A DNA stretch of 64,000 nucleotides from Owenia fusiformis (Eukaryota): positions 28,086,001 through 28,150,000 of the forward strand of contig CAIIXF020000001.1 in assembly GCA_903813345.2 (NCBI GenBank), in the 5' to 3' direction. The notes beneath the pieces were generated by a model, which was given only the letters and a program-made list of their open reading frames with translations, did not search any database and was not told where the DNA came from. Positions 1 to 64,000 of the stretch are shown here, in pieces. The first letter of the stretch is position 1. Every line of letters starts with the position of its first letter. Made by a program: the position numbers and the translations under genes.

Positions 1-192
1 TATGAACTATTTACGTGCCAAATATTAGGTTTTAATTTGAAGGATAAAAGCACGAAAATTGTAAAAAACAAAAATCTAACCGAATGAAATTTTTTCACGC
101 GCCGCCATTTTGATACGAGGCAAAACCTCCCTCGTTTCCAGTTCATCCCCAGTGTACATGCAATAAGTTGTTTATTTTTCATGGTATTTATA

Positions 193-262
193 CAGGGTGC
201 CATAACGTCTTCTCATACTTTATATAGCCTACATTGTATTATAATTGTAAAGAAACTCTATG
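193..262. mobile_element. Degenerate short Tc1/mariner-type MITE (TA-CAGGGTG end), related to the copy at 12418-12488
   Basis: TACAGGGTGCCATAA... shares TTGTATTrTAATTGTAAAGAwACTyTATG with the 12418-12488 element. The right end is eroded. Confidence 0.4.
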
Positions 263-357
263 CGCGCATTTTATTCTATTCATAAATGCTTTTCAAGATG
301 GCTGTAAAATCAGCCAAATCGTTTGCCAATTTAAATGTAAATGTGTATTGATTTTAG

Positions 358-3300
358 GGGTTGTTTCAAAAAGCAGAAGCCCTCTACAGCATGGGGAACT
401 TTGAGTTGTCCCTTGTTTTCTACCATAGAGGGCACAAACTCAGACCAGAACTCCAAGAGTTTAGGCTAGGCATCCAGAAAGCCCAAGAGGCAATTGTTAA
501 CTCAGTGGGAAGTAAGTTAGATAATCTAATTTAATCTTCTTGTGAAATAAGTTATGTGGATTCCGTTAATTTGAATATACACATAGTTGATATTTCCAAT
601 TACATTTACACCCAATAATTAGAATAAATTTCACATTAATGTCATCAATGTCAGAATAAAATGAACAAATTATTGTTAATTTACAATGGCGTTTTTTGTG
701 TATTCTATTGCAATACAACATATTTTGTATCTTAAATGACAATAATTGTAATTTGTACAACTGACATATATTTTTATACGGCAGATTTATATTTCCATCC
801 AAGGCCATAAATTGATCCAGAAACCATAGAGTTAATTGCATATATGTTTGCTTATCAAGTCCATAGGTTTAATAACTACATAAAAATGTTGACATAATAA
901 TAATGGTTATGTTATGCCCCTGATTAGAAACAGTCTTGAGGAGATACAATCCGGGGATACAATTAACATGTTTTCAGATTCATGTATTTTCTATCACATT
1001 TTTTCTGTTGTTCAAAGTATAATGTCTAAAAATAACATTGCATTTGATTCTTAGGTCCTGCAGTAAAACTCACCAAAGAGGGTGACCTTTCATTCTTTAA
1101 TCAACAAGAAGAGGGAAAGGGACCAAAGAAACGTCCTATGTATGGCAGACCATCTACCAAGCAAAAGGCCAAGGGAAGGCAACCTCCCCCTAAGACATCT
1201 GGTGATGAGAAGACTGTTAAACAGCTTCTTGGAGAACTCTATGGTGACAAAGCTTACCTTGAAAAACTTCTTAAGGAAACTGGTGAGAAGATTGATCTTG
1301 TCCTTTTGAAAATGAATTTGCATCAAATAAACGTATGAACTGAATTTGTTTATCTTATCATCTATAACTGATTTTATTTCATTTTGACTGAGTAAAAAAA
1401 TCTTCCAATATTTTTTTATTTCCATGTGACTATTGAAGTTTTCTCTTTTTCACATTGATACACTTATCAAAGTGTCAGGTGTTATCAATATTTGTAAAGT
1501 TAATTTTAAAAGAGCAGAGACATTTTTAGATAAGCAAAAATAGTATCAAGCAATCCCTTTGAATAATGAAAAATAAAACAATATTTACACATGATCCTAA
1601 ATATGAATATTTACACTGTTATAAATATAAGTAGTAAAATTGATATGACTGCCCCTTATTCTGCAGACCCCTCCACAACCTCAGGTAACACCATCTATGA
1701 CTTGGTTTGCGAGGGACTGAAGTATCTGGATACCAGAACAGAATTCTGGAGGCAACAGAAGCCCATGTATGCGCGCAAGTTAGAGAAGCAAGACATTGAG
1801 AGGCAGCGCAAGATTGCCTCACAGGGTGGCACTCCACAGGCCTATTTTGTCAAAGAATTGGAAAAGATCAACAAAAGTGAGTCCAAGTTAAATCATCCTA
1901 TTGAATTTGTGTAAAGTTAGCATGCATTACCTCTGTAAACTAATTGATGACTTGACCAAGAATTGTTGAAATATTGTTATAGCTACCATTCTGTTAAACC
2001 AGAATTGAGCATCTGTAATAACAGGTTGTTACACATTTGCAATTTGTAAGTGGGGAACCCGGTGGTGACAGTTGTCACGTTTTAGATAAGCCAGGTTTAT
2101 GTCTTAAGGAGAGAATGTTGTACTCCATAATTTAACCAGAAACATAAATAAATGAGTTCAATAACTTGATAGTGATGCATTTCCTATTATAGTGCGTGAC
2201 AAGGGGAAGCATGAGGAATGTCTGAGAATGGCCAAACAGTGTATGGCAACACTCAAAGCCATCACAGAAAAGATCGCCAAAGAGGAAAAAGACTCCGGCA
2301 ACAGGAAAAATAGAGAGGAAGATGCATTGCCTAATAAAAATGATATCTTGTCTAACCTCTATAGCTTCATAGGGAATGCTTTCCTAGAACTTGGAAAGTT
2401 TGAAAAAGCTCTAACAAACCATAAAAAAGACTTGGAAGTAGCAAAAAAGAAGTGAGTACATTTGTCTAACTATTTATTCAATGTATTTTCTCTCTTTTGT
2501 GATTATAAACGTTAAACTCAAAACCTAGATTTTACAATAGGTCTCAAATTTTTCAGGGAGGATATACCCAAATTTTGACATTTGACAATTTTACTTTAAA
2601 ATCATCAAAGAAATTTTTACAATAAATGTATCTCAGACCTTGTTATAAGCATGGTACTAAAATACATGTACACTGGCTTAATATAATAATCATTGTCAGT
2701 TATTATCAAAAATACCCTTTCCATTTCCAGTAACCTTTTGGAAGCGCAATCTAGGGCACTGGACAACATTGGCAGAGTACATGCAAGGTTGGGCAAATAC
2801 GAGAAGGCAGTGGAAACGTAAGTGTTGTTCTACTTTCCTTCATTGTTAACCACATGATATTCTTAAAAGCCTACTCACAGATGTGTTAACTAATACATGT
2901 ATGTATAGTGTTAGTATACTGGGTTGTGATTTATATGACAGAGACTGTGTTTAGTTCAAGTAATTTCACAAAGTGCAGAATAAGAGGAAACAATTTTGTA
3001 TGATTGATATTGAGAATGAATAGTTTTGAGAATTAGAAGTTTACCCTTCAGAAGTATTTGACATATCTTAAAAATGTAGGTTGCTTAGCTGATGGCGATT
3101 CATGTCATATTCAATCATATTTACCATTGAATATAATGTTCCAAAGTACTTGTTACTTATTTTTCACCAATGTAATTATTTAATTAATTTCAGTTGGGAA
3201 CAAAAACTTGCTTTGGACACTGAGAAATCCCTACCTGAACTGACCTGGCTTTATCATGAGATTGGACGGTGCAATTTTGAACTTAGCAAGCTAGAGGATG

Positions 3301-3930
3301 CCATGAACTATGCAGAGAAAGCAATGGCCACAGCTCGTGAAGCAAAGGATGAAGTATGGCAGCTAAATACAACTATACTTATAGCACAGGTCCAAGGTGA
3401 GTCAATAAATGGGAGTGTACCTCAAACTTGTATCATTCAGTCATCCATGATTAATGTCTGTTAAGTATAAATTGTATTATAGACATACCATAGTCTAGGA
3501 TCTGGAGTTAATCAAATCTTTACATTGAACTGACACTTCATGCACATGGCAAAGCATGGAACAAAATAATGAGTCATTCATGTCATGCAAAAACATAAAT
3601 TTGATTTTACTTTCATCTCCAGTGAAACAGAAAGAACTAGATGGTGCCCTCCAGTCATTTGAATTAGCCTTAGATCTAGCTAAGGTACAAGGAGATGACA
3701 CAGCAGAACAAGCAATAACAAGAGCCATCCAGAACATTAATGAAGAGATTGTTAGAGGATTAAAGGATGATAATGAGGGATCAGCTAATAACAATAACAA
3801 CACGTCGAATGAAGCAGAGGGTAATGATGAAGTTGTAAAAGATAAGGAAGATGAACCTGCTGAAAAGGAAGAAGAACAACAACAGGAGGGGGGACAAGAA
3901 TCAGAAACTGAGAAAGAGGCTGAAGATTAG
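358..3930 (+). CDS. TTC25: Tetratricopeptide repeat protein 25 / outer dynein arm docking complex subunit 4 (5'-partial; 7 exons in window)
   Basis: Phase-consistent GT-AG exons 358-511, 1055-1282, 1667-1876, 2193-2451, 2731-2817, 3194-3396, 3623-3930(TAG). They encode GLFQKAEALYSMGNFELSLVFYHRGHKLRPELQEFRLGIQKAQEAIVNSVG, QLLGELYGDKAYLEKLL, YLDTRTEFWRQQKPMYAR, SRALDNIGRVHAR and TWLYHEIGRC, all characteristic TTC25 segments. Acidic C-terminal tail; AATAAA at ~4563. The N-terminal exons lie upstream of the window. Confidence 0.93.
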
Positions 3931-5489
3931 AGACGTCAATTTCAAACATATACAGTACTAGATGATAGGACATCAAGCTGTGAAAACAGCAAAATATTTT
4001 GCAATTTTTATTTCAGGGGCATTCAAATAAGGATTTAGAGCATTACAAATCATTATGGCTTAGCACCTAACCATTATGACCATGCTAGTCTCCATCTACT
4101 AGATTTCCCATGTCAGTTACTTTCTGGTGTGGGAAATGCAAAAATACATTAGTTTACATCAATAGAAAGCCTAAAATTAGAAAAGGCTAATTGAAGTCTG
4201 CAGACAAGTCATATTATACATTCTGCGCAAGCAGAGATCCCTGTTCTTTTGGAATCGCCTCAAAAGTAGTTCACCATTAACAGATTAATGGACACTTTAA
4301 TAATTTCAACAAATATACTTAATGGACTAGCATAGTATGTGTCTGTGTTCGGTGGAAATAGACAAGGTTACTGGTAATTGTTACATTCTAGTCATTAGAT
4401 CAATCCTTTTCAGCTCCAAGAGTTGAGGAGGCTCATATTAATATTTCCCTATCGATATCAATTTTAAAAACACGTATTCAGCTTTTCAGCGTTTGATTAT
4501 AAAAAAATATTACTAAACATTATATATCAAATATGTATCTATATATATTATTTTTGAATTGGAATAAATAATTAAAACTGAGTTTCTTAATTTTAGTATT
4601 GTGTAATTGGCAAGCAGTAATTGTAAGGTTGGTGTATTAATGTAATATGATGATTGGTTCTGATCTTTACATTAGTCTGATTGTTTAAAAGGATAAACAG
4701 TATTAATTTCTGTTTAAAAATCTGATAAGTGAACATTGATTGCAAGGCTTGGTAAAACAATGTGTGTTGTTCGTGTTTTTATACGTGCCTTTTTAAACCA
4801 GGCCAAGTATAGTTTATCTGTTTTATATAGGTACCTACAAGACCACATGACGCAACTCGGACCTGGAAATAGTTTTTAAAAAATCTAATATTAGCCCTAA
4901 TTGCAAACAGCAATTCTAGAATGAATTGAACAGCCCTGTACAATATTCTCTTCCATCTGACAAACACCATATTTTTTTGTCATGGTGTATCTCATATATT
5001 TCGCCATGAAGTCTGTGTATTCTTTTTAGCTTTTTTGGTTATGGTGATGTCCCGCTTTTGATCAGCGCAACTTCAGGAAAACCACACGCCGGATTTCTAA
5101 TTGTATATGGTGGTACAAAGTGTAAAGCGCAGCCCCTCTTTCTCTGATCCTAAAATATATAAGCAATATTAAAGGAAGTTGGAATCAACTGCTTCAAAAT
5201 TTTATTCAAACGTGTTTCTCTAAATGTAAAAGTTCTTTCATGTTTTACATTGTCTATATTACCCCCTAGTCACACCAAACTAATTCTCAATTTACCGCCT
5301 GCTCCGTCCAAAAATTGTACTTCGGTCCAGTCAGGTCTGTCGGCGAAAATGATTAACGAGCTACAATGAGATGGACGCCAGAATTTTGTACAGGCTCGGA
5401 ATTCTGTAGCATTGTCATACGAGCACGTCCATGACGTTCTTTTAAGAACGTAGTAATCGTGAGAGCTTTTTTGCTGTGACCGCATCTTT

Positions 5490-5555
5490 GTCCATTCTTG
5501 GATTACCAAAGTATGGAGTTTTCATTGAGTGAAAATCAAACTGGAAAACGAGTAC
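5490..5555 (-). repeat. Dispersed repeat copy, same family as 42931-43002 and 24489-24564
   Basis: The reverse complement reads TACTCGTTTTCCAGTTTGATTTTCA...ATGAAAAC..CATACTTTGGTAATCCAAG and matches 42933-42998. Confidence 0.65.
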
Positions 5556-6100
5556 ACGTCATTATCCTAGTTCAGTTTAGCCTTAAAGCAATTGAAATAG
5601 GTCCGTAGTCAGTTTAAAGATCATTCTCAAAAACCTTTAAACCCAAAATTGTGCCAAAATTTTGAAATTGTAAGGCCTAATTTCTTGAATATTTGGCCTA
5701 AATATTCATGATGTTCGTGAAAAGGTTCGCACTTGTTATTCAAGATGGGCAGGTGATGCACCTTTAATTAGAAATTCCTCGCGTGGAGAATTGAGTAAAT
5801 TACTTGTATTTCATAAGGTCATTTTAACAAGGTTTTAGCCGTTTCTGTAGGAAGAAGATATATTGCTTAAATGCCTTATGAAAGGTGAACCATTTGTCAA
5901 TATCACTGAAAACATTCTTTATTGTATCATCTTGACTTCAGCTCTTTTTATGTTCCATATTTTATATTTAAACAAAGTATAACAAGAATGATCTGACACG
6001 ATTTGTGGAACTCTAATATCGTATATCGCAATATCGTATGAAATCCTCCTCCACGTTACCTAGCATTGTTTTTTGATCATTTTGCAACTAATTAAAAAAC

Positions 6101-7157
6101 TATGGAATTTATTTTGTATCAAAATTGGACATTACATGATCTATGGGAAAAATCGAACTATATGATGCGATACTCGAACTATATGATGCAATACTCGAAC
6201 TATATGATTCGAAACTCGCATCACACTATGCGAAATACGCATCATTGTATGCGAAACTCGCATCATCGTATGCCATTTTCAATCCATGTTATACCAACAG
6301 TTAATTTTCTTACATAACTTATTTTCATTCACACACGCACTGGTTGTATCAAGTGTCACACAAAGAGTTAGCACTAACTCCAATCACTTTCCAAAAATCC
6401 AAAAGCAATGTTGAAATGTCACACGGATTGTGTTATAAGTGGCATAGGATACTGAAAGAATTACACATGGATCAAAGTAAATTTCGAATGAACGTGTCAA
6501 TTTTACACACGCATTGAGTTCAAACTCGCATAGGATGGTTCCCGCTCGCATAGGCTGTCACAAACAAGTTGCACTTCACACAGGGTGCGAGATTTGAAAT
6601 CACGTGACATTTGCATCCTGGTTTCTACAATACACCGCCCTCCGTTGAAATGTTATAAAATGTAAATTTCAAATTAAAAATATATAATTTAGCTTAGCTA
6701 GGGAGACGAACACGTGGCCATTTATTGAGAAACTACAAACTAGATATTTTTATATTTTTGCCGCGCTGATGTGTTATTTCGTTCAGTGCAAAAGTAACGC
6801 GAGATTTAGAAGAAAATCTCGAACATCTCTAGAAAGCAATTTATGTTACATCAAGATGTGTGATCGGTACATCAAGGTGTGTGGTCGGCACATCATGGTT
6901 TGTGAAGTGCAAAACGTTTGTGCGAGCCGCATAAGCATTTGTTCGACTTGTGTACCCTGTTCGATGTCATTTTTAAACAATGCATACACAAATACGCATG
7001 TACAAGTGTGATTTTACAAACATAGAGTGTGCAAACTCGAACAAACCGTGTATGAAATCACACGGATTGTGTATGTATTCTGCTAAACGCTATTCTATGT
7101 GTTAGAGATATCACATAAATATAATATGTCCAATTTTGATACAGTTTTAACACCATA
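6101..7157. mobile_element. Foldback-like non-autonomous element with imperfect ~35-bp TIRs and internal 21-bp tandem repeats
   Basis: TGTATCAAAATTGGACAT (6115-6132) is the exact reverse complement of 7126-7143; the ends read TATGG...CCATA. 21-bp tandem repeats occur at ~6150-6275 and ~6845-6910. Confidence 0.6.
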
Positions 7158-8876
7158 AAAAACAGCAATGACATAATAGTATTCTTTATAGGTCATGTAG
7201 ACTTCGACTACTTGAGTCTTACACACTGCATGGTGACATTGCACCATTTTCAATAGATCTCATACCTTCGAAGCGCAGCATTTAAGCTCTACCTTGTCTT
7301 ATTCATTTTGTAAGATTTATTTATATTTTTTTTATGAAAGATAAACCGGAAGATTTGTTGAATTGTACTGCAAAAGTCACACACGCCTCTCCCTTTTGAA
7401 CGCGTTTTGTACTTTTTACGGACGTGATTTTGAGCCAAAACAAGGTCAGCAAGAATGTGATTAATCATGCAAATGAAATTTAGTCAATTAATTCTGCATA
7501 CTTCCTAAAAAACTACTAGTAATCCGAAATGAACCGGTACGATGACTACAGTTTTTAACTTTAACAAAAGCCGAGATGGCGATGAAATGTGAGTTTTTTT
7601 GCTCCTTTGAAAATCAAATTCGAAATGGACCGCTACGATAAGTATAGGGTTTCGAATTTTTCCCAAGATGGCGATAAAATTTGCGTTTTCATTTTGCATT
7701 GTTTACTCAGTGAATTCTTAAGTACTATCAAAATGTACGAAGAAGTTTCTTACGCGGTGAGATTAAGGACGGATTGAATAAAATCAGCTACAAAAGAAAC
7801 ACCAGAATAATAAATAATCCCGGGAAATAATCCAAAGCCATAATTGTACCACAAAAATGTGCACTTTTAGAATGTTGCCCATTGTTCTTTTTAGTAAAGT
7901 TGAAGAGTGCATGTCAATACGTACATGATGAGTTTGATTATGGAACATAGATTGGATTCGATTGGATGCTCTTCCTCTGTTGTACTGAGTCTAATCATTT
8001 CTAATTCGTTGAATTGATGGATTATCTGTTCATGCTTTCCATCTGCACTGTCAGTTGGTATTTAGGAAAACATCACTATTATCTCACATCTCCAGGCCCC
8101 GAAACTCGGGGATGGATTGATAATTTATTGTTCATCAAAAGTACACGTGTTACATTTAGAAAATGAAAACTTATCACAAAATAACATAAGATTCACTTTT
8201 GCGTAAATTGTTGTTGTAAATGTCAAGTGTTCCGTCTTTTTATTGTTCCCCTCGAGCGCTAAATTATCGTTCCGAATGAGCTATACTTCTTCCCAACTAC
8301 ATTTTTATGTTTAATTGACAATACAAATTCGTAAACTGGTTGATATTTTATTTGATGATTTCTAGTGTTACATACACACGTATGGCTTATTAAGACTGCT
8401 TGAAAACATTGCAATTCTAAATGTATGAATCCCGAATCCTCCCTACAATTTTTGGGCAATTTTTCCAAATTTGTTTTAACTACAAGGTTGTAAAAGCCAA
8501 AAACAAATCATCAAGCAGACACACAGCAGATCTGTAAGGAATAATGAAAGCTGCACTGGCAATTAAAGCTCCCTTCTGCTCACCTGGGTTGAATAAATGT
8601 GTAGAAGTATGAAAATACCTGGATTTGAATCTACACCAGATTCAAGTACAATAGTCGACTGATAGGTAATACGCAAGGTAGGTACTAGAAAAAATATAGT
8701 ACGTGTTTTAGCACTGCGATTTAAGGTGTAGTAATTTAGAATTAATTAGATAGGTTGTTTTGAAAATGTAGTTTTTATTGTATATTTAAATATTTTCTTT
8801 TTTCATGAGCGAGGAACGAGAACAAGGACTTATTTGTCATCTCGAACTTGAATAGTTATTCTACCGGGATACAAAA

Positions 8877-10794
8877 ATGTGGTTTAAAGTAGCCTGGTTC
8901 TGTCTCCTGGTGGTTACCATAGTGACATCCGCTCCATTGCCTGCATTGTTGGATACTAAGGATATCCTCAGTATCCATAAAGACATGAATGTCCCTATCA
9001 CTATGAAACAGGTAAGTTGATTCAACTTGAGAACAACGTGTTTATTTGAACTGTGACGTGATATCGATCTTTTAAGAGATGAAAATAAAAACATGTACGA
9101 ACATTTAAAATCATATGTTTTCATCTGTATTTAAGGCGGAGAATGAAATTTTGAAATTACCAGCGAACAAAAGGAAGAACACAGATAAACTCGCTTACTA
9201 TCTATTTGTGGAATACATGCAAGAACTTATAAAATCTGAAGAAAATACAACACCGGTTAACAAAGCAGATGTCGTAAAAATATACCCAACGAAATCTTCA
9301 CCAGTGTCCAAGGAAACTAGCAATGGGAAATTGATACTCCCCAGTTCAAAAGATGCACTTCTCAAAGCGGGAATTGATGACTTGGATGTATCTCCCACAA
9401 ACATTATGATCGCACCTACGACACAGAACAATACTTCTGTAGATATACTTAACACGACCATGTCAATCGAATCTGACAGCGTTGAAATAAACCAAACCAC
9501 TAACAGTTTAGATATGACCTCCTCAGTCAAACCTGGACTTCTATCTACGGTCCAATACAAAGATTCTGTTGATCCTGTTAAAATGACCCATACAGCGGAA
9601 TATGACAATAGTGACATAACTAGCGTAGCAGTCACAAGTGCCCAACAGGATGTGTCAACCACTAAATCTGTCCTTGCGACTACTCCACAATATGATACTT
9701 CTGTTAATACAGTTACAATGTCAATGGAAATTGACAATGCTGAACTGAAAACGGCCAAACCTACAACTGAGAACTTTAATGTACGTAATGCAAACGTTAC
9801 ACAAGTATCAACGACACAACATAATGATTCTTTCATTGCTATTACAACAGGAAACACATCCGTACCCAGTGATATGCAACATGATATCGCAAGTACCACA
9901 GTGTCACTGACACTTTGGAGTCCTACTGAAAAACTCACACAAGCACCAGCAGTGCACGATAATGATTCTAGCATTGTTGTTGAAACTGGTAATGCAACTA
10001 CACTTAATGATACACTACAGGATATCGCAAGTACCACAAAGTCGTTGACATTTGGAAATCCTACTGAAGAACACACACAAGTATCAACACCACAGTATAA
10101 CGACTCTTCTATTCCTGTTGAAACAGGTAATACAACTATGCCTAATGATACACTACAGGATATTGCAAGTACCACAGAATTTGGAGGTCCTACTGAAGAA
10201 CTCACACAAGTATCAACAGCAAAGTATAATGACTCTTCCATAGCTGTTGAAACTGGTAATACAACTGTACCTAGTGATGTACTACAAGCTATAACAACTA
10301 CCACAGAGTCATTGACATTGGGGAATATTTCTCTCACTGAAAAGGTCACATTTTTTGAAACAACCGTGGCTTCAAGGAATAACGACACACTTGGTAATAC
10401 CGCGAATGAATTTCAAAGTTTGAATAACGGCAAACTTGCTAATAATTCAAAAGGAGATGCTGCACTGCTTGCTTCTAACGGAATAAATACAAAAGGTGGC
10501 ATTAGCAATCTAACCGATTCACCAGAAGGATTTTCAAAAATGGTAACTGAAACATTCAATAAAAGTTCTAACAGTTCATCCGAGAAAGAACCAATGATTG
10601 CGATTGATTCAACAACACACAACTCTGCTTCAAGTACTTCTAAGAAGGAGAGTACATCTGATACATCTGATATTTTTTATCCAGGTATTCCGCCCACTGA
10701 ATCTGATTCTGTGTCAACACATTCGACAAATCCCTCTGATAAAACATCAAAAAAACCAACACCGAGATCTGATATCGAATGGGATGGGATCTGA
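8877..10794 (+). CDS. Secreted Ser/Thr-rich mucin-like glycoprotein, ~597 aa, two exons
   Basis: Exon 1 (8877-9011) encodes MWFKVAWFCLLVVTIVTSAPLP..., which looks like a signal peptide, and ends CAG|GTAAG. The phase-0 acceptor AAG|GCG at 9136 joins it to the long ORF ending TGA at 10794. Very T/S-rich, many N-x-S/T sequons, no Cys in exon 2, no obvious transmembrane segment. Confidence 0.8.
9799..10341 (+). repeat. Four coding tandem repeats of ~138 bp (46 aa) in the mucin-like gene
   Basis: Units start at 9799, 9937, 10075 and 10204 (the third unit is 3 codons shorter). Consensus TQVSTxxyNDSSIxVETGNTTxPxDxLQDIASTTxSLTxGxPTEEL. Confidence 0.85.
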
Positions 10795-11058
10795 CAATTA
10801 AATCCATTCTCACTTGGAAGGATGTAATTTGTTCACAGAAGATTAATTAACTTTGGTGGGAAAATGATTTAAAATGGTATATACAGTATGATACATGTAA
10901 TTTTTGAGAAAGAATTATGTGTGACCATTAGTTTATTTAGTGACAATTAGGCCGGGTCAAACAAGTCGATCTAATCTTGATGAATGACATATTTGAACTA
11001 AGTCTTTATTAGACAGTCGAAATGCTCAATGACAAAGTGGGTGTCTCACCTTCAAAAG

Positions 11059-11409
11059 CACTGGTCAGTATCAAGTGAAGATGACGGCCGTAACCTTCGC
11101 ATCAAAGATGGCGGACGGTAAGTGTCGATTTCGATATTTTTAGTTTTCATCGAATTAAACTACTTTATAGTTGATATAATGCTTTGGTATTTGAACAAAA
11201 TTAGGCTTTTATGACATAGAAACTGGAATATGATCAATTTTCATATACCATGCGCATTGCGCACCGCAATTTAACGATATCAAAGCCTAACGTCAACTAT
11301 AAAGTAGTTTAATTCGATGAAAACTAAAAAATATCGAAATCGACAATTGCCGTCCGCCATCTTAGATGCGAAGGTTACTACCGTCACCTTCGCTTGATAC
11401 TGACCAGTG
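11059..11409. mobile_element. MITE with ~130-bp TIRs, CAC...GTG ends and a 5-bp TSD (Transib-like signature)
   Basis: CACTGGTCAGTATCAAG...CTTGATACTGACCAGTG. Arms 11059-11190 and 11277-11409 are largely complementary. Flanked by AAAAG at 11054-11058 and 11410-11414. Confidence 0.8.
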
Positions 11410-12417
11410 AAAAGGATGAATATTTTTTGGATATTGTTTGAATATAAATTGAAAATAAGCAATTAGACCTGGTATGTTAAAAAGTATTGTAAATACTGCA
11501 TTGTATGCTTGTACTCTGACATCCGTGATCTTATAATAGTCAGTAGTCACTGGTGTTAAAAGAAGAAAACTGTTTATTCGGTTTAAAATTTACTTTTTAT
11601 ATCACTTACAAAACATAACTTTGAATCAATTTACAAATGACAACTATAGGCTTGATAAATGATCCAATCACTTCCAAGAAAACAATAAAATCTAACTCGT
11701 ACGTTGTACGTTGTGGTAATTAAATCCAATTTCTGTTGCCGAAGATAAACATTTTTCTTTGGATAATGTTCTTTTTTGTTTGCCTTATTCATTTGGTGAT
11801 TCCTTTAATGATTTAATTGCACGTGATATGCATATGAGTTGCCGGAAATGTGTTGAGTGTCCATCCTGATGGCCATAACTTGCTGGATGACGAGGTGATT
11901 TGGAAAATTCACGTCCTTAACAGCCATTCCCTGGAAACGTTTGTTGAATCCTAACATAGAACAAACATAGACTAACTCTTTAACTCTGATTTCATGAGTG
12001 CGTTGTACCATTTCACCAAGTAGATTCTCAGCGTCTAAGATGATGGGTGTGCCATCTACACTTGAATTTGTAAATGTTTTCAATTTCGCGTCCTCTTGAT
12101 AAGTGCTTCTTCCAGGATGAACATTATGTTTCTGGTTTAGTCTGGTAATAAATATGGAATGTGTTTGTATCTACAAAGTGTTGTCCTATTTGATATCGGT
12201 ATTCAGAAACAGTTTGACACGGAGAGTATTGAAAACTTTCATTTCACTGGTTTCACTGGTATTAACTAGCTTTCATAGTCATTCATCGGAATGACAGCCA
12301 AAGCCTGGAAAGATATATGTCATGTTTTATTATACCCTTACAATACAATACAATGCTATTATTAACAATCAACAAGTTCTAAATAAATATATCAATGCAA
12401 ATAATTTTACTGAAGTA

Positions 12418-12488
12418 CAGGGTGTCCATAGCCTATTTACACCTTTCATACTTTGTATTGTAATTGTAAAGATACTTTATGGTCACTG
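12418..12488. mobile_element. Short Tc1/mariner-type MITE
   Basis: TA|CAGGGTGTCCATA...TATGGTCACTG|TA. The left end matches the TIR start of the Tc1/mariner at 63163. Confidence 0.55.
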
Positions 12489-12763
12489 TATATGACAGCC
12501 TTTAATTGTTTCAAAAATGTAGACTCTGATTGAATTTGACGATGAAAATTTTTACTTTTTTTAACAACAAAGATGTAAAATCAAAGAACGAATCATCAAG
12601 CACCTACACCAGATATACAAGGAAAAATTTATATACCTATAAATTATGTCAAATATGTCGGTCACTAGCCTCTAGAGGATGCTATTGCAGAATTTATTAC
12701 AGAGATTGAGTAATACATCATTTAATGAAAAAAATGAATGAAAAGTCGTGTCCTTGCGATTAA

Positions 12764-13347
12764 GGTGAAGGTGAAGTTCTTAAGATGGTCGAGACAGGAA
12801 GCACATGTTTTTAGTTTTGTCCATCAAAATTTATTTATTTCAGTCAATGTTGATTCCACTTATCATTTTTATGACCAAGGTCACCATGGTAATAGGAATA
12901 TAAACACCAAACATATTAGAATAGGCATTTAATGATGACTAACATAAACCCCAAAAACAAACGAGCTGTAGAATTTTGAAACTATCTTAAATATTTAAGG
13001 TAATATAACTGTTCTGAGAAGTGCACCTTTTCCTTTTTGTTGCCACTATTTTTTGTTTGAACTATGTTTTCAAAAAAACGATGCTCGTTCATTTTGATAT
13101 TTGTTTGAAGATTATTATGTGCAATATTCAGTTTTGGATGGGCGTTTTTTCACATACTAATCCCCAAAAATGTCTCAAAGTCTTCATTTGACAATTTTGT
13201 TGACCAAACTTCAGTTTCATTGTTTTACAATATTTATATATAATGATAATAATTGCATAAACACTAATGAAACAAAAAAATGACCTGTCGGGAATCGTTT
13301 GAAAATCCTTGCGCATTTTCGGTTTTTCTGTGAACTTCATCTTCACC
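12764..13347. mobile_element. Non-autonomous DNA transposon with TTAA TSD (Kolobok-like)
   Basis: TTAA|GGTGAAGGTGAAGTTC ... GAACTTCATCTTCACC|TTAA: a 16-bp TIR with one mismatch, purine-purine start and TTAA duplication. Confidence 0.75.
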
Positions 13348-13980
13348 TTAATTAAAAATCTTTCTTGATGTCCTAGCCAGGTGCTGTTTCAAATGGACAT
13401 ATAGGTCTAATGATAGATTTTAAACTGTTCTAAAATAAATAAAAAGAATTAAAATAGCACTTTAATTCAAATAATTTTTCTCTTTAAAATGGTATATCAT
13501 ACTTAGACTATATTTATTGGAATCGAGAAGGTGGATACAGAACAAGAAACTGCAATAAGAGGTGATTACTAAGCGGCTTTTTATTCTGATTAATTTCCCA
13601 GTCTTTTAATCATTCTCCCTTTCTTGAAATGAATACATCCCAGGCTTTACATTACAAAATCTTTTGATGTAATGGAAATTACGAAAGGAAGTTATCACAT
13701 TCCCTCCGTTTTTACGAGGATGCCGGTTTTCGATGTTGTCCCACAGTGTGGTATTAATAAGTCAATGTTCCTGACGATTGATATCAATGTTGTAATAACA
13801 AATTAATTTAGTTTTTATTAAGTCCCGAGTGCTTTACTTTTAAGAAACAAAGTTTGTAATGAAGATTTGATGAATTGCCATATTAGCCATTAATAGTGGT
13901 CAATTATTTATTCTGTAATTATGTCAGTAAAATTGATATCTGATTTGAGGTAATGCTGATAAATTGCATACTAACCTGTG

Positions 13981-14804
13981 TTAAAATATGCCACCATTAG
14001 CTTGCTTGCACAGGGAAGGATATTCCCCAATAAACAAAAAAGCCAATCTGTAAAGGAACATGAAATAAAATGAATATATCCTTATAGTTCTTGTCACACC
14101 ATAAACATCCAAAATTTAAAACAGAAATAGCCTATAAAATATGAGACGGTAAGTTGCTCCAATATTATGATGTTGAAACGTTGGGGCATATTGGTGCAGG
14201 TAAATTCAACATTTTTATCTCTCCTTTAACTTTATAGAGTTCAGCTTGTATGTCCCGAATCTTTGAATCGATTGTTTATTTGGTATTTTTTGCAAAAAAT
14301 AGATATATTAAGTACAGAGTGAATTAAATATTTTATTTATACTATGGATGCTTATAAACAAAAAATTAAATCAATTTTCAACAAATAATTTTGAAAAACA
14401 TTATGCTGTCACACGCGTACTTCGAAGTAGTCAGAAAAGCTTTAGAAATGTATATCAAGAAAAATAGATGACATTTTTACAAAACTGACTAGGAAGATTT
14501 ATAAAATATAAATTGCTATGACATTCTCTTGGAAATGATGACTTATTATTCAAGTAAAAAGCAAAAAATCTACTTACTCGCACCAGAATATACAAGATAG
14601 TCCTTTATGGTCAGATGGAGAGCATTGACTTGTTTCGTATCCCTCAGTGCCAAGCCATTTATTCTTACAATCCGTATTTGAAATGCAATCAATAGGAGTT
14701 AATTTGCAATCATAAAATGTTCGTGGGTCACACGATATCTGAGCTTTACAGTTTGAAGCTGTGACAAGAAGTATAGTCCACACTATCACTATGTAACTGA
14801 CCAT
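13981..14804 (-). CDS. Candidate small secreted cysteine-rich peptide, ~97 aa, spliced
   Basis: Exon 14804-14578 (MVSYIVIVWTILLVTASNCKA|QISCDPRTFYDC...SCIFWC) ends at a perfect GA|GTAAGT donor. The acceptor TTTACAG at 14048 continues in phase 2 as E-LAFLFIGEYPSLCKQANGGIF* (TAA at 13983-13981). A further donor at 13975 and acceptor at 12305 suggest a 3'-UTR exon running to AATAAA near 11575. An upstream in-frame ATG lies at 14858. Confidence 0.5.
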
Positions 14805-16429
14805 CCTGCAACACTGACCGAGGCTTGGAGGTGTCTGGAAGAAAAGGGATCTCCTCATTGTAATGCTGTGTCTATATCATAAAAACCACGTCATTTTATT
14901 GCAGAATATAATTAATAGAATACATAATTTTTCTCAAAATTACTAGCGATTTTGTCTACTTGTACTTTTAATTACGATTTTATTAGAGACAACGTTTGCT
15001 CACACCAACGCAATGCATTATTGGTAGTCCTATGGTTTGCAGTACTGACAACAGTAATAACATTTATGGCGAATGCAATGAATTTTCAGCGATTAATTAT
15101 ACTGAAGTATAAAAGTCGTTATTTTGTGTAGGATACGTAACCACAAGGTTAGGACGAGCAAATATCAAATATAACGAAATAGGAATCACTCACATAAAAT
15201 CTTTAAATATAATTTATAATTGTAACACCAAACCGTTTAACTCTTTATGACGTGTTTCTGTCTCGTATAGTGCTATTTTTATGATCATTTACCCTGAGTG
15301 AAATCATTTTTGGTTGTCCGTTTAGCAGTTTAGGCGACAGTTGTGCCTACGACAAGTCGGAGATCTTCTCGTTGGAGGAACAGTTGGGGATATTGCCCTT
15401 TGGTTTATTCCTGAAGTCCCTGTTGTAAGTATGATTGCCTATGGATACATAAAATAGTATTATGTCAAAACTATAGTTAATTTGCTTGTTATACTATGAC
15501 ACTACAACTATTTGTAGGCTATGCAATTTTCCATAAGCTTTCAAAGAATAGTATCGTCATTACATTTGGTAAAGTCTTGAATTCATGATGAGCACTTTTG
15601 ATGTGGTGCACAGCAGAGAATATTTGTAGTTAAATCATTAATTTGTGATTTAATAATGTTTACTACTTCTGTAAAAAGTTAACGAACCTCGAAAACTAAA
15701 ATCTAAGCATTTCGCCAACATATCAACTTATTTCAGGCGTTGGCCTTTTCAATATATGTTCCAGTGGGCAAGAGGATTGGCTCCCAGAATGCAATTCTAA
15801 TATTTTCCAATAATGAAAATGTTGTTAAATTAATAATCAGCAATCCAAAAGATTTGAGCTCACATATTGTTCACTTCTTATGTGTTTTGAATATTTTGGG
15901 TTATGTAAAACCAAAATCGCGTTTCAAAATCAGAAGTGAAAAATGGTGTCTGGAGACCAATGCATTATATCAATTAACGGTTTTTGTAAGTGTGTAAGCA
16001 AATATATGCAACATCTTTAAACTATGGCTAAGTTCATGAGCATAGACGACTGATTTCACTTCATTTACAATTCTCATTCAGTTCTTATTTTCATCTTTAA
16101 TTTTTACAGAAAGGTGAAAAATATATGGTGACAGAAGTAAAAAATACTTCTTTATTTATAGTCCTTATTGAATGAAATATACGTTCGTTTCCAGTTCTTC
16201 AGTAATAACCACGCAAATAACCTTATTACTATCATTAGCATTTTTGTGTGGCTTCTATAATTACAGTTAGACGTGACAAAATCATGTCAATTTGTATTGT
16301 GCGTAAGACTCGAAACCATTGGTAAAAAACAATGTCCAATATTTATCAAATCATATAATATTAAAGATGTACTAAAACTGTTCTCAGATCTTCTCATTAG
16401 CTTGTACTTAGCACAAATAACAACTCTTT

Positions 16430-17300
16430 TGGTATATTAACTACAAAGCTTGTGATATTTCCCCACAAAACACGATTTATTGTGATAAGACTGTCAACCT
16501 CTGAAATGTCCCCGATATTATTTGGAAGTACTGATGGTTCACCCGTATGGCCTTCATACGGTAAGAAAGTATAGATATAATCTAAGTCGAGTAAAACGGT
16601 TTTAGCATGTCTTTAAAAAACAGCGGGGATAGAGAGTGTAAAATGTTATTAGCAATTTTCAAAATGTACCCCCAGATTTCCATGACGACCTAAAGGACCT
16701 CGTTGGGTAAAGCAACCAATTTCAGAATTATATTTTCAATTGTTGACATCTCGGCACCATGTAAACAGTTCTGTCTCTTAGCTCCATGCATTACATGTAC
16801 CTCTAAATAATGCATACAATAATAGTTCACAGTCGTTCTCTCTGATATGAAGGTGCACTCGACACTGGTTCATGAATGTCTATATTTGCTAGTTTATATC
16901 GAACGGACTATGTAATGAGGTGGCATCAGCAAATATAAATGTTTTTGATACTAGAGCAACTGGTAAGTCATTAATGTAAATCAAAAACAAAAGGGGCCTA
17001 GAACTGACTCCTGTGGTACTCCGGCATTAATCTCATAGCTCTTAGTATTAGAGTTGTCACTTTATATTTGGTCATCTGTTTCTTGACCATGTTGACCAGA
17101 AGACCAATCAGATACTTCTATGTTGTTATTACTAATTAATAACGTTGAATAATTGTTGTTACAACTATAACCTTTGATTTTGTTAGCAAAAGGTCATCAG
17201 GAACAACATCAAATGCTGAGCTCAGGTCCAATTGGGTAAGTGTTTCCTATGTTATTTCCTCATAGAGATAGGCTTTATCTCATTTTGGTCAGTTTAATTT
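16430..17300 (-). mobile_element. Decayed non-LTR retrotransposon (CR1/L2-like) reverse-transcriptase fragment
   Basis: Minus-strand translation gives DLSSAFDVV (~17228-17202), GVPQESVLGP (17022-16993) and, after a frameshift, LIYINDLP...IFADA (~16988-16922). These are standard LINE RT motifs, interrupted by stops and frameshifts. Confidence 0.85.
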
Positions 17301-20300
17301 CCGTCTCTTTAAAGTTCAACAACAAAAGCCACACATGTGAACCACACATGAGATGAATGTGAAGGTTAGTTTTCTAATATGATCGCATATATCGTGAGAA
17401 AACATGGCATCTTCTCTCTTTCATGATCTTAATGAATTGTTACCAGCAAAGGCCAGCCAATCATAGTATTTTGGAAACGGTAAAACACTAATCCAGCCAG
17501 CCTTTGTTTATGGACTATTGACAGTTTCATTCGAATTTGATGTTCATTTTGTAAGGTGTTGACATCTATAGTAATAAAATATCAAAGATATAACCATTAC
17601 GCTGAAAACTGTCAGATTAACTTAGATCAGGAAGATGTTCATATTATCTTGTGTTGCAAGACAGGAAGTATCAGAATGACATGAATACAAATTGGAAGAG
17701 AATAAGGAATCCTTTAAAATTGAAGGCCTGCCAAAATTGAAATTGAAATCCGTATAAAATGTTACAAGATAGATGCATAGGCATTACCCTTTGTATTCGT
17801 TCGACTTCCCTTCTTAAAAGAGAGCTTCGTCTTCAAGAGGACAGTTTATAACTAGACACGCAGGGAACATGGGCATAACGCAATATAAACAATCGTAATC
17901 GAACATGGGCGTCATCTGTACACTAACTACTAATATAAATTGATCTTGTGATACTTGCACAATAAACAAGATCATATACACAAAACTTCAGCAAAAAGTC
18001 TTAAACACACAGCAAAGTCTTTTTCAAAAAGATAAAAACATTTGCAAAAAGACTTACCCTCTGGTTTATATCATCCAGTATCCTTTCTTCAATAAACAAT
18101 TAGTCCAACTGGAATCATGGTGATGGGTTTCTTTTGTAATTTTTTATTACTGTTGTATTTCATTTATGGATTTGATGCTCGCAATATCTATCGACTGGTC
18201 TTGTTTTATAGACGTTATATTTTCAGATATATTCATAGGAGTTAAATGTTAACTAATATTTATGGTGTGTTACTCTGGAAATTAAATAAAAACGTTTTCT
18301 ACGTAATCTTACGTCAGTGTTGTTACTGTCTTCATAAAAAGCTGTTTTTGTAGATTTAGGGCCTCTTCAGCTCGCCCAGACCTAATCTCTACCAAAGCAC
18401 TAAATGTTTATTCTGTCTTGATATTATACCGATTGCGCACTTCTAGCGTTTCAAGTCCTTGGTGGGTGTGATTTGTTGGCCCATAGAATGTTTAGGTGAA
18501 TAATGGTGAGTGCAACTGGTATTTTGATTTCCTTGTCCTAATAGCTAAACACTATTGGCTCCCAGTATAATTTATCATTTAATTTGCGTTTGTAGTTTTG
18601 CAATAAACGCTTGGCTCCTTTCTCGAAGATTTATTGTTCCTTAACACAAACTATAATTCTGATATGAAATAGATATTAACTGAGATAATGTGATAAGTTC
18701 CAGTGGCGACACCTCATCTGTCTACGTACGTTGACTTGTTTTTCCTAATATCGTTCTCTATTATTTTTATTTCTCCAACACGTGTCTAATTTCTCCCCTG
18801 AATAATGTTATGTCCATTCAAAATAATCATATCAGCTCATGCTAATTCAGATTTATACAAGCATAAATATTTTCGACATAATGTAATAGAAATCTTATTG
18901 CGAAATTGTCTAATTAGACGTGAATGGACATTTAGAAAATGTTTCATCGTAGGTCCTTAGTTCAAATTACTATTGCAAATAATTCTTGGAAATGTGTTTT
19001 TGAGGTGAAAATCATTCCTCATTAATAGAAGACCCTTCTAAGCTAATGATATAAACATGCCATTAATAGATTGGAATATAAATAGCAACCACCTTAACAT
19101 ATGACATTTGAACGAGAGCGCATAAACAGCAACATATAGAAACACATAACAATCGCATAAATCTTGCAAGATCTTGAATTAAATGTCCAGGCTTCCTTCA
19201 AAAACAAATCGAATAACCCAGAATTCCTGAAATGAGCAAAATATTTATATTATCCCAAGGTTTAATCAAAGCCATTGGGCATATGAAAATTTGCAAATGA
19301 TGTCACCATTTGCGATTTAAGACTTTGATTCCGGAAACTTGGGTTCACGAATTAGTCAAAGCGATAAAACAAGGATATTATTCATCGTATATAATAAAGT
19401 TATTCCGCGCAAATCTCTAAGGTTGGTTTATTTCATAAAATATTCATTGGTAAGTAAATTTTGTGTCATTTGATCATCATCGTAGAAAAGGCATTGTATG
19501 AAAAGTTATATGTTTCGTGTAGCCTATTGGTAAGAAAACTGGAGGATTCTTAACATCTTGCATCTAAAATCATTCAAAACCAATAAATGTTAAAAATGAG
19601 TATTTTTCATGTAATTGAAAATAGCTAGAACTAAAATGATTTTTTATCATTGTTTTATGTATTTTAAAATAAAATGCCTTTATCTTGATTCGGTCAGCAT
19701 ACTTATTGATCACTCCGGTTGTAAATAACTTTGATAACTCGCGAATAAGTTGTGAATTTCGTGAATTTTGTTGATGTAACGGGACAACACGCCCGTGAAC
19801 ACATGCCATATCTCACTTATAAATGGTCGCATCTTTTCATTTTGGTTCTGTTGGCATAGAAAACATTCAGTCAGAGTGTGATGACAGCAGTGTATTTGCT
19901 TCTCACCTACTACCGATTATATGTACCCATTATAGTAAATGTAAAATTTATTCTGTGAAAAACGTCACGGTCGTTAAAACAGGCCCAGACGGCAGAAGGG
20001 AAACTCGAGATAAATAAATTGTCCGTGGTTATCAAGTCTTCAGTTCAGTTTATCAGACCATTGTGTTACAAATCGTGATAACAGTTGTGATTGAATGATA
20101 ATGAGCATGATCTGAAAAATTCTGAAAAATCACCGTTTTGCTTGTGAAAAACGACCATGATGTTACTCGTATATTGACAGTAGTCTTGTTGGAAATGGGA
20201 CACATTTCGAGAAAAACAACGTGTCCACTCCATCATAACATAAAAGGATTTTCGAAATAGCCAGCATTACCCGATCTATGAACTGATAATTTGCGAAACT

Positions 20301-23300
20301 GTGACAATCGTCACGCGTGAAAAACGTCACGGTTATAGCATTGAACTCAAAGCAGTAATACGCCATTTTTATAAATCCCAGATGGATTGGTTTAATTTTA
20401 TATGATGACCCATATTCTTAAAACACATGTTTAACAGTTATTCAGTAATTACGCATAAAGCTCAACTCATAGACAAGGAAACGATAACGGCTAACGAATT
20501 TGCCATTTTGTAAATGTGCTTTTTACATTTTATACGTCTTTACAATAATATGTAACATGCAAGCAAATGACAAGTTATTTGGGAATTCCGTAAGCATAAT
20601 TTATCGGAAAAGTCATAACAAAAAATGTAATATGAAGACCATTAAAGCCCAAAATATTTGACCCTCAGTAAATAACGTTTCGTTCAGTGTATTCCCGGGG
20701 ATCGCTGAATTCAATCATAAAGTCCCTTAATATTTGTATTCTGATTTCTTTTCAATGGATGCAATTATTATTAATGGAGAACAGCATAAACCGAAACCCC
20801 TAGTTAAGTAATATGAACGATTACAGCTTTTCAACGATGCTTTTGTGTTATAACCACTGATTTTTATTTCAATTCCATTTGCACGATCTGTATATGATCT
20901 GTAATATTCAATATGCCTTTGCGAAACGCAATTCGTTGGAAAAGAGACAGAGAAAAGCAAAAACTAAGCAATGCCCGAGAATATTAAAGAAAATGTAAGG
21001 CAAGCAATGCAAAAATACACTCCTCTTTGAAATATATCGCCAACCGACAACAAAAAGAAATAGGAAACACAAAATGCACGCTTTGAGAATGGAGGCAACA
21101 AAGCGAGATTAATTCTTTCAAGGTTCTCTTTCTCTAAAAACAAAACCGGGGTAACGCATTGCACTGAACATTAAACTTCCAGAACTTCAAAGAAAACTGA
21201 AAATCACAGGAAAGAATTGAGTTTATGCTTAGAGTTATGTGATGTGATATCAGAAACCGTTGAAAAAGTATCGAGTCTGACAAAAAATTCGTTCTAGGAC
21301 TGCCGACTTATTCTGACAGCAATAAGAACGTTTTCAGTTGCCATAAAAATGTCCTTGTGATGAGATCGGGGCATCGAGGAAGCGCTCCGCAGACCAAAAG
21401 AAAATTTCATATTCACAGTCCAGCATCCTCCGATCACAGGGCTTCAAAATCCAGAATATATTCTTTCTTACGGATTCTGGATACCTGCTTAGGAGGATGC
21501 AGTCCAGATGATTTTCATGCTTTGGCTACGTCAGACTTAAAAAAAAGTCAGCAATATCATTCTTATTTCTTTCAAATGATTACGAACAATCAAGTATATG
21601 TAACAGATTTTAAATGAAAAAGTCTCTCTTGAAATTTGAAATCTTTAAAAAGGACTTTTCTGATGCATGATTGAATGCCGTTAATGTCATTTGGGATGAA
21701 CATGTATGGTTGCCCTGCTGTTTGCGGTGCATGCAGAAAAGACTTCACTACGTCACCCTGCAGCTGGTCTATACCTATAGTAAAAGTTTCTCAAATTGTA
21801 AAAACAAATCGAAATCAAAGTGTCTTGCCTCATATACTATTAGAGATTAAAAGAGAACTAGGGTGATTGCAATTGGGTGCTTGAGAACATGGCATTTGTA
21901 CCATCGATATAAAATGTAAAAGTGCTGGTTTCTTGAATCAGTTAAAGGTTTTGGTTAAGTTGATTTAAAAAAGATAATGTGGCGTGCACATAGTTATTGA
22001 AAATAGAAAAGATGTGCTCAGTACATGTAAACTATGATTGCATATGAGTCCACAAATGTCACATGTACGTATACGTAACTGCTTTTTCCTTGGAGATAGT
22101 GAAACACGGCACGATTCTGCTATTCACTGATTCATGGTTTATGTCGAGTTTTGACGGAAAATTAAACATGAATGTGATAATATAAGACACAAATACAAAC
22201 TTGTTTCTCAATTCAGCTAGCTATAGTCATCAAAAATGCCCATTCGTGAATTAAGACTTCTCTTAAGTGAACATATAACTCATTGTCATTTGTTTCCAAT
22301 TTTCTTGTGAAAATCGACACGCGGAAAAAAGGTGAACCAGCTGAATGATCAATGCTCCCCAAATAATTTTTTTTATCATTTTCTATTCGTCTAAAGCATC
22401 ATTTTTCATGATCGAATCGATTCATGTTCCAATAGGGTTGACCCCTTTTAATTTTACTTAGATAAAAAACACAACGTATGAAAAAATCGAGAAAAACGAT
22501 GGATTCGGATGTTTCATGTTGACAAGTGATGCACATCAAAAGGGAAATACTTAGAGTCCAAATTCATTTATGATTTTAAAGGACAGTAGAGTAGCATAAG
22601 GAAAGCCATTGGCTTTTTGAAAATGCTGCACTCTAATGTGAATATCTTGGCATATTAATCACGGACTGAAAATGTGAAAATCGTCACGTTTGAGACGGGC
22701 CCTAATTTCAATTTGAAATTCCACCTATTGTTCCTCGGAGTTTACTTCAATGCTTTGGGTAACGTGTGTATAAATGTATATAGATACATACTACATGTCT
22801 ATTTGAAAAAATAATTTTAATGATTTTTTGAATTTTTAACAAAATTTGTTTCACACTTAAGCCGTTTTCAGTGTAATGACAAGTTTAAGTTGTTCTCTTC
22901 ATTACTCGTTGTGCTTTCCTTATTTTCATTTAACATCTTTCTGCCTTCAACTAGAAATCTATAGGGTAGCTAGTAGAAGGCCATGATTTCTCATGATGAG
23001 TCTTTGGCTACATGTGGTGCTTTTTCGTATCATAAGATGTATTGACAAGCCTTGTGCGTTTTAATATTGATTTGTGGGTTTTTTATAATGCTGTCCTGTT
23101 TTTGTTAAACAAATAGCGTGTCTACTGTGGCCTTTAGATATAGAAACCTAAAGGTATTTACAATCCTACAACTGTTATCCATCATTTTCATGAACTGTAT
23201 TGTGTCCTTGTCCGGACTCAATAATGGATCATGAATAAAAAATTAAAAAAGGTTAGTCCCATTTGCTATTTCGTTTGACGATAACAAAAGCAGTAATTAA

Positions 23301-24505
23301 GGAAGAAACCCATTATATTTCATTTTATTGAAAAATCAGGGTTTCTCTGAAAAGCGGATTTGTGTAATTATATCTTGTGACAGATCACTCTTTTTATAGT
23401 GGTGAGTAATGTTAGCGATGTCAAGAAAGTAGGAAGGGGTGACAAAAAAGCATGTTTTTTGCAATCAAAACATCACATGCAATGTCGCAATCATGATCGC
23501 TACTCTACATAATACATTACATAATGCGAATATATCTGTATCTTAATTAATTTTCAGATGATGATGGATCATGATGTCTTGTCCAATCTTGATGTTCAGG
23601 GTCACACTAACCGTTATGAATTCGTCTTTGAATTTTCATAGTTATTAAAAAGGCATTCACACAAAGCTAAGCAAGGTATGTCCGATTCCAGCCGATCCGA
23701 TCACAGTTTTTCATATAACTGCACTGCATTATATAACCAATCGCCACACCTAAGGTCATTCGTTGAATGGTTGTCAAGGTGACAACATGACTCTACAGAT
23801 TGAAATTAATGCTTTGCCACCACAAGCAAATATGTGTGAATACATGATATCTTCGTTTTGTCAATTTCACGACTAATTGTGCATTACATCAAGAATTATT
23901 CAGTTCGAAAAAATACAAAATCTCCCCACTTTGTTTGTCTGGGAGGAATAGGATTGAATAGGGTTTCCACTAGAAAAATATTTTAACCACGTTCATTTAT
24001 TTTTTTCAATTGATCAGACAATTATGATGGTGTCATGCGCACAATATAAGATGGCGCTAAAGAGTCAACATTTAGATCTACAATTTTCAAGAGCGGACTT
24101 AACATGCAGGGTCGAGGGTTAGGGGAATGGTAGTCTAGAGCTTGGTAGGGATACAGGCCACCATCGTCGCTCTCCACTGGGTCTAAGTTAGGAACAACTG
24201 AAACCTTGTGAACTAAGAAGAGACCACCGCCATTTCCATAAATAATTATTTTAATATCGCACTAGTCTTTAAGTAGCTTATCGTGAATCAGGAAATTTGT
24301 GCGAATATATCTCAAGGCTAGATTTATTTGAACGAGTCGTATTCGCACGCTCGATCCCACTAAGAACGCGGTGAACGGAATGAACAAACATGTGATAGAG
24401 AGTCACATTTCGTGATACCAATGCTGAATTCCCACGAGCTCGATCGTGCTAAAATAAAATAAGCGATGATGGGGGTTTCAGTCATCTTTGGAAATCCAAG
24501 ATGAG

Positions 24506-24564
24506 TGAAACCCATACTCGTTTCGCAGTTTGAAAATCAAACTGGGAAACGAGTATGGGTTTCA
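24506..24564. repeat. Near-perfect 59-bp palindrome (28-bp arms, 3-nt loop)
   Basis: TGAAACCCATACTCGTTTCGCAGTTTGA-AAA-TCAAACTGGGAAACGAGTATGGGTTTCA, one mismatch. Confidence 0.85.
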
Positions 24565-25031
24565 GTAATAGGAAATTATAATCGAATTTTTATTACCCTT
24601 CGTATGATATCTAGTAGATACTATCTACGAACTTCTACTTTACTCATAGATATTACACCAGAAATAACATTATTTTGATAGGTAAATCATATACATGTAT
24701 GTTTTAAAGGTCATGTCAAAAAGGCTATAAAATATAAATTAATTAAGAATAGATTATCATATTGATAAATAAAGAAGGTGTGTGTCTGTGTGTCAACAAA
24801 TAATGTATCAATGTTCCATTTCTCGTTATAGAATACAGGGTTACCAAACCAGATTAAGTTATTCAGGAAGGGCAGAGTGGAAAAAGATCAGCTTCTATAG
24901 TGTCATATGAAGTGGTATCAAAATTGTTCCACTCGTAGATACCTTCAAGATAAGCACTGGTAATAGGCCAATTTATTAAGTTGAAAGTGAAGGTGCTACC
25001 ACCATAGACAAAAGAGTAAAGTAAAATAGAT

Positions 25032-28000
25032 ATGGAGAAGAGTTGGTTTATTTTCATCTTTTGTTTTATTACATGCGCGTTGGGATCAAGTTACAGTTCG
25101 CTTCGAGCATTAAAACACGCTGCTGTATCGACTGAAGGGAATGTCGCACCTCTCCTTAATTTGGAAAAGTTCAAAGATGCATCAAAGAAATTAGAAAATG
25201 TCTTCACTGTTGAACCACCAGTAAAAAGCGGCTACTATCTAAAACAGCCCAACTCTCGGTATCGAGTACCACAAGAAGTTGGCTTGACAATCAGGAGAGA
25301 GCTTTTGAGTAATCCTGACAAATTGGAAAGATTAAAAGAAAAATACAAGTCCCGGGATAAGAAATGGATGGATGCAAGGAATCAGAAACCTGAAAACGTG
25401 AGCGATGCTTGCTGGTCAGACTGGAGCAAAATGAATCCCGCTGACGTTCTTGATATGCCACCATGGGCAATTGAGAGTATGTATTGCTACTATTATTTGC
25501 TTCTGAAGTATGATATGAAACGAAATAAAACTAAAGTCGCTTGGTGCTTTTCTAATAATGCCTTTTATGCTTTTTATCAGTGTTTGATGCGAGTGGCAAA
25601 CTGCCTCCTGGTATCTTGCAAGGAAATCTCCATTTCGTGGGTAGCTTTGACCAATGTTTTGATATCCGAGATAACATCACGGATGATGGTTCAGTGAGGG
25701 AGGTACGTGGCAAGTACTGCACTGCCGAGGAGATACTAGACTTACAATTAGATGTTCCGATCTTAGACTTAAAGTTAGACCTCGCAGTAAGTATATGCTC
25801 AATTGCAAATCTTGAAACAATTTTGAAACAAATGCCTAAAAGTAGGCAAAAACTACGTTACTATTTATTATATATTTTTCACAATAGGGAGTTTACCTAC
25901 ACGTTTTAAGAGAAATTATACGTGAACGTGTAGAATTATTGTTCTCTGATGATAAGTTCTCCCCTTTCAAGCATTTTTTGCCCAATAAGTCTAAAGTTCA
26001 AAGAAAAATAGTTACTTTTATGTCCCTGGAAAAAACAATTGAGAAGGGGACAGTAATCCCTGGGGTTTTATATAATACACGTTAACGTATAAATACTCTT
26101 AAAACGTGTAGCTTAACCTCCCTCATTGTACGTGATTGAGGTGATGTGATCGTGTGATGTTGGATCTCGTAGGTTGGGATATAAATCCAGTTCTGCAATT
26201 CCAATTAAAGTGACCTTCACAGACTTTAGAGGCTGAATTTGGGGATTTCAAGAAATATTTTTCAAGAAAATAGTCTTACCTTTCTATTAGGATGGGTTCA
26301 GGTGCCAAAAATAGCTGACCCATGAATATATATCATTTTGAAAATTGGAAGCAAGAATTTGGTTTTGGAGGCCACGTTTGACAGGAAATAGATTCACAAA
26401 ATGAAAACTGGATTAACAGCATTAATTCTGAATTTTGCTTAGAATATTTACTCAGATATGTATTCTAATATATTATTAGCATGATTATTGACTACTCTTT
26501 AATAATTGTGGTGAAGTGATAAAACCTTTTTCTAAAATTAAGAATGGATATTAAAAAATACATCCTCAAAGTCTAGCTGAGGCTATGGCAAATCATTTTC
26601 TTTTTTTCTTTATTTCCGAGCCACAATATATTTTCTTTATCTCATTTATGGCACAGTGTCATATTTATTACTTTTTGGGGTTTTAAAATATAGGTAGAAT
26701 GTCTGTGTGTGGCTTTAACATTTTGATTAATTTCAAATTTTCAAGGATGCTTCGTTGTATGAGCGGACAAACAAAAAAGGTGGGTGGGGTTAATTCTTTC
26801 ATAATTTCGAGATCGCGTTTCAGGCAAGGAATTCATGTTATGTTCAAAAGTGCCTCTTGGTTAAAAAGTCTAGACTTTATTAGTTATATGGCTTGATGTG
26901 ATGTTATGTCATATTTATGTCTTGTTCAGTTGGTGTTCTGGATAGGGGAGTGCATTCCTCAAAAATGCAATGATTCTGAGTTGAACCAACTACTGAAAAA
27001 CGAACTGAAACCCTCTACTGAAGACTGTGGTGAAGATTTGATAAGCTGCATCGTTCAGGAAGGTATGTGCGTTTTTATCTCAATGCGAATAACATTCTGT
27101 TTTTCTAATGATATATTTACTTGTTTTGTCCCTTAGAACAATATACAATGTAGGCATTTGCATCCAACAATATATACGTATCTTAATCAAGTTATTGCAA
27201 AACAAATGCCCAAATATTATTTTGAAATTGTATACATAATTTCTGTATCAGTGACTATTGTTATCCATTTGTTTTAGTGATATACGAGTACACGAGTTTT
27301 GACAGCTTCTGCAGGGTCCGATTATCCAGTGACAATGACCCATATGTGTCGATGACATTGTAAATATTTATACTTTCAAATCATTAATTAATAATCTCTA
27401 TCATTAAAATTTGAAAAATGACTTTGATGAAGTGGTTTTGAAGGTCATTGATAGTAAGGTCAAGTGTGTTGCAAATGCTGCTGTTAGACATAGATAAATG
27501 GTCCAATCAAACATATAAGAAATATGTTTTATCTTTAGTTCAAAATTTAATTGACATTAATATCCGGGCCTCTTTGTAAACGATGTAGCATTGACGTTGA
27601 ATTTATCACTTTTATGTAAGCCAATGAGAGAAAAGATCTCCATGTGGCCATATAAGGATACATTGAACACTCAAAAAAAAGAAAAAAAATGATATTGATT
27701 ATTCATTCAGAATAAATTAGGCAAAAAAAGTCCATGGTTTGAAACTTCATTATTCACATCTAATTGGAACAATTACTACGTGTTTTCCAGAACAATAGGA
27801 TGTACACTCCCCTCCATAAGTTTGACAACCGGAAGTCAACTCACAAAGCCTGTTAAAATATCATCAAATGTGTCACTTTACGAACTATCCATTCCAAACT
27901 ATGTTATCAAAGAAAAATGAAGATTCAAACAATGACAGCCTTTAAGAGGGGGAGAACCCCCAGGGTTCAAAGATGAGATACGCTTATAATGTAAATCTGT

Positions 28001-31000
28001 ATTGAGATGACATCGTCGCTGATTGGTTGAGCGAGTCGATCGTTGATTGGTTTAAAAATAGGTCAATTTGAAAACTTTGAAAACCAAGATGGAGGGTAAA
28101 CAAATATACGTACTTCCGGGAAAGGAGGTGCGCGACATGGGAAATCGTATGTCATCAATTGAATCATGAGGTTTCCCCTCCTCTTACAGCCTTTGATACA
28201 CTATCCAATCAAAACTTCTGGCTGCCAAACTGGTTGTGAACCTGCCATCTATCGTGATGTTTCCCACTACTTTCTATTGTACCGTCAGGAATTTTATTGA
28301 ATGTTGCAGCACATGCAGTAACATAAACTAATTCACATTTGTTTTAGAATTATAGCAGCAGTATTAGCATTGCTGGTTATCGTGGCGACAATATTTGATT
28401 GGTGTCGTATAACAGCATATGGTAAGATTCCAAGTAGGCATTTCCGTGACATTTGGCGTCATGACAACGGTTCATTCACCTCCTTTCCTAGAGATCAACA
28501 AATCAGGAAACGAATATCATCGGTTGCCAGTAGCAGTTCCAGCAACGTTAGCTACTTCTTAGACAAATCAGGGGAACCACCACCATACAGCAGTATATAT
28601 GTTTTATCGGATTTGAAACAGGGAAACGTGCAGAGATCAGTAAGCGAAGAATTCGCCAAAGGGGATGTTGCTGCCAAAGGGACGTACCAGGCCCCAAGTA
28701 AGAAAATCCAGTGTTTTAATGTGTTGTATGCCCATTAAATCATTCTGAAATTATATGATTGCATAACTGCTGAACCATTGCTATCCAGTACCATTTCTGG
28801 CCTGCTGTGACAAAATGTATCGCTTCTTCTTTACACTGAACGATATATTTATGTACATGTGATGCTTTCAGACAAGATGGAAAGACTTGCTCTTACATTC
28901 TCCGCCTATACAAACTTTAAGAAAATCTTGACTGGAAAGCATGCCCCGGGATCCTTTCAATGTCTCCATGGGATAAAAGTACTTAGCATGGGATGGCTCA
29001 TCTTTGCCAATACACATTTCTTCGGACTGGTGTTTGCGGAGAGTTGGACGACCAGTATGTATAATATAATTCAGTCACAATTGAATTATGATTTACTTTT
29101 TATGTATCTATTTGTGATTTATTATTCAACACATTTTTAACCTCTTTTTAGTTTCATTTCCTAGCCTTTACTTGATTTAACTTGTTTATCAGCTGTGGGT
29201 AATACTTTTGTTTGAAATAACATATTTTGCATTTTCGGACATGTGAAATTCTACACTATACTGAGTTAATGGCATCCGTCCATTTCAGAGAATCTATTAC
29301 CTGCACTGGATAGGATCAAATTGTACACTTTCCAACCAATTTTGAACGCCTATCTATCCGCCGATTCCTACTTCATGATGGCGTAAGTTGATATGATATC
29401 ACACAAATGTTGGGATCCTTGCTTAAAAGTTTTGAATAATTTATACGTTTGTTTGTCTAAGTGTATATGATATTTAGCTCACGAAATACTATAGTTTGGT
29501 ACACGGATCCCGAGCCAGATCCAGTCCCCATTGGTGGTAGGTTTTATTGAGCCTAGAGACCAATGGGAGAAATCTGACCGAGGTCCGTGGTTTGGTATTA
29601 ATTGTCTAATACTACATTTTTCCTAGGTTATAATTTTGTAACACTAGACATTTTTATATGTAAGGATGTTCTTCAGAATAATAATTTGCTTGGCTGTCCT
29701 TTTAGTGGAATGATTCTGACATACTCATTCCTGCACTTCCTGAATCGAAAGAGGGGAAAGTGGAACGCGAGGAAGATATTCACAACAGCAGTACATTATA
29801 TATTTCATCGCTGGTGGAGGTATGGTTTCTACAATGTTTTTATGGCCAGTGATGTTCATTACGGCCAATGATATTTATTTTAAGACCATGTTGCATTACA
29901 AGCGTTGCATTAAAAAGTATTTATATTAGCTCTAAAATGTTCATTTTCTAACTGTTCTTAAAAACGTTGACTTCATGAACTTCCACTATTCCTCTAGGCT
30001 GAGCATGGTATATTGGTTCTTGATGGCGTTTTATATCAACTTTCAACCATACAGTTCATTTGGACCCCTTAATCCCCGCATGGTCACTGACAGAACCAAC
30101 TGTCTCACACGGTGGTGGAAGAATATTCTCTATATCAATAATATTGTCAGGGACAGAGAGGGGGTATACTATACACTACACTACATTAAACATAATATCT
30201 TGGTTATAATAATGTGTATCTGTTAAATATATGAACTATTGTCTTTCGGTGTAGCATCAATTTTTTGTTGGATAATAGACAGAACTAGACAATTTTAGAA
30301 AAACACAATACATACAAGAATCCGGTGACGCAATGGATACCATTTATTTTTGTTTGATAATAAAATAGAACAGTTTTAGAAAAACACAATACAATCCATA
30401 TTTGTATAATCTATCAAATGAATTAGGTAATATGATGTATTCCATTTATTTTCTAGTGTATGCAGTACTCGTGGTTTATGGCCTGTATTATGCAGTTTTA
30501 TTGTGTATCTCCGCTGTTCTTGGTCCCACTTTTCTAGTATGTACTTACTAATATAGTAAACAAATAAAAAATAAACATTTCTTGGACTTTCTTAATTTTA
30601 TCAAAGAAGTTCTGATGTGTTTAAAGCGTATTGTAGGTAGGTACTGTATATGGTTAATCATCCATGACTGGACTACCGTGCATAGAGTAGATCATCTTTT
30701 CGACATGGACATTACCAATTGCTTGTGTCCATACATTTTTTCAATTCTACCTTTGTAGTTTTCCCCTAGTTGGAGTTTCGTTGCTGGCTCTTTTATTAGC
30801 AGGTAACCTCACAGCACTTGGGGTTCTAAATAACCGACTAGAAACAACATATAGTGGGTAAGTAAATAAAACAGTTTTAAACTGGACGTTTGTGTGTTTT
30901 CTGTTCGTTTTAATTGAATTTCAAATACTGTCCTTCGGTCTTTCGCATTTGTTATAACTTCGCATTGCAATTGGGTAAGATGTCCGTGATGACTTAAGAT

Positions 31001-32384
31001 ATCATGATTGTGCTTAACTTTCAGAAATAACACGAATAATATAGCAGGATACAATGCAGATTTCAACTTTGATATTAATATCAAGCCATACACCCGTATT
31101 GGTCCTTATGTTGTTGGAATGTTAATAGGGTTTATACTCTATAGGTATAAATGCCAGTTCCCAAAAGTCAGATTCCCAAAGGTAATCCAAATTCATAATT
31201 CAAATCAAATCATGTTCCTATCTCATCAAAGTATTCTACTGTATGTTGCATGCATACATCAGAAATAGAGAGCAATAATTGCATACGTTTCAGGGCGTAT
31301 ACCAAATAAAATAAAATAGAATCCGTGTAATTTTAATTCTTGCCATGCTCCATCTCCTAAACATTTAATGATCAAGCATTATCCCAAAGACATGCGTACA
31401 CTTCAACATTGATAAAAAGGTGTTTATTTTCGCTAAGAACTTGCTATCAGTGAATGTATTGTGCATCGGTGGCATAAATTTTCAGACGTTGAACATCATC
31501 TGTTGGATCCTTGCTATTGTGTTATGCAGCACTGTTGCATATGGCACATATAGCAAGAACATGGAGAATGGGACAGACTGGACGAAGACACAGACTGTGG
31601 CATATGAGACTTTGGTTCACCTGACATGGTCCATTGGTCTAGGTTGGATCTGTTTCGCATGCATCACTGGTTATGGGGGTGAGAACTGTTTGGTAATGCA
31701 TTCAGATTCGGGCTTTGATCCATCATAATTATCACCGCTCTCTTTCTCAAGTCTGGATGTTTTCTCATGTAAGAGAACTACATATCCTACAAAATGACCT
31801 CTTTGGTAACAGCCTTATTGTTGTATCTATAAAAACATCACATGTCGTTCGCTTTTCTATAGGAGTAGCCAATAGTATACTCTCATGGAATGCATTCTTA
31901 CCTCTAAGTAGACTGTGCTATGCTGTTCACCTGTTACACCCCATAGCTATCAGTGCGTTCATATACGACCAACGGGATACTGTCATTATTACTGACGCAG
32001 AATTAGTAAGACCTTTTCGTATATTATCTCCTCTTGAATCATGTTTGATAGCCAAATTTCGTTTAATATATTATGTTTGAGAACAAACGATAATATAACA
32101 AAAACCTGTTACGGGCAGTTTCATTCTTTTGTAATACACTGGTAAAACAAAAATTATGTAGGCTGCCGGACTACTTTGGACGTCACAAATAATCATCAAC
32201 TTATTTTACTTAATTCAAGCAAATGTGGTGGTTGTCTCACGTGGGCTATTCACTTGGTACAGGCTTTCTTACTGCAATTCTGGTCGAATGGCCCACCCGG
32301 GAACTAGAGAAGGAGATCCCGCTTCAATGGAGGGTCTGGCGAAAACCGGATTCAGTCTCTTTGGACGATATGAAAAAGTCGTAA
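25032..32384 (+). CDS. Nose resistant to fluoxetine protein 6-like / O-acyltransferase-like protein (NRF domain + acyltransferase-3 membrane domain), 14 exons
   Basis: Phase-consistent exons 25032-25476, 25581-25786, 26930-27062, 27278-27359, 28348-28697, 28872-29054, 29289-29382, 29706-29819, 29998-30163, 30457-30536, 30759-30857, 31025-31181, 31486-31678, 31863-32005 plus terminal exon 32220-32384(TAA), i.e. 14 introns in total. Signal peptide; NRF motifs WAIEMFDASGKLPPGILQGN...GSFDQC, GKYC, GECIPQKC; AT3 motifs FSAYTN, CLHGIKVLSMGW, HRWWRL, WWKNILYINN, KPYTRIGPYVVG, FLPLSRLCYAVHLLHP, LVEWP. Confidence 0.9.
25886..26123. mobile_element. Intronic MITE with ~55-bp imperfect TIRs (PIF/Harbinger-like AGGGAG ends)
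   Basis: AGGGAGTTTACCTACACGTTTTAAGAG... versus the reverse complement of ...CTCTTAAAACGTGTAGCTTAACCTCCCT. The TSD is imperfect. Confidence 0.65.
27944..28185. mobile_element. Intronic MITE with 9-bp TSD (Mutator-like)
   Basis: ACAGCCTTT|AAGAGGGGGAGAACC ... GGTTTCCCCTCCTCTT|ACAGCCTTT; TSD copies at 27935-27943 and 28186-28194. Confidence 0.8.
29502..29589. mobile_element. 88-bp hairpin MITE with 8-bp TSD (P-superfamily-like CANRG ends)
   Basis: GTTTGGTA|CACGGA ... TCCGTG|GTTTGGTA, with internal complementary CCCATTGGT/ACCAATGGG. Confidence 0.75.
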
Positions 32385-32665
32385 TTGAACATTATATTTG
32401 TGAATTCATTTATATTGTACATAGAATCATATCTAATTTGCATATAACCAACAAACTATGACTGCAACTGTTAATGACTTTGACTATTTCAAAGTAGACA
32501 TCCTCGAAATATAGGGCTACTATAGTGAACTCTACTATTTGGCCTATTTCACAATATATATTATGTATTCTTCCTCAATGCCACGATAACTGTGTAACTC
32601 AGTATATGTATACGCATTGAAGGCCCGATTGATGGTTATGTATCATTATTCAGATACTATACTAG

Positions 32666-33158
32666 TAAGGGAGAGCGGGGTAAGAAGGGTCTTTGGGCAA
32701 AACGGGCCACCGAGGTTATTTTATCGTTTTAAAATATATATCGCCTGACAGGGGATCGATATGGCACCAACCTCACCGATATCATTCTTGATTTTGTTTC
32801 ATTTAAAATCCAAATTCAAACGGTGGCACTTTTCCTCCAAAGTGGCCTTGCTTGCGCCATTTCTGTAAGTCCGTGGTAAAAACCTACGATTCATTCAAAA
32901 TAGTTATTTGATAGAACGGCCTGTTTTGTAACACTGGGGTAAAATGTCTTGCCCCACACAAACCAATTCCCTCAATAGTAAGAAGCACATTTGCGATTCA
33001 GAAATTTATTTCAAGTCAAAGTTAATACCATTGTGTTTAGAAAACCAATTTTACTTGTTTCACATGGCTTCAGCGGACAGAAACCCTAGCAAAATATCTT
33101 CACACGTCGTTAAAAATGACTGCCCTTAGGGGACCCGTCTTGTCCCATTGTCCCCTTA
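32666..33158. mobile_element. Degenerate MITE with imperfect TIRs (pogo/Tigger-like GGGGAGA.GGGGTAAGA.GGG ends)
   Basis: TAAGGGAGAGCGGGGTAAGAAGGGTC versus the reverse complement of GACCCGTCTTGTCCCATTGTCCCCTTA. Confidence 0.5.
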
Positions 33159-33330
33159 CAATTACTCACTAGCATCTGAGACGGCATGCACGTTCGCTTG
33201 ATATGGTCGAAATTCCAAAGTCGAATGTCGGCTAAGTGGTTTCACATTTGAATTTTTGAAATGACGATTCTTCCCTTACAATAAAATTGTTAAGTAGTCC
33301 CAGAGGCAACCAAGCAATATTAGACAGTAG

Positions 33331-36300
33331 GCCTATTGGCGTGTGTTTTCTAAACAAAACAAACAAACGACTGTCCTAGCAACTAGATAAGTGATAAGCT
33401 ATATGACGTCATCGTCAGTGTAAGTGTGGCGCACGTCATAAGGTGAATGGTCGAACTTATATATGACGTAAATATATCACGTGATTGGAAACAGAAGTTG
33501 CCACCTAAACACTCATTGTATTTCAGATGTGAATAGGAAGTCTTGCAACGTTTACGCGTATTGGAATATATACTTTTGAAAATATTTATGAAAGAAACAG
33601 GAAATAGGCCACATAACTGAACACTCATCGTGTTTCAGATGTGAATAAGAAGCCTTGCTACTTTCTTACGCGTATTGGAATCGGGATTGGAATAGATACT
33701 TTTAGAAATATTTATGAAAGAAACAGGAAGACACGAAACAGAATACTCATCTTGTCTTCAGACGTGAATAAAAAGCCTAGCTACGTGCTTACGCCTACTG
33801 GAATAGATAATTTAAGAAATATTTCAGAAAGAAACAGAAAATAGGGAAGAGACAACTGAACACTTATCGTGTTTCAGACGTGAATAAGAAGAGATAAGAA
33901 GCCTTTGCCATGTTCTTACGCGTATTGAAATAGACTGATTATTTCAGAAATATTTAAGAGAGAAACAGAAAAATAGGGAACGAAACTGAACACTCATCGT
34001 GTTTCAGACGTGAATAAGAAGACTTTGCCAAATCCTTACGCGTATTGGATTAGATAATTTATTTAAGAAATATTTAAGAAAGAAAACAGAAAAATAGGCC
34101 ACGTTACTGAACGCCCATCGTGTTCCTGACGTGAATGAGAAACATTTGCCATGTTCTTACGCGTATTGGATAAGATCGTTTAAGAAACAAACAGGAAAAC
34201 AGGCCACGTAACTGAACACTCATCGTGTTTCAGACGTGAATAAGAAGCCTTGCATCGTTGTTACGCGTATTGGAATAGATAATTTAAGAAATATTTAAGA
34301 AACAAACAGGAAAAACAGGCCACGTAACTGAATAACCATCGTGTTTCAGACGTAAATAAGAAGCCTTGCTACATTCTTTACACGTTTTGGATTAGACAAT
34401 TTAAGAAATATTTAAAAAAGAAACAGGTAAAACAGGTCACGTATCTGAATACTCATCGTGTTTCAGACGTGAATAAGAAGCATTTCCATGTTCTTACGCG
34501 TATTGGATAAGATCATTTAAGAAATATTTAAGAAACAAACAGGAAAAACAGGCCACGTAGCTGAACACTCATCGTGTTTCAGACGTGAATAAGAAGCCTT
34601 GCTACGTTCTAACCCGTATTGGATAAGATCATTTAAGAAATATTTAAGAAACAAACAGGAAAAACAGGCCACGTAACTGAACACTCATCGTGTTTCAGAC
34701 GTGAATAAGAAGCCTTGCTACGTTCTAACGCGTATTGGAAAATATCATTTAAGAAATATTTAAGAAACAAACAGGAAAAACAGGCCACTTAACTGAACAC
34801 TCATCGTGTTTCAGACGTGAATAAGAAGCCTTGCTACGTTCTTACGCGCGTTGGATTAGATAATTTAAGAAATATTTAAGAAACAAACAGGAAAAACAGG
34901 CCAAGTAACTGAACATTCATCGTGTTTCAGACGTGAATAAGAAGCCTTGCTGCTACGTTATTACGCGTATTGGATTAGATAATTTAAGAAATATTTAAGA
35001 AGCAAACAGGAAAAACAGGCCACGTAACTGAACATTCATCGTGTTTCAGACGTGAATAAGAAGCCTTGCTACGTTGTTACTGGTATTGTATTAGATAATT
35101 TAAGAAATATTTAAGAAACAAATAGGAAAAACAGGCCACGTTACTGAATACTCATCGTGTTTCAGACGTGAATAAGAAGAGATAAGAAGCCTTTGCCATG
35201 TTTTTACGCATATTGGATTGTTAGTTTAAAAAATATTTAAGAAAGAGACAGGAAAATAGGCCACATAACTAGACACTCATCGTATTTCAGACGTGAATAA
35301 GAAGCCTTGCTACGTTCTTACGCGCATTGGATTAGATAATTTAAGAAATATTTAAGAAACAAACAGGCCGGGAAAAACAGACCACGTAACTGAACACTCA
35401 TCGTGTTTCAGACGTGAATAAGAAGAGATAAGAAGCCTTTGCCGTGTTCTTACACGTATTGGATTGTTAATTTTTAAAAAAAATTAAGAAAAAGACAGGA
35501 GAATAGGCCACATAACTAGACACTCGTCGTGTTTCAGACGTGAATAAGCCTTTGTCACATCCGTACGCGTATTCAGACGTGAATAAGAAGCATTTCTATG
35601 TTCTTACGCCTATTGGATGAGATCATTTAAGAAATATTTAAGAAACAAACAGGAAAAACAGGCCACGTAACTGAACACTCATCGTGTTTCAGACGTGAAT
35701 AAGAAGAGATAAGAAGCCCTTGCCATGTTCTTACACGTATTGGATTGTTAATTTTTTTAAAAATTTAGAAATAGACATGAAAATAGGCCACATAACTAGA
35801 CACTCATCGTGTTTCAGACGTGAATAAGCCTTTGCCACATCCGTACGCGTATTGAATTAGATGATTTAAGAAATATTTAGAAGGAAACAGGGAAAACAGG
35901 CCACGTAACTGAATACCCATCGTGTTTCAGACGTAAATAAGAAGCCTTTGCCATCTTCCTACGCGTATTGGATAAGATAATTTCAGAAATATTTAAGGAA
36001 GAAACAAGAAAACAGGCCACGTATCTAACACCCATCGTGTTTCAGACGTGAATAAGAAGCCTTTGCCATGTTCTTACGCGCATTGGAATAGATTATTTCA
36101 GAAATATTTAAGGAAGAAACAGGAAACACAGGCCATGTTACTGAGCACTCAACGTGTTTCAGACGTGAATAAGAAGCCTCTGCAATGTTCTAATTACGCG
36201 TATTGGAATAGATTATTTCAGAAATATTTAAGGAAGAAACAGGAAACACAGGCCACGTAACTGAGCACTCAAAGTGTTTCAGACGTGAATAAGAAGCCTC

Positions 36301-37538
36301 TGCCATGTTCTAATTACGCGTATTGGAATAGATTATTTCAGAAATATTTAAGGGAGAAACAAGAAAACAGGCCACGTATCTACTGATCTAACACTCATCG
36401 TGTTTCAAACGTGAATAAGAAGCCTTTGCCACATCCACACGCGTATTGGATTAGATAATTTCAGAAATATTTAAGGAAGAAACAGAAAAATAGGGGACGA
36501 AACTGAACACTCATCTTGTTTCAGACGTGAATAAGAAGACTTTGCCAAATCCTTACGCGTATTGGATTATAGATAATTTAAGAAATATTTAAGAAAAGAA
36601 ACAGGAAAAACAGGCCACGTAACTGAATACCCATCGTGTTTCAGACGTGAATAAGAAGTCTTGCTACGTTCTTACACGTATTGGATTAGATAATTTAAGA
36701 GATATTTAAGAAACAAACAGGAAAAAACAGGCCACGTAACTGAATACCCATCGTGTTTCAGACGTGAATAAGAAGCCGTGCTACGTTCTTACGCGTATTG
36801 GATTAGATAATTTAAGAGATATTTAAGAAACAAACAGGAAAAAACAGGCCACGTAACTGAATACCCATCGTGTTTCAGACGTGAATAAGAAGCCTTGCTA
36901 CGTTCTTACGCGCATTGGATTAGATAATTTAAGAGATATTTAAGAAACAAACAGGAAAAAACAGGCCACGTAACTGAACACCCATCGTGTTTCAGACGTG
37001 AATAAGAAGCCTTGCTACGTTCTTACGCGCATTGGATTAGATAATTTAAGAGATATTTAAGAAACAAACAGGAAAAAACAGGCCACGTAACTGAATACCC
37101 ATCGTGTTTCAGACGTGAATAAGAAGCCTTGCTACGTTCTTACGCGTATTGGATTAGATAATTTAAGAAATGTTTAAAAGAAAACTGGAGAAACAGAGGC
37201 CACCTAACTGAACAGAGGCCACCTAACTAAGAAGCCGCCACGTTCTAACCCGGATTAGATAATTTAAGAAAAATGAATAGAGAAACAAAAAAACAAGCCA
37301 CGTAACTGAATATCCATCGTGTTTCAGATGTGAATAAAAAACCTTGCTACGTATTTACGCATATTGGATTAGATAATTTAAGAAATATATAAGAAAGAAA
37401 CAGGAAAACAGGCCACATAACTAAAACCTCAACGTGTTTCAGAAGTGAATGAGAAGGCAAGGGGCATAGCCCCGAGGCCATTATTTTTCCTAAGACCCAA
37501 GACGAATTGTTTATCTAACTAAAACCACACAATAGGCA
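33331..37538. mobile_element. Possible Helentron/HINE-like non-autonomous element carrying the satellite array
   Basis: Left GCCTATTGGCGTGTGTTTT followed by an (AAAC)n microsatellite. Right AAAACCACACAATAGGC (inverted counterpart), preceded by a GGGGC-ATA-GCCCC stem-loop at ~37461-37473. Confidence 0.45.
33505..37455. repeat. Tandem satellite array, about 34 units of ~116 bp
   Basis: Consensus CACTCATCGTGTTTCAGACGTGAATAAGAAGCCTTGCTACGTTCTTACGCGTATTGGATTAGATAATTTAAGAAATATTTAAGAAACAAACAGGAAAAACAGGCCACGTAACTGAA. Example unit starts: 34566, 34682, 34798. Confidence 0.97.
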
Positions 37539-38110
37539 ATGACTCGTATCAAAGGTAAGTCCATGATCCAATTTTAGGAAAAATTGATTTTTTTATTGAC
37601 TATGAGGTAAGTGTATTAAGAAGTGAGTGGGTGTAGTTAAGCTTCAGTGAACTGCATTTAACATGGCATGTATAGTTTTAAGTTTGTTTCTTTTGTGTTT
37701 ACTATTCAACTATTGAAAGAACGAATAGGGTACTTAACCTTCTGAGCACTGCATGAGCCGGTCAATCATATTTTGTGCCACATTGGTTTTGGATAGCTAA
37801 TGCTGAATGCCAAGTGTACATTCTTAAAAGAATAGAAAAATAATGCACTCCTCTTTGTTACAGCTTTCTATTGTGTTGCTACCTAAGTGTGGTTTAACCT
37901 CATATAGATGGATTTTTAATGTATAATTCAATTTAGAAACTGACAAAGACAAAACTTGCCAAGAAAATGAACGCATATCGTGTATCAGACGTCGATCAGT
38001 GAATAAGTATATGCTCGAGGATGTATATAACACAAACGTAAGAAAGATAATAAACGTAGAAGGTGTCATCTATCGTTCGTGTTGCGAAAGAAAAACAAAA
38101 CGTCTGACAC

Positions 38111-38124
38111 GTTAATATGGTAAC
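38111..38124. promoter_or_regulatory. RFX X-box-like motif upstream of paralogue A
   Basis: GTTAATATGGTAAC; also GTTACCTGATAGC at 38499-38511. Confidence 0.35.
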
Positions 38125-38632
38125 CGTATTTTGTTAAATGTTTTTCATATTTATTTCATGTCTTTCCTAAAATGCAATCGTTGTTTTAATATAGAGGTCG
38201 GTGATGATATTTTTTCTGGTATTGATGAGAACATTGATGGATCGCACCTGTCTAATAATCAATCCACCGTTTTACTATCTCTGCTTCGGGATTTATTGCG
38301 AAATAGCGTGTATGAAAAGAAGATAACAATTAATTGCACTAACTCCACACATGGGAAACAACCATTTCCACACAACTAAACTTAAGATAATTTTTATTTC
38401 TGGCGATATATCCAAATCCCCTTGAAAGATTCTGACAACTCTCTGTGAATTCTGGATCTGTTTATCTAATCCGTCGGGACTTAGAAGATGCTATTCGTGT
38501 TACCTGATAGCCCATTGCTGTTGGCTTACTTTGATAGACTACTACACCAACTCCTACTTCAAATCATCTGCACTACTAGAGATATAGAGCCTGCTTTTTG
38601 AATAATTGCTCAATAATTAATAAAGAGAAAAA

Positions 38633-40679
38633 ATGGCCAATTTGGATGTTCCTCAGCTACAGAAGGATTATGCCGATTCTGGTGATGAATGGCATGATGC
38701 CGAGCAGGAAAACACTAATGTAGAACAATCTGGAAATAGCTCCTGTTCAGCTGTCGAGCAACAATCTCACCAGTCAAAAAATATAAACGTCGAAGAACAA
38801 CAGGGAGGAGGTAGTAGGTCGGCAAATGCAATAAATCATCGGAAAACAATTCCAATAGAAGCTCAAGTTAATTCAACTCATAAGCAAGAGTCAAAATCTC
38901 AACAAAAGATAGAGGATTCTAAAATGTCTGCACCCGGAGACGACGAGGAAACGGTGTGTTTAAAGTACCAGCCACACGCATGGAAAAAAGGAGTTTGTAA
39001 CATTTGCTTTAAACCCCGGGATGAGCACCCGGCTGATGGTCAAGCTGAACCTGTGATTGACGAAAGTCTGAGCCTTGCGGCGAAGCTGGAACAAGCAGCA
39101 AAACGCGTCAAAGAATTGGAATCGCAGATCAAAGTTGTCAAACACAAGTAAGTCAGTTAATTTTTGCTCATTTCTATGACTACCAGCCTTCAATACGCTC
39201 AATACCCCTTTCAATATCTTCCTTCACAACAGGTAAAAAACATTTTCACGAATTCAATGGGAATGTAGATATTCTTCAGTCATTGTGGTGCAGCCTTGTA
39301 TACTCCAAAAGAAAACATAAGGATAATTGCTTGTATTCTGACCTGCAAAAACGGGGACCTTAAGAAAACTATTTTCCTCACATCTTCACACTCAATCGGG
39401 CAAAAGATCAGCGAGGAGAAAATAGTCCATGGAGGACAATTTTACACGTTTCACGTAAACGTACTTCAAAACAGTGCTCACTTAACCTCCCTATCATTTA
39501 GCGAGACGGCTCAGTAACACACACATCTATAGGCCTCGTTTCCACCATTCCTTCTCAATTACACACTTTGTGCTATTTACAAATATTAGATAACTTTGAT
39601 TAGTTGATACGTTACCCTTTGCAACTCGTCGACACTGTTTTTCTGAGAGAGTATTAGTAGATCTAGCCTATAGACATCAATTTCACATTTGAATTCAAAC
39701 TGAGTTCTAGAGATCGTCAATATACTTTTAACTATCAGCATGGCTGAAAAAACTTGAACTGTATCTGATGTAGTCAGTTTAGGGTAGAATGGCTACTGTT
39801 TTGTCTGTAGAATCAGGGTAGTGTATGGCGGGTGATTAATCAAATGATGTAATCCAGATCCATACACTTAGGTCTACGTACTCATTCTAAGAGTTTGACT
39901 AGTTATTCAGAAGTGGGAGAAAATTAACATTGTACGTACTTGCATATGCGTCTGAAGTTAAATGAAGAGTTGTCCATTTATTGCGAATATGTTGAAAGTT
40001 GTAAGTTTTATGGGCTCTTTATTGGGCCTTCATGGCTGACTTTCAGGATATTACTTCCTATATCTCCGGCCAATACTACCCTTGTGATATATCATCACAC
40101 CTCACATTACCGAAAATTTCAAAATGGATGGCCTATGAAATAACTAGTATAGGTATAGTAATTTTAATCAACATATATTTGTCTCTGCGAATATTTTCAT
40201 TAACCCTATCACTGAAACTAGTTGATTTCTCCACAAGAATTCTCTAGAAGACATACCAATTCAAATACCGTCGCGACAAGAAATGTTTTGGCATAGTATA
40301 TTTTAGAAGGGAGAGTTAAAAGTAAGATCGTGTGTATAACGGACAAAATAAGTGAATTCTCTTAATTGGGCGTCATCTTTTTATCAAATATTTAATCCTG
40401 TCAATTTTTTTCTTTTTCGCTCATTCCATACACATTTAATTTGCTGTGTTTAAAACGTTTTTATTGATATTTTCCAGTCACTCCGTCCTCGACGAACAAT
40501 ACACTGAGCTCGAAGACAGTGTCCTTGATAGGGAAGACCAAATCCAGCAAGTTCGGAACGGCGCCGTACACGAAATAAAAGACCTCGAAGAACGTTTAGG
40601 AATGCTCGAAGATGAAAATCGTAAATTGAATAACAGACTACAGGATGTACAAAAACGTAGACCAGTAAAGCTTTTCTAG
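38633..40679 (+). CDS. Uncharacterised ~238-aa protein: disordered N-terminus, C-x12-C-x2-C-x6-H motif (PEAK1/PRAG1/MPRIP N-terminal type), coiled coil (paralogue A)
   Basis: Exon 1 (38633-39147) ends AA|GTAAGT. Exon 2 starts TTTCCAG|T at 40478 (phase 2) and ends TAG at 40679. Motif CLKYQPHAWKKGVCNICFKPRDEH at 38957-39028, followed by a heptad-rich tail. A paralogue lies 6 kb downstream. Confidence 0.82.
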
Positions 40680-42930
40680 AATTGAAAAGCAGATCTGTGA
40701 AATCTCTAAATATTTGGTAAAACGAAGACGAGAAAGTCAATATGAGTCAATGATTTCGGGGTGATATGTGCGGTAAGGATTGCATAGCTGTAAGGTGAAA
40801 CAACATACGAACTCCAGGTGAGGGTTACGGAATGTAAAAAGGCACTGCAAACTTAAACAACTGCTGATATACTGCTTCTTCACACCACATGGATGTATCT
40901 ACTCGTTTAATTTCCAGAATAATTTAGATGAAACTCAGAATTACAATTTACTCAATACAGAACCATATCCGTGTAATATATTTAAAAGGGGCTATTTCGA
41001 TGATTCGAAGCTATTCGAAGTAAAATGTTAGAGAGGCATGCCAGAAAGGAAAGTACTGCAATTTGTCTAACACATCTGGTTAATTTTGACGTGGAGAAAC
41101 CAAATTCCATTAGTCTGGATGTACATTTTGAGTATGGGAAATCAACCCAAAATTGTAGCTTTTTCTTAAGATGAAACGGGTTCACAAAGAAGGCATTGTA
41201 TTTAATCTTCTAACTTGTATGAATTGTAAGTAACGTAGTTATAAGGCCATTATTGCATCAGGTATGGTCGTCATCGAAAAATTAATCTAAATGATGCCAA
41301 AAACCTGAGCGCCATCATGTGCACAATGTTTAAACTAAGTCGTAGTGATGCAAGAAATTCACGAAATCTATTTTTGTACTAGTTTATCAGAAACGTATAT
41401 CTAGACTGGTGTTAGATGATTGTTAAATATTTTTCATATCTCAGCCTGGGAGCGCTCTTCCCTACCTGGCGCTGCGCAGGTTAGATTAGGCCCTTCCAAA
41501 TGTTTGACACTCTACTACAGTGATACCCTGTATTGTGAAAACCAGGAGGGGCTAAGATCATATTCATTAATAAATAGTTTTACTGGATCGTACAGTATAG
41601 ATTATTTTGCTGTCATGAGAACGTATGTCGCTCAGGATTCTTTGCTAGGCAAAATGATTAATAGATGATTAATAGCGTGTGCAAGAGTGTATCGTGCAAA
41701 AGTAAGAACTGAACAGCCGTTTTTGTTGATGTTCCGCCAAATTGGCTCCTAAGGATGAGAACCATGTATTCCTTGATGTATAATCATCTCTCAGACCCGA
41801 AGTCTCCGTATATAACACTAAACATGGATGTGATAACGTGGGGGGTAAGGATAACGAACCTTTGATGGTGACGATAACACTAAACATCAGCTCAAATCTG
41901 ATGATCGCTGATGTTCATAGGAATCGAAAATGCAATTTTCCATCCGTCCACGTTATCTAATCCATTCCTTTCCCATGTATTACTCCTCAACTAAATCTAT
42001 TAGGCTATATTAGACTCAAGGTACATGTTGATAGTCAATGTATGTATGAACATACAAAATAAGATGGGTAAATGTATGATCCGGGTGTATGATATTTTGT
42101 AATGTAATGACACATAACGTGCAATTGTAAAAAAAAGTTGTTTCATATCTTGATAATGTATATATGACCATTTGTATTATATTATACATAATGTATGGAT
42201 GTTTGATTGCTTCAATATGTGTAAATCTCAACTACATTATTATCATCTTGTATTTAGCATTATCGTATAAATGTGCTTTTGTAACTGTATTCGTTTTAGA
42301 GCATAAACATATACCAATATAAAAAAGTCAAAATAGATATTGTTTGCAATCCATATTGGTAGAAAATGGTGTGTAAAGATAAGATATACATCTGTTAGGC
42401 TTATGTGTAATAGATTTAGAGTACGATCTTATGATTTAATGTTATCCTTCTTAACAACTAGATTCATCCCATTTTTAATTGATTATGCCTCGTATAAATG
42501 TACAAGATGTTGTCATTTACAATAAACCAATACGTAATATGTATGTGATGTCATATGAATTACAGTAGAATGAAGCCATTTTCCATCCCCTTGTTTTTGT
42601 TGCTAGATAGATATTTTTTCGAAAAGTTGATATCAAATGGATTGGCATATACGCGTGCTTGAATTACTTGAATTTTGGGCCAAAATATCAGGTCTGTGAT
42701 AGTTCAAATTAGAACATATCATTGATCATGGAAAAGGGGCACAAAATTATTTTTTACAATTTAAGAGAAACATTCTTAAACATGTTCTTCAGGTTGGATT
42801 ATTAATCACAAAACTATTTTTTCTTCTTTTCACAACCTTTATTTTACTAAACAGGACGTTTCGGATCCTGTCATATAATTAATAATTTCTGTTTAATCTG
42901 TTAATAGAAACATGTTTCGCTGTTATTGGT

Positions 42931-43002
42931 CATACTCGTTTCCCAGTTTGATTTTCAATCACACTGGTTATGAAAACATCATACCTTGGAAATCCAAGAT
43001 GG
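42931..43002 (+). repeat. Dispersed repeat copy, same family as 5490-5555 and 24489-24564
   Basis: CATACTCGTTTCCCAGTTTGATTTTCA...TTGGAAATCCAAGATG. Confidence 0.65.
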
Positions 43003-43872
43003 TTATTGAATTTGGTAATTTCATATGTACATGTATATGCAGTTTTGCACATATTGGCAGACATATGCAAGACAAATATGTCGATTCATGTACATATAAA
43101 CGATTTCGCCTACACCGAGTTAAACCCCAACTCTTATCTAATTTATTCTTGTCAGTAACAAAGAAGGGATGAGAGAAATTCAAACTTCAGGCTCAAAATA
43201 ACCACAACTGTATCTTTACATATCTATTTCTGGCAGCTTGGTTAACATTACGTATTAACTGCTCACTGCTGATTGCTTTTTGTTGGTCTTGAACTCAGAT
43301 AGCCTTGTGTTTTTAGTTACATCATCAGGCCACTTTCGAGCTAATGCCAGAACCAGTTATACACCAAACATTCTTTAAATTGAAGTAATGTAACACATAT
43401 TAATGAAATAAAGTGTACTTTACATGGCGATAAAAATCCCCTTGCATATTTTGGCCATGAAGATTTGTCGAAAAACTTCGTGTTGACCAAAGTATTTTCA
43501 GAATTTTTTCACGCTGGTTTTGCATACTATACGTCAAGTTACAGTAAAGTAATACATTTAACATATTTCCAATCCCTAATGAGCATTTAAGACACCTTCT
43601 TCAAAGAGCTCAAAGCCTTGAAACTTGTTGCAAACATGTCTTGGTCTAATTCCTTGACTGGCTTGTTTATCTGGGATAAAGTTGAGATAACTTGATAAAA
43701 CCTGAAGATAAAGTGTGATGAATGAAAGATCTAGTTATATATAGGATGTCGACAGATATTCACAGGGATCTAACCCGAACCAGGTGGGCTATTCCTGTCA
43801 GATAAAATGTGGCACTAATCTGGAAATATTTCTCTATTTGAACCAAAACTGGAAAGCTGAAAATGAAGAAGA

Positions 43873-44058
43873 GTGTGGCGGATCCAGAAGCAAACAAGGG
43901 GGGGGGGCAAATTTTGAGTCAGTAAAAATTTTCGAAGCTTGCGCGGAAAAAACTTTTGGGCCCCTTAAACCAAAAATTGTGCCCAAATTAAGAAAATGTA
44001 AAGCCCATCTTTAGAAAAGTTGGTCATAAATTGTCCCCCCCCCCCGGATCCGCCACTG
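43873..44058. mobile_element. GC-ended MITE (GTGGCGGATCC...GGATCCGCCACTG family)
   Basis: Inverted ends with poly-G/poly-C tracts. Related ends at ~45720-45734, 54878-55026 and 55251-55334. Confidence 0.7.
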
Positions 44059-44606
44059 AGTAAGGGGTCGGTATTACCGTTTTCTCAACCAACTACTACA
44101 CGACAATATCATTTTATGGAACATTGTATTGTGCTGCCCTCTTTCTTATGTTTGAATGCTATTTGTCTGCAAATGAACTTGGCCTGGTCTTCGTTTGCTG
44201 TTAATGACAATTTGAATGTGAAACATATAAATTGCCGACATATGTTAAACCTAAATGTTAAAAACAAGGGTTTGCATTGATATTTTATGAAAAATGAGAC
44301 AAACCAATCGAAACATCGTGGGTTCATTAAGTGGAATTTTTTATCTTCATTGCATGTTTCTGACATGAAGTTCACGTCAAACGTCTCAGCTCAGGCTTTG
44401 ATTTTGGCCTTCGAGTCCTTAGTTCTGACCAAAGGAGAGTGTAAATGTACAAATTGCAAGACCACAACATCAGATATAACCTTCATTGTGATTGCGTCTC
44501 GAGAGAGTTTTCTGTTCATTCCGTTACCATTGCACAAAAATGTGCGAGATAAACCAGGTATGTTTTATTTTGGCTCCATGGAGAGAGCAGAAACATCTGG
44601 ATGCTG

Positions 44607-44620
44607 GTTGCTATGGTAGC
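44607..44620. promoter_or_regulatory. RFX X-box-like motif upstream of paralogue B
   Basis: GTTGCTATGGTAGC resembles the X-box GTTGCCATGGCAAC. A second motif, GTTAGCATGGCAAC, lies at 45011-45024. Confidence 0.45.
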
Positions 44621-44965
44621 AATCTATGTTTCACGGGAGAACATGCAGTAAGACATCCCACCTGACCTCGATTCTGTATTTGGGCATTGATTACCTTATG
44701 CATACTACGTCAGTCCTCATTAACATATCTTGATGATTCGTTTACCTTTGATTGGCATTACCTGTTGCCACAGAGTTAAGAACCCCGCTGCCCGTTATAA
44801 TCTATACTCTTTACCACTTAGATGTTGATGTAGGCAGAAGTATGGACATTGCCCGAGAGAATTAAATACCTCATGATCACAAAATAAAGTGTTTTTATAT
44901 TGATTTGGAAGAGCTCAGACGTACAACTGCGTTAACTTGTGTAATAAAGATAGCGGTTAGGAGAT

Positions 44966-47900
44966 ATGGATGTAAACAGCGTGGAATGTGAACCTACTCC
45001 TCCTCAGGCCGTTAGCATGGCAACCATTACATTGGGCTCGAATGGTAACCACAGCGACGAAAATCATGATGCCTATCGGGACATACCTCCTGTGAATAAT
45101 GATGATGTTGATTTAAGCATAACACAGAGAAAAAAGAAATCCAAAGGTCTATACTCTGCGTCATCTACTGCGTCCAAAGTGTATGGAACAGTGCATAGTG
45201 AAGAAATCGTAAAAATGTCAGACTCGGATGTATCCGCACCCCCTCCTAGCAGCTCACAGACCATACAGACACCCACGGGCAACAGATTTGTGACGACAAG
45301 TGGGGGAAACGAGGTTGGCGAGGACGACGAAGTTTGCCCAGAATTTCAGCCCCATGCCTGGAAGAAAGGGATGTGTAACATTTGCTTCAAAAGTCAAGAA
45401 GAACATGAAGGCAAAATACCGGACATTTCCAAAATGAGGATAACGTCGGGAGGGGGAGGGAGTTTGGAGAAACGCCTTGAAATAGCCATGAAACGTATCA
45501 AAGACCTGGAAGCTGAACTCAGAGAAGTTAATGGACAGTAAGTAACCAATATACCTATTTTGTAGGGCCTCGATTAGTGGGCCTTTTGGCATTAATTTGC
45601 CTTTTTGGGCCTTCTTGGCCAAATTGTCAAAAATGGGCCTCGAATTTTCAAAATTTGGGCCTAGTTTTGGATATAGGGGCCCAAACATTTTTCCCAGATT
45701 TGAAATTTGCCTTGAGCTTCTGGATCCGCCAGTGTATTTAGACAAAAGATGACGAAACAAAAACATCTATTTTTGATCTCTTACAAAACAGATTTAGATT
45801 AATCAGTTAAAACTCATTATTCACGTTACCTTGACTGCCCGTTTTTTGTAAATTGAACTATTTATAGAATGTTTGCGATTACGTACATCTTTATTATCTC
45901 GTTAACTTTCGGTTCAGCTTCAACCATTCGCCTACCAGCCTTACAATCCAGCTACAGCTGGAGATATTGAAGATATGATAGCCTAAGATCAAACACTAAG
46001 GATGGATCGGACATCTTATCAGACCTCACCTATGAACCGAATCGCAATTTTAAGTGTTTTCATGTATTATCTGGGTTTTTTCTTTTTCTGAGGTGCTTTG
46101 GTATTTGGTTGAGTGACCTTAGCGTTCGGAAACTAATGGTTGTTCGCTTTAAGGACATATGTCTAGGATTGTTGTTGTTTTCTATTTTGTTGTTTTTAGA
46201 ATATAGAGCAATGCATCATGGAACTTCGTGTCCATTGTTCTACACCAGTATACTAATTGTGGGAAACATGATCGTTGCTCTTGGCAGTTGATTTTCATTT
46301 GTGATATTTGTCAGGTTGCCATTGCCTCTCTAGACGTGTTTATTTCTAGACGTTGCTAGATAATACTCTATGCTATAAGTCAGTGTTATGTAAGATGTTT
46401 GCCGAGAATGTGATCACTGTGTACAAGTCATATACCTGGTCTCTCATAGAATAAGAATTGTACCCAATAACATGAATAAAACTCTTTTTCCTCGATTTGA
46501 TAAGATGAACTTTTCACACGATAAAGACCAAAGACAATTTCTTTTCCAATTAGCATTTGATATTCATAGTTTTGTAAATTACTTAAACTGAGAAAGGACC
46601 AGGTGTAGTATAGCAAGGGATTTTGGAGTCATTTCTTTCACCATGAGTACTGGCCATAAGTACAGTGGTTTTTATTTAAGCAATATATTTTTATTCAAGT
46701 GAAGTCCCCGTGATAATAGAATATCAATCCAACTCTCTGGAAATTATGGATTAGGCCTCCACCTTGTCACTTTTTTTTAAAATGTTAGGCTTATTTTCTA
46801 AAACAAAGAGGACCTCTTTTTCTCAAATTAAATATATCAAAAGTTTCTTTTACACTATATTAACAAACTTCTGTGACACAATTAATTGTTTCAGCATAGT
46901 TTTGGTCATGGAAAATTAATATCTTCAAAACTAGACTTTCAACGCCATTCTACTTTTGAAGAAGATTTAGATCCCTTAATCGTTTCGTGAAAGACACCAT
47001 ATAATGTGTTGATGAGAAACTATGTCGTATTCAAATTCAGAAAACTGTCTAAAATCACTTGCCATACTATACCTGGTCCTTTGACATTTTAGATGACAAG
47101 TGGCCTCCATTACTATCAATGCACAGCCAAATGTTGCTATCGCAAACATGGAAATGTCTGATGGTGCTAGAACAATTATTTCGCAAAAACTAAGTAAAAT
47201 CACCTAGTGAAACATTTTGATGTTGCCGATACGAAAATGTTACATGACCAAATGTTTAAAAATTCCTTCATTGTATCGGTGCAGCATGGAATGGATGATG
47301 GTGCTAGAAACTTTCAAGAATATTAGCGGTTCATCACTCACAGAGTTATTCGATGTTTGTCTAGCTTCAATTTGGATTGTGGATTGCGTGTCACCACAGC
47401 AAGAGCTTGTTGCAAGGCTATCAGGTTCACTAATCTACAGATGAATTTTAAAAATCAAAAGGGCCCAAAACCGCGTTAAATGAATATATTTTTTGGTTTA
47501 AGTCGTGACCCTTTGAACGTTTATGCCTCAATTACATTTGATCATCGGCGATCGTAGCTTCACCAAATCGAGAGAAATACGACGAAACATAAAATATATG
47601 GATAAACATAACGATAGATTATCTATTTCAATTTTGTTCAGCTACGGCCGCCATACGCCTGTCGTAGAGCAAATGTGACCGGGGCTTTAATAGACAGCAT
47701 GTTTTTCTGTATTTACCATGTCTATTTGAATTCATTACTGAATTTGAAGAAACTTATATTATATGCCCCGAAAGTAAAAAGGTTAACTCGAATAATCTCA
47801 AATGAATACTTAGCTGCATATGATATATTGTGATTATACAGATGAACCGACAAAATCTGAAACAGTAGCGGGTTCATGTTTTTAATATAAATCGAACATG

Positions 47901-49270
47901 AAACTTATGTAAAGGCCTCGAAGTTTTTTCTTCAAAATCCTTGTAAATCCTTGTTACGTATCATGTTCTGGGCTAAGTTGGTTTTATAGTTCTACATACA
48001 TTCCTATCAGTTATATTTACGTAAACACGATATCGGGAATCTCTTGCTATCCCAGCGGTTGTCTGGCTGTACTTTGCGTAACTCAGGAAATACCTTGAGG
48101 TGAGATAAACACTACCCACTATCTGCCAATACGTCCTTGCAAGTTACACTCCCTTCCATAAGTTTGGCAACCTTAGCTCCCCCATTGAACTACGTGTTAA
48201 AGCCTCTTTACGTTTGAATTTTTATTTACTTTATATTGTCTATGCTTTATGGAGGCTATGAGAGGTATATGATATATATATGATTTTGAAAAAAAAACTC
48301 TTTGGTCGAGCATATGTTTGAAGCAAGTTGAAAAATATATTTTTGCCCTTCAATATCTCATTAGTATAACGACGTTTGTTACGTCGATTGATAAACTTGA
48401 CTTTTCCTTCAGAAATCAGTCTTTTGTGATGAACTTGAATTTCTAGATTGAATAAATCAATTCTTTGACCTTCCGAATGTCATATAGGTCAACCAAAGGT
48501 CAAATCTCAAATCAAAGGACGGATTTGAACTCCTGAGAACTAGTAGTTGATTTTGAAAAAATTGGTCAAATTGAAGTTGAAAAAAGACTTTTTGACATTT
48601 TTTACCTTCAAAACAATATCTCAAAAAGGCAAAATATATCCGATATTGGTGGAAATGTGTTGGAACTCATAACATGTTAAAATATGCTGACAGTAAAAAT
48701 TTGAAGTCAGTCTAAACAGTACTTGTTAGTTATTGAAAGTAGTAAGAATTACGGTTACAGACGTCGAACGCCGGCCGGCCGACCGCCGTACACAACACAC
48801 ACGTCTGGTGACATATTGTAGTCTGCTTGTAAGATAAACCTGGACACAATAGGCATAGAGGGAATTACCCATATATTTATAGATGAACCTATATTTGTGT
48901 AAAGATGAGCCCATTTTACATCTTTGAATTTTGGGATATTTCCTGTTCTTCATAGACATCGTCCACTGAAGTTGTAGCCTACTGCACACAATCCAAATGG
49001 TGCATTTGTTACTCTGCTTCCATTTCTCTGAAACCACCATTGTATCATTACAGGTATGCTCAGCTCCAGATTGACTTCAAAGAACTGGACGAAGACTGTA
49101 TGAGTAAAGAAGAAGAGCTTAAGAGAGCGGAGGAAGAGAGCACTGACATTGTGAAGGTCCTTAGAGAAAAGGCAGAAAGACTAGATGATGAAAATCATTA
49201 CCTTAAGAAAAGGATTGAAGATCTTCAACCAAAGTCTATAAAATCTATAGGAAGAGGAAAATGGAAGTAA
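44966..49270 (+). CDS. Uncharacterised ~262-aa protein: disordered N-terminus, same C3H motif, coiled coil (paralogue B)
   Basis: Exon 1 (44966-45537) ends CA|GTAAGT. Exon 2 starts TTACAG|G at 49054 (phase 2) and ends TAA at 49270. Motif CPEFQPHAWKKGMCNICFKSQEEH at 45335-45406. SLEKRLEIAMKRIKDLEAEL and L.DEN..L..R..D align with paralogue A, and the intron has the same position and phase. Confidence 0.82.
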
Positions 49271-50103
49271 CCATGGAAATGATTCGTGGTTACCTTAGTT
49301 ACTAGTTACCATACATGTGAATACATGGATGACAGTGAATTCTAATGTCACAAAGGGGCATTAGTATATCAAGTTCATACCCTGGGAATTCGAGGGATAT
49401 TAATAGCTTATTTAACATGGAAGCAAATGAGAAATGACAAATATGAATTTTGACTTGAAAATGTGTTCACTAGCGATATTGTGTAAGTTTTCACTGTATC
49501 ATATTCATTGATTATATGCAGTAAAACTACATATGACTTTATCTTAAAATGATTGGAGAATTTAGGGTGCACAATCACATTATCTAAGAATACATTCTAG
49601 ACATTTTGGATGAATAAAAATAGGATATAGTCGCGAAATAGAATGTATTTAAAATGCCAAATACATCTTACCAGTGACATGAGTGAGTCATTGTGAGATT
49701 ATTTGATTTCATTTTGCTTCAACCTTACCAGATACTCTGTTATAACACAAATCTTGGCACAAAACCAGAAACCAGTAAGATACATTCTTCTTCAGCCTCG
49801 GATTATCAACCAATCTATTAAGTTGAACTAAACATTCTAAAATAGACACTGTAAACCTGTAAGCTGTAAGATGAAAGCTATTCAAGCATCATCTCTGTGT
49901 ATGACTGTATACACCCTGTACCTGCATAATTTCTAATAAGAAATGTGTTGAGGGTGGTGGGGGAGCAAAGATCTAAAAATTAAATTTGATATTACACTAT
50001 GTGTAAAACAATTAAAAATCATTCTTGATATGGGTTAGCACTGATACTAGGTATATGTGTTTTCAGGTCAGCAACAGTATTTTTAAAATGAGAAGAAGAA
50101 CAT

Positions 50104-50206
50104 TAGCCTTGCCCAAGTCGGTCTCTTAAATACTTATCTTGATTTCTATTATCTTGATTTCTATTCAAAATTAGATAAGTAAAAAAACACCGACTTGGCA
50201 AGGCTA
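50104..50206. mobile_element. 103-bp hairpin MITE with TAG...CTA ends and a 9-bp TSD (Academ-like)
   Basis: GAAGAACAT|TAGCCTTGCCCAAGTCGGT ... ACCGACTTGGCAAGGCTA|GAAGTACAT (one mismatch in the TSD). Confidence 0.7.
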
Positions 50207-50522
50207 GAAGTACATATTCCCTTGCTTGTTTAAGCAATGCCATAAATGAAATCTAGCATGCCATCACTGCCAACTAAGAAATATTTTCAAGCGATATATC
50301 ATATACATTCATATCGGCATGTGATAGCAATTTCTTTGACTAATGCTATTTCTGACTCTACACTTCTACATTTTGCAATCCACTGACAGAATGAATCATC
50401 CCACATCTGTGAGTTGATATCTAAGGTACTTTTGGGTTTAAACTAAATTCTTTGAGAGCTCAAAATTAGATTGTTTCTGGGCTCAAAACATCATTTAAGT
50501 CCTGTAACGATATGTCATAACA

Positions 50523-50740
50523 CAGGCCCGTAGCCAGGGGTGGGGGGTTCGCTGGGTTCGGGCGAACCCCTCCCCCCACCCCTGGCCAAAAATTCTGTCA
50601 AGATCATGCAGTTTTTCACCATTTTGAGCACTTCTCAAGTGATTTTAGCCATATTTGGACCAAAATTGTCAAATGTGAACCCCCCAGGAAACTTTTGAAA
50701 ACTGAACCCTCCCCCCTGGCAAATCCTGGCTACGGGCCTG
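50523..50740. mobile_element. MITE with perfect 16-bp TIR and 5-bp TSD (hAT-like CAGG ends)
   Basis: TAACA|CAGGCCCGTAGCCAGG ... CCTGGCTACGGGCCTG|TAACA. Confidence 0.85.
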
Positions 50741-53122
50741 TAACATTTATAGGTAACAAATGTAAGTGACGAATAGAACATACATATCCTATTATTATCT
50801 GTAATTCTGGTCCTACATTACTCTAAAATATTTTCATATATCATTGTCAATTTGCTACATCAACAATTTTTGATATAATTCATCATTTCAATAATTATTC
50901 GAACTTAAAAAATTCCTCGTTTAGAAAGTGTACTAAATTCAAGTTGGAACTTGTTCTGGTGCTACTTCATGCATTTAATACTCAAATTTCTTCAAGGTTT
51001 GATGATTTCAGAAATTGTTTACACCCACTTCTCTACTGTGTTTAAAGTTCCAGCTCAATATATAAGAAACAGTTTTGGGATTTTTAAAATTCATAAAAAA
51101 TGTTCCAATCAAGCAGATAAACAAGTAGGCTTAACAGCAACATTTTTGGATGAGATACTATGTGATGCTATCGCTTTCCAGTTCTGAACTTTGCATTCTT
51201 GATATATCTATTTTACATGTCTGTCTAACATGTCTAAAGGTCGGAATTCTTAGTGTTATAATGAGATAACTCTACGGAGACAACAGTAATGTACAATTCA
51301 ACCATATTTATTTATTTATATTTATTTATTTAGCAATCAATTAACATTTGCTTTTGCTCTAAGATTTCATGCTAGCAATAACAAAGATGTAAAAGCATAT
51401 CTGCAATATTATGAAAAATCAAACAAAACTGGCTTTATATTTATCATACTAAAATGCTTATTTTTAGTTTTGTTCATCGTGTTCCTGGATCGTGTTCACA
51501 AAGATGTAGATATTTAATTACAATTGTATAGATAAACAATGTACAAAATTGCAATAAATAATTTTATTTGACACATCATCATTATAACGGATAATACTGT
51601 TCCGTGTGTTATTCCTTAAAATACAATCCTCTTTACACATGTTACCTGACCTAAAAAAAAATTAAGAACACCTTTAACGAGGTCAAACCCCATGATAACT
51701 ATACATGTGCTGCCATATGGGGTTTACTACTGAGATTAGTGATTACCGACATTTCCTTTCACATTTCTTTATCTAAAGGGAAGCGTTGCTCTATCCATAA
51801 TTACTTTAATATGCACAGTCTAAGATACAACCCCCAGAGTACATGACAAATCAGGTAATTTCACCATGTCAATAAAATGGAGGGTTCACCTCAAGTTGAG
51901 CCAATTTTTGGAGCTGTGCATTAGTGTGAATGGGTTAACCTGTTCTGGTGGAATTTAACACACAATGATGACAGGTACAAGACTGTGGTAGTAATCTAAG
52001 TATATTAAGAATATTTCAGACTGAGCATGAGTTATACAGTACAATATGCCCTCCCCAAGCCTCTTATAATGAGTTAAATATTATGATTTTTTGACTTTTT
52101 GTTTTATTTATTATTTTATTTCAAATAAATATCATTAACATTTTTATGAGTAGAACTTGAAGATTTCAATCATTATTACGGTGTCAGGTTTCTGCCCCCC
52201 ACTATTCTTAACTTCCCCAACAAGTATGCAGGTGTGTTGTTTGGGGGAGCTAAACATGGACTTGATGGTTTAAAAATTCAAAATAGAATGAAGAGATAAA
52301 TAAACACTTTCAGTTGTATAAAAATGCCAGAAACCCAAGAAGGGCTATTGGAGGTCCCAAATTTTTTTATATCTCTTATATCTGTATATTTGTTGACCTT
52401 GTACCTTATCTAAACCTCAAATACACTTCAACACATGTGGGTAGGCTAATGGTCTTTGTCTCCCCTTCAACAATTTTTTATCCACCTTTTCTAAAAAAAA
52501 CTTCAAGAACTTTGTAGGAAAAATTGGCAAGAATATTGGCATTTTTAGCACCAAAATTCACATTTTTGGTAAACTTTCAAATTTTACTGAACATAAAAGA
52601 CCACCCGACAGCCCCCATTCCACCTCTCTAAAAAGCCCATCTAAAAATTAGACTTCCCCTCTGATGACAGCTAGCTGGCCAGGGGCCTGACTTCATAAAA
52701 TTTAGAGAGAAAATCTTAGAATGAGCATGACCAAATACAATAGGTATACTGTCACTATTGATAAGAAAGCCTGGTTGAAACAAAATAGAATCCATATTCC
52801 TGGGCCATATTCTGGTGTAAATTCTGGAAAGTTAACATGACCTCAAATCTCTGGAAAAGCCACTCAAAGCCACTCACACATGTCGTCTAGTAGCTGTTTA
52901 TGAGATGAAAGTTACCACAGTCTGCTTAACACATGATAACTTTCACAAACAGAGAAATAATAGTCGGATCAGAAAGCATTAAGGGTGAACCATATATTGT
53001 CTGGGACCAATCCATTTATTCATATCCAGAATAAAAGTATCAGTAAGATATATGTGCAGGTATTTGATGAATAAACTACCAATGTGACATCTATTTTTCA
53101 AAATAAATGCTAACCATAAGTG

Positions 53123-53309
53123 TAAGCGTGTATTCGCGAATGCAACTAACGCCCGTCAGCTACTGGATTGACCTACTATTTTATGGGTAACTGATTTAAA
53201 TATAAATAGTACCTGCCACTATTCCTATCATAATTAAATAAGTTGGTCATAAAATAGTAGATAATCCAGTAGCCGACAGGCGTTAGTTGCATTTGCGGAT
53301 ACAAGGTTA
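53123..53309. mobile_element. Foldback MITE with ~80-bp imperfect arms
   Basis: TAAGCGTGTATTCGCGAATGCAACTAACGCCCGTCAGCTACTGGATT...CTACTATTTTATG pairs with CATAAAATAGTAG-ATAATCCAGTAGCCGACAGGCGTTAGTTGCATTTGCGGATACAAGGTTA. No TSD seen. Confidence 0.7.
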
Positions 53310-54139
53310 GTTAACAAACTGAAACAAGAACGCAACATGTTTGGTAAACTATTCCAAAGATCATACTGAACTCAAGAGTGCTTTTAACAACACAGAACTG
53401 ATACTCGTATTGAGTTTAAAATGTTGCTGTACAGGGGAGCATCCAGTTGGGATGGGGCATTCAGCATTACTTCATTATTTTATTTTACCAGAAGAAGCAC
53501 AATCATAAATAATCAGTTATTACAGTAACCAGAAAATGACATGAAATAATTATACTGTTGAGAACCAAACTAAAATCCCCTTTTGATCCTCTTTATGGCT
53601 GATATTCCTGGATCCATCCCTGAACTGATACAGTATAAATTACAAAACTGTTTAAGTGGCATTAAATCCAAGTGGTTAATTTGCCGAATGGTCAAATTTT
53701 ATCATTTTCCTAATCTAATTTTCCTAATGACAAGAAACTTCCCATTGAAAATATTATGAAGATAATATTTCTTATATTTAATTTTTCGAACCTGGCAAAA
53801 TTTAGCCAATGGGCAAATTAAATGATTAGGCAAAATTACCACTTATATAATATTTATTGGCGGTTCTGTGCAACATACTTGTAATGTATACATATTCTGT
53901 CTATATATATCAGGCACATAACATCCTAGTTAATTAACAAGTGGAGCATGTTAACCTTAGAGGTATGTGAGTTCCACCAAGTGTCTACCAAGTGTAGATA
54001 CATATGCAAACATGATATGAAAGATGGCATAATGCTAAGATTACCATGGGGAGACTTAACCAAGATGATAATTCAGAATTATGTTTCAGCACTGTTTGCT
54101 TGAAGAGACATCTTTTGATTGATTCATGTTTTTTTTCAT

Positions 54140-54790
54140 TCATGTTTCAGCACTGTTTGCTTGAAGAGACATCTTTTGCTTCATTTTGTCTTTATAAGCG
54201 TGTTTTAATGCCATTAGTTCGTTTTGTAGAGAACTGATTTCACATGATGAAGTTAGAACTTTCTTGAAGCAAGCCTGACTCTGTTTTAAGGCCTGTGGTA
54301 CAAGAACACCAAACCATTTTATGGGATCAACTGTATTATCATCATTTGACTTTGATTCCTTGCTTTTTAAATCACTTTCATCTTTCTTAACATTTAATTC
54401 TTCAATTCCCCTGGTCACATCATCAACGGTTGACTTGATGTTCCTTTTCCTAACAGCAGTTTTCTCTTTATCAATCTCGGCTGTTGTTGTATCATTAGGA
54501 CCAGTTAATTCAAACTTAAAAGCATCAGTATCAAACATAGATTCTGTATAAACATCAACCAAAGCACTTGCCACCATTTCCTTCTCATTATACTGCACAG
54601 TGGACACTGACTTATTCCCCATGGAATATCGGGCTTTTGACATTAGGAAATATCCATCCTTTAGTGTTGATTCCAATGATTGACGTGTCTCATTGAGTTG
54701 AGATAAGACATCAAACACCTTTAATGTAATGTTGTCCAGCTCTCCACATACCTCGTGGTATTCCGAGGCAACATTCTCTGGCATTGTCAT
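54140..54790 (-). CDS. CCDC115: Coiled-coil domain-containing protein 115 / V-ATPase assembly factor VMA22
   Basis: 216-aa single coding exon with LKDGYFLMSKARYSMGNKSVS and DPIKWFGVLVPQALKQSQACF, typical of CCDC115/Vma22. A splice acceptor lies 2 nt before the ATG (54793) and a candidate 5'-UTR exon donor at 55439. Confidence 0.93.
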   Translation of the reverse strand: MTMPENVASEYHEVCGELDNITLKVFDVLSQLNETRQSLESTLKDGYFLMSKARYSMGNKSVSTVQYNEKEMVASALVDVYTESMFDTDAFKFELTGPNDTTTAEIDKEKTAVRKRNIKSTVDDVTRGIEELNVKKDESDLKSKESKSNDDNTVDPIKWFGVLVPQALKQSQACFKKVLTSSCEISSLQNELMALKHAYKDKMKQKMSLQANSAET

Positions 54791-54877
54791 TCCTGGAAAG
54801 ATAAAAGTATATGAGCAAAAGTATACATCCAGGCCTGAACAAATGGTAGAGGTGTACCTATAAGAGAATCCAGGTAC

Positions 54878-55026
54878 CTCTGGCGGATCTGGGGGGGGGG
54901 GGGGCTGGGGGCCATAAAAATTTTGGGCCCAAAGAAACTGTGCCTTTTAAGACCTTATTTTTTAATTTCAGGCCAAATTAAGAAGAAAATGCCCCTCCCC
55001 CTTGTTGGTTCCCAGATCCGCCCCTG
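54878..55026. mobile_element. GC-ended MITE in the predicted CCDC115 5'-UTR intron
   Basis: GGTAC|CTCTGGCGGATCTGGG...CCCAGATCCGCCCCTG|GGGAC. A second, shorter copy lies at 55251-55334. Confidence 0.65.
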
Positions 55027-55439
55027 GGGACCGCCATCCACCACCCACTCTGTGTACCAGGGAACAAATCTTTTTTTCTTGGTACACAGAGAGTAGAAGG
55101 TTGGATTTCCAAAACAGGACAGCCTTTTGTTCTTGTTTTATATGTCTCTGTACAGAGGCACTGTATCCCTTGAAGCCAAAATGCATTTCAATGAAGTAAT
55201 CAGCATATGCTTCAATCACGTAATCTGATGATGATGAAAAGACAATTATGCACTAGCGGATCTGGAGGGCAAAAATTGGATCCAAAATATTAGCCCCCCC
55301 CCCCCCCCCCCTCTTCATTTTTAGATCCGCCCCTTATCATGTGGTTGTGACTGTACTGTATTTCAATGAACTCTATACTCACTCTAAGATATTCCAGTAA
55401 TCTTTTTACAATTTTGGTGAGAATCTAGGTTTATCTCAC

Positions 55440-55830
55440 TGTTTGAAAGCATAGATGTACGTGATTTCACTTCTTAATCAAGATATATCAATAGATAATA
55501 AAAATTCGAATCGAAATATTGTCACTTCCGTGTTTCTACCAACCGGAAGTAATTGGACCACATTTTGAAAATTAGTTTAGACTGTAATTCTAATTGAAAA
55601 TGTAAATAAAACGATTTTTGAGACTAAGAAAATAGATTTTATGCAAACTTCTGTAACAATATAGAGTTGCAATATCTTACAAAGGAGGTCAGGAGGTTTA
55701 AAGTTAAAATATTTTGGCGACGTAAACTTATCACATTAAAAATCCAAGATGGAGAACAATTTTTTTTATTTTTTGTGAAAATTCGTAAATATTACAAATA
55801 TCGAGCAATTGCATCACATAATTGAATACG
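55440..55830. promoter_or_regulatory. Probable bidirectional promoter for CCDC115 and FBXO42
   Basis: Head-to-head gene arrangement. Inverted ETS-type cores CACTTCCG (55523-55530) and ACCGGAAGT (55542-55550); YY1-like CAAGATGG (55745-55752). Confidence 0.6.
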
Positions 55831-58800
55831 ATGGACTGTTCAGAGGATTCTGCAAACATGGCTGGAATCTCGGACCTACCAGAGGAGGTTCAGGAACATA
55901 TTCTGTCAATGTTATCGCCATACAGAGATCTTCGATCCTGCATGAATGTTTGCAAATTATGGCATGAGCTGACAAAAGGTAGGCCTCGTCTACCAATAAA
56001 CAACTTATAGATGACACGTATTAGCTTGAAATCACGTTTGACTAGAAAAGTTACCCCACAAAAGCAGCCCTGTCAACCCTCACGCAGGCGTGATTGTCAC
56101 GCATTTGCCACAGGAAGTTGTATTAAGTCCTTTTTGGGCCCTAACGGCCTTCTGCCCTCCCCCAATCTCACACAACAGACGAATCTATAAGGATGCCAAC
56201 AAACATCTAGACCTGAAAAAAAAATGAAATCAAAACAAAGTTTTTTACAAGATCCTTGTTCAAAAAGCCTCCAAACTCGCTCAATATGGAGTAAAAATAC
56301 TTCTCAATTGAAAAGAAACAAAAAAAGCACGAGCTGACAGATGCTTGATGACGATATAAGCCCTGCAAAACATCTACCCATCAAAACTCGACGAAATGGA
56401 AGGAAATGAAAAATTCAAATATTTACCGACTCTGTAACTCTTCAATGACACAAGGTACTACAAAAAATGTTAAATCTGATAAACCTTACACTATAAGCTT
56501 TGTATATTTTTGCAAATACTTAGCTGATTTAGCGTACATACCTTTAAATCTCAAATCTTTCTAGACTTTATTTTTCAAACTTTTCGGAAATGCCAATATG
56601 GCCGATGGACACCCCAAAAAAATTTCATGATCAAATTAAACAAGTAATGTATTAATAAAATAATAATTTCTGTCTCCTAAAATTACATTTAAGAATTATC
56701 TTGGTTTGATTTATGTTATTCAATGCTCAAATACGGTTTAATTGTAAAAATGATCATGACCTACTTTTAGGCTGGCCAATCCAATCGCAAAAGATTATTA
56801 GATCCGTAAACGTGTCATGGGCGCTGAAAGAAAAGTTTCTCAAAAAATTCAAATTTGAAATAACTATCAATACGGCATGATTTTCAATATATATTGGTAA
56901 ATCATAACAGTATTTCTAGTCAAATACGTAAAAGGAAAAAGAAGACGAAATTTGAAAAGCAACATTACAGCAGGAAGGGAGCTACAGAGTCGGTAAATAT
57001 TTGAATTTTTCATTTCCTTCCATTTCGTCGAGTTTTGATGGGTAGATGTTTTGCAGGGCTTATATCGTCATTAAGCATCTGTCAGCTCGTGCTTTTTTTG
57101 TTTCTTTTCAATTGAGAAGTATTTTTACTCCATATTGAGCGAGTTTGGAGGCTTTTTGAACAAGGATCTTGTAAAAAACTTTGTTTTGATTTCATTTTTT
57201 TTTCAGGTCTAGATGTTTGTTGGCATCCTTATAGATTCGTCTGTTGTGTGAGATTGGGGGAGGGCAGAAGGCGGTTAGGGCCCAAAAAGGACTTAATACA
57301 ACTTCCTGTGGCATTTGCAGGAAAAATCACACATCAATCTAGAGTCTATGATCAAATATCACGTAAAAAACACCCATTATGTTGATATTTTTAGAAATTG
57401 TTTTTTATGAAATGACGATACGGTAAAAATCCTAACAGCGAAAAAAGCGAACGCATTCCGTTTGGTTTTCGCACCGATTGCCGTTCATGACACGCATTTG
57501 GTACGAAAGATGTGTATATATCACGCATTTGTTTCGAAAATATTTACACCTACCCGAAAATCCACCAACCCATTTTTAAAAGTTACAAAATTGTTATTTA
57601 TCTTTGCCTCTGAGCCTTCATATTCTCCCTGTTTGTTGAAAACCTATCCATAGACAAGCAATTAACATAAAATTTGATTCACTGTCGATTGCAGGGGGCC
57701 ATCGTCTTCTGTCTTTGACGTCGCAAACTAGAGCGATTTGGGCAAACGATTTCCTTTCATCTTGCTGCCCACATTGGTGTGACGTGATATGTTGAAACGG
57801 GCTTCTGACTATCCTGTATATAATCAATGACATCTCGATAAACACTTGACTAAAAACAGAATTGAGGATACAAGTGTTTTGCTTTAAACAGCGGTATTCA
57901 TGATAATGTCTAGTGATATCATATGGTGTATTATTGAAAGATATACATTGCATTTAAAAATGATGAATAATTGGAATTTTAATTCTTTTCATCGAACCAA
58001 AGAACAAAATGGGCAGTAAGATGGAAAATTAACCATCATGAAGGCAGCTCACTGCAGTCGATTGATTACGATATTTTGATGGCTGAAGTAGACCTTCTTT
58101 ACGAACGACTAAAGTATGGTTGCACTTGAGAAAACTCAAGATTTGATTCCTTACCTTTCGTTTGTATATCACTAGTTTCAGCACAAGCAACAACCTGACA
58201 ATTACAGAGATGTTTCATCCACTTCTTTGAAATGTATTTGCAACCGAATTAATTTGTTTTACTTCATTTATATGGTGTTATTTGCAATGTTTTTGTATCT
58301 GGTGTTAAATTTTAAAATATTTTCAATTAACTTAGTTCGTAAAAAAAAATGAAATTAAATTCATAAAAACTACTCAGATCTAAAAATGCTGATTGATTGA
58401 GATGTTTATTCAGAAATAACCTCTACATGTGAGGGTGGAATATCTGATAGAAACTAGCGATATAGGGACGAAAAGCTGAACACTTGAATTTTTTCAATGG
58501 GTAACTTGGAATGAGGCACACTCAGCACCAGTGTATCTGATGTTTCTATTATGAAAGGTATAACATGCAGAAATATTTCTTTATTTTTCCAGGCATCATT
58601 GTTCAAAAGTACCAGTCATTTAATAAATCACTAGAAACCCTAGATGTAGAATGGATGCCTCTTGTTCCGGAAGCCGGGCCGACTATCAGTGATCGTCACT
58701 CCCACAGCAGTTGCTACTTTGACAAGTCAATGTATGTGTTTGGTGGTTGTACTTCCACCAGTACAACCTTTAATGATCTGTGGAGATTAGATCTTGCCAC

Positions 58801-61800
58801 AAGACAATGGATCAGACCCCTTGCAATTGGTGAGTAGTAATTATATTGTAAATCCAAACCCTCCTTATACCAATCAGATGAACAAAAACATATTATCAAT
58901 TTTATGTTTTTTCATCGGTTTAAATAATTCTCAATTTTCATTAAAAAATATGAGTCAAGGGCATAAATGCCAATCTGTCTATATTTTGCCCATAAAAAAG
59001 TCCAATGAACCAACTCCTTAAGCCATGTCATTTTTTCAGGTACCTATCCTTCCCCTAAGGCTTGTGCCAGTATGGTTGTTTATAGAAATAGCTTGGTGTT
59101 ATTTGGAGGCTGGAGCCATCCTACACCATACCCTTTACATCAGGTACATATTTACTTCTTTGGGCAATTGGCACATGACATACATGTACTGTTATCACAA
59201 CAGCAAGAATACCATTTATGTGTTTAACTTTAGCGATGTAAAATCCAAATAGTGCCAAGATTTGATTAGGTTATGGCCATGATGTCTAAAAAGGATGGCC
59301 ATTTTGATCTCCAATTGCAATATTTATCACATTGTGTCTTGTTCACAATGCTCGGATGTTCTATCGCAAATCTCCATTAACTTAGAGCAAATTATAACCA
59401 AGTTCATTCTTTATGTATCAACCCTTTCATCCTCTATTTTTATTGATATGTCTCTGTATAAAATGATTCATATGATTCCAGGCAGCCAGATTCTTCAGTG
59501 AGCTTCATGTGTACACCCCATCAAGTAACAGATGGAATCATGTGTTCACTAGAGGCTGCCCCCCTCCCACTGCAGGCCACTCAGCCTCCATTGTTGGAGA
59601 TACTATGATTGTATTTGGGGGATCCCACGGCCATGGTGCTAGGTAAGTGTATTGTGCTTATACTGTAGTTTGTTGCTCAAAATCTTTACATTTTGGTCTT
59701 TTCCTAGTTTTCATCAATTTGAAATTTCACAAATATAAATATGGGAATATGGATATCTCTCAAATGTTGAATATTTTTAAGAATTCTGACATTCACCTTA
59801 TTATTGACAGTACATTACAGTGCAGGTACACCAATAAATTAAGTTATTTAAGTCCTATTGCTTGTTTCCAGCTCAGGAGATTTGTGGTCATTGGATCTGA
59901 AAGAGATGTTATGGAGCAAACATGAGATACCAGGTCATAGGAAGCCGAGGCCAAGATATGGCCAATCACAGGTCGTGTTAGATGACAACAATATACTTAT
60001 ACTAGGAGGATGTGGGGGTCCGAACATGGTAGGTCAAAAGTAGAGTGTCCTTTTCCTCATTTTAATATCCCTATTGCAAAAATATTACAATACGAAATAG
60101 CATAGGTTTTGGGCCGATATAAAGATGGCAGCACCAGAATCCCATATTGATATCTTCTCTATCAACCTTAGCCTATGCAAAATACTAGTATGATTAAGTC
60201 TACTTATTTGTTAGTTTTCTATATTTTTCTGTCATTGTACCAACTTAATATTGGTTCATTAAACGATACAAGAAAATACAGGCTTATGGACCATGCTAGC
60301 CAATGCGAAATATGTTATTGGATCGTGTAACTGTGCTAAATATTTCATTATTATATTAAAATTAGACCTAGTTGATATGTACTTAATTGTCCATATGATA
60401 CAAAATATAATTTCAAGATGTGCTCATTTCTTTCAGCAATACAATGATGTGTGGCTGCTATCAATGAACACTTCCCCATGGCAGTGGAAGGAGATACAGG
60501 CTCATGAAGAAGAAAATAGACCTCCTAAATTATGGTGCCATCCTGCTTGCAAGGTACGTCACTTTTGTTTAAAACTGAATGAAGAAAAGAACAAGATCAT
60601 ATTTTGCATGCTCGCTCCCCCAAAGTAACAGTTCATGTATACTCACTGGTAACAGAAACCTTGACCACTATCTGTAAAATGAATTTCAATATGAGTATGT
60701 GGAGTCTAAAGTGTTTTTTTCGGAGTCTAATTTTACATTTTTGTTACATTATTCGTGGTAAACCTCTTGAGAAAATACATAAAACAGGAGTCAGACAAGG
60801 AATAGGTAGTCAGAAACCTTTTAGAAATGTATATTGTGATTAAAAAATAGGAAGGTTATATTTTAAAAAGTATACTACTAATAGGATATCTCTGGTCTCA
60901 CATGGGGGAGTTGCGATAACGCTAAAAATCATTGGTCTGAAAATTTCCTGGTGAAAACCCTGGTATGTATTTATGAGAATTGTCTTAAATTGCAAAAGAT
61001 TTATGGCATGCAACTAAAGAGTGATGTAACCCCTCAAACTATCTTACATAGCCAAAGCCTAGAATCACCCAAGCAGTCACCAAACCCAAACATCAAGTAC
61101 AAGCATCTACCCTATACCTTCTTTATAAAACTAGCAATCTGATGCCCTTATTGGTAACTCTAACTTAAAATACATACACAAAATAGAAAATATTCATATA
61201 CACGTTCTGTAAACAAATCAATAATGTTATTTCCAGGTGGGGAATAAATTGGTGCTCGTTAGTCGCCTAAAGAAACAACCAGTAACCCAAGCAGTGTTAT
61301 CTCAGCAAACAAACTCTGATATAAGAACAAGGACTTCTAAATTGTGGATCCCTCCCACTGAAAATAAAGACAATCCAACACAAAATGTTGAAAAACATGG
61401 AGTAGGTGGTGTAGGGGTGCCTGGTTCAAGCTCAACCAGATCAAGTGCAATCAGGGCAAGTGTACAAGGACCAAGTGCACAAGGATCAAGTGTACAAGGA
61501 CCAAGTGCACAAGGAGGAGCTCCTGCACCAGGAGCAAGTATCTTGACCATTCCAAGGATTTTAAAAAAGACTGGCAAACCAGTGAAACATCCCATGCATT
61601 TATATGTTTTGGATATAAGCACTGTTTTGACTGAAGGGTGTGTTACATGGCAGCCAATCAGAGAGGATGTAGATAGCGACGCCCCTGAGGAGACAATATT
61701 TTATTCCATAGTTGAGGGTCGTGGTGAACTTATTGTGTTTGGAGGTATACAAACTGACTTGAATACTATGTCTAATAGAGGCTACAGTTCTGAACCTCAA

Positions 61801-61851
61801 ATAGTGACCAATCATGTTTATTTCATAGGTTCAAAGAAGTTTATGATCTAG
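55831..61851 (+). CDS. FBXO42: F-box only protein 42 (F-box + Kelch repeats), 7 coding exons
   Basis: Exons 55831-55978, 58593-58829, 59040-59143, 59482-59642, 59872-60028, 60437-60553, 61237-61851(TAG). F-box [22 protein letters not shown]. Kelch segments [64 protein letters not shown]...[27 protein letters not shown]. Confidence 0.95.
56109..57310. mobile_element. Young 1.2-kb foldback DNA transposon with ~332-bp TIRs and 8-bp TSD (P-superfamily-like), in FBXO42 intron 1
   Basis: GCATTTGC|CACAGGAAGTTG ... CAACTTCCTGTG|GCATTTGC. Arms 56109-56440 and 56979-57310 are complementary, with about 3 mismatches seen by eye. No transposase ORF. Confidence 0.92.
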
Positions 61852-63162
61852 TGACTTACATGTCTGATGTATGACCTAAATGTAGTGTATGGTATTTGAA
61901 CTGAAGAGCTTACACCTTGCTGCTTGGAAAATGCCATACATGAAATGATATATAGCCATATCTGTGGCAGTTTATATTGTAGCCTATACATTTTATATGG
62001 ATACACAGTATATGTAGCATTTGGAAAAACATGTATGGTCTTAATCAAATCAACGGTCTCTCTCATTCTAGGGAATTATCCCTCAATGATATCTGAAAAC
62101 ATCTACCTTTCTTAGTAGTACATAGATATGGAGGGAATAAAATTCAACTATGGTTGTTTTTATTGGGAAATCCCCAATGTGTGAGTGCAAAGTATAATGT
62201 CTTTTCCAATAATTTAATTCCCTGGCCCCCAGCAGGGTTCAGGAATACAAACTTTTTAACTTAATGTTCTCTTGCCACCGTTTCCACAATTACATTATTG
62301 ATTCAGGAATTCTTATTTTTATGAAGTTTCTGTTGGTGACCGTATGTTAAGTGTTGAAATTACATGTCATGTCAAAAGCAGTAAAACATAATGATTTGTT
62401 ATTACTTAATAGAATTTTAGTGTTTCACTTGAATCAATTTAACCCCATTTTCAAAAGAATTTACATTCATTTTATTAAACAGTGGATTTAATTTAAATTC
62501 CAAGGTAAGGGGATTACGTTTCAAATTAAAAGTATTGTGATGCTCTTAACCTATTACACACACATTCATTCAACGTCTTAATAGAAATTATTTTTTCATA
62601 TGCATCAATGTTCGCTAATGTTCACTGATCGTTGTCACATTACTTTAAATTCTGACAGTTAATATTTTCATTAGATTTAGAAAAAATAGCAATTCATCTT
62701 GCCATTTCGGTCATTTGACCATCAACTCTCAGATCTTTAACCCAAGCCTTGCATATATGTACATTTTTGTAATGTACATCTACCACTGATTTTTGCTTAA
62801 TTTGGGGCCTGCTTGAATTAAAGAGAGAATCAGGTCTAAAGTAATGGGCAAGCTAAAACAGAATCTTTTTCAATTATCGAATATTTGTGGCTCATATCAT
62901 GTCTATTTTCTACAAATCCCCAAAGTGCATACTTTCTTCCAAGAAAACTAAAGTTTTTTACAATAATGTATTATTATTTTCCATATGGTTACCATTTTTA
63001 TTATCTGGGAGAATTTGAACACTTTTCCCCAATTTTTGCACTTTTAATCCTTAATAACTTCACCAATTTTTTAGACTATTCAATAATAACATATTGTGGG
63101 TATTTTGTGAGATACATGTATTGTATTTGAGATCATAAGAATAGATCGGTAGGTCAATTGTA

Positions 63163-64000
63163 CAGGGTGTCCAAAAAAAACAGGACCGTAAGAAAGTTGA
63201 ATAACTCGGTCAATTTTGTATATTTTGCCTTGAAATTTCAGAATTATTCAGTTCATTTAATGTGAATTCTGTTGTGAAAGTTTGATAATAATCTACCAGT
63301 TGAGTAAAAAACTACAGCTCCTTACAAAACATACCCCAAATGTGCAAATCTCATCTCTATGCATAATACAATCCGGCGAACAAAGCTGTTGATGATCCTC
63401 CTACACACATGTCTTTCTGAATGGACAAATTTGTTCCAAAAACAATTGCTATTTGGGCTTACATCCTCCTGATGAAGTGTTACAGCATCCATTGCATTCT
63501 GAACAATGCACTCCCTGGGTGGCAATGAGGAAACATGGAATCATCAGTCCCTTTTGGTTTGAAGGTGACTGGGGACTTGCTATCACCATGAACAAGGACC
63601 AGTAAGTTCTCACCAAGTTTTGGAGGTCACTTAAAGCACCAAAAGGGACATCTAAGGAGATAATTAAGCAGTGGTTTCAACAAGCCAATACCACCCCAAC
63701 ACTGCAAATGATATGCTGAAAAGGTTTAGGCAATGCTTTGGTGGTCAGCTCATCAGTTGCAGAAAGCAAACCATATGGGCAGCTCATTCGCCTGATCTAA
63801 ATCCCCCAAATTTTTATCTTTGAGGATTTCTCAAAGCCAATGTGTATAGTGACAGGCCCCTAACAATCTTAAGAGGGCAATAACTAACCCAATATTTACC
63901 ATCCACATTAATGTGTATAGGTAAGGATCATTAACAACTTTGTTCGCAGGATTCTTTTGTGCATAGAGAGGAGAAGTGCCCACTTTGAGCATGTTTTGTA
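63163..64000 (+). mobile_element. Decayed Tc1/mariner-superfamily transposon (transposase pseudogene), running off the window
   Basis: Left end TA|CAGGGTGTCC. The + strand encodes HVFLNGQICSKNNCY...PLHSEQCTPWVAMRKHGIISPFWFE, WFQQ, and WAAHSPDLNPPNFYL*GFLKANVY (degenerate WPPRSPDLNPLDFFLWGYLK), with stops and frameshifts. Confidence 0.88.

Follow-up and report, generated by a model that had tools for sequence, protein, structure and literature searches.

Among the described proteins close to the subject of this study are large scaffolds. MPRIP/outspread, of about 1000 aa, carries an N-terminal motif, two PH domains and a long C-terminal coiled coil, the PEAK family (PEAK1 and PRAG1) carries a C-terminal pseudokinase with flanking dimerisation helices, and both the MPRIP and the PEAK1/PRAG1 scaffolds self-associate. 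We presume that the N-terminal Cys/His motif of MPRIP (p116Rip, outspread in Drosophila) and of PEAK1/PRAG1 resembles the finger that we describe here in two small proteins of the marine annelid Owenia fusiformis. F-actin is bound through MPRIP's N-terminal region (PMC8068864); that article mentions neither zinc nor cysteine, so that the actin binding is not tied there to the finger itself. Dimerisation has also been addressed on the pseudokinase side, to judge from the title of a preprint ('Dimerization of the Pragmin pseudo-kinase...').

The Owenia proteins differ from these scaffolds in size (238 and 262 aa against more than 1000 aa) and in the place of the finger, which is internal in Owenia and lies at about residue 5 in MPRIP, PEAK1 and PRAG1. 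Membership of the MPRIP/outspread group was considered and set aside, as no PH domain was detected (E <= 10 or 0.01) and the two proteins end at 238 and 262 aa; membership of the PEAK family was likewise rejected, since no kinase-type match was obtained and nothing follows the coiled coil.

Two small genes side by side

The window, by which we mean the whole 64,000-nucleotide stretch of Owenia DNA that was analysed, contains two intact neighbouring genes of two exons each (genes A and B, Table 1). Scripted splicing at these coordinates followed by translation gave proteins that are identical throughout to P0005 (A) and P0006 (B), both recorded as 'unnamed protein product [Owenia fusiformis]', and the two adjacent genes proposed by the sequence-only reading are borne out in coordinates, junctions and products. 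The coding sequence that precedes the junction measures 515 nt in A and 572 nt in B, each 3n+2, and both introns come directly after the final column of the ungapped helix alignment; the common phase-2 intron position noted earlier is therefore real. The proteins also hold up as small stand-alone products: in-frame stops lie 4-5 codons 5' of each ATG (TAA at 38621-38623 for A, TAG at 44951-44953 for B), exon 2 closes each frame with a stop codon, and the public models have equal length. The intron of gene B contains high-copy repeats, as judged by read depth, and an inverted repeat.

Table 1. Positions of the two genes and of their fingers within the window
Feature	Positions	Strand	Description
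Gene A	38633..40679	+	two exons, 238 aa
Gene A exon 1	38633..39147	+	residues 1-171 plus 2 nt; ATG at 38633; acidic/polar disordered N-terminus, finger, linker, start of coiled coil
Finger A	38957..39028	+	residues 109-132, C-x12-C-x2-C-x6-H (CLKYQPHAWKKGVCNICFKPRDEH)
Gene A intron	39148..40477	+	1330 nt, GT..AG, phase 2; GTAAGT donor, CAG acceptor
Gene A exon 2	40478..40679	+	residues 172-238, TAG stop; remaining coiled coil and basic tail
Gene B	44966..49270	+	two exons, 262 aa
Gene B exon 1	44966..45537	+	residues 1-190 plus 2 nt; ATG at 44966; Ser/Thr-rich disordered N-terminus, finger, Gly-rich linker, start of coiled coil
Finger B	45335..45406	+	residues 124-147, C-x12-C-x2-C-x6-H (CPEFQPHAWKKGMCNICFKSQEEH)
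Gene B intron	45538..49053	+	3516 nt, GT..AG, phase 2; GTAAGT donor
Gene B exon 2	49054..49270	+	residues 191-262, TAA stop; coiled coil and basic tail

Three raw RNA-seq runs, of which 6-12% was read, gave exon depths of 0 to 1.13, and no splice junction of A or B reached the three-read bar for listing. This minimal coverage would suit the view that the exons are mis-modelled and belong to a larger gene, or that the frames are lineage-specific and scarcely functional or expressed, if at all, as would the outcome of the protein database and profile searches, which found no relative of the same architecture. We nevertheless hold this to be the least probable of the alternatives considered here. 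The introns are canonical, equal in phase and placed at the same aligned position, stop codons stand just 5' of both ATGs, and the finger has stayed conserved in the face of synonymous saturation (see below). The few RNA reads that X17 and X18 place on the exons of gene B, and X18 on exon 2 of gene A, moreover, all have one mate orientation, and neighbouring unique bins are at zero depth; in X16, exon 2 of gene B has traces from both orientations. Finally, in a DNA-like contig from another run (X1, record 1) the two differences listed in exon 1 of gene A, at 39052 and 39109, are both third-position changes read as synonymous, against 11 listed in the contig's 403 flanking non-coding bases (13 of its 15 differences are listed, and the position counts refer to those).

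Comparison of the two proteins tells which parts have been held. Exon 1 of A and B can be aligned over a stretch of just 72 residues (46% identity, E 9e-19), which means that the N-termini are unrelated, and the exon-2 coiled coils align at 26% identity over 53 residues (E 3e-5), both as the earlier reading had it. An estimate of dN/dS, which that reading had also called for, gave a dN of 0.17 for the finger and of 0.54-0.80 for the helix blocks. Synonymous sites are saturated, with dS undefined for the finger and 1.8-2.7 for the helix blocks, and 9 of the 17 identical finger residues are encoded by different codons in A and B. The finger is under stronger constraint than the remaining protein. 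For Owenia the gene pair is an ordinary lineage-specific duplication; that A and B are old tandem paralogues forms part of our best explanation and is graded with it below.

A widespread finger and its relatives

A six-frame translation of the window contains the pattern C-x12-C-x2-C-x6-H two times and no more, whereas 50 shuffles gave 0.04 per window. What is common to the two fingers reads C-x2-[FY]-x-P-H-A-W-K-K-G-x-C-N-I-C-F-K-x3-E-H; the conserved motif of 24 residues reported earlier is thus present in both proteins, with 17 of 24 positions identical, which is less than the consensus first written for it. Positions +3, +8 and +9 from the first Cys are Y, W and K in A, and F, W and K in B. 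A profile covering both Owenia fingers and the helix that follows them was searched exhaustively against 1,835,955,588 representatives and returned 23 proteins at E <= 0.001, 21 of them non-self. Exact ligand spacing was found in 18 of these 21, with 48 copies in total; 15 of the 18 contain at least two copies (2-6), whereas in the other three a single exact copy is present and a coiled coil is not evident: these are P0019, P0025, a piece of 71 aa, and P0021, in which a second, looser copy can be made out by eye. Among the 48 copies the residue at +3 is always aromatic (F in 37, Y in 11), +8 is F or W in 47, +9 is K or R in 44 and +20 is K or R in 35. A reciprocal profile of the 48 non-Owenia copies, taken from proteins themselves found with the Owenia profile, scored the exon-1 frames of A and B at 50.6 and 49.7 bits and the next best frame in the window at 7.0 bits. 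The Owenia fingers accordingly have the ligand spacing, the +3, +8 and +9 residues and the reciprocal score of the family.

The named sources among the matches are one rotifer and two kinetoplastids, and on these sequence comparisons the finger belongs to a pan-eukaryotic family that extends from kinetoplastids to animals. MPRIP and PEAK1/PRAG1 are absent from the 23 matches at E <= 0.001. The sequence-only reading had taken the motif for a signature of PEAK1, PRAG1 and MPRIP stripped of their kinase and PH domains, and this is contradicted: the motif is widespread and mostly present in 2-6 copies, and its nearest relatives are small two-finger proteins, so that it is not special to those scaffolds. 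The best non-self matches, P0007 (214 aa; E 3e-18) and P0008 (223 aa; E 6.5e-17), are similar in size to the Owenia proteins, and finger A shares 73% identity with their N-terminal finger over 30 residues, a stretch that takes in PHAWKKGVCNICFKP and the acidic run ahead of the first Cys. The similarity ends at the finger: P0007 and P0008 have two fingers per chain joined by a Lys/Glu/Pro-rich linker, lack a coiled coil and begin with the finger at their extreme N-terminus, whereas the Owenia proteins have one finger placed after 108-123 residues. The proteins of Trypanosoma theileri (P0013), Cryptobia borreli (P0020) and Rotaria (P0024), annotated only as uncharacterised, agree with Owenia in ligand spacing and in the aromatic and basic positions; each chain has 2-5 copies, joined by low-complexity linkers, and lacks a coiled coil. 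No relative of similar size that combines finger and coiled coil was found in the database protein and profile searches, and no full-length match to a named small-protein family was found in the Pfam, protein database and profile searches; such a match would have counted against the earlier reading.

No Pfam model passes its cut-off on either Owenia protein, and among the 19 motif-bearing matches (the 18 with exact spacing plus the variant P0014) one does: P0017, a match of the Owenia profile at E 1.8e-5, reaches 29.8 bits on PF23477 zf_Tbcl_2 ('Probable treble clef zinc finger', cut-off 27), with residues 51-68 matched inside one C-x12-C-x2-C-x6-H copy. P0011 scores 22.9 bits on this model, 2 of 20 finger pieces match it at E <= 1, and the Owenia entries P0001, P0002, P0005 and P0006 give no match, which makes the link an indirect one through P0017. 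The sole Pfam family that touches an Owenia finger is PF24194 (DUF7419), matched at E <= 1 by 4 of 20 finger pieces: finger A scores 18.3, 17.7 and 21.7 bits, and its second half falls on model positions 18-33 of 39, i.e., on half of the model. Membership was rejected, as these scores lie below the 27-bit cut-off and protein B has no match. PF23477 carries no functional annotation, and our literature search found neither a naming paper for PF23477 or PF24194 nor a paper that describes the finger.

The finger is probably a single-zinc CCCH mini-finger, zinc binding being suggested by the invariance of the ligands, which among the 48 copies was imposed by the regular expression used to collect them. 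Its fold is modelled only. An AF2 model of finger A (35 residues, 20-row alignment) has a mean pLDDT of 82.7 and 89-92 in the core, and predicts, for these 35 residues, two bridge residues and, immediately ahead of the His, a short helix. Fold searches with this model gave no match in Foldseek and none among 48,161 chains at Z >= 2 in VIA-align, and the treble-clef label is for this reason borrowed from the Pfam name. In the Atlas structure look-up with residues 100-142, the first two rows were MPRIP/PH-domain clusters (TM by query 0.68, over 38-41 aligned residues, and the tool itself cautions that a TM over about 40 residues means little) and the third was a chordate protein-kinase cluster (0.57); with the whole protein MPRIP came first at TM 0.40. 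We treat the likeness of the Owenia finger to MPRIP and PEAK1/PRAG1 as a lead.

These data bear on three further views of what the proteins do. One may imagine a binder of nucleic acids, in which the finger would touch RNA or DNA with its basic aromatic face ([FW]-[KR]-K) and a zipper-like dimer would make a small regulator. The frequent K/R at +9 and +20 and the aromatic at +8 speak in its favour, as do the basic C-terminal tails of both proteins and a weak, sub-threshold bZIP_1 signal (E 0.046 and 0.018 for the two exon-2 pieces). We consider it unlikely: acidic runs (DDEETV, EDDEV) flank the fingers, finger B has a net charge of 0, the N-terminus and the coiled coil are acidic, none of the nucleic-acid-binding Pfam families came up to a threshold in the searches, and the closest structural look-alikes are cytoskeletal scaffold clusters. 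Those MPRIP-type look-alikes would instead agree with the decoy role suggested by the sequence-only reading, in which the mini-proteins occupy the finger-binding site of MPRIP- or PEAK-like scaffolds and, having no PH or kinase domain, damp their pathways; A and B contain no further domain, and both copies, though diverged, have been retained, the finger being the part under tightest constraint. This is less likely still, since the closest sequence relatives are small two-finger proteins rather than scaffolds and a simple decoy would have no need of a long conserved dimerising rod. Lower again we place an adaptor that binds proteins or ubiquitin, with the finger as a peptide-recognition knuckle, like A20-type and further small treble-clef fingers, and short linear motifs in the variable, disordered N-termini recruiting partners specific to each paralogue. 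The unrelated N-termini of A and B would suit divergent cargo, and the layout of the ligands, in which the first is separated by a loop of some 12 residues from a C-x2-C knuckle, may be reminiscent of A20-type fingers; A20, AN1 and other ubiquitin-binding families, however, had no match at E <= 1 among the 20 finger pieces, and a structural match was absent in Foldseek and VIA-align.

A predicted dimer and proposed multivalent binding

Two copies of residues 100-238 of gene A were modelled in three runs together with Zn, which does not enter the score. The homodimer scored 0.56 in all three, against 0.00 for the best control, with a partner pLDDT of at least 76 and at least 88% of contacts common to the runs. 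The predicted interface is parallel and in register, with i-to-i contacts at 3-4 spacing over residues 148-229 (39074-39147 and 40478-40649), and its contact positions are mostly L, V, I or A, with some polar residues. In a microbial calibration the score mark was reached by 21 of 30 proteins with a solved one-chain pair and by none of 23 solved single chains; of the eukaryotic cases 17 of 29 came up to it, but only 1 of 7 among those that had no older solved relative, and the dimer job included a small molecule whereas the calibration jobs had none. The pass is weak on specificity, because coiled coils tend to score well through solved look-alikes and the controls were unrelated proteins. The model agrees with the dimerising coiled coil proposed at the outset, and the coiled coil probably pairs two copies of the protein.

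Taken together, we favour a reading to which we give a probability of about 0.5, the tandem paralogy of A and B included: each gene would encode a small protein of cytoplasmic type in which a disordered, fast-evolving N-terminus of some 105-120 residues precedes one mini-finger, a linker of 15-20 residues and a rod of about 80 residues that would form a parallel, in-register dimer. In Owenia the coiled coil would replace the tandem repetition of fingers seen elsewhere; dimerisation, between like and possibly between unlike copies, would make a one-finger protein bivalent by setting two weakly binding fingers side by side, and the pair would gain avidity towards a target that is polymeric or repetitive and probably acidic. 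We infer bivalency as the design principle, and likewise the nature of the ligand, for which the cortical actin or a membrane surface would be a first guess, actin being suggested by the MPRIP-type look-alikes together with the F-actin binding of MPRIP.

One finger joined to a dimerising rod is an unusual arrangement of a finger type that is itself widespread, and that Pfam covers poorly despite its range from kinetoplastids to animals. Going by the structural lead, this finger would also cap the N-termini of cytoskeletal signalling scaffolds studied in cancer and in smooth-muscle biology, and a protein of 238 aa that consists of finger and rod would be a handy reagent for zinc binding, fold and ligand fishing. 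It is tempting to go further and to regard the finger as an overlooked targeting module of ancient eukaryotic origin, one whose action depends entirely on multivalency. We regard this wider idea as doubtful. If true, multivalency would explain the tandem arrays of protists as well as the single N-terminal copies in the self-associating MPRIP and PEAK1/PRAG1, the third layout, that of Owenia, would be the simplest natural form of the module, and the ligand of the Owenia proteins would lead to the role of the N-termini of MPRIP and of the PEAK pseudokinases.

Gene models, divergence and surroundings of the tandem pair

The tandem genes A and B lie in animal DNA (G+C of the window about 35%), and their exon-1 translations are 100% identical to P0005 (238 aa) and P0006 (262 aa), both named "unnamed protein product [Owenia fusiformis]". 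When the exons were spliced by coordinate with a script, the two translated CDSs were exactly these proteins; the coordinates, protein lengths, junctions and intron phase proposed in the sequence-only reading were all right. Both introns are in phase 2 and come after the last aligned column of the first helix segment, which aligns without gaps, and an in-frame stop stands 4-5 codons upstream of each ATG.

Coordinates of the features discussed in the window
Feature	Position	Strand	Details and basis
Gene A, exon 1	38633-39147	+	ATG at 38633; GTAAGT donor; CDS translation
Finger A motif	38957-39028		six-frame translation
Gene A, intron	39148-40477	+	1330 nt; CAG acceptor; splice signals
Gene A, exon 2	40478-40679	+	TAG stop; CDS translation
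Gene B, exon 1	44966-45537	+	ATG at 44966; GTAAGT donor; CDS translation
Finger B motif	45335-45406		six-frame translation
Gene B, intron	45538-49053	+	3516 nt; splice signals
Gene B, exon 2	49054-49270	+	TAA stop; CDS translation
Inverted-repeat element	46584-47091		about 508 nt; in gene B intron
High-copy repeat	42411-43212		A-B spacer
High-copy repeat	43614-44014		A-B spacer
High-copy repeat	48025-48826		in gene B intron
Vma22/CCDC115 gene, V-ATPase assembly factor	54140-54946	-	single 268-aa frame; Pfam E 5.8e-20, above cut-off
Ser/Thr-rich open frame, 561 aa	9109-10794	+	internal repeats of about 40-45 residues (…NDSSI.VETGNT…LQDIASTT…)
AT-skew maximum of the window	34000-38000	+	skew +0.16; directly upstream of gene A

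The window, translated in six frames, contains just two copies of the motif C-x12-C-x2-C-x6-H, a putative zinc-binding mini-finger; the chance expectation is 0.04 per window (50 shuffles). Fingers A and B are identical at 17 of 24 residues, with different codons at 9 of those 17. Within the first exons only 72 residues are similar (46% identity at E 9e-19), preceded by unrelated N-terminal stretches of 105-120 residues, and the exon-2 coiled coils share 26% identity (E 3e-5). As dS between A and B is saturated (undefined within the finger, 1.8-2.7 elsewhere), no dN/dS estimate is given; dN is 0.17 in the finger versus 0.54-0.80 in the helix blocks. To judge from these sequence comparisons, A and B are the outcome of an old duplication with the tightest constraint on the finger. 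A DNA-like contig from another run differs from the window at 13 or more positions; of the 13 listed, which fall between 38484 and 39401, 11 are non-coding and two are in the CDS of gene A, both synonymous third-position changes by our reading.

None of the sequencing runs listed as covering the stretch is recorded as RNA, and run X1 was rejected as RNA, its introns being evenly covered and its behaviour DNA-like. Three raw RNA-seq runs (X16, X17 and X18), each read to about 6-12%, gave a depth of 0 over exon 1 of gene A in all three, 0.86 over exon 2 of gene A in X18, 1.13 over exon 1 of gene B in X17, and about 1.0 over exon 2 of gene B and its downstream flank in X18, with traces in X16. 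The exon reads of X17 and X18 have one mate orientation throughout, with neighbouring unique bins at zero; the traces in X16 have both. Such depths neither support nor contradict splicing: within the 6-12% of the three RNA runs that was read, no joint of A or B reached the three-read bar. The basis for the junctions is therefore the sequence together with the public gene models.

The inverted-repeat element in the intron of gene B has 53-nt arms that are 79% complementary, is high-copy in X1 and shows many RNA joints of the 'opposite strands' kind (about 46627-46650 to 47044-47048); its features suggest either a MITE-type transposon or a hairpin that is transcribed. The three very high-copy repeats reach a summed contig depth of up to 60,769 in X1, where unique DNA lies at about 15-30, and carry RNA reads on both strands, loose ends and internal skips (e.g., 48335/48496); they are probably transposon fragments. 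The Vma22/CCDC115 gene lies downstream of gene B on the opposite strand, and the 561-aa frame, mucin-like by eye, had no match in a Pfam search.

A widespread mini-finger and its relatives

Neither Owenia protein gave anything above threshold in Pfam; the only family touching them, DUF7419 (PF24194), scored 17.7-21.7 bits against a cut-off of 27 and matched protein A only, with half of the model aligned. A profile built from the two Owenia fingers and the following helix (alignment A1) was searched against all 1,835,955,588 representatives and returned 23 proteins at E <= 0.001, the two Owenia proteins among them. The exact ligand spacing is present in 18 of the 21 non-Owenia matches, with 48 copies altogether, and 15 of these 18 proteins carry two to six copies per chain. 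Over the 48 copies, position +3 is F/Y in 48, +8 is F/W in 47 and +9 is K/R in 44. An HMM made from the same 48 copies, all non-Owenia, gives 50.6 bits to the exon-1 frame of A, 49.7 to that of B, and at most 7.0 to any other frame of the window.

Two further matches, P0012 and P0018, were dropped as spurious, being internally repeated and devoid of the motif (P0018 is a TAF9-like repeat). P0014 was excluded from the copy counts and from the 48-copy profile; by eye its N-terminus is SAM-like and its three fingers are variants of the form C-x2-C-x-C-x12-C-x2-C-x-H-x-H, which may represent a two-zinc elaboration of the finger module. Three matches have named sources, namely Rotaria sp. (P0024), Trypanosoma theileri (P0013) and Cryptobia borreli (P0020).

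The nearest named family is Pfam PF23477 zf_Tbcl_2 ("probable treble clef zinc finger"), since its cut-off of 27 bits is exceeded by P0017 (29.8 bits), with a match inside one finger copy; P0011 scores 22.9 bits against it. Of 20 finger pieces, the model recognises two at E <= 1, neither of them from Owenia. A literature search at the level of titles and abstracts, covering the motif, the Pfam names and zinc in MPRIP or PEAK1/Pragmin, found no description of the finger. We conclude that it is a widespread, essentially unstudied mini-finger, putatively zinc-binding and only partly captured by Pfam.

The closest sequence relatives are P0007 (214 aa) and P0008 (223 aa), whose first finger matches finger A at 73% identity across a 30-residue stretch; the similarity stops at the finger, and they have a second finger where the Owenia proteins have the coiled coil. 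A word-index search at near lengths returned only the query itself at E <= 0.001 (one of 21 candidates for A, one of 193 for B), and among longer proteins, with the finger region only, zero candidates shared enough words. Among the word-index and A1 profile matches, none combines the finger with a coiled coil at similar size; among the larger matches, P0010 and P0023 have fingers and, by eye, long Glu/Arg/Gln-rich helical regions. The architecture of the Owenia pair, a single copy of a widespread mini-finger joined to a rod predicted to dimerise, is probably restricted to the lineage, with the proviso that absence of orthologues is not proven, because relatives with more diverged fingers would miss the E <= 0.001 bar.

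By eye, several multi-finger proteins, the kinetoplastid ones included (P0009, P0013, P0015 and P0020), have short acidic C-terminal motifs containing Phe, Leu or Trp (e.g., …NLFD, …DLFE, …LFGDDDD…, …DGDLWK). These are reminiscent of the short linear motifs used in endocytic or retromer sorting and, should they prove real, would hint at membrane traffic for the finger family.

Predicted dimer and comparison with MPRIP and PEAK1/PRAG1

Sequence searches of the PDB detected no solved structure related to the finger: a 74-aa piece had 0 matches, and a 20-row profile had 12 at E <= 10. Each of the 12 was a generic C-x2-C knuckle (PRDM9 C2H2 fingers, rubredoxins, ribosomal S29), and none contained a stretch that was significant by itself. 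For the 35-residue finger AF2 gave a confident model (mean pLDDT 82.7), and fold searches with this model, too small to yield a fold match, returned nothing; Atlas feature searches scored 0.76-0.83, a range that the tool itself places at noise level.

We presume, as did the sequence-only reading, that the finger resembles the motif of MPRIP and PEAK1/PRAG1, none of which is among the 23 profile matches at E <= 0.001. In the Atlas structure look-up the whole protein found an MPRIP cluster first (TM 0.40), and residues 100-142 found MPRIP/PH-domain clusters in rows 1-2 (TM by query 0.68) and a chordate kinase cluster in row 3 (0.57), TM over such short stretches having little meaning by the tool's own warning. 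We take these look-alikes as support for a shared finger type rather than for membership of the family: unlike MPRIP and PEAK1/PRAG1, the Owenia proteins have neither a PH nor a kinase or pseudokinase domain, their finger is not N-terminal, and their nearest relatives are P0007 and P0008. What the sequence-only reading observed is confirmed; what it inferred holds in part.

Modelled as two copies with zinc, residues 100-238 scored 0.56 in three of three runs (best of three controls 0.00); partner pLDDT was never below 76, and contact agreement between runs was at least 88%. A pass of this kind can arise because a model resembles coiled coils of known structure. In calibration, 21 of 30 proteins with a solved structure of paired identical chains attained the mark, and none of 23 with a single-chain structure did. 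For eukaryotic proteins the figure was 17 of 29, falling to one of seven where there was no older solved relative. The predicted contacts join residue i to residue i at a spacing of 3-4 over 148-229, spanning the exon junction, and describe, in the model, a coiled coil of about 82 residues, parallel and in register, that starts 15 residues past the finger His.

Multiple fingers on a chain are the near-universal rule among the relatives, and we therefore propose that the Owenia proteins would reach the same valency through dimerisation, two weakly binding fingers side by side binding a repetitive, probably acidic surface. A first guess by analogy is that the target may be cortical actin or membrane, because the N-terminal region of MPRIP, a structural look-alike, mediates F-actin binding (PMC8068864); zinc and cysteine go unmentioned in that paper, and the finger itself is therefore not implicated. 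The main value of A and B is as a minimal natural handle on the finger module.
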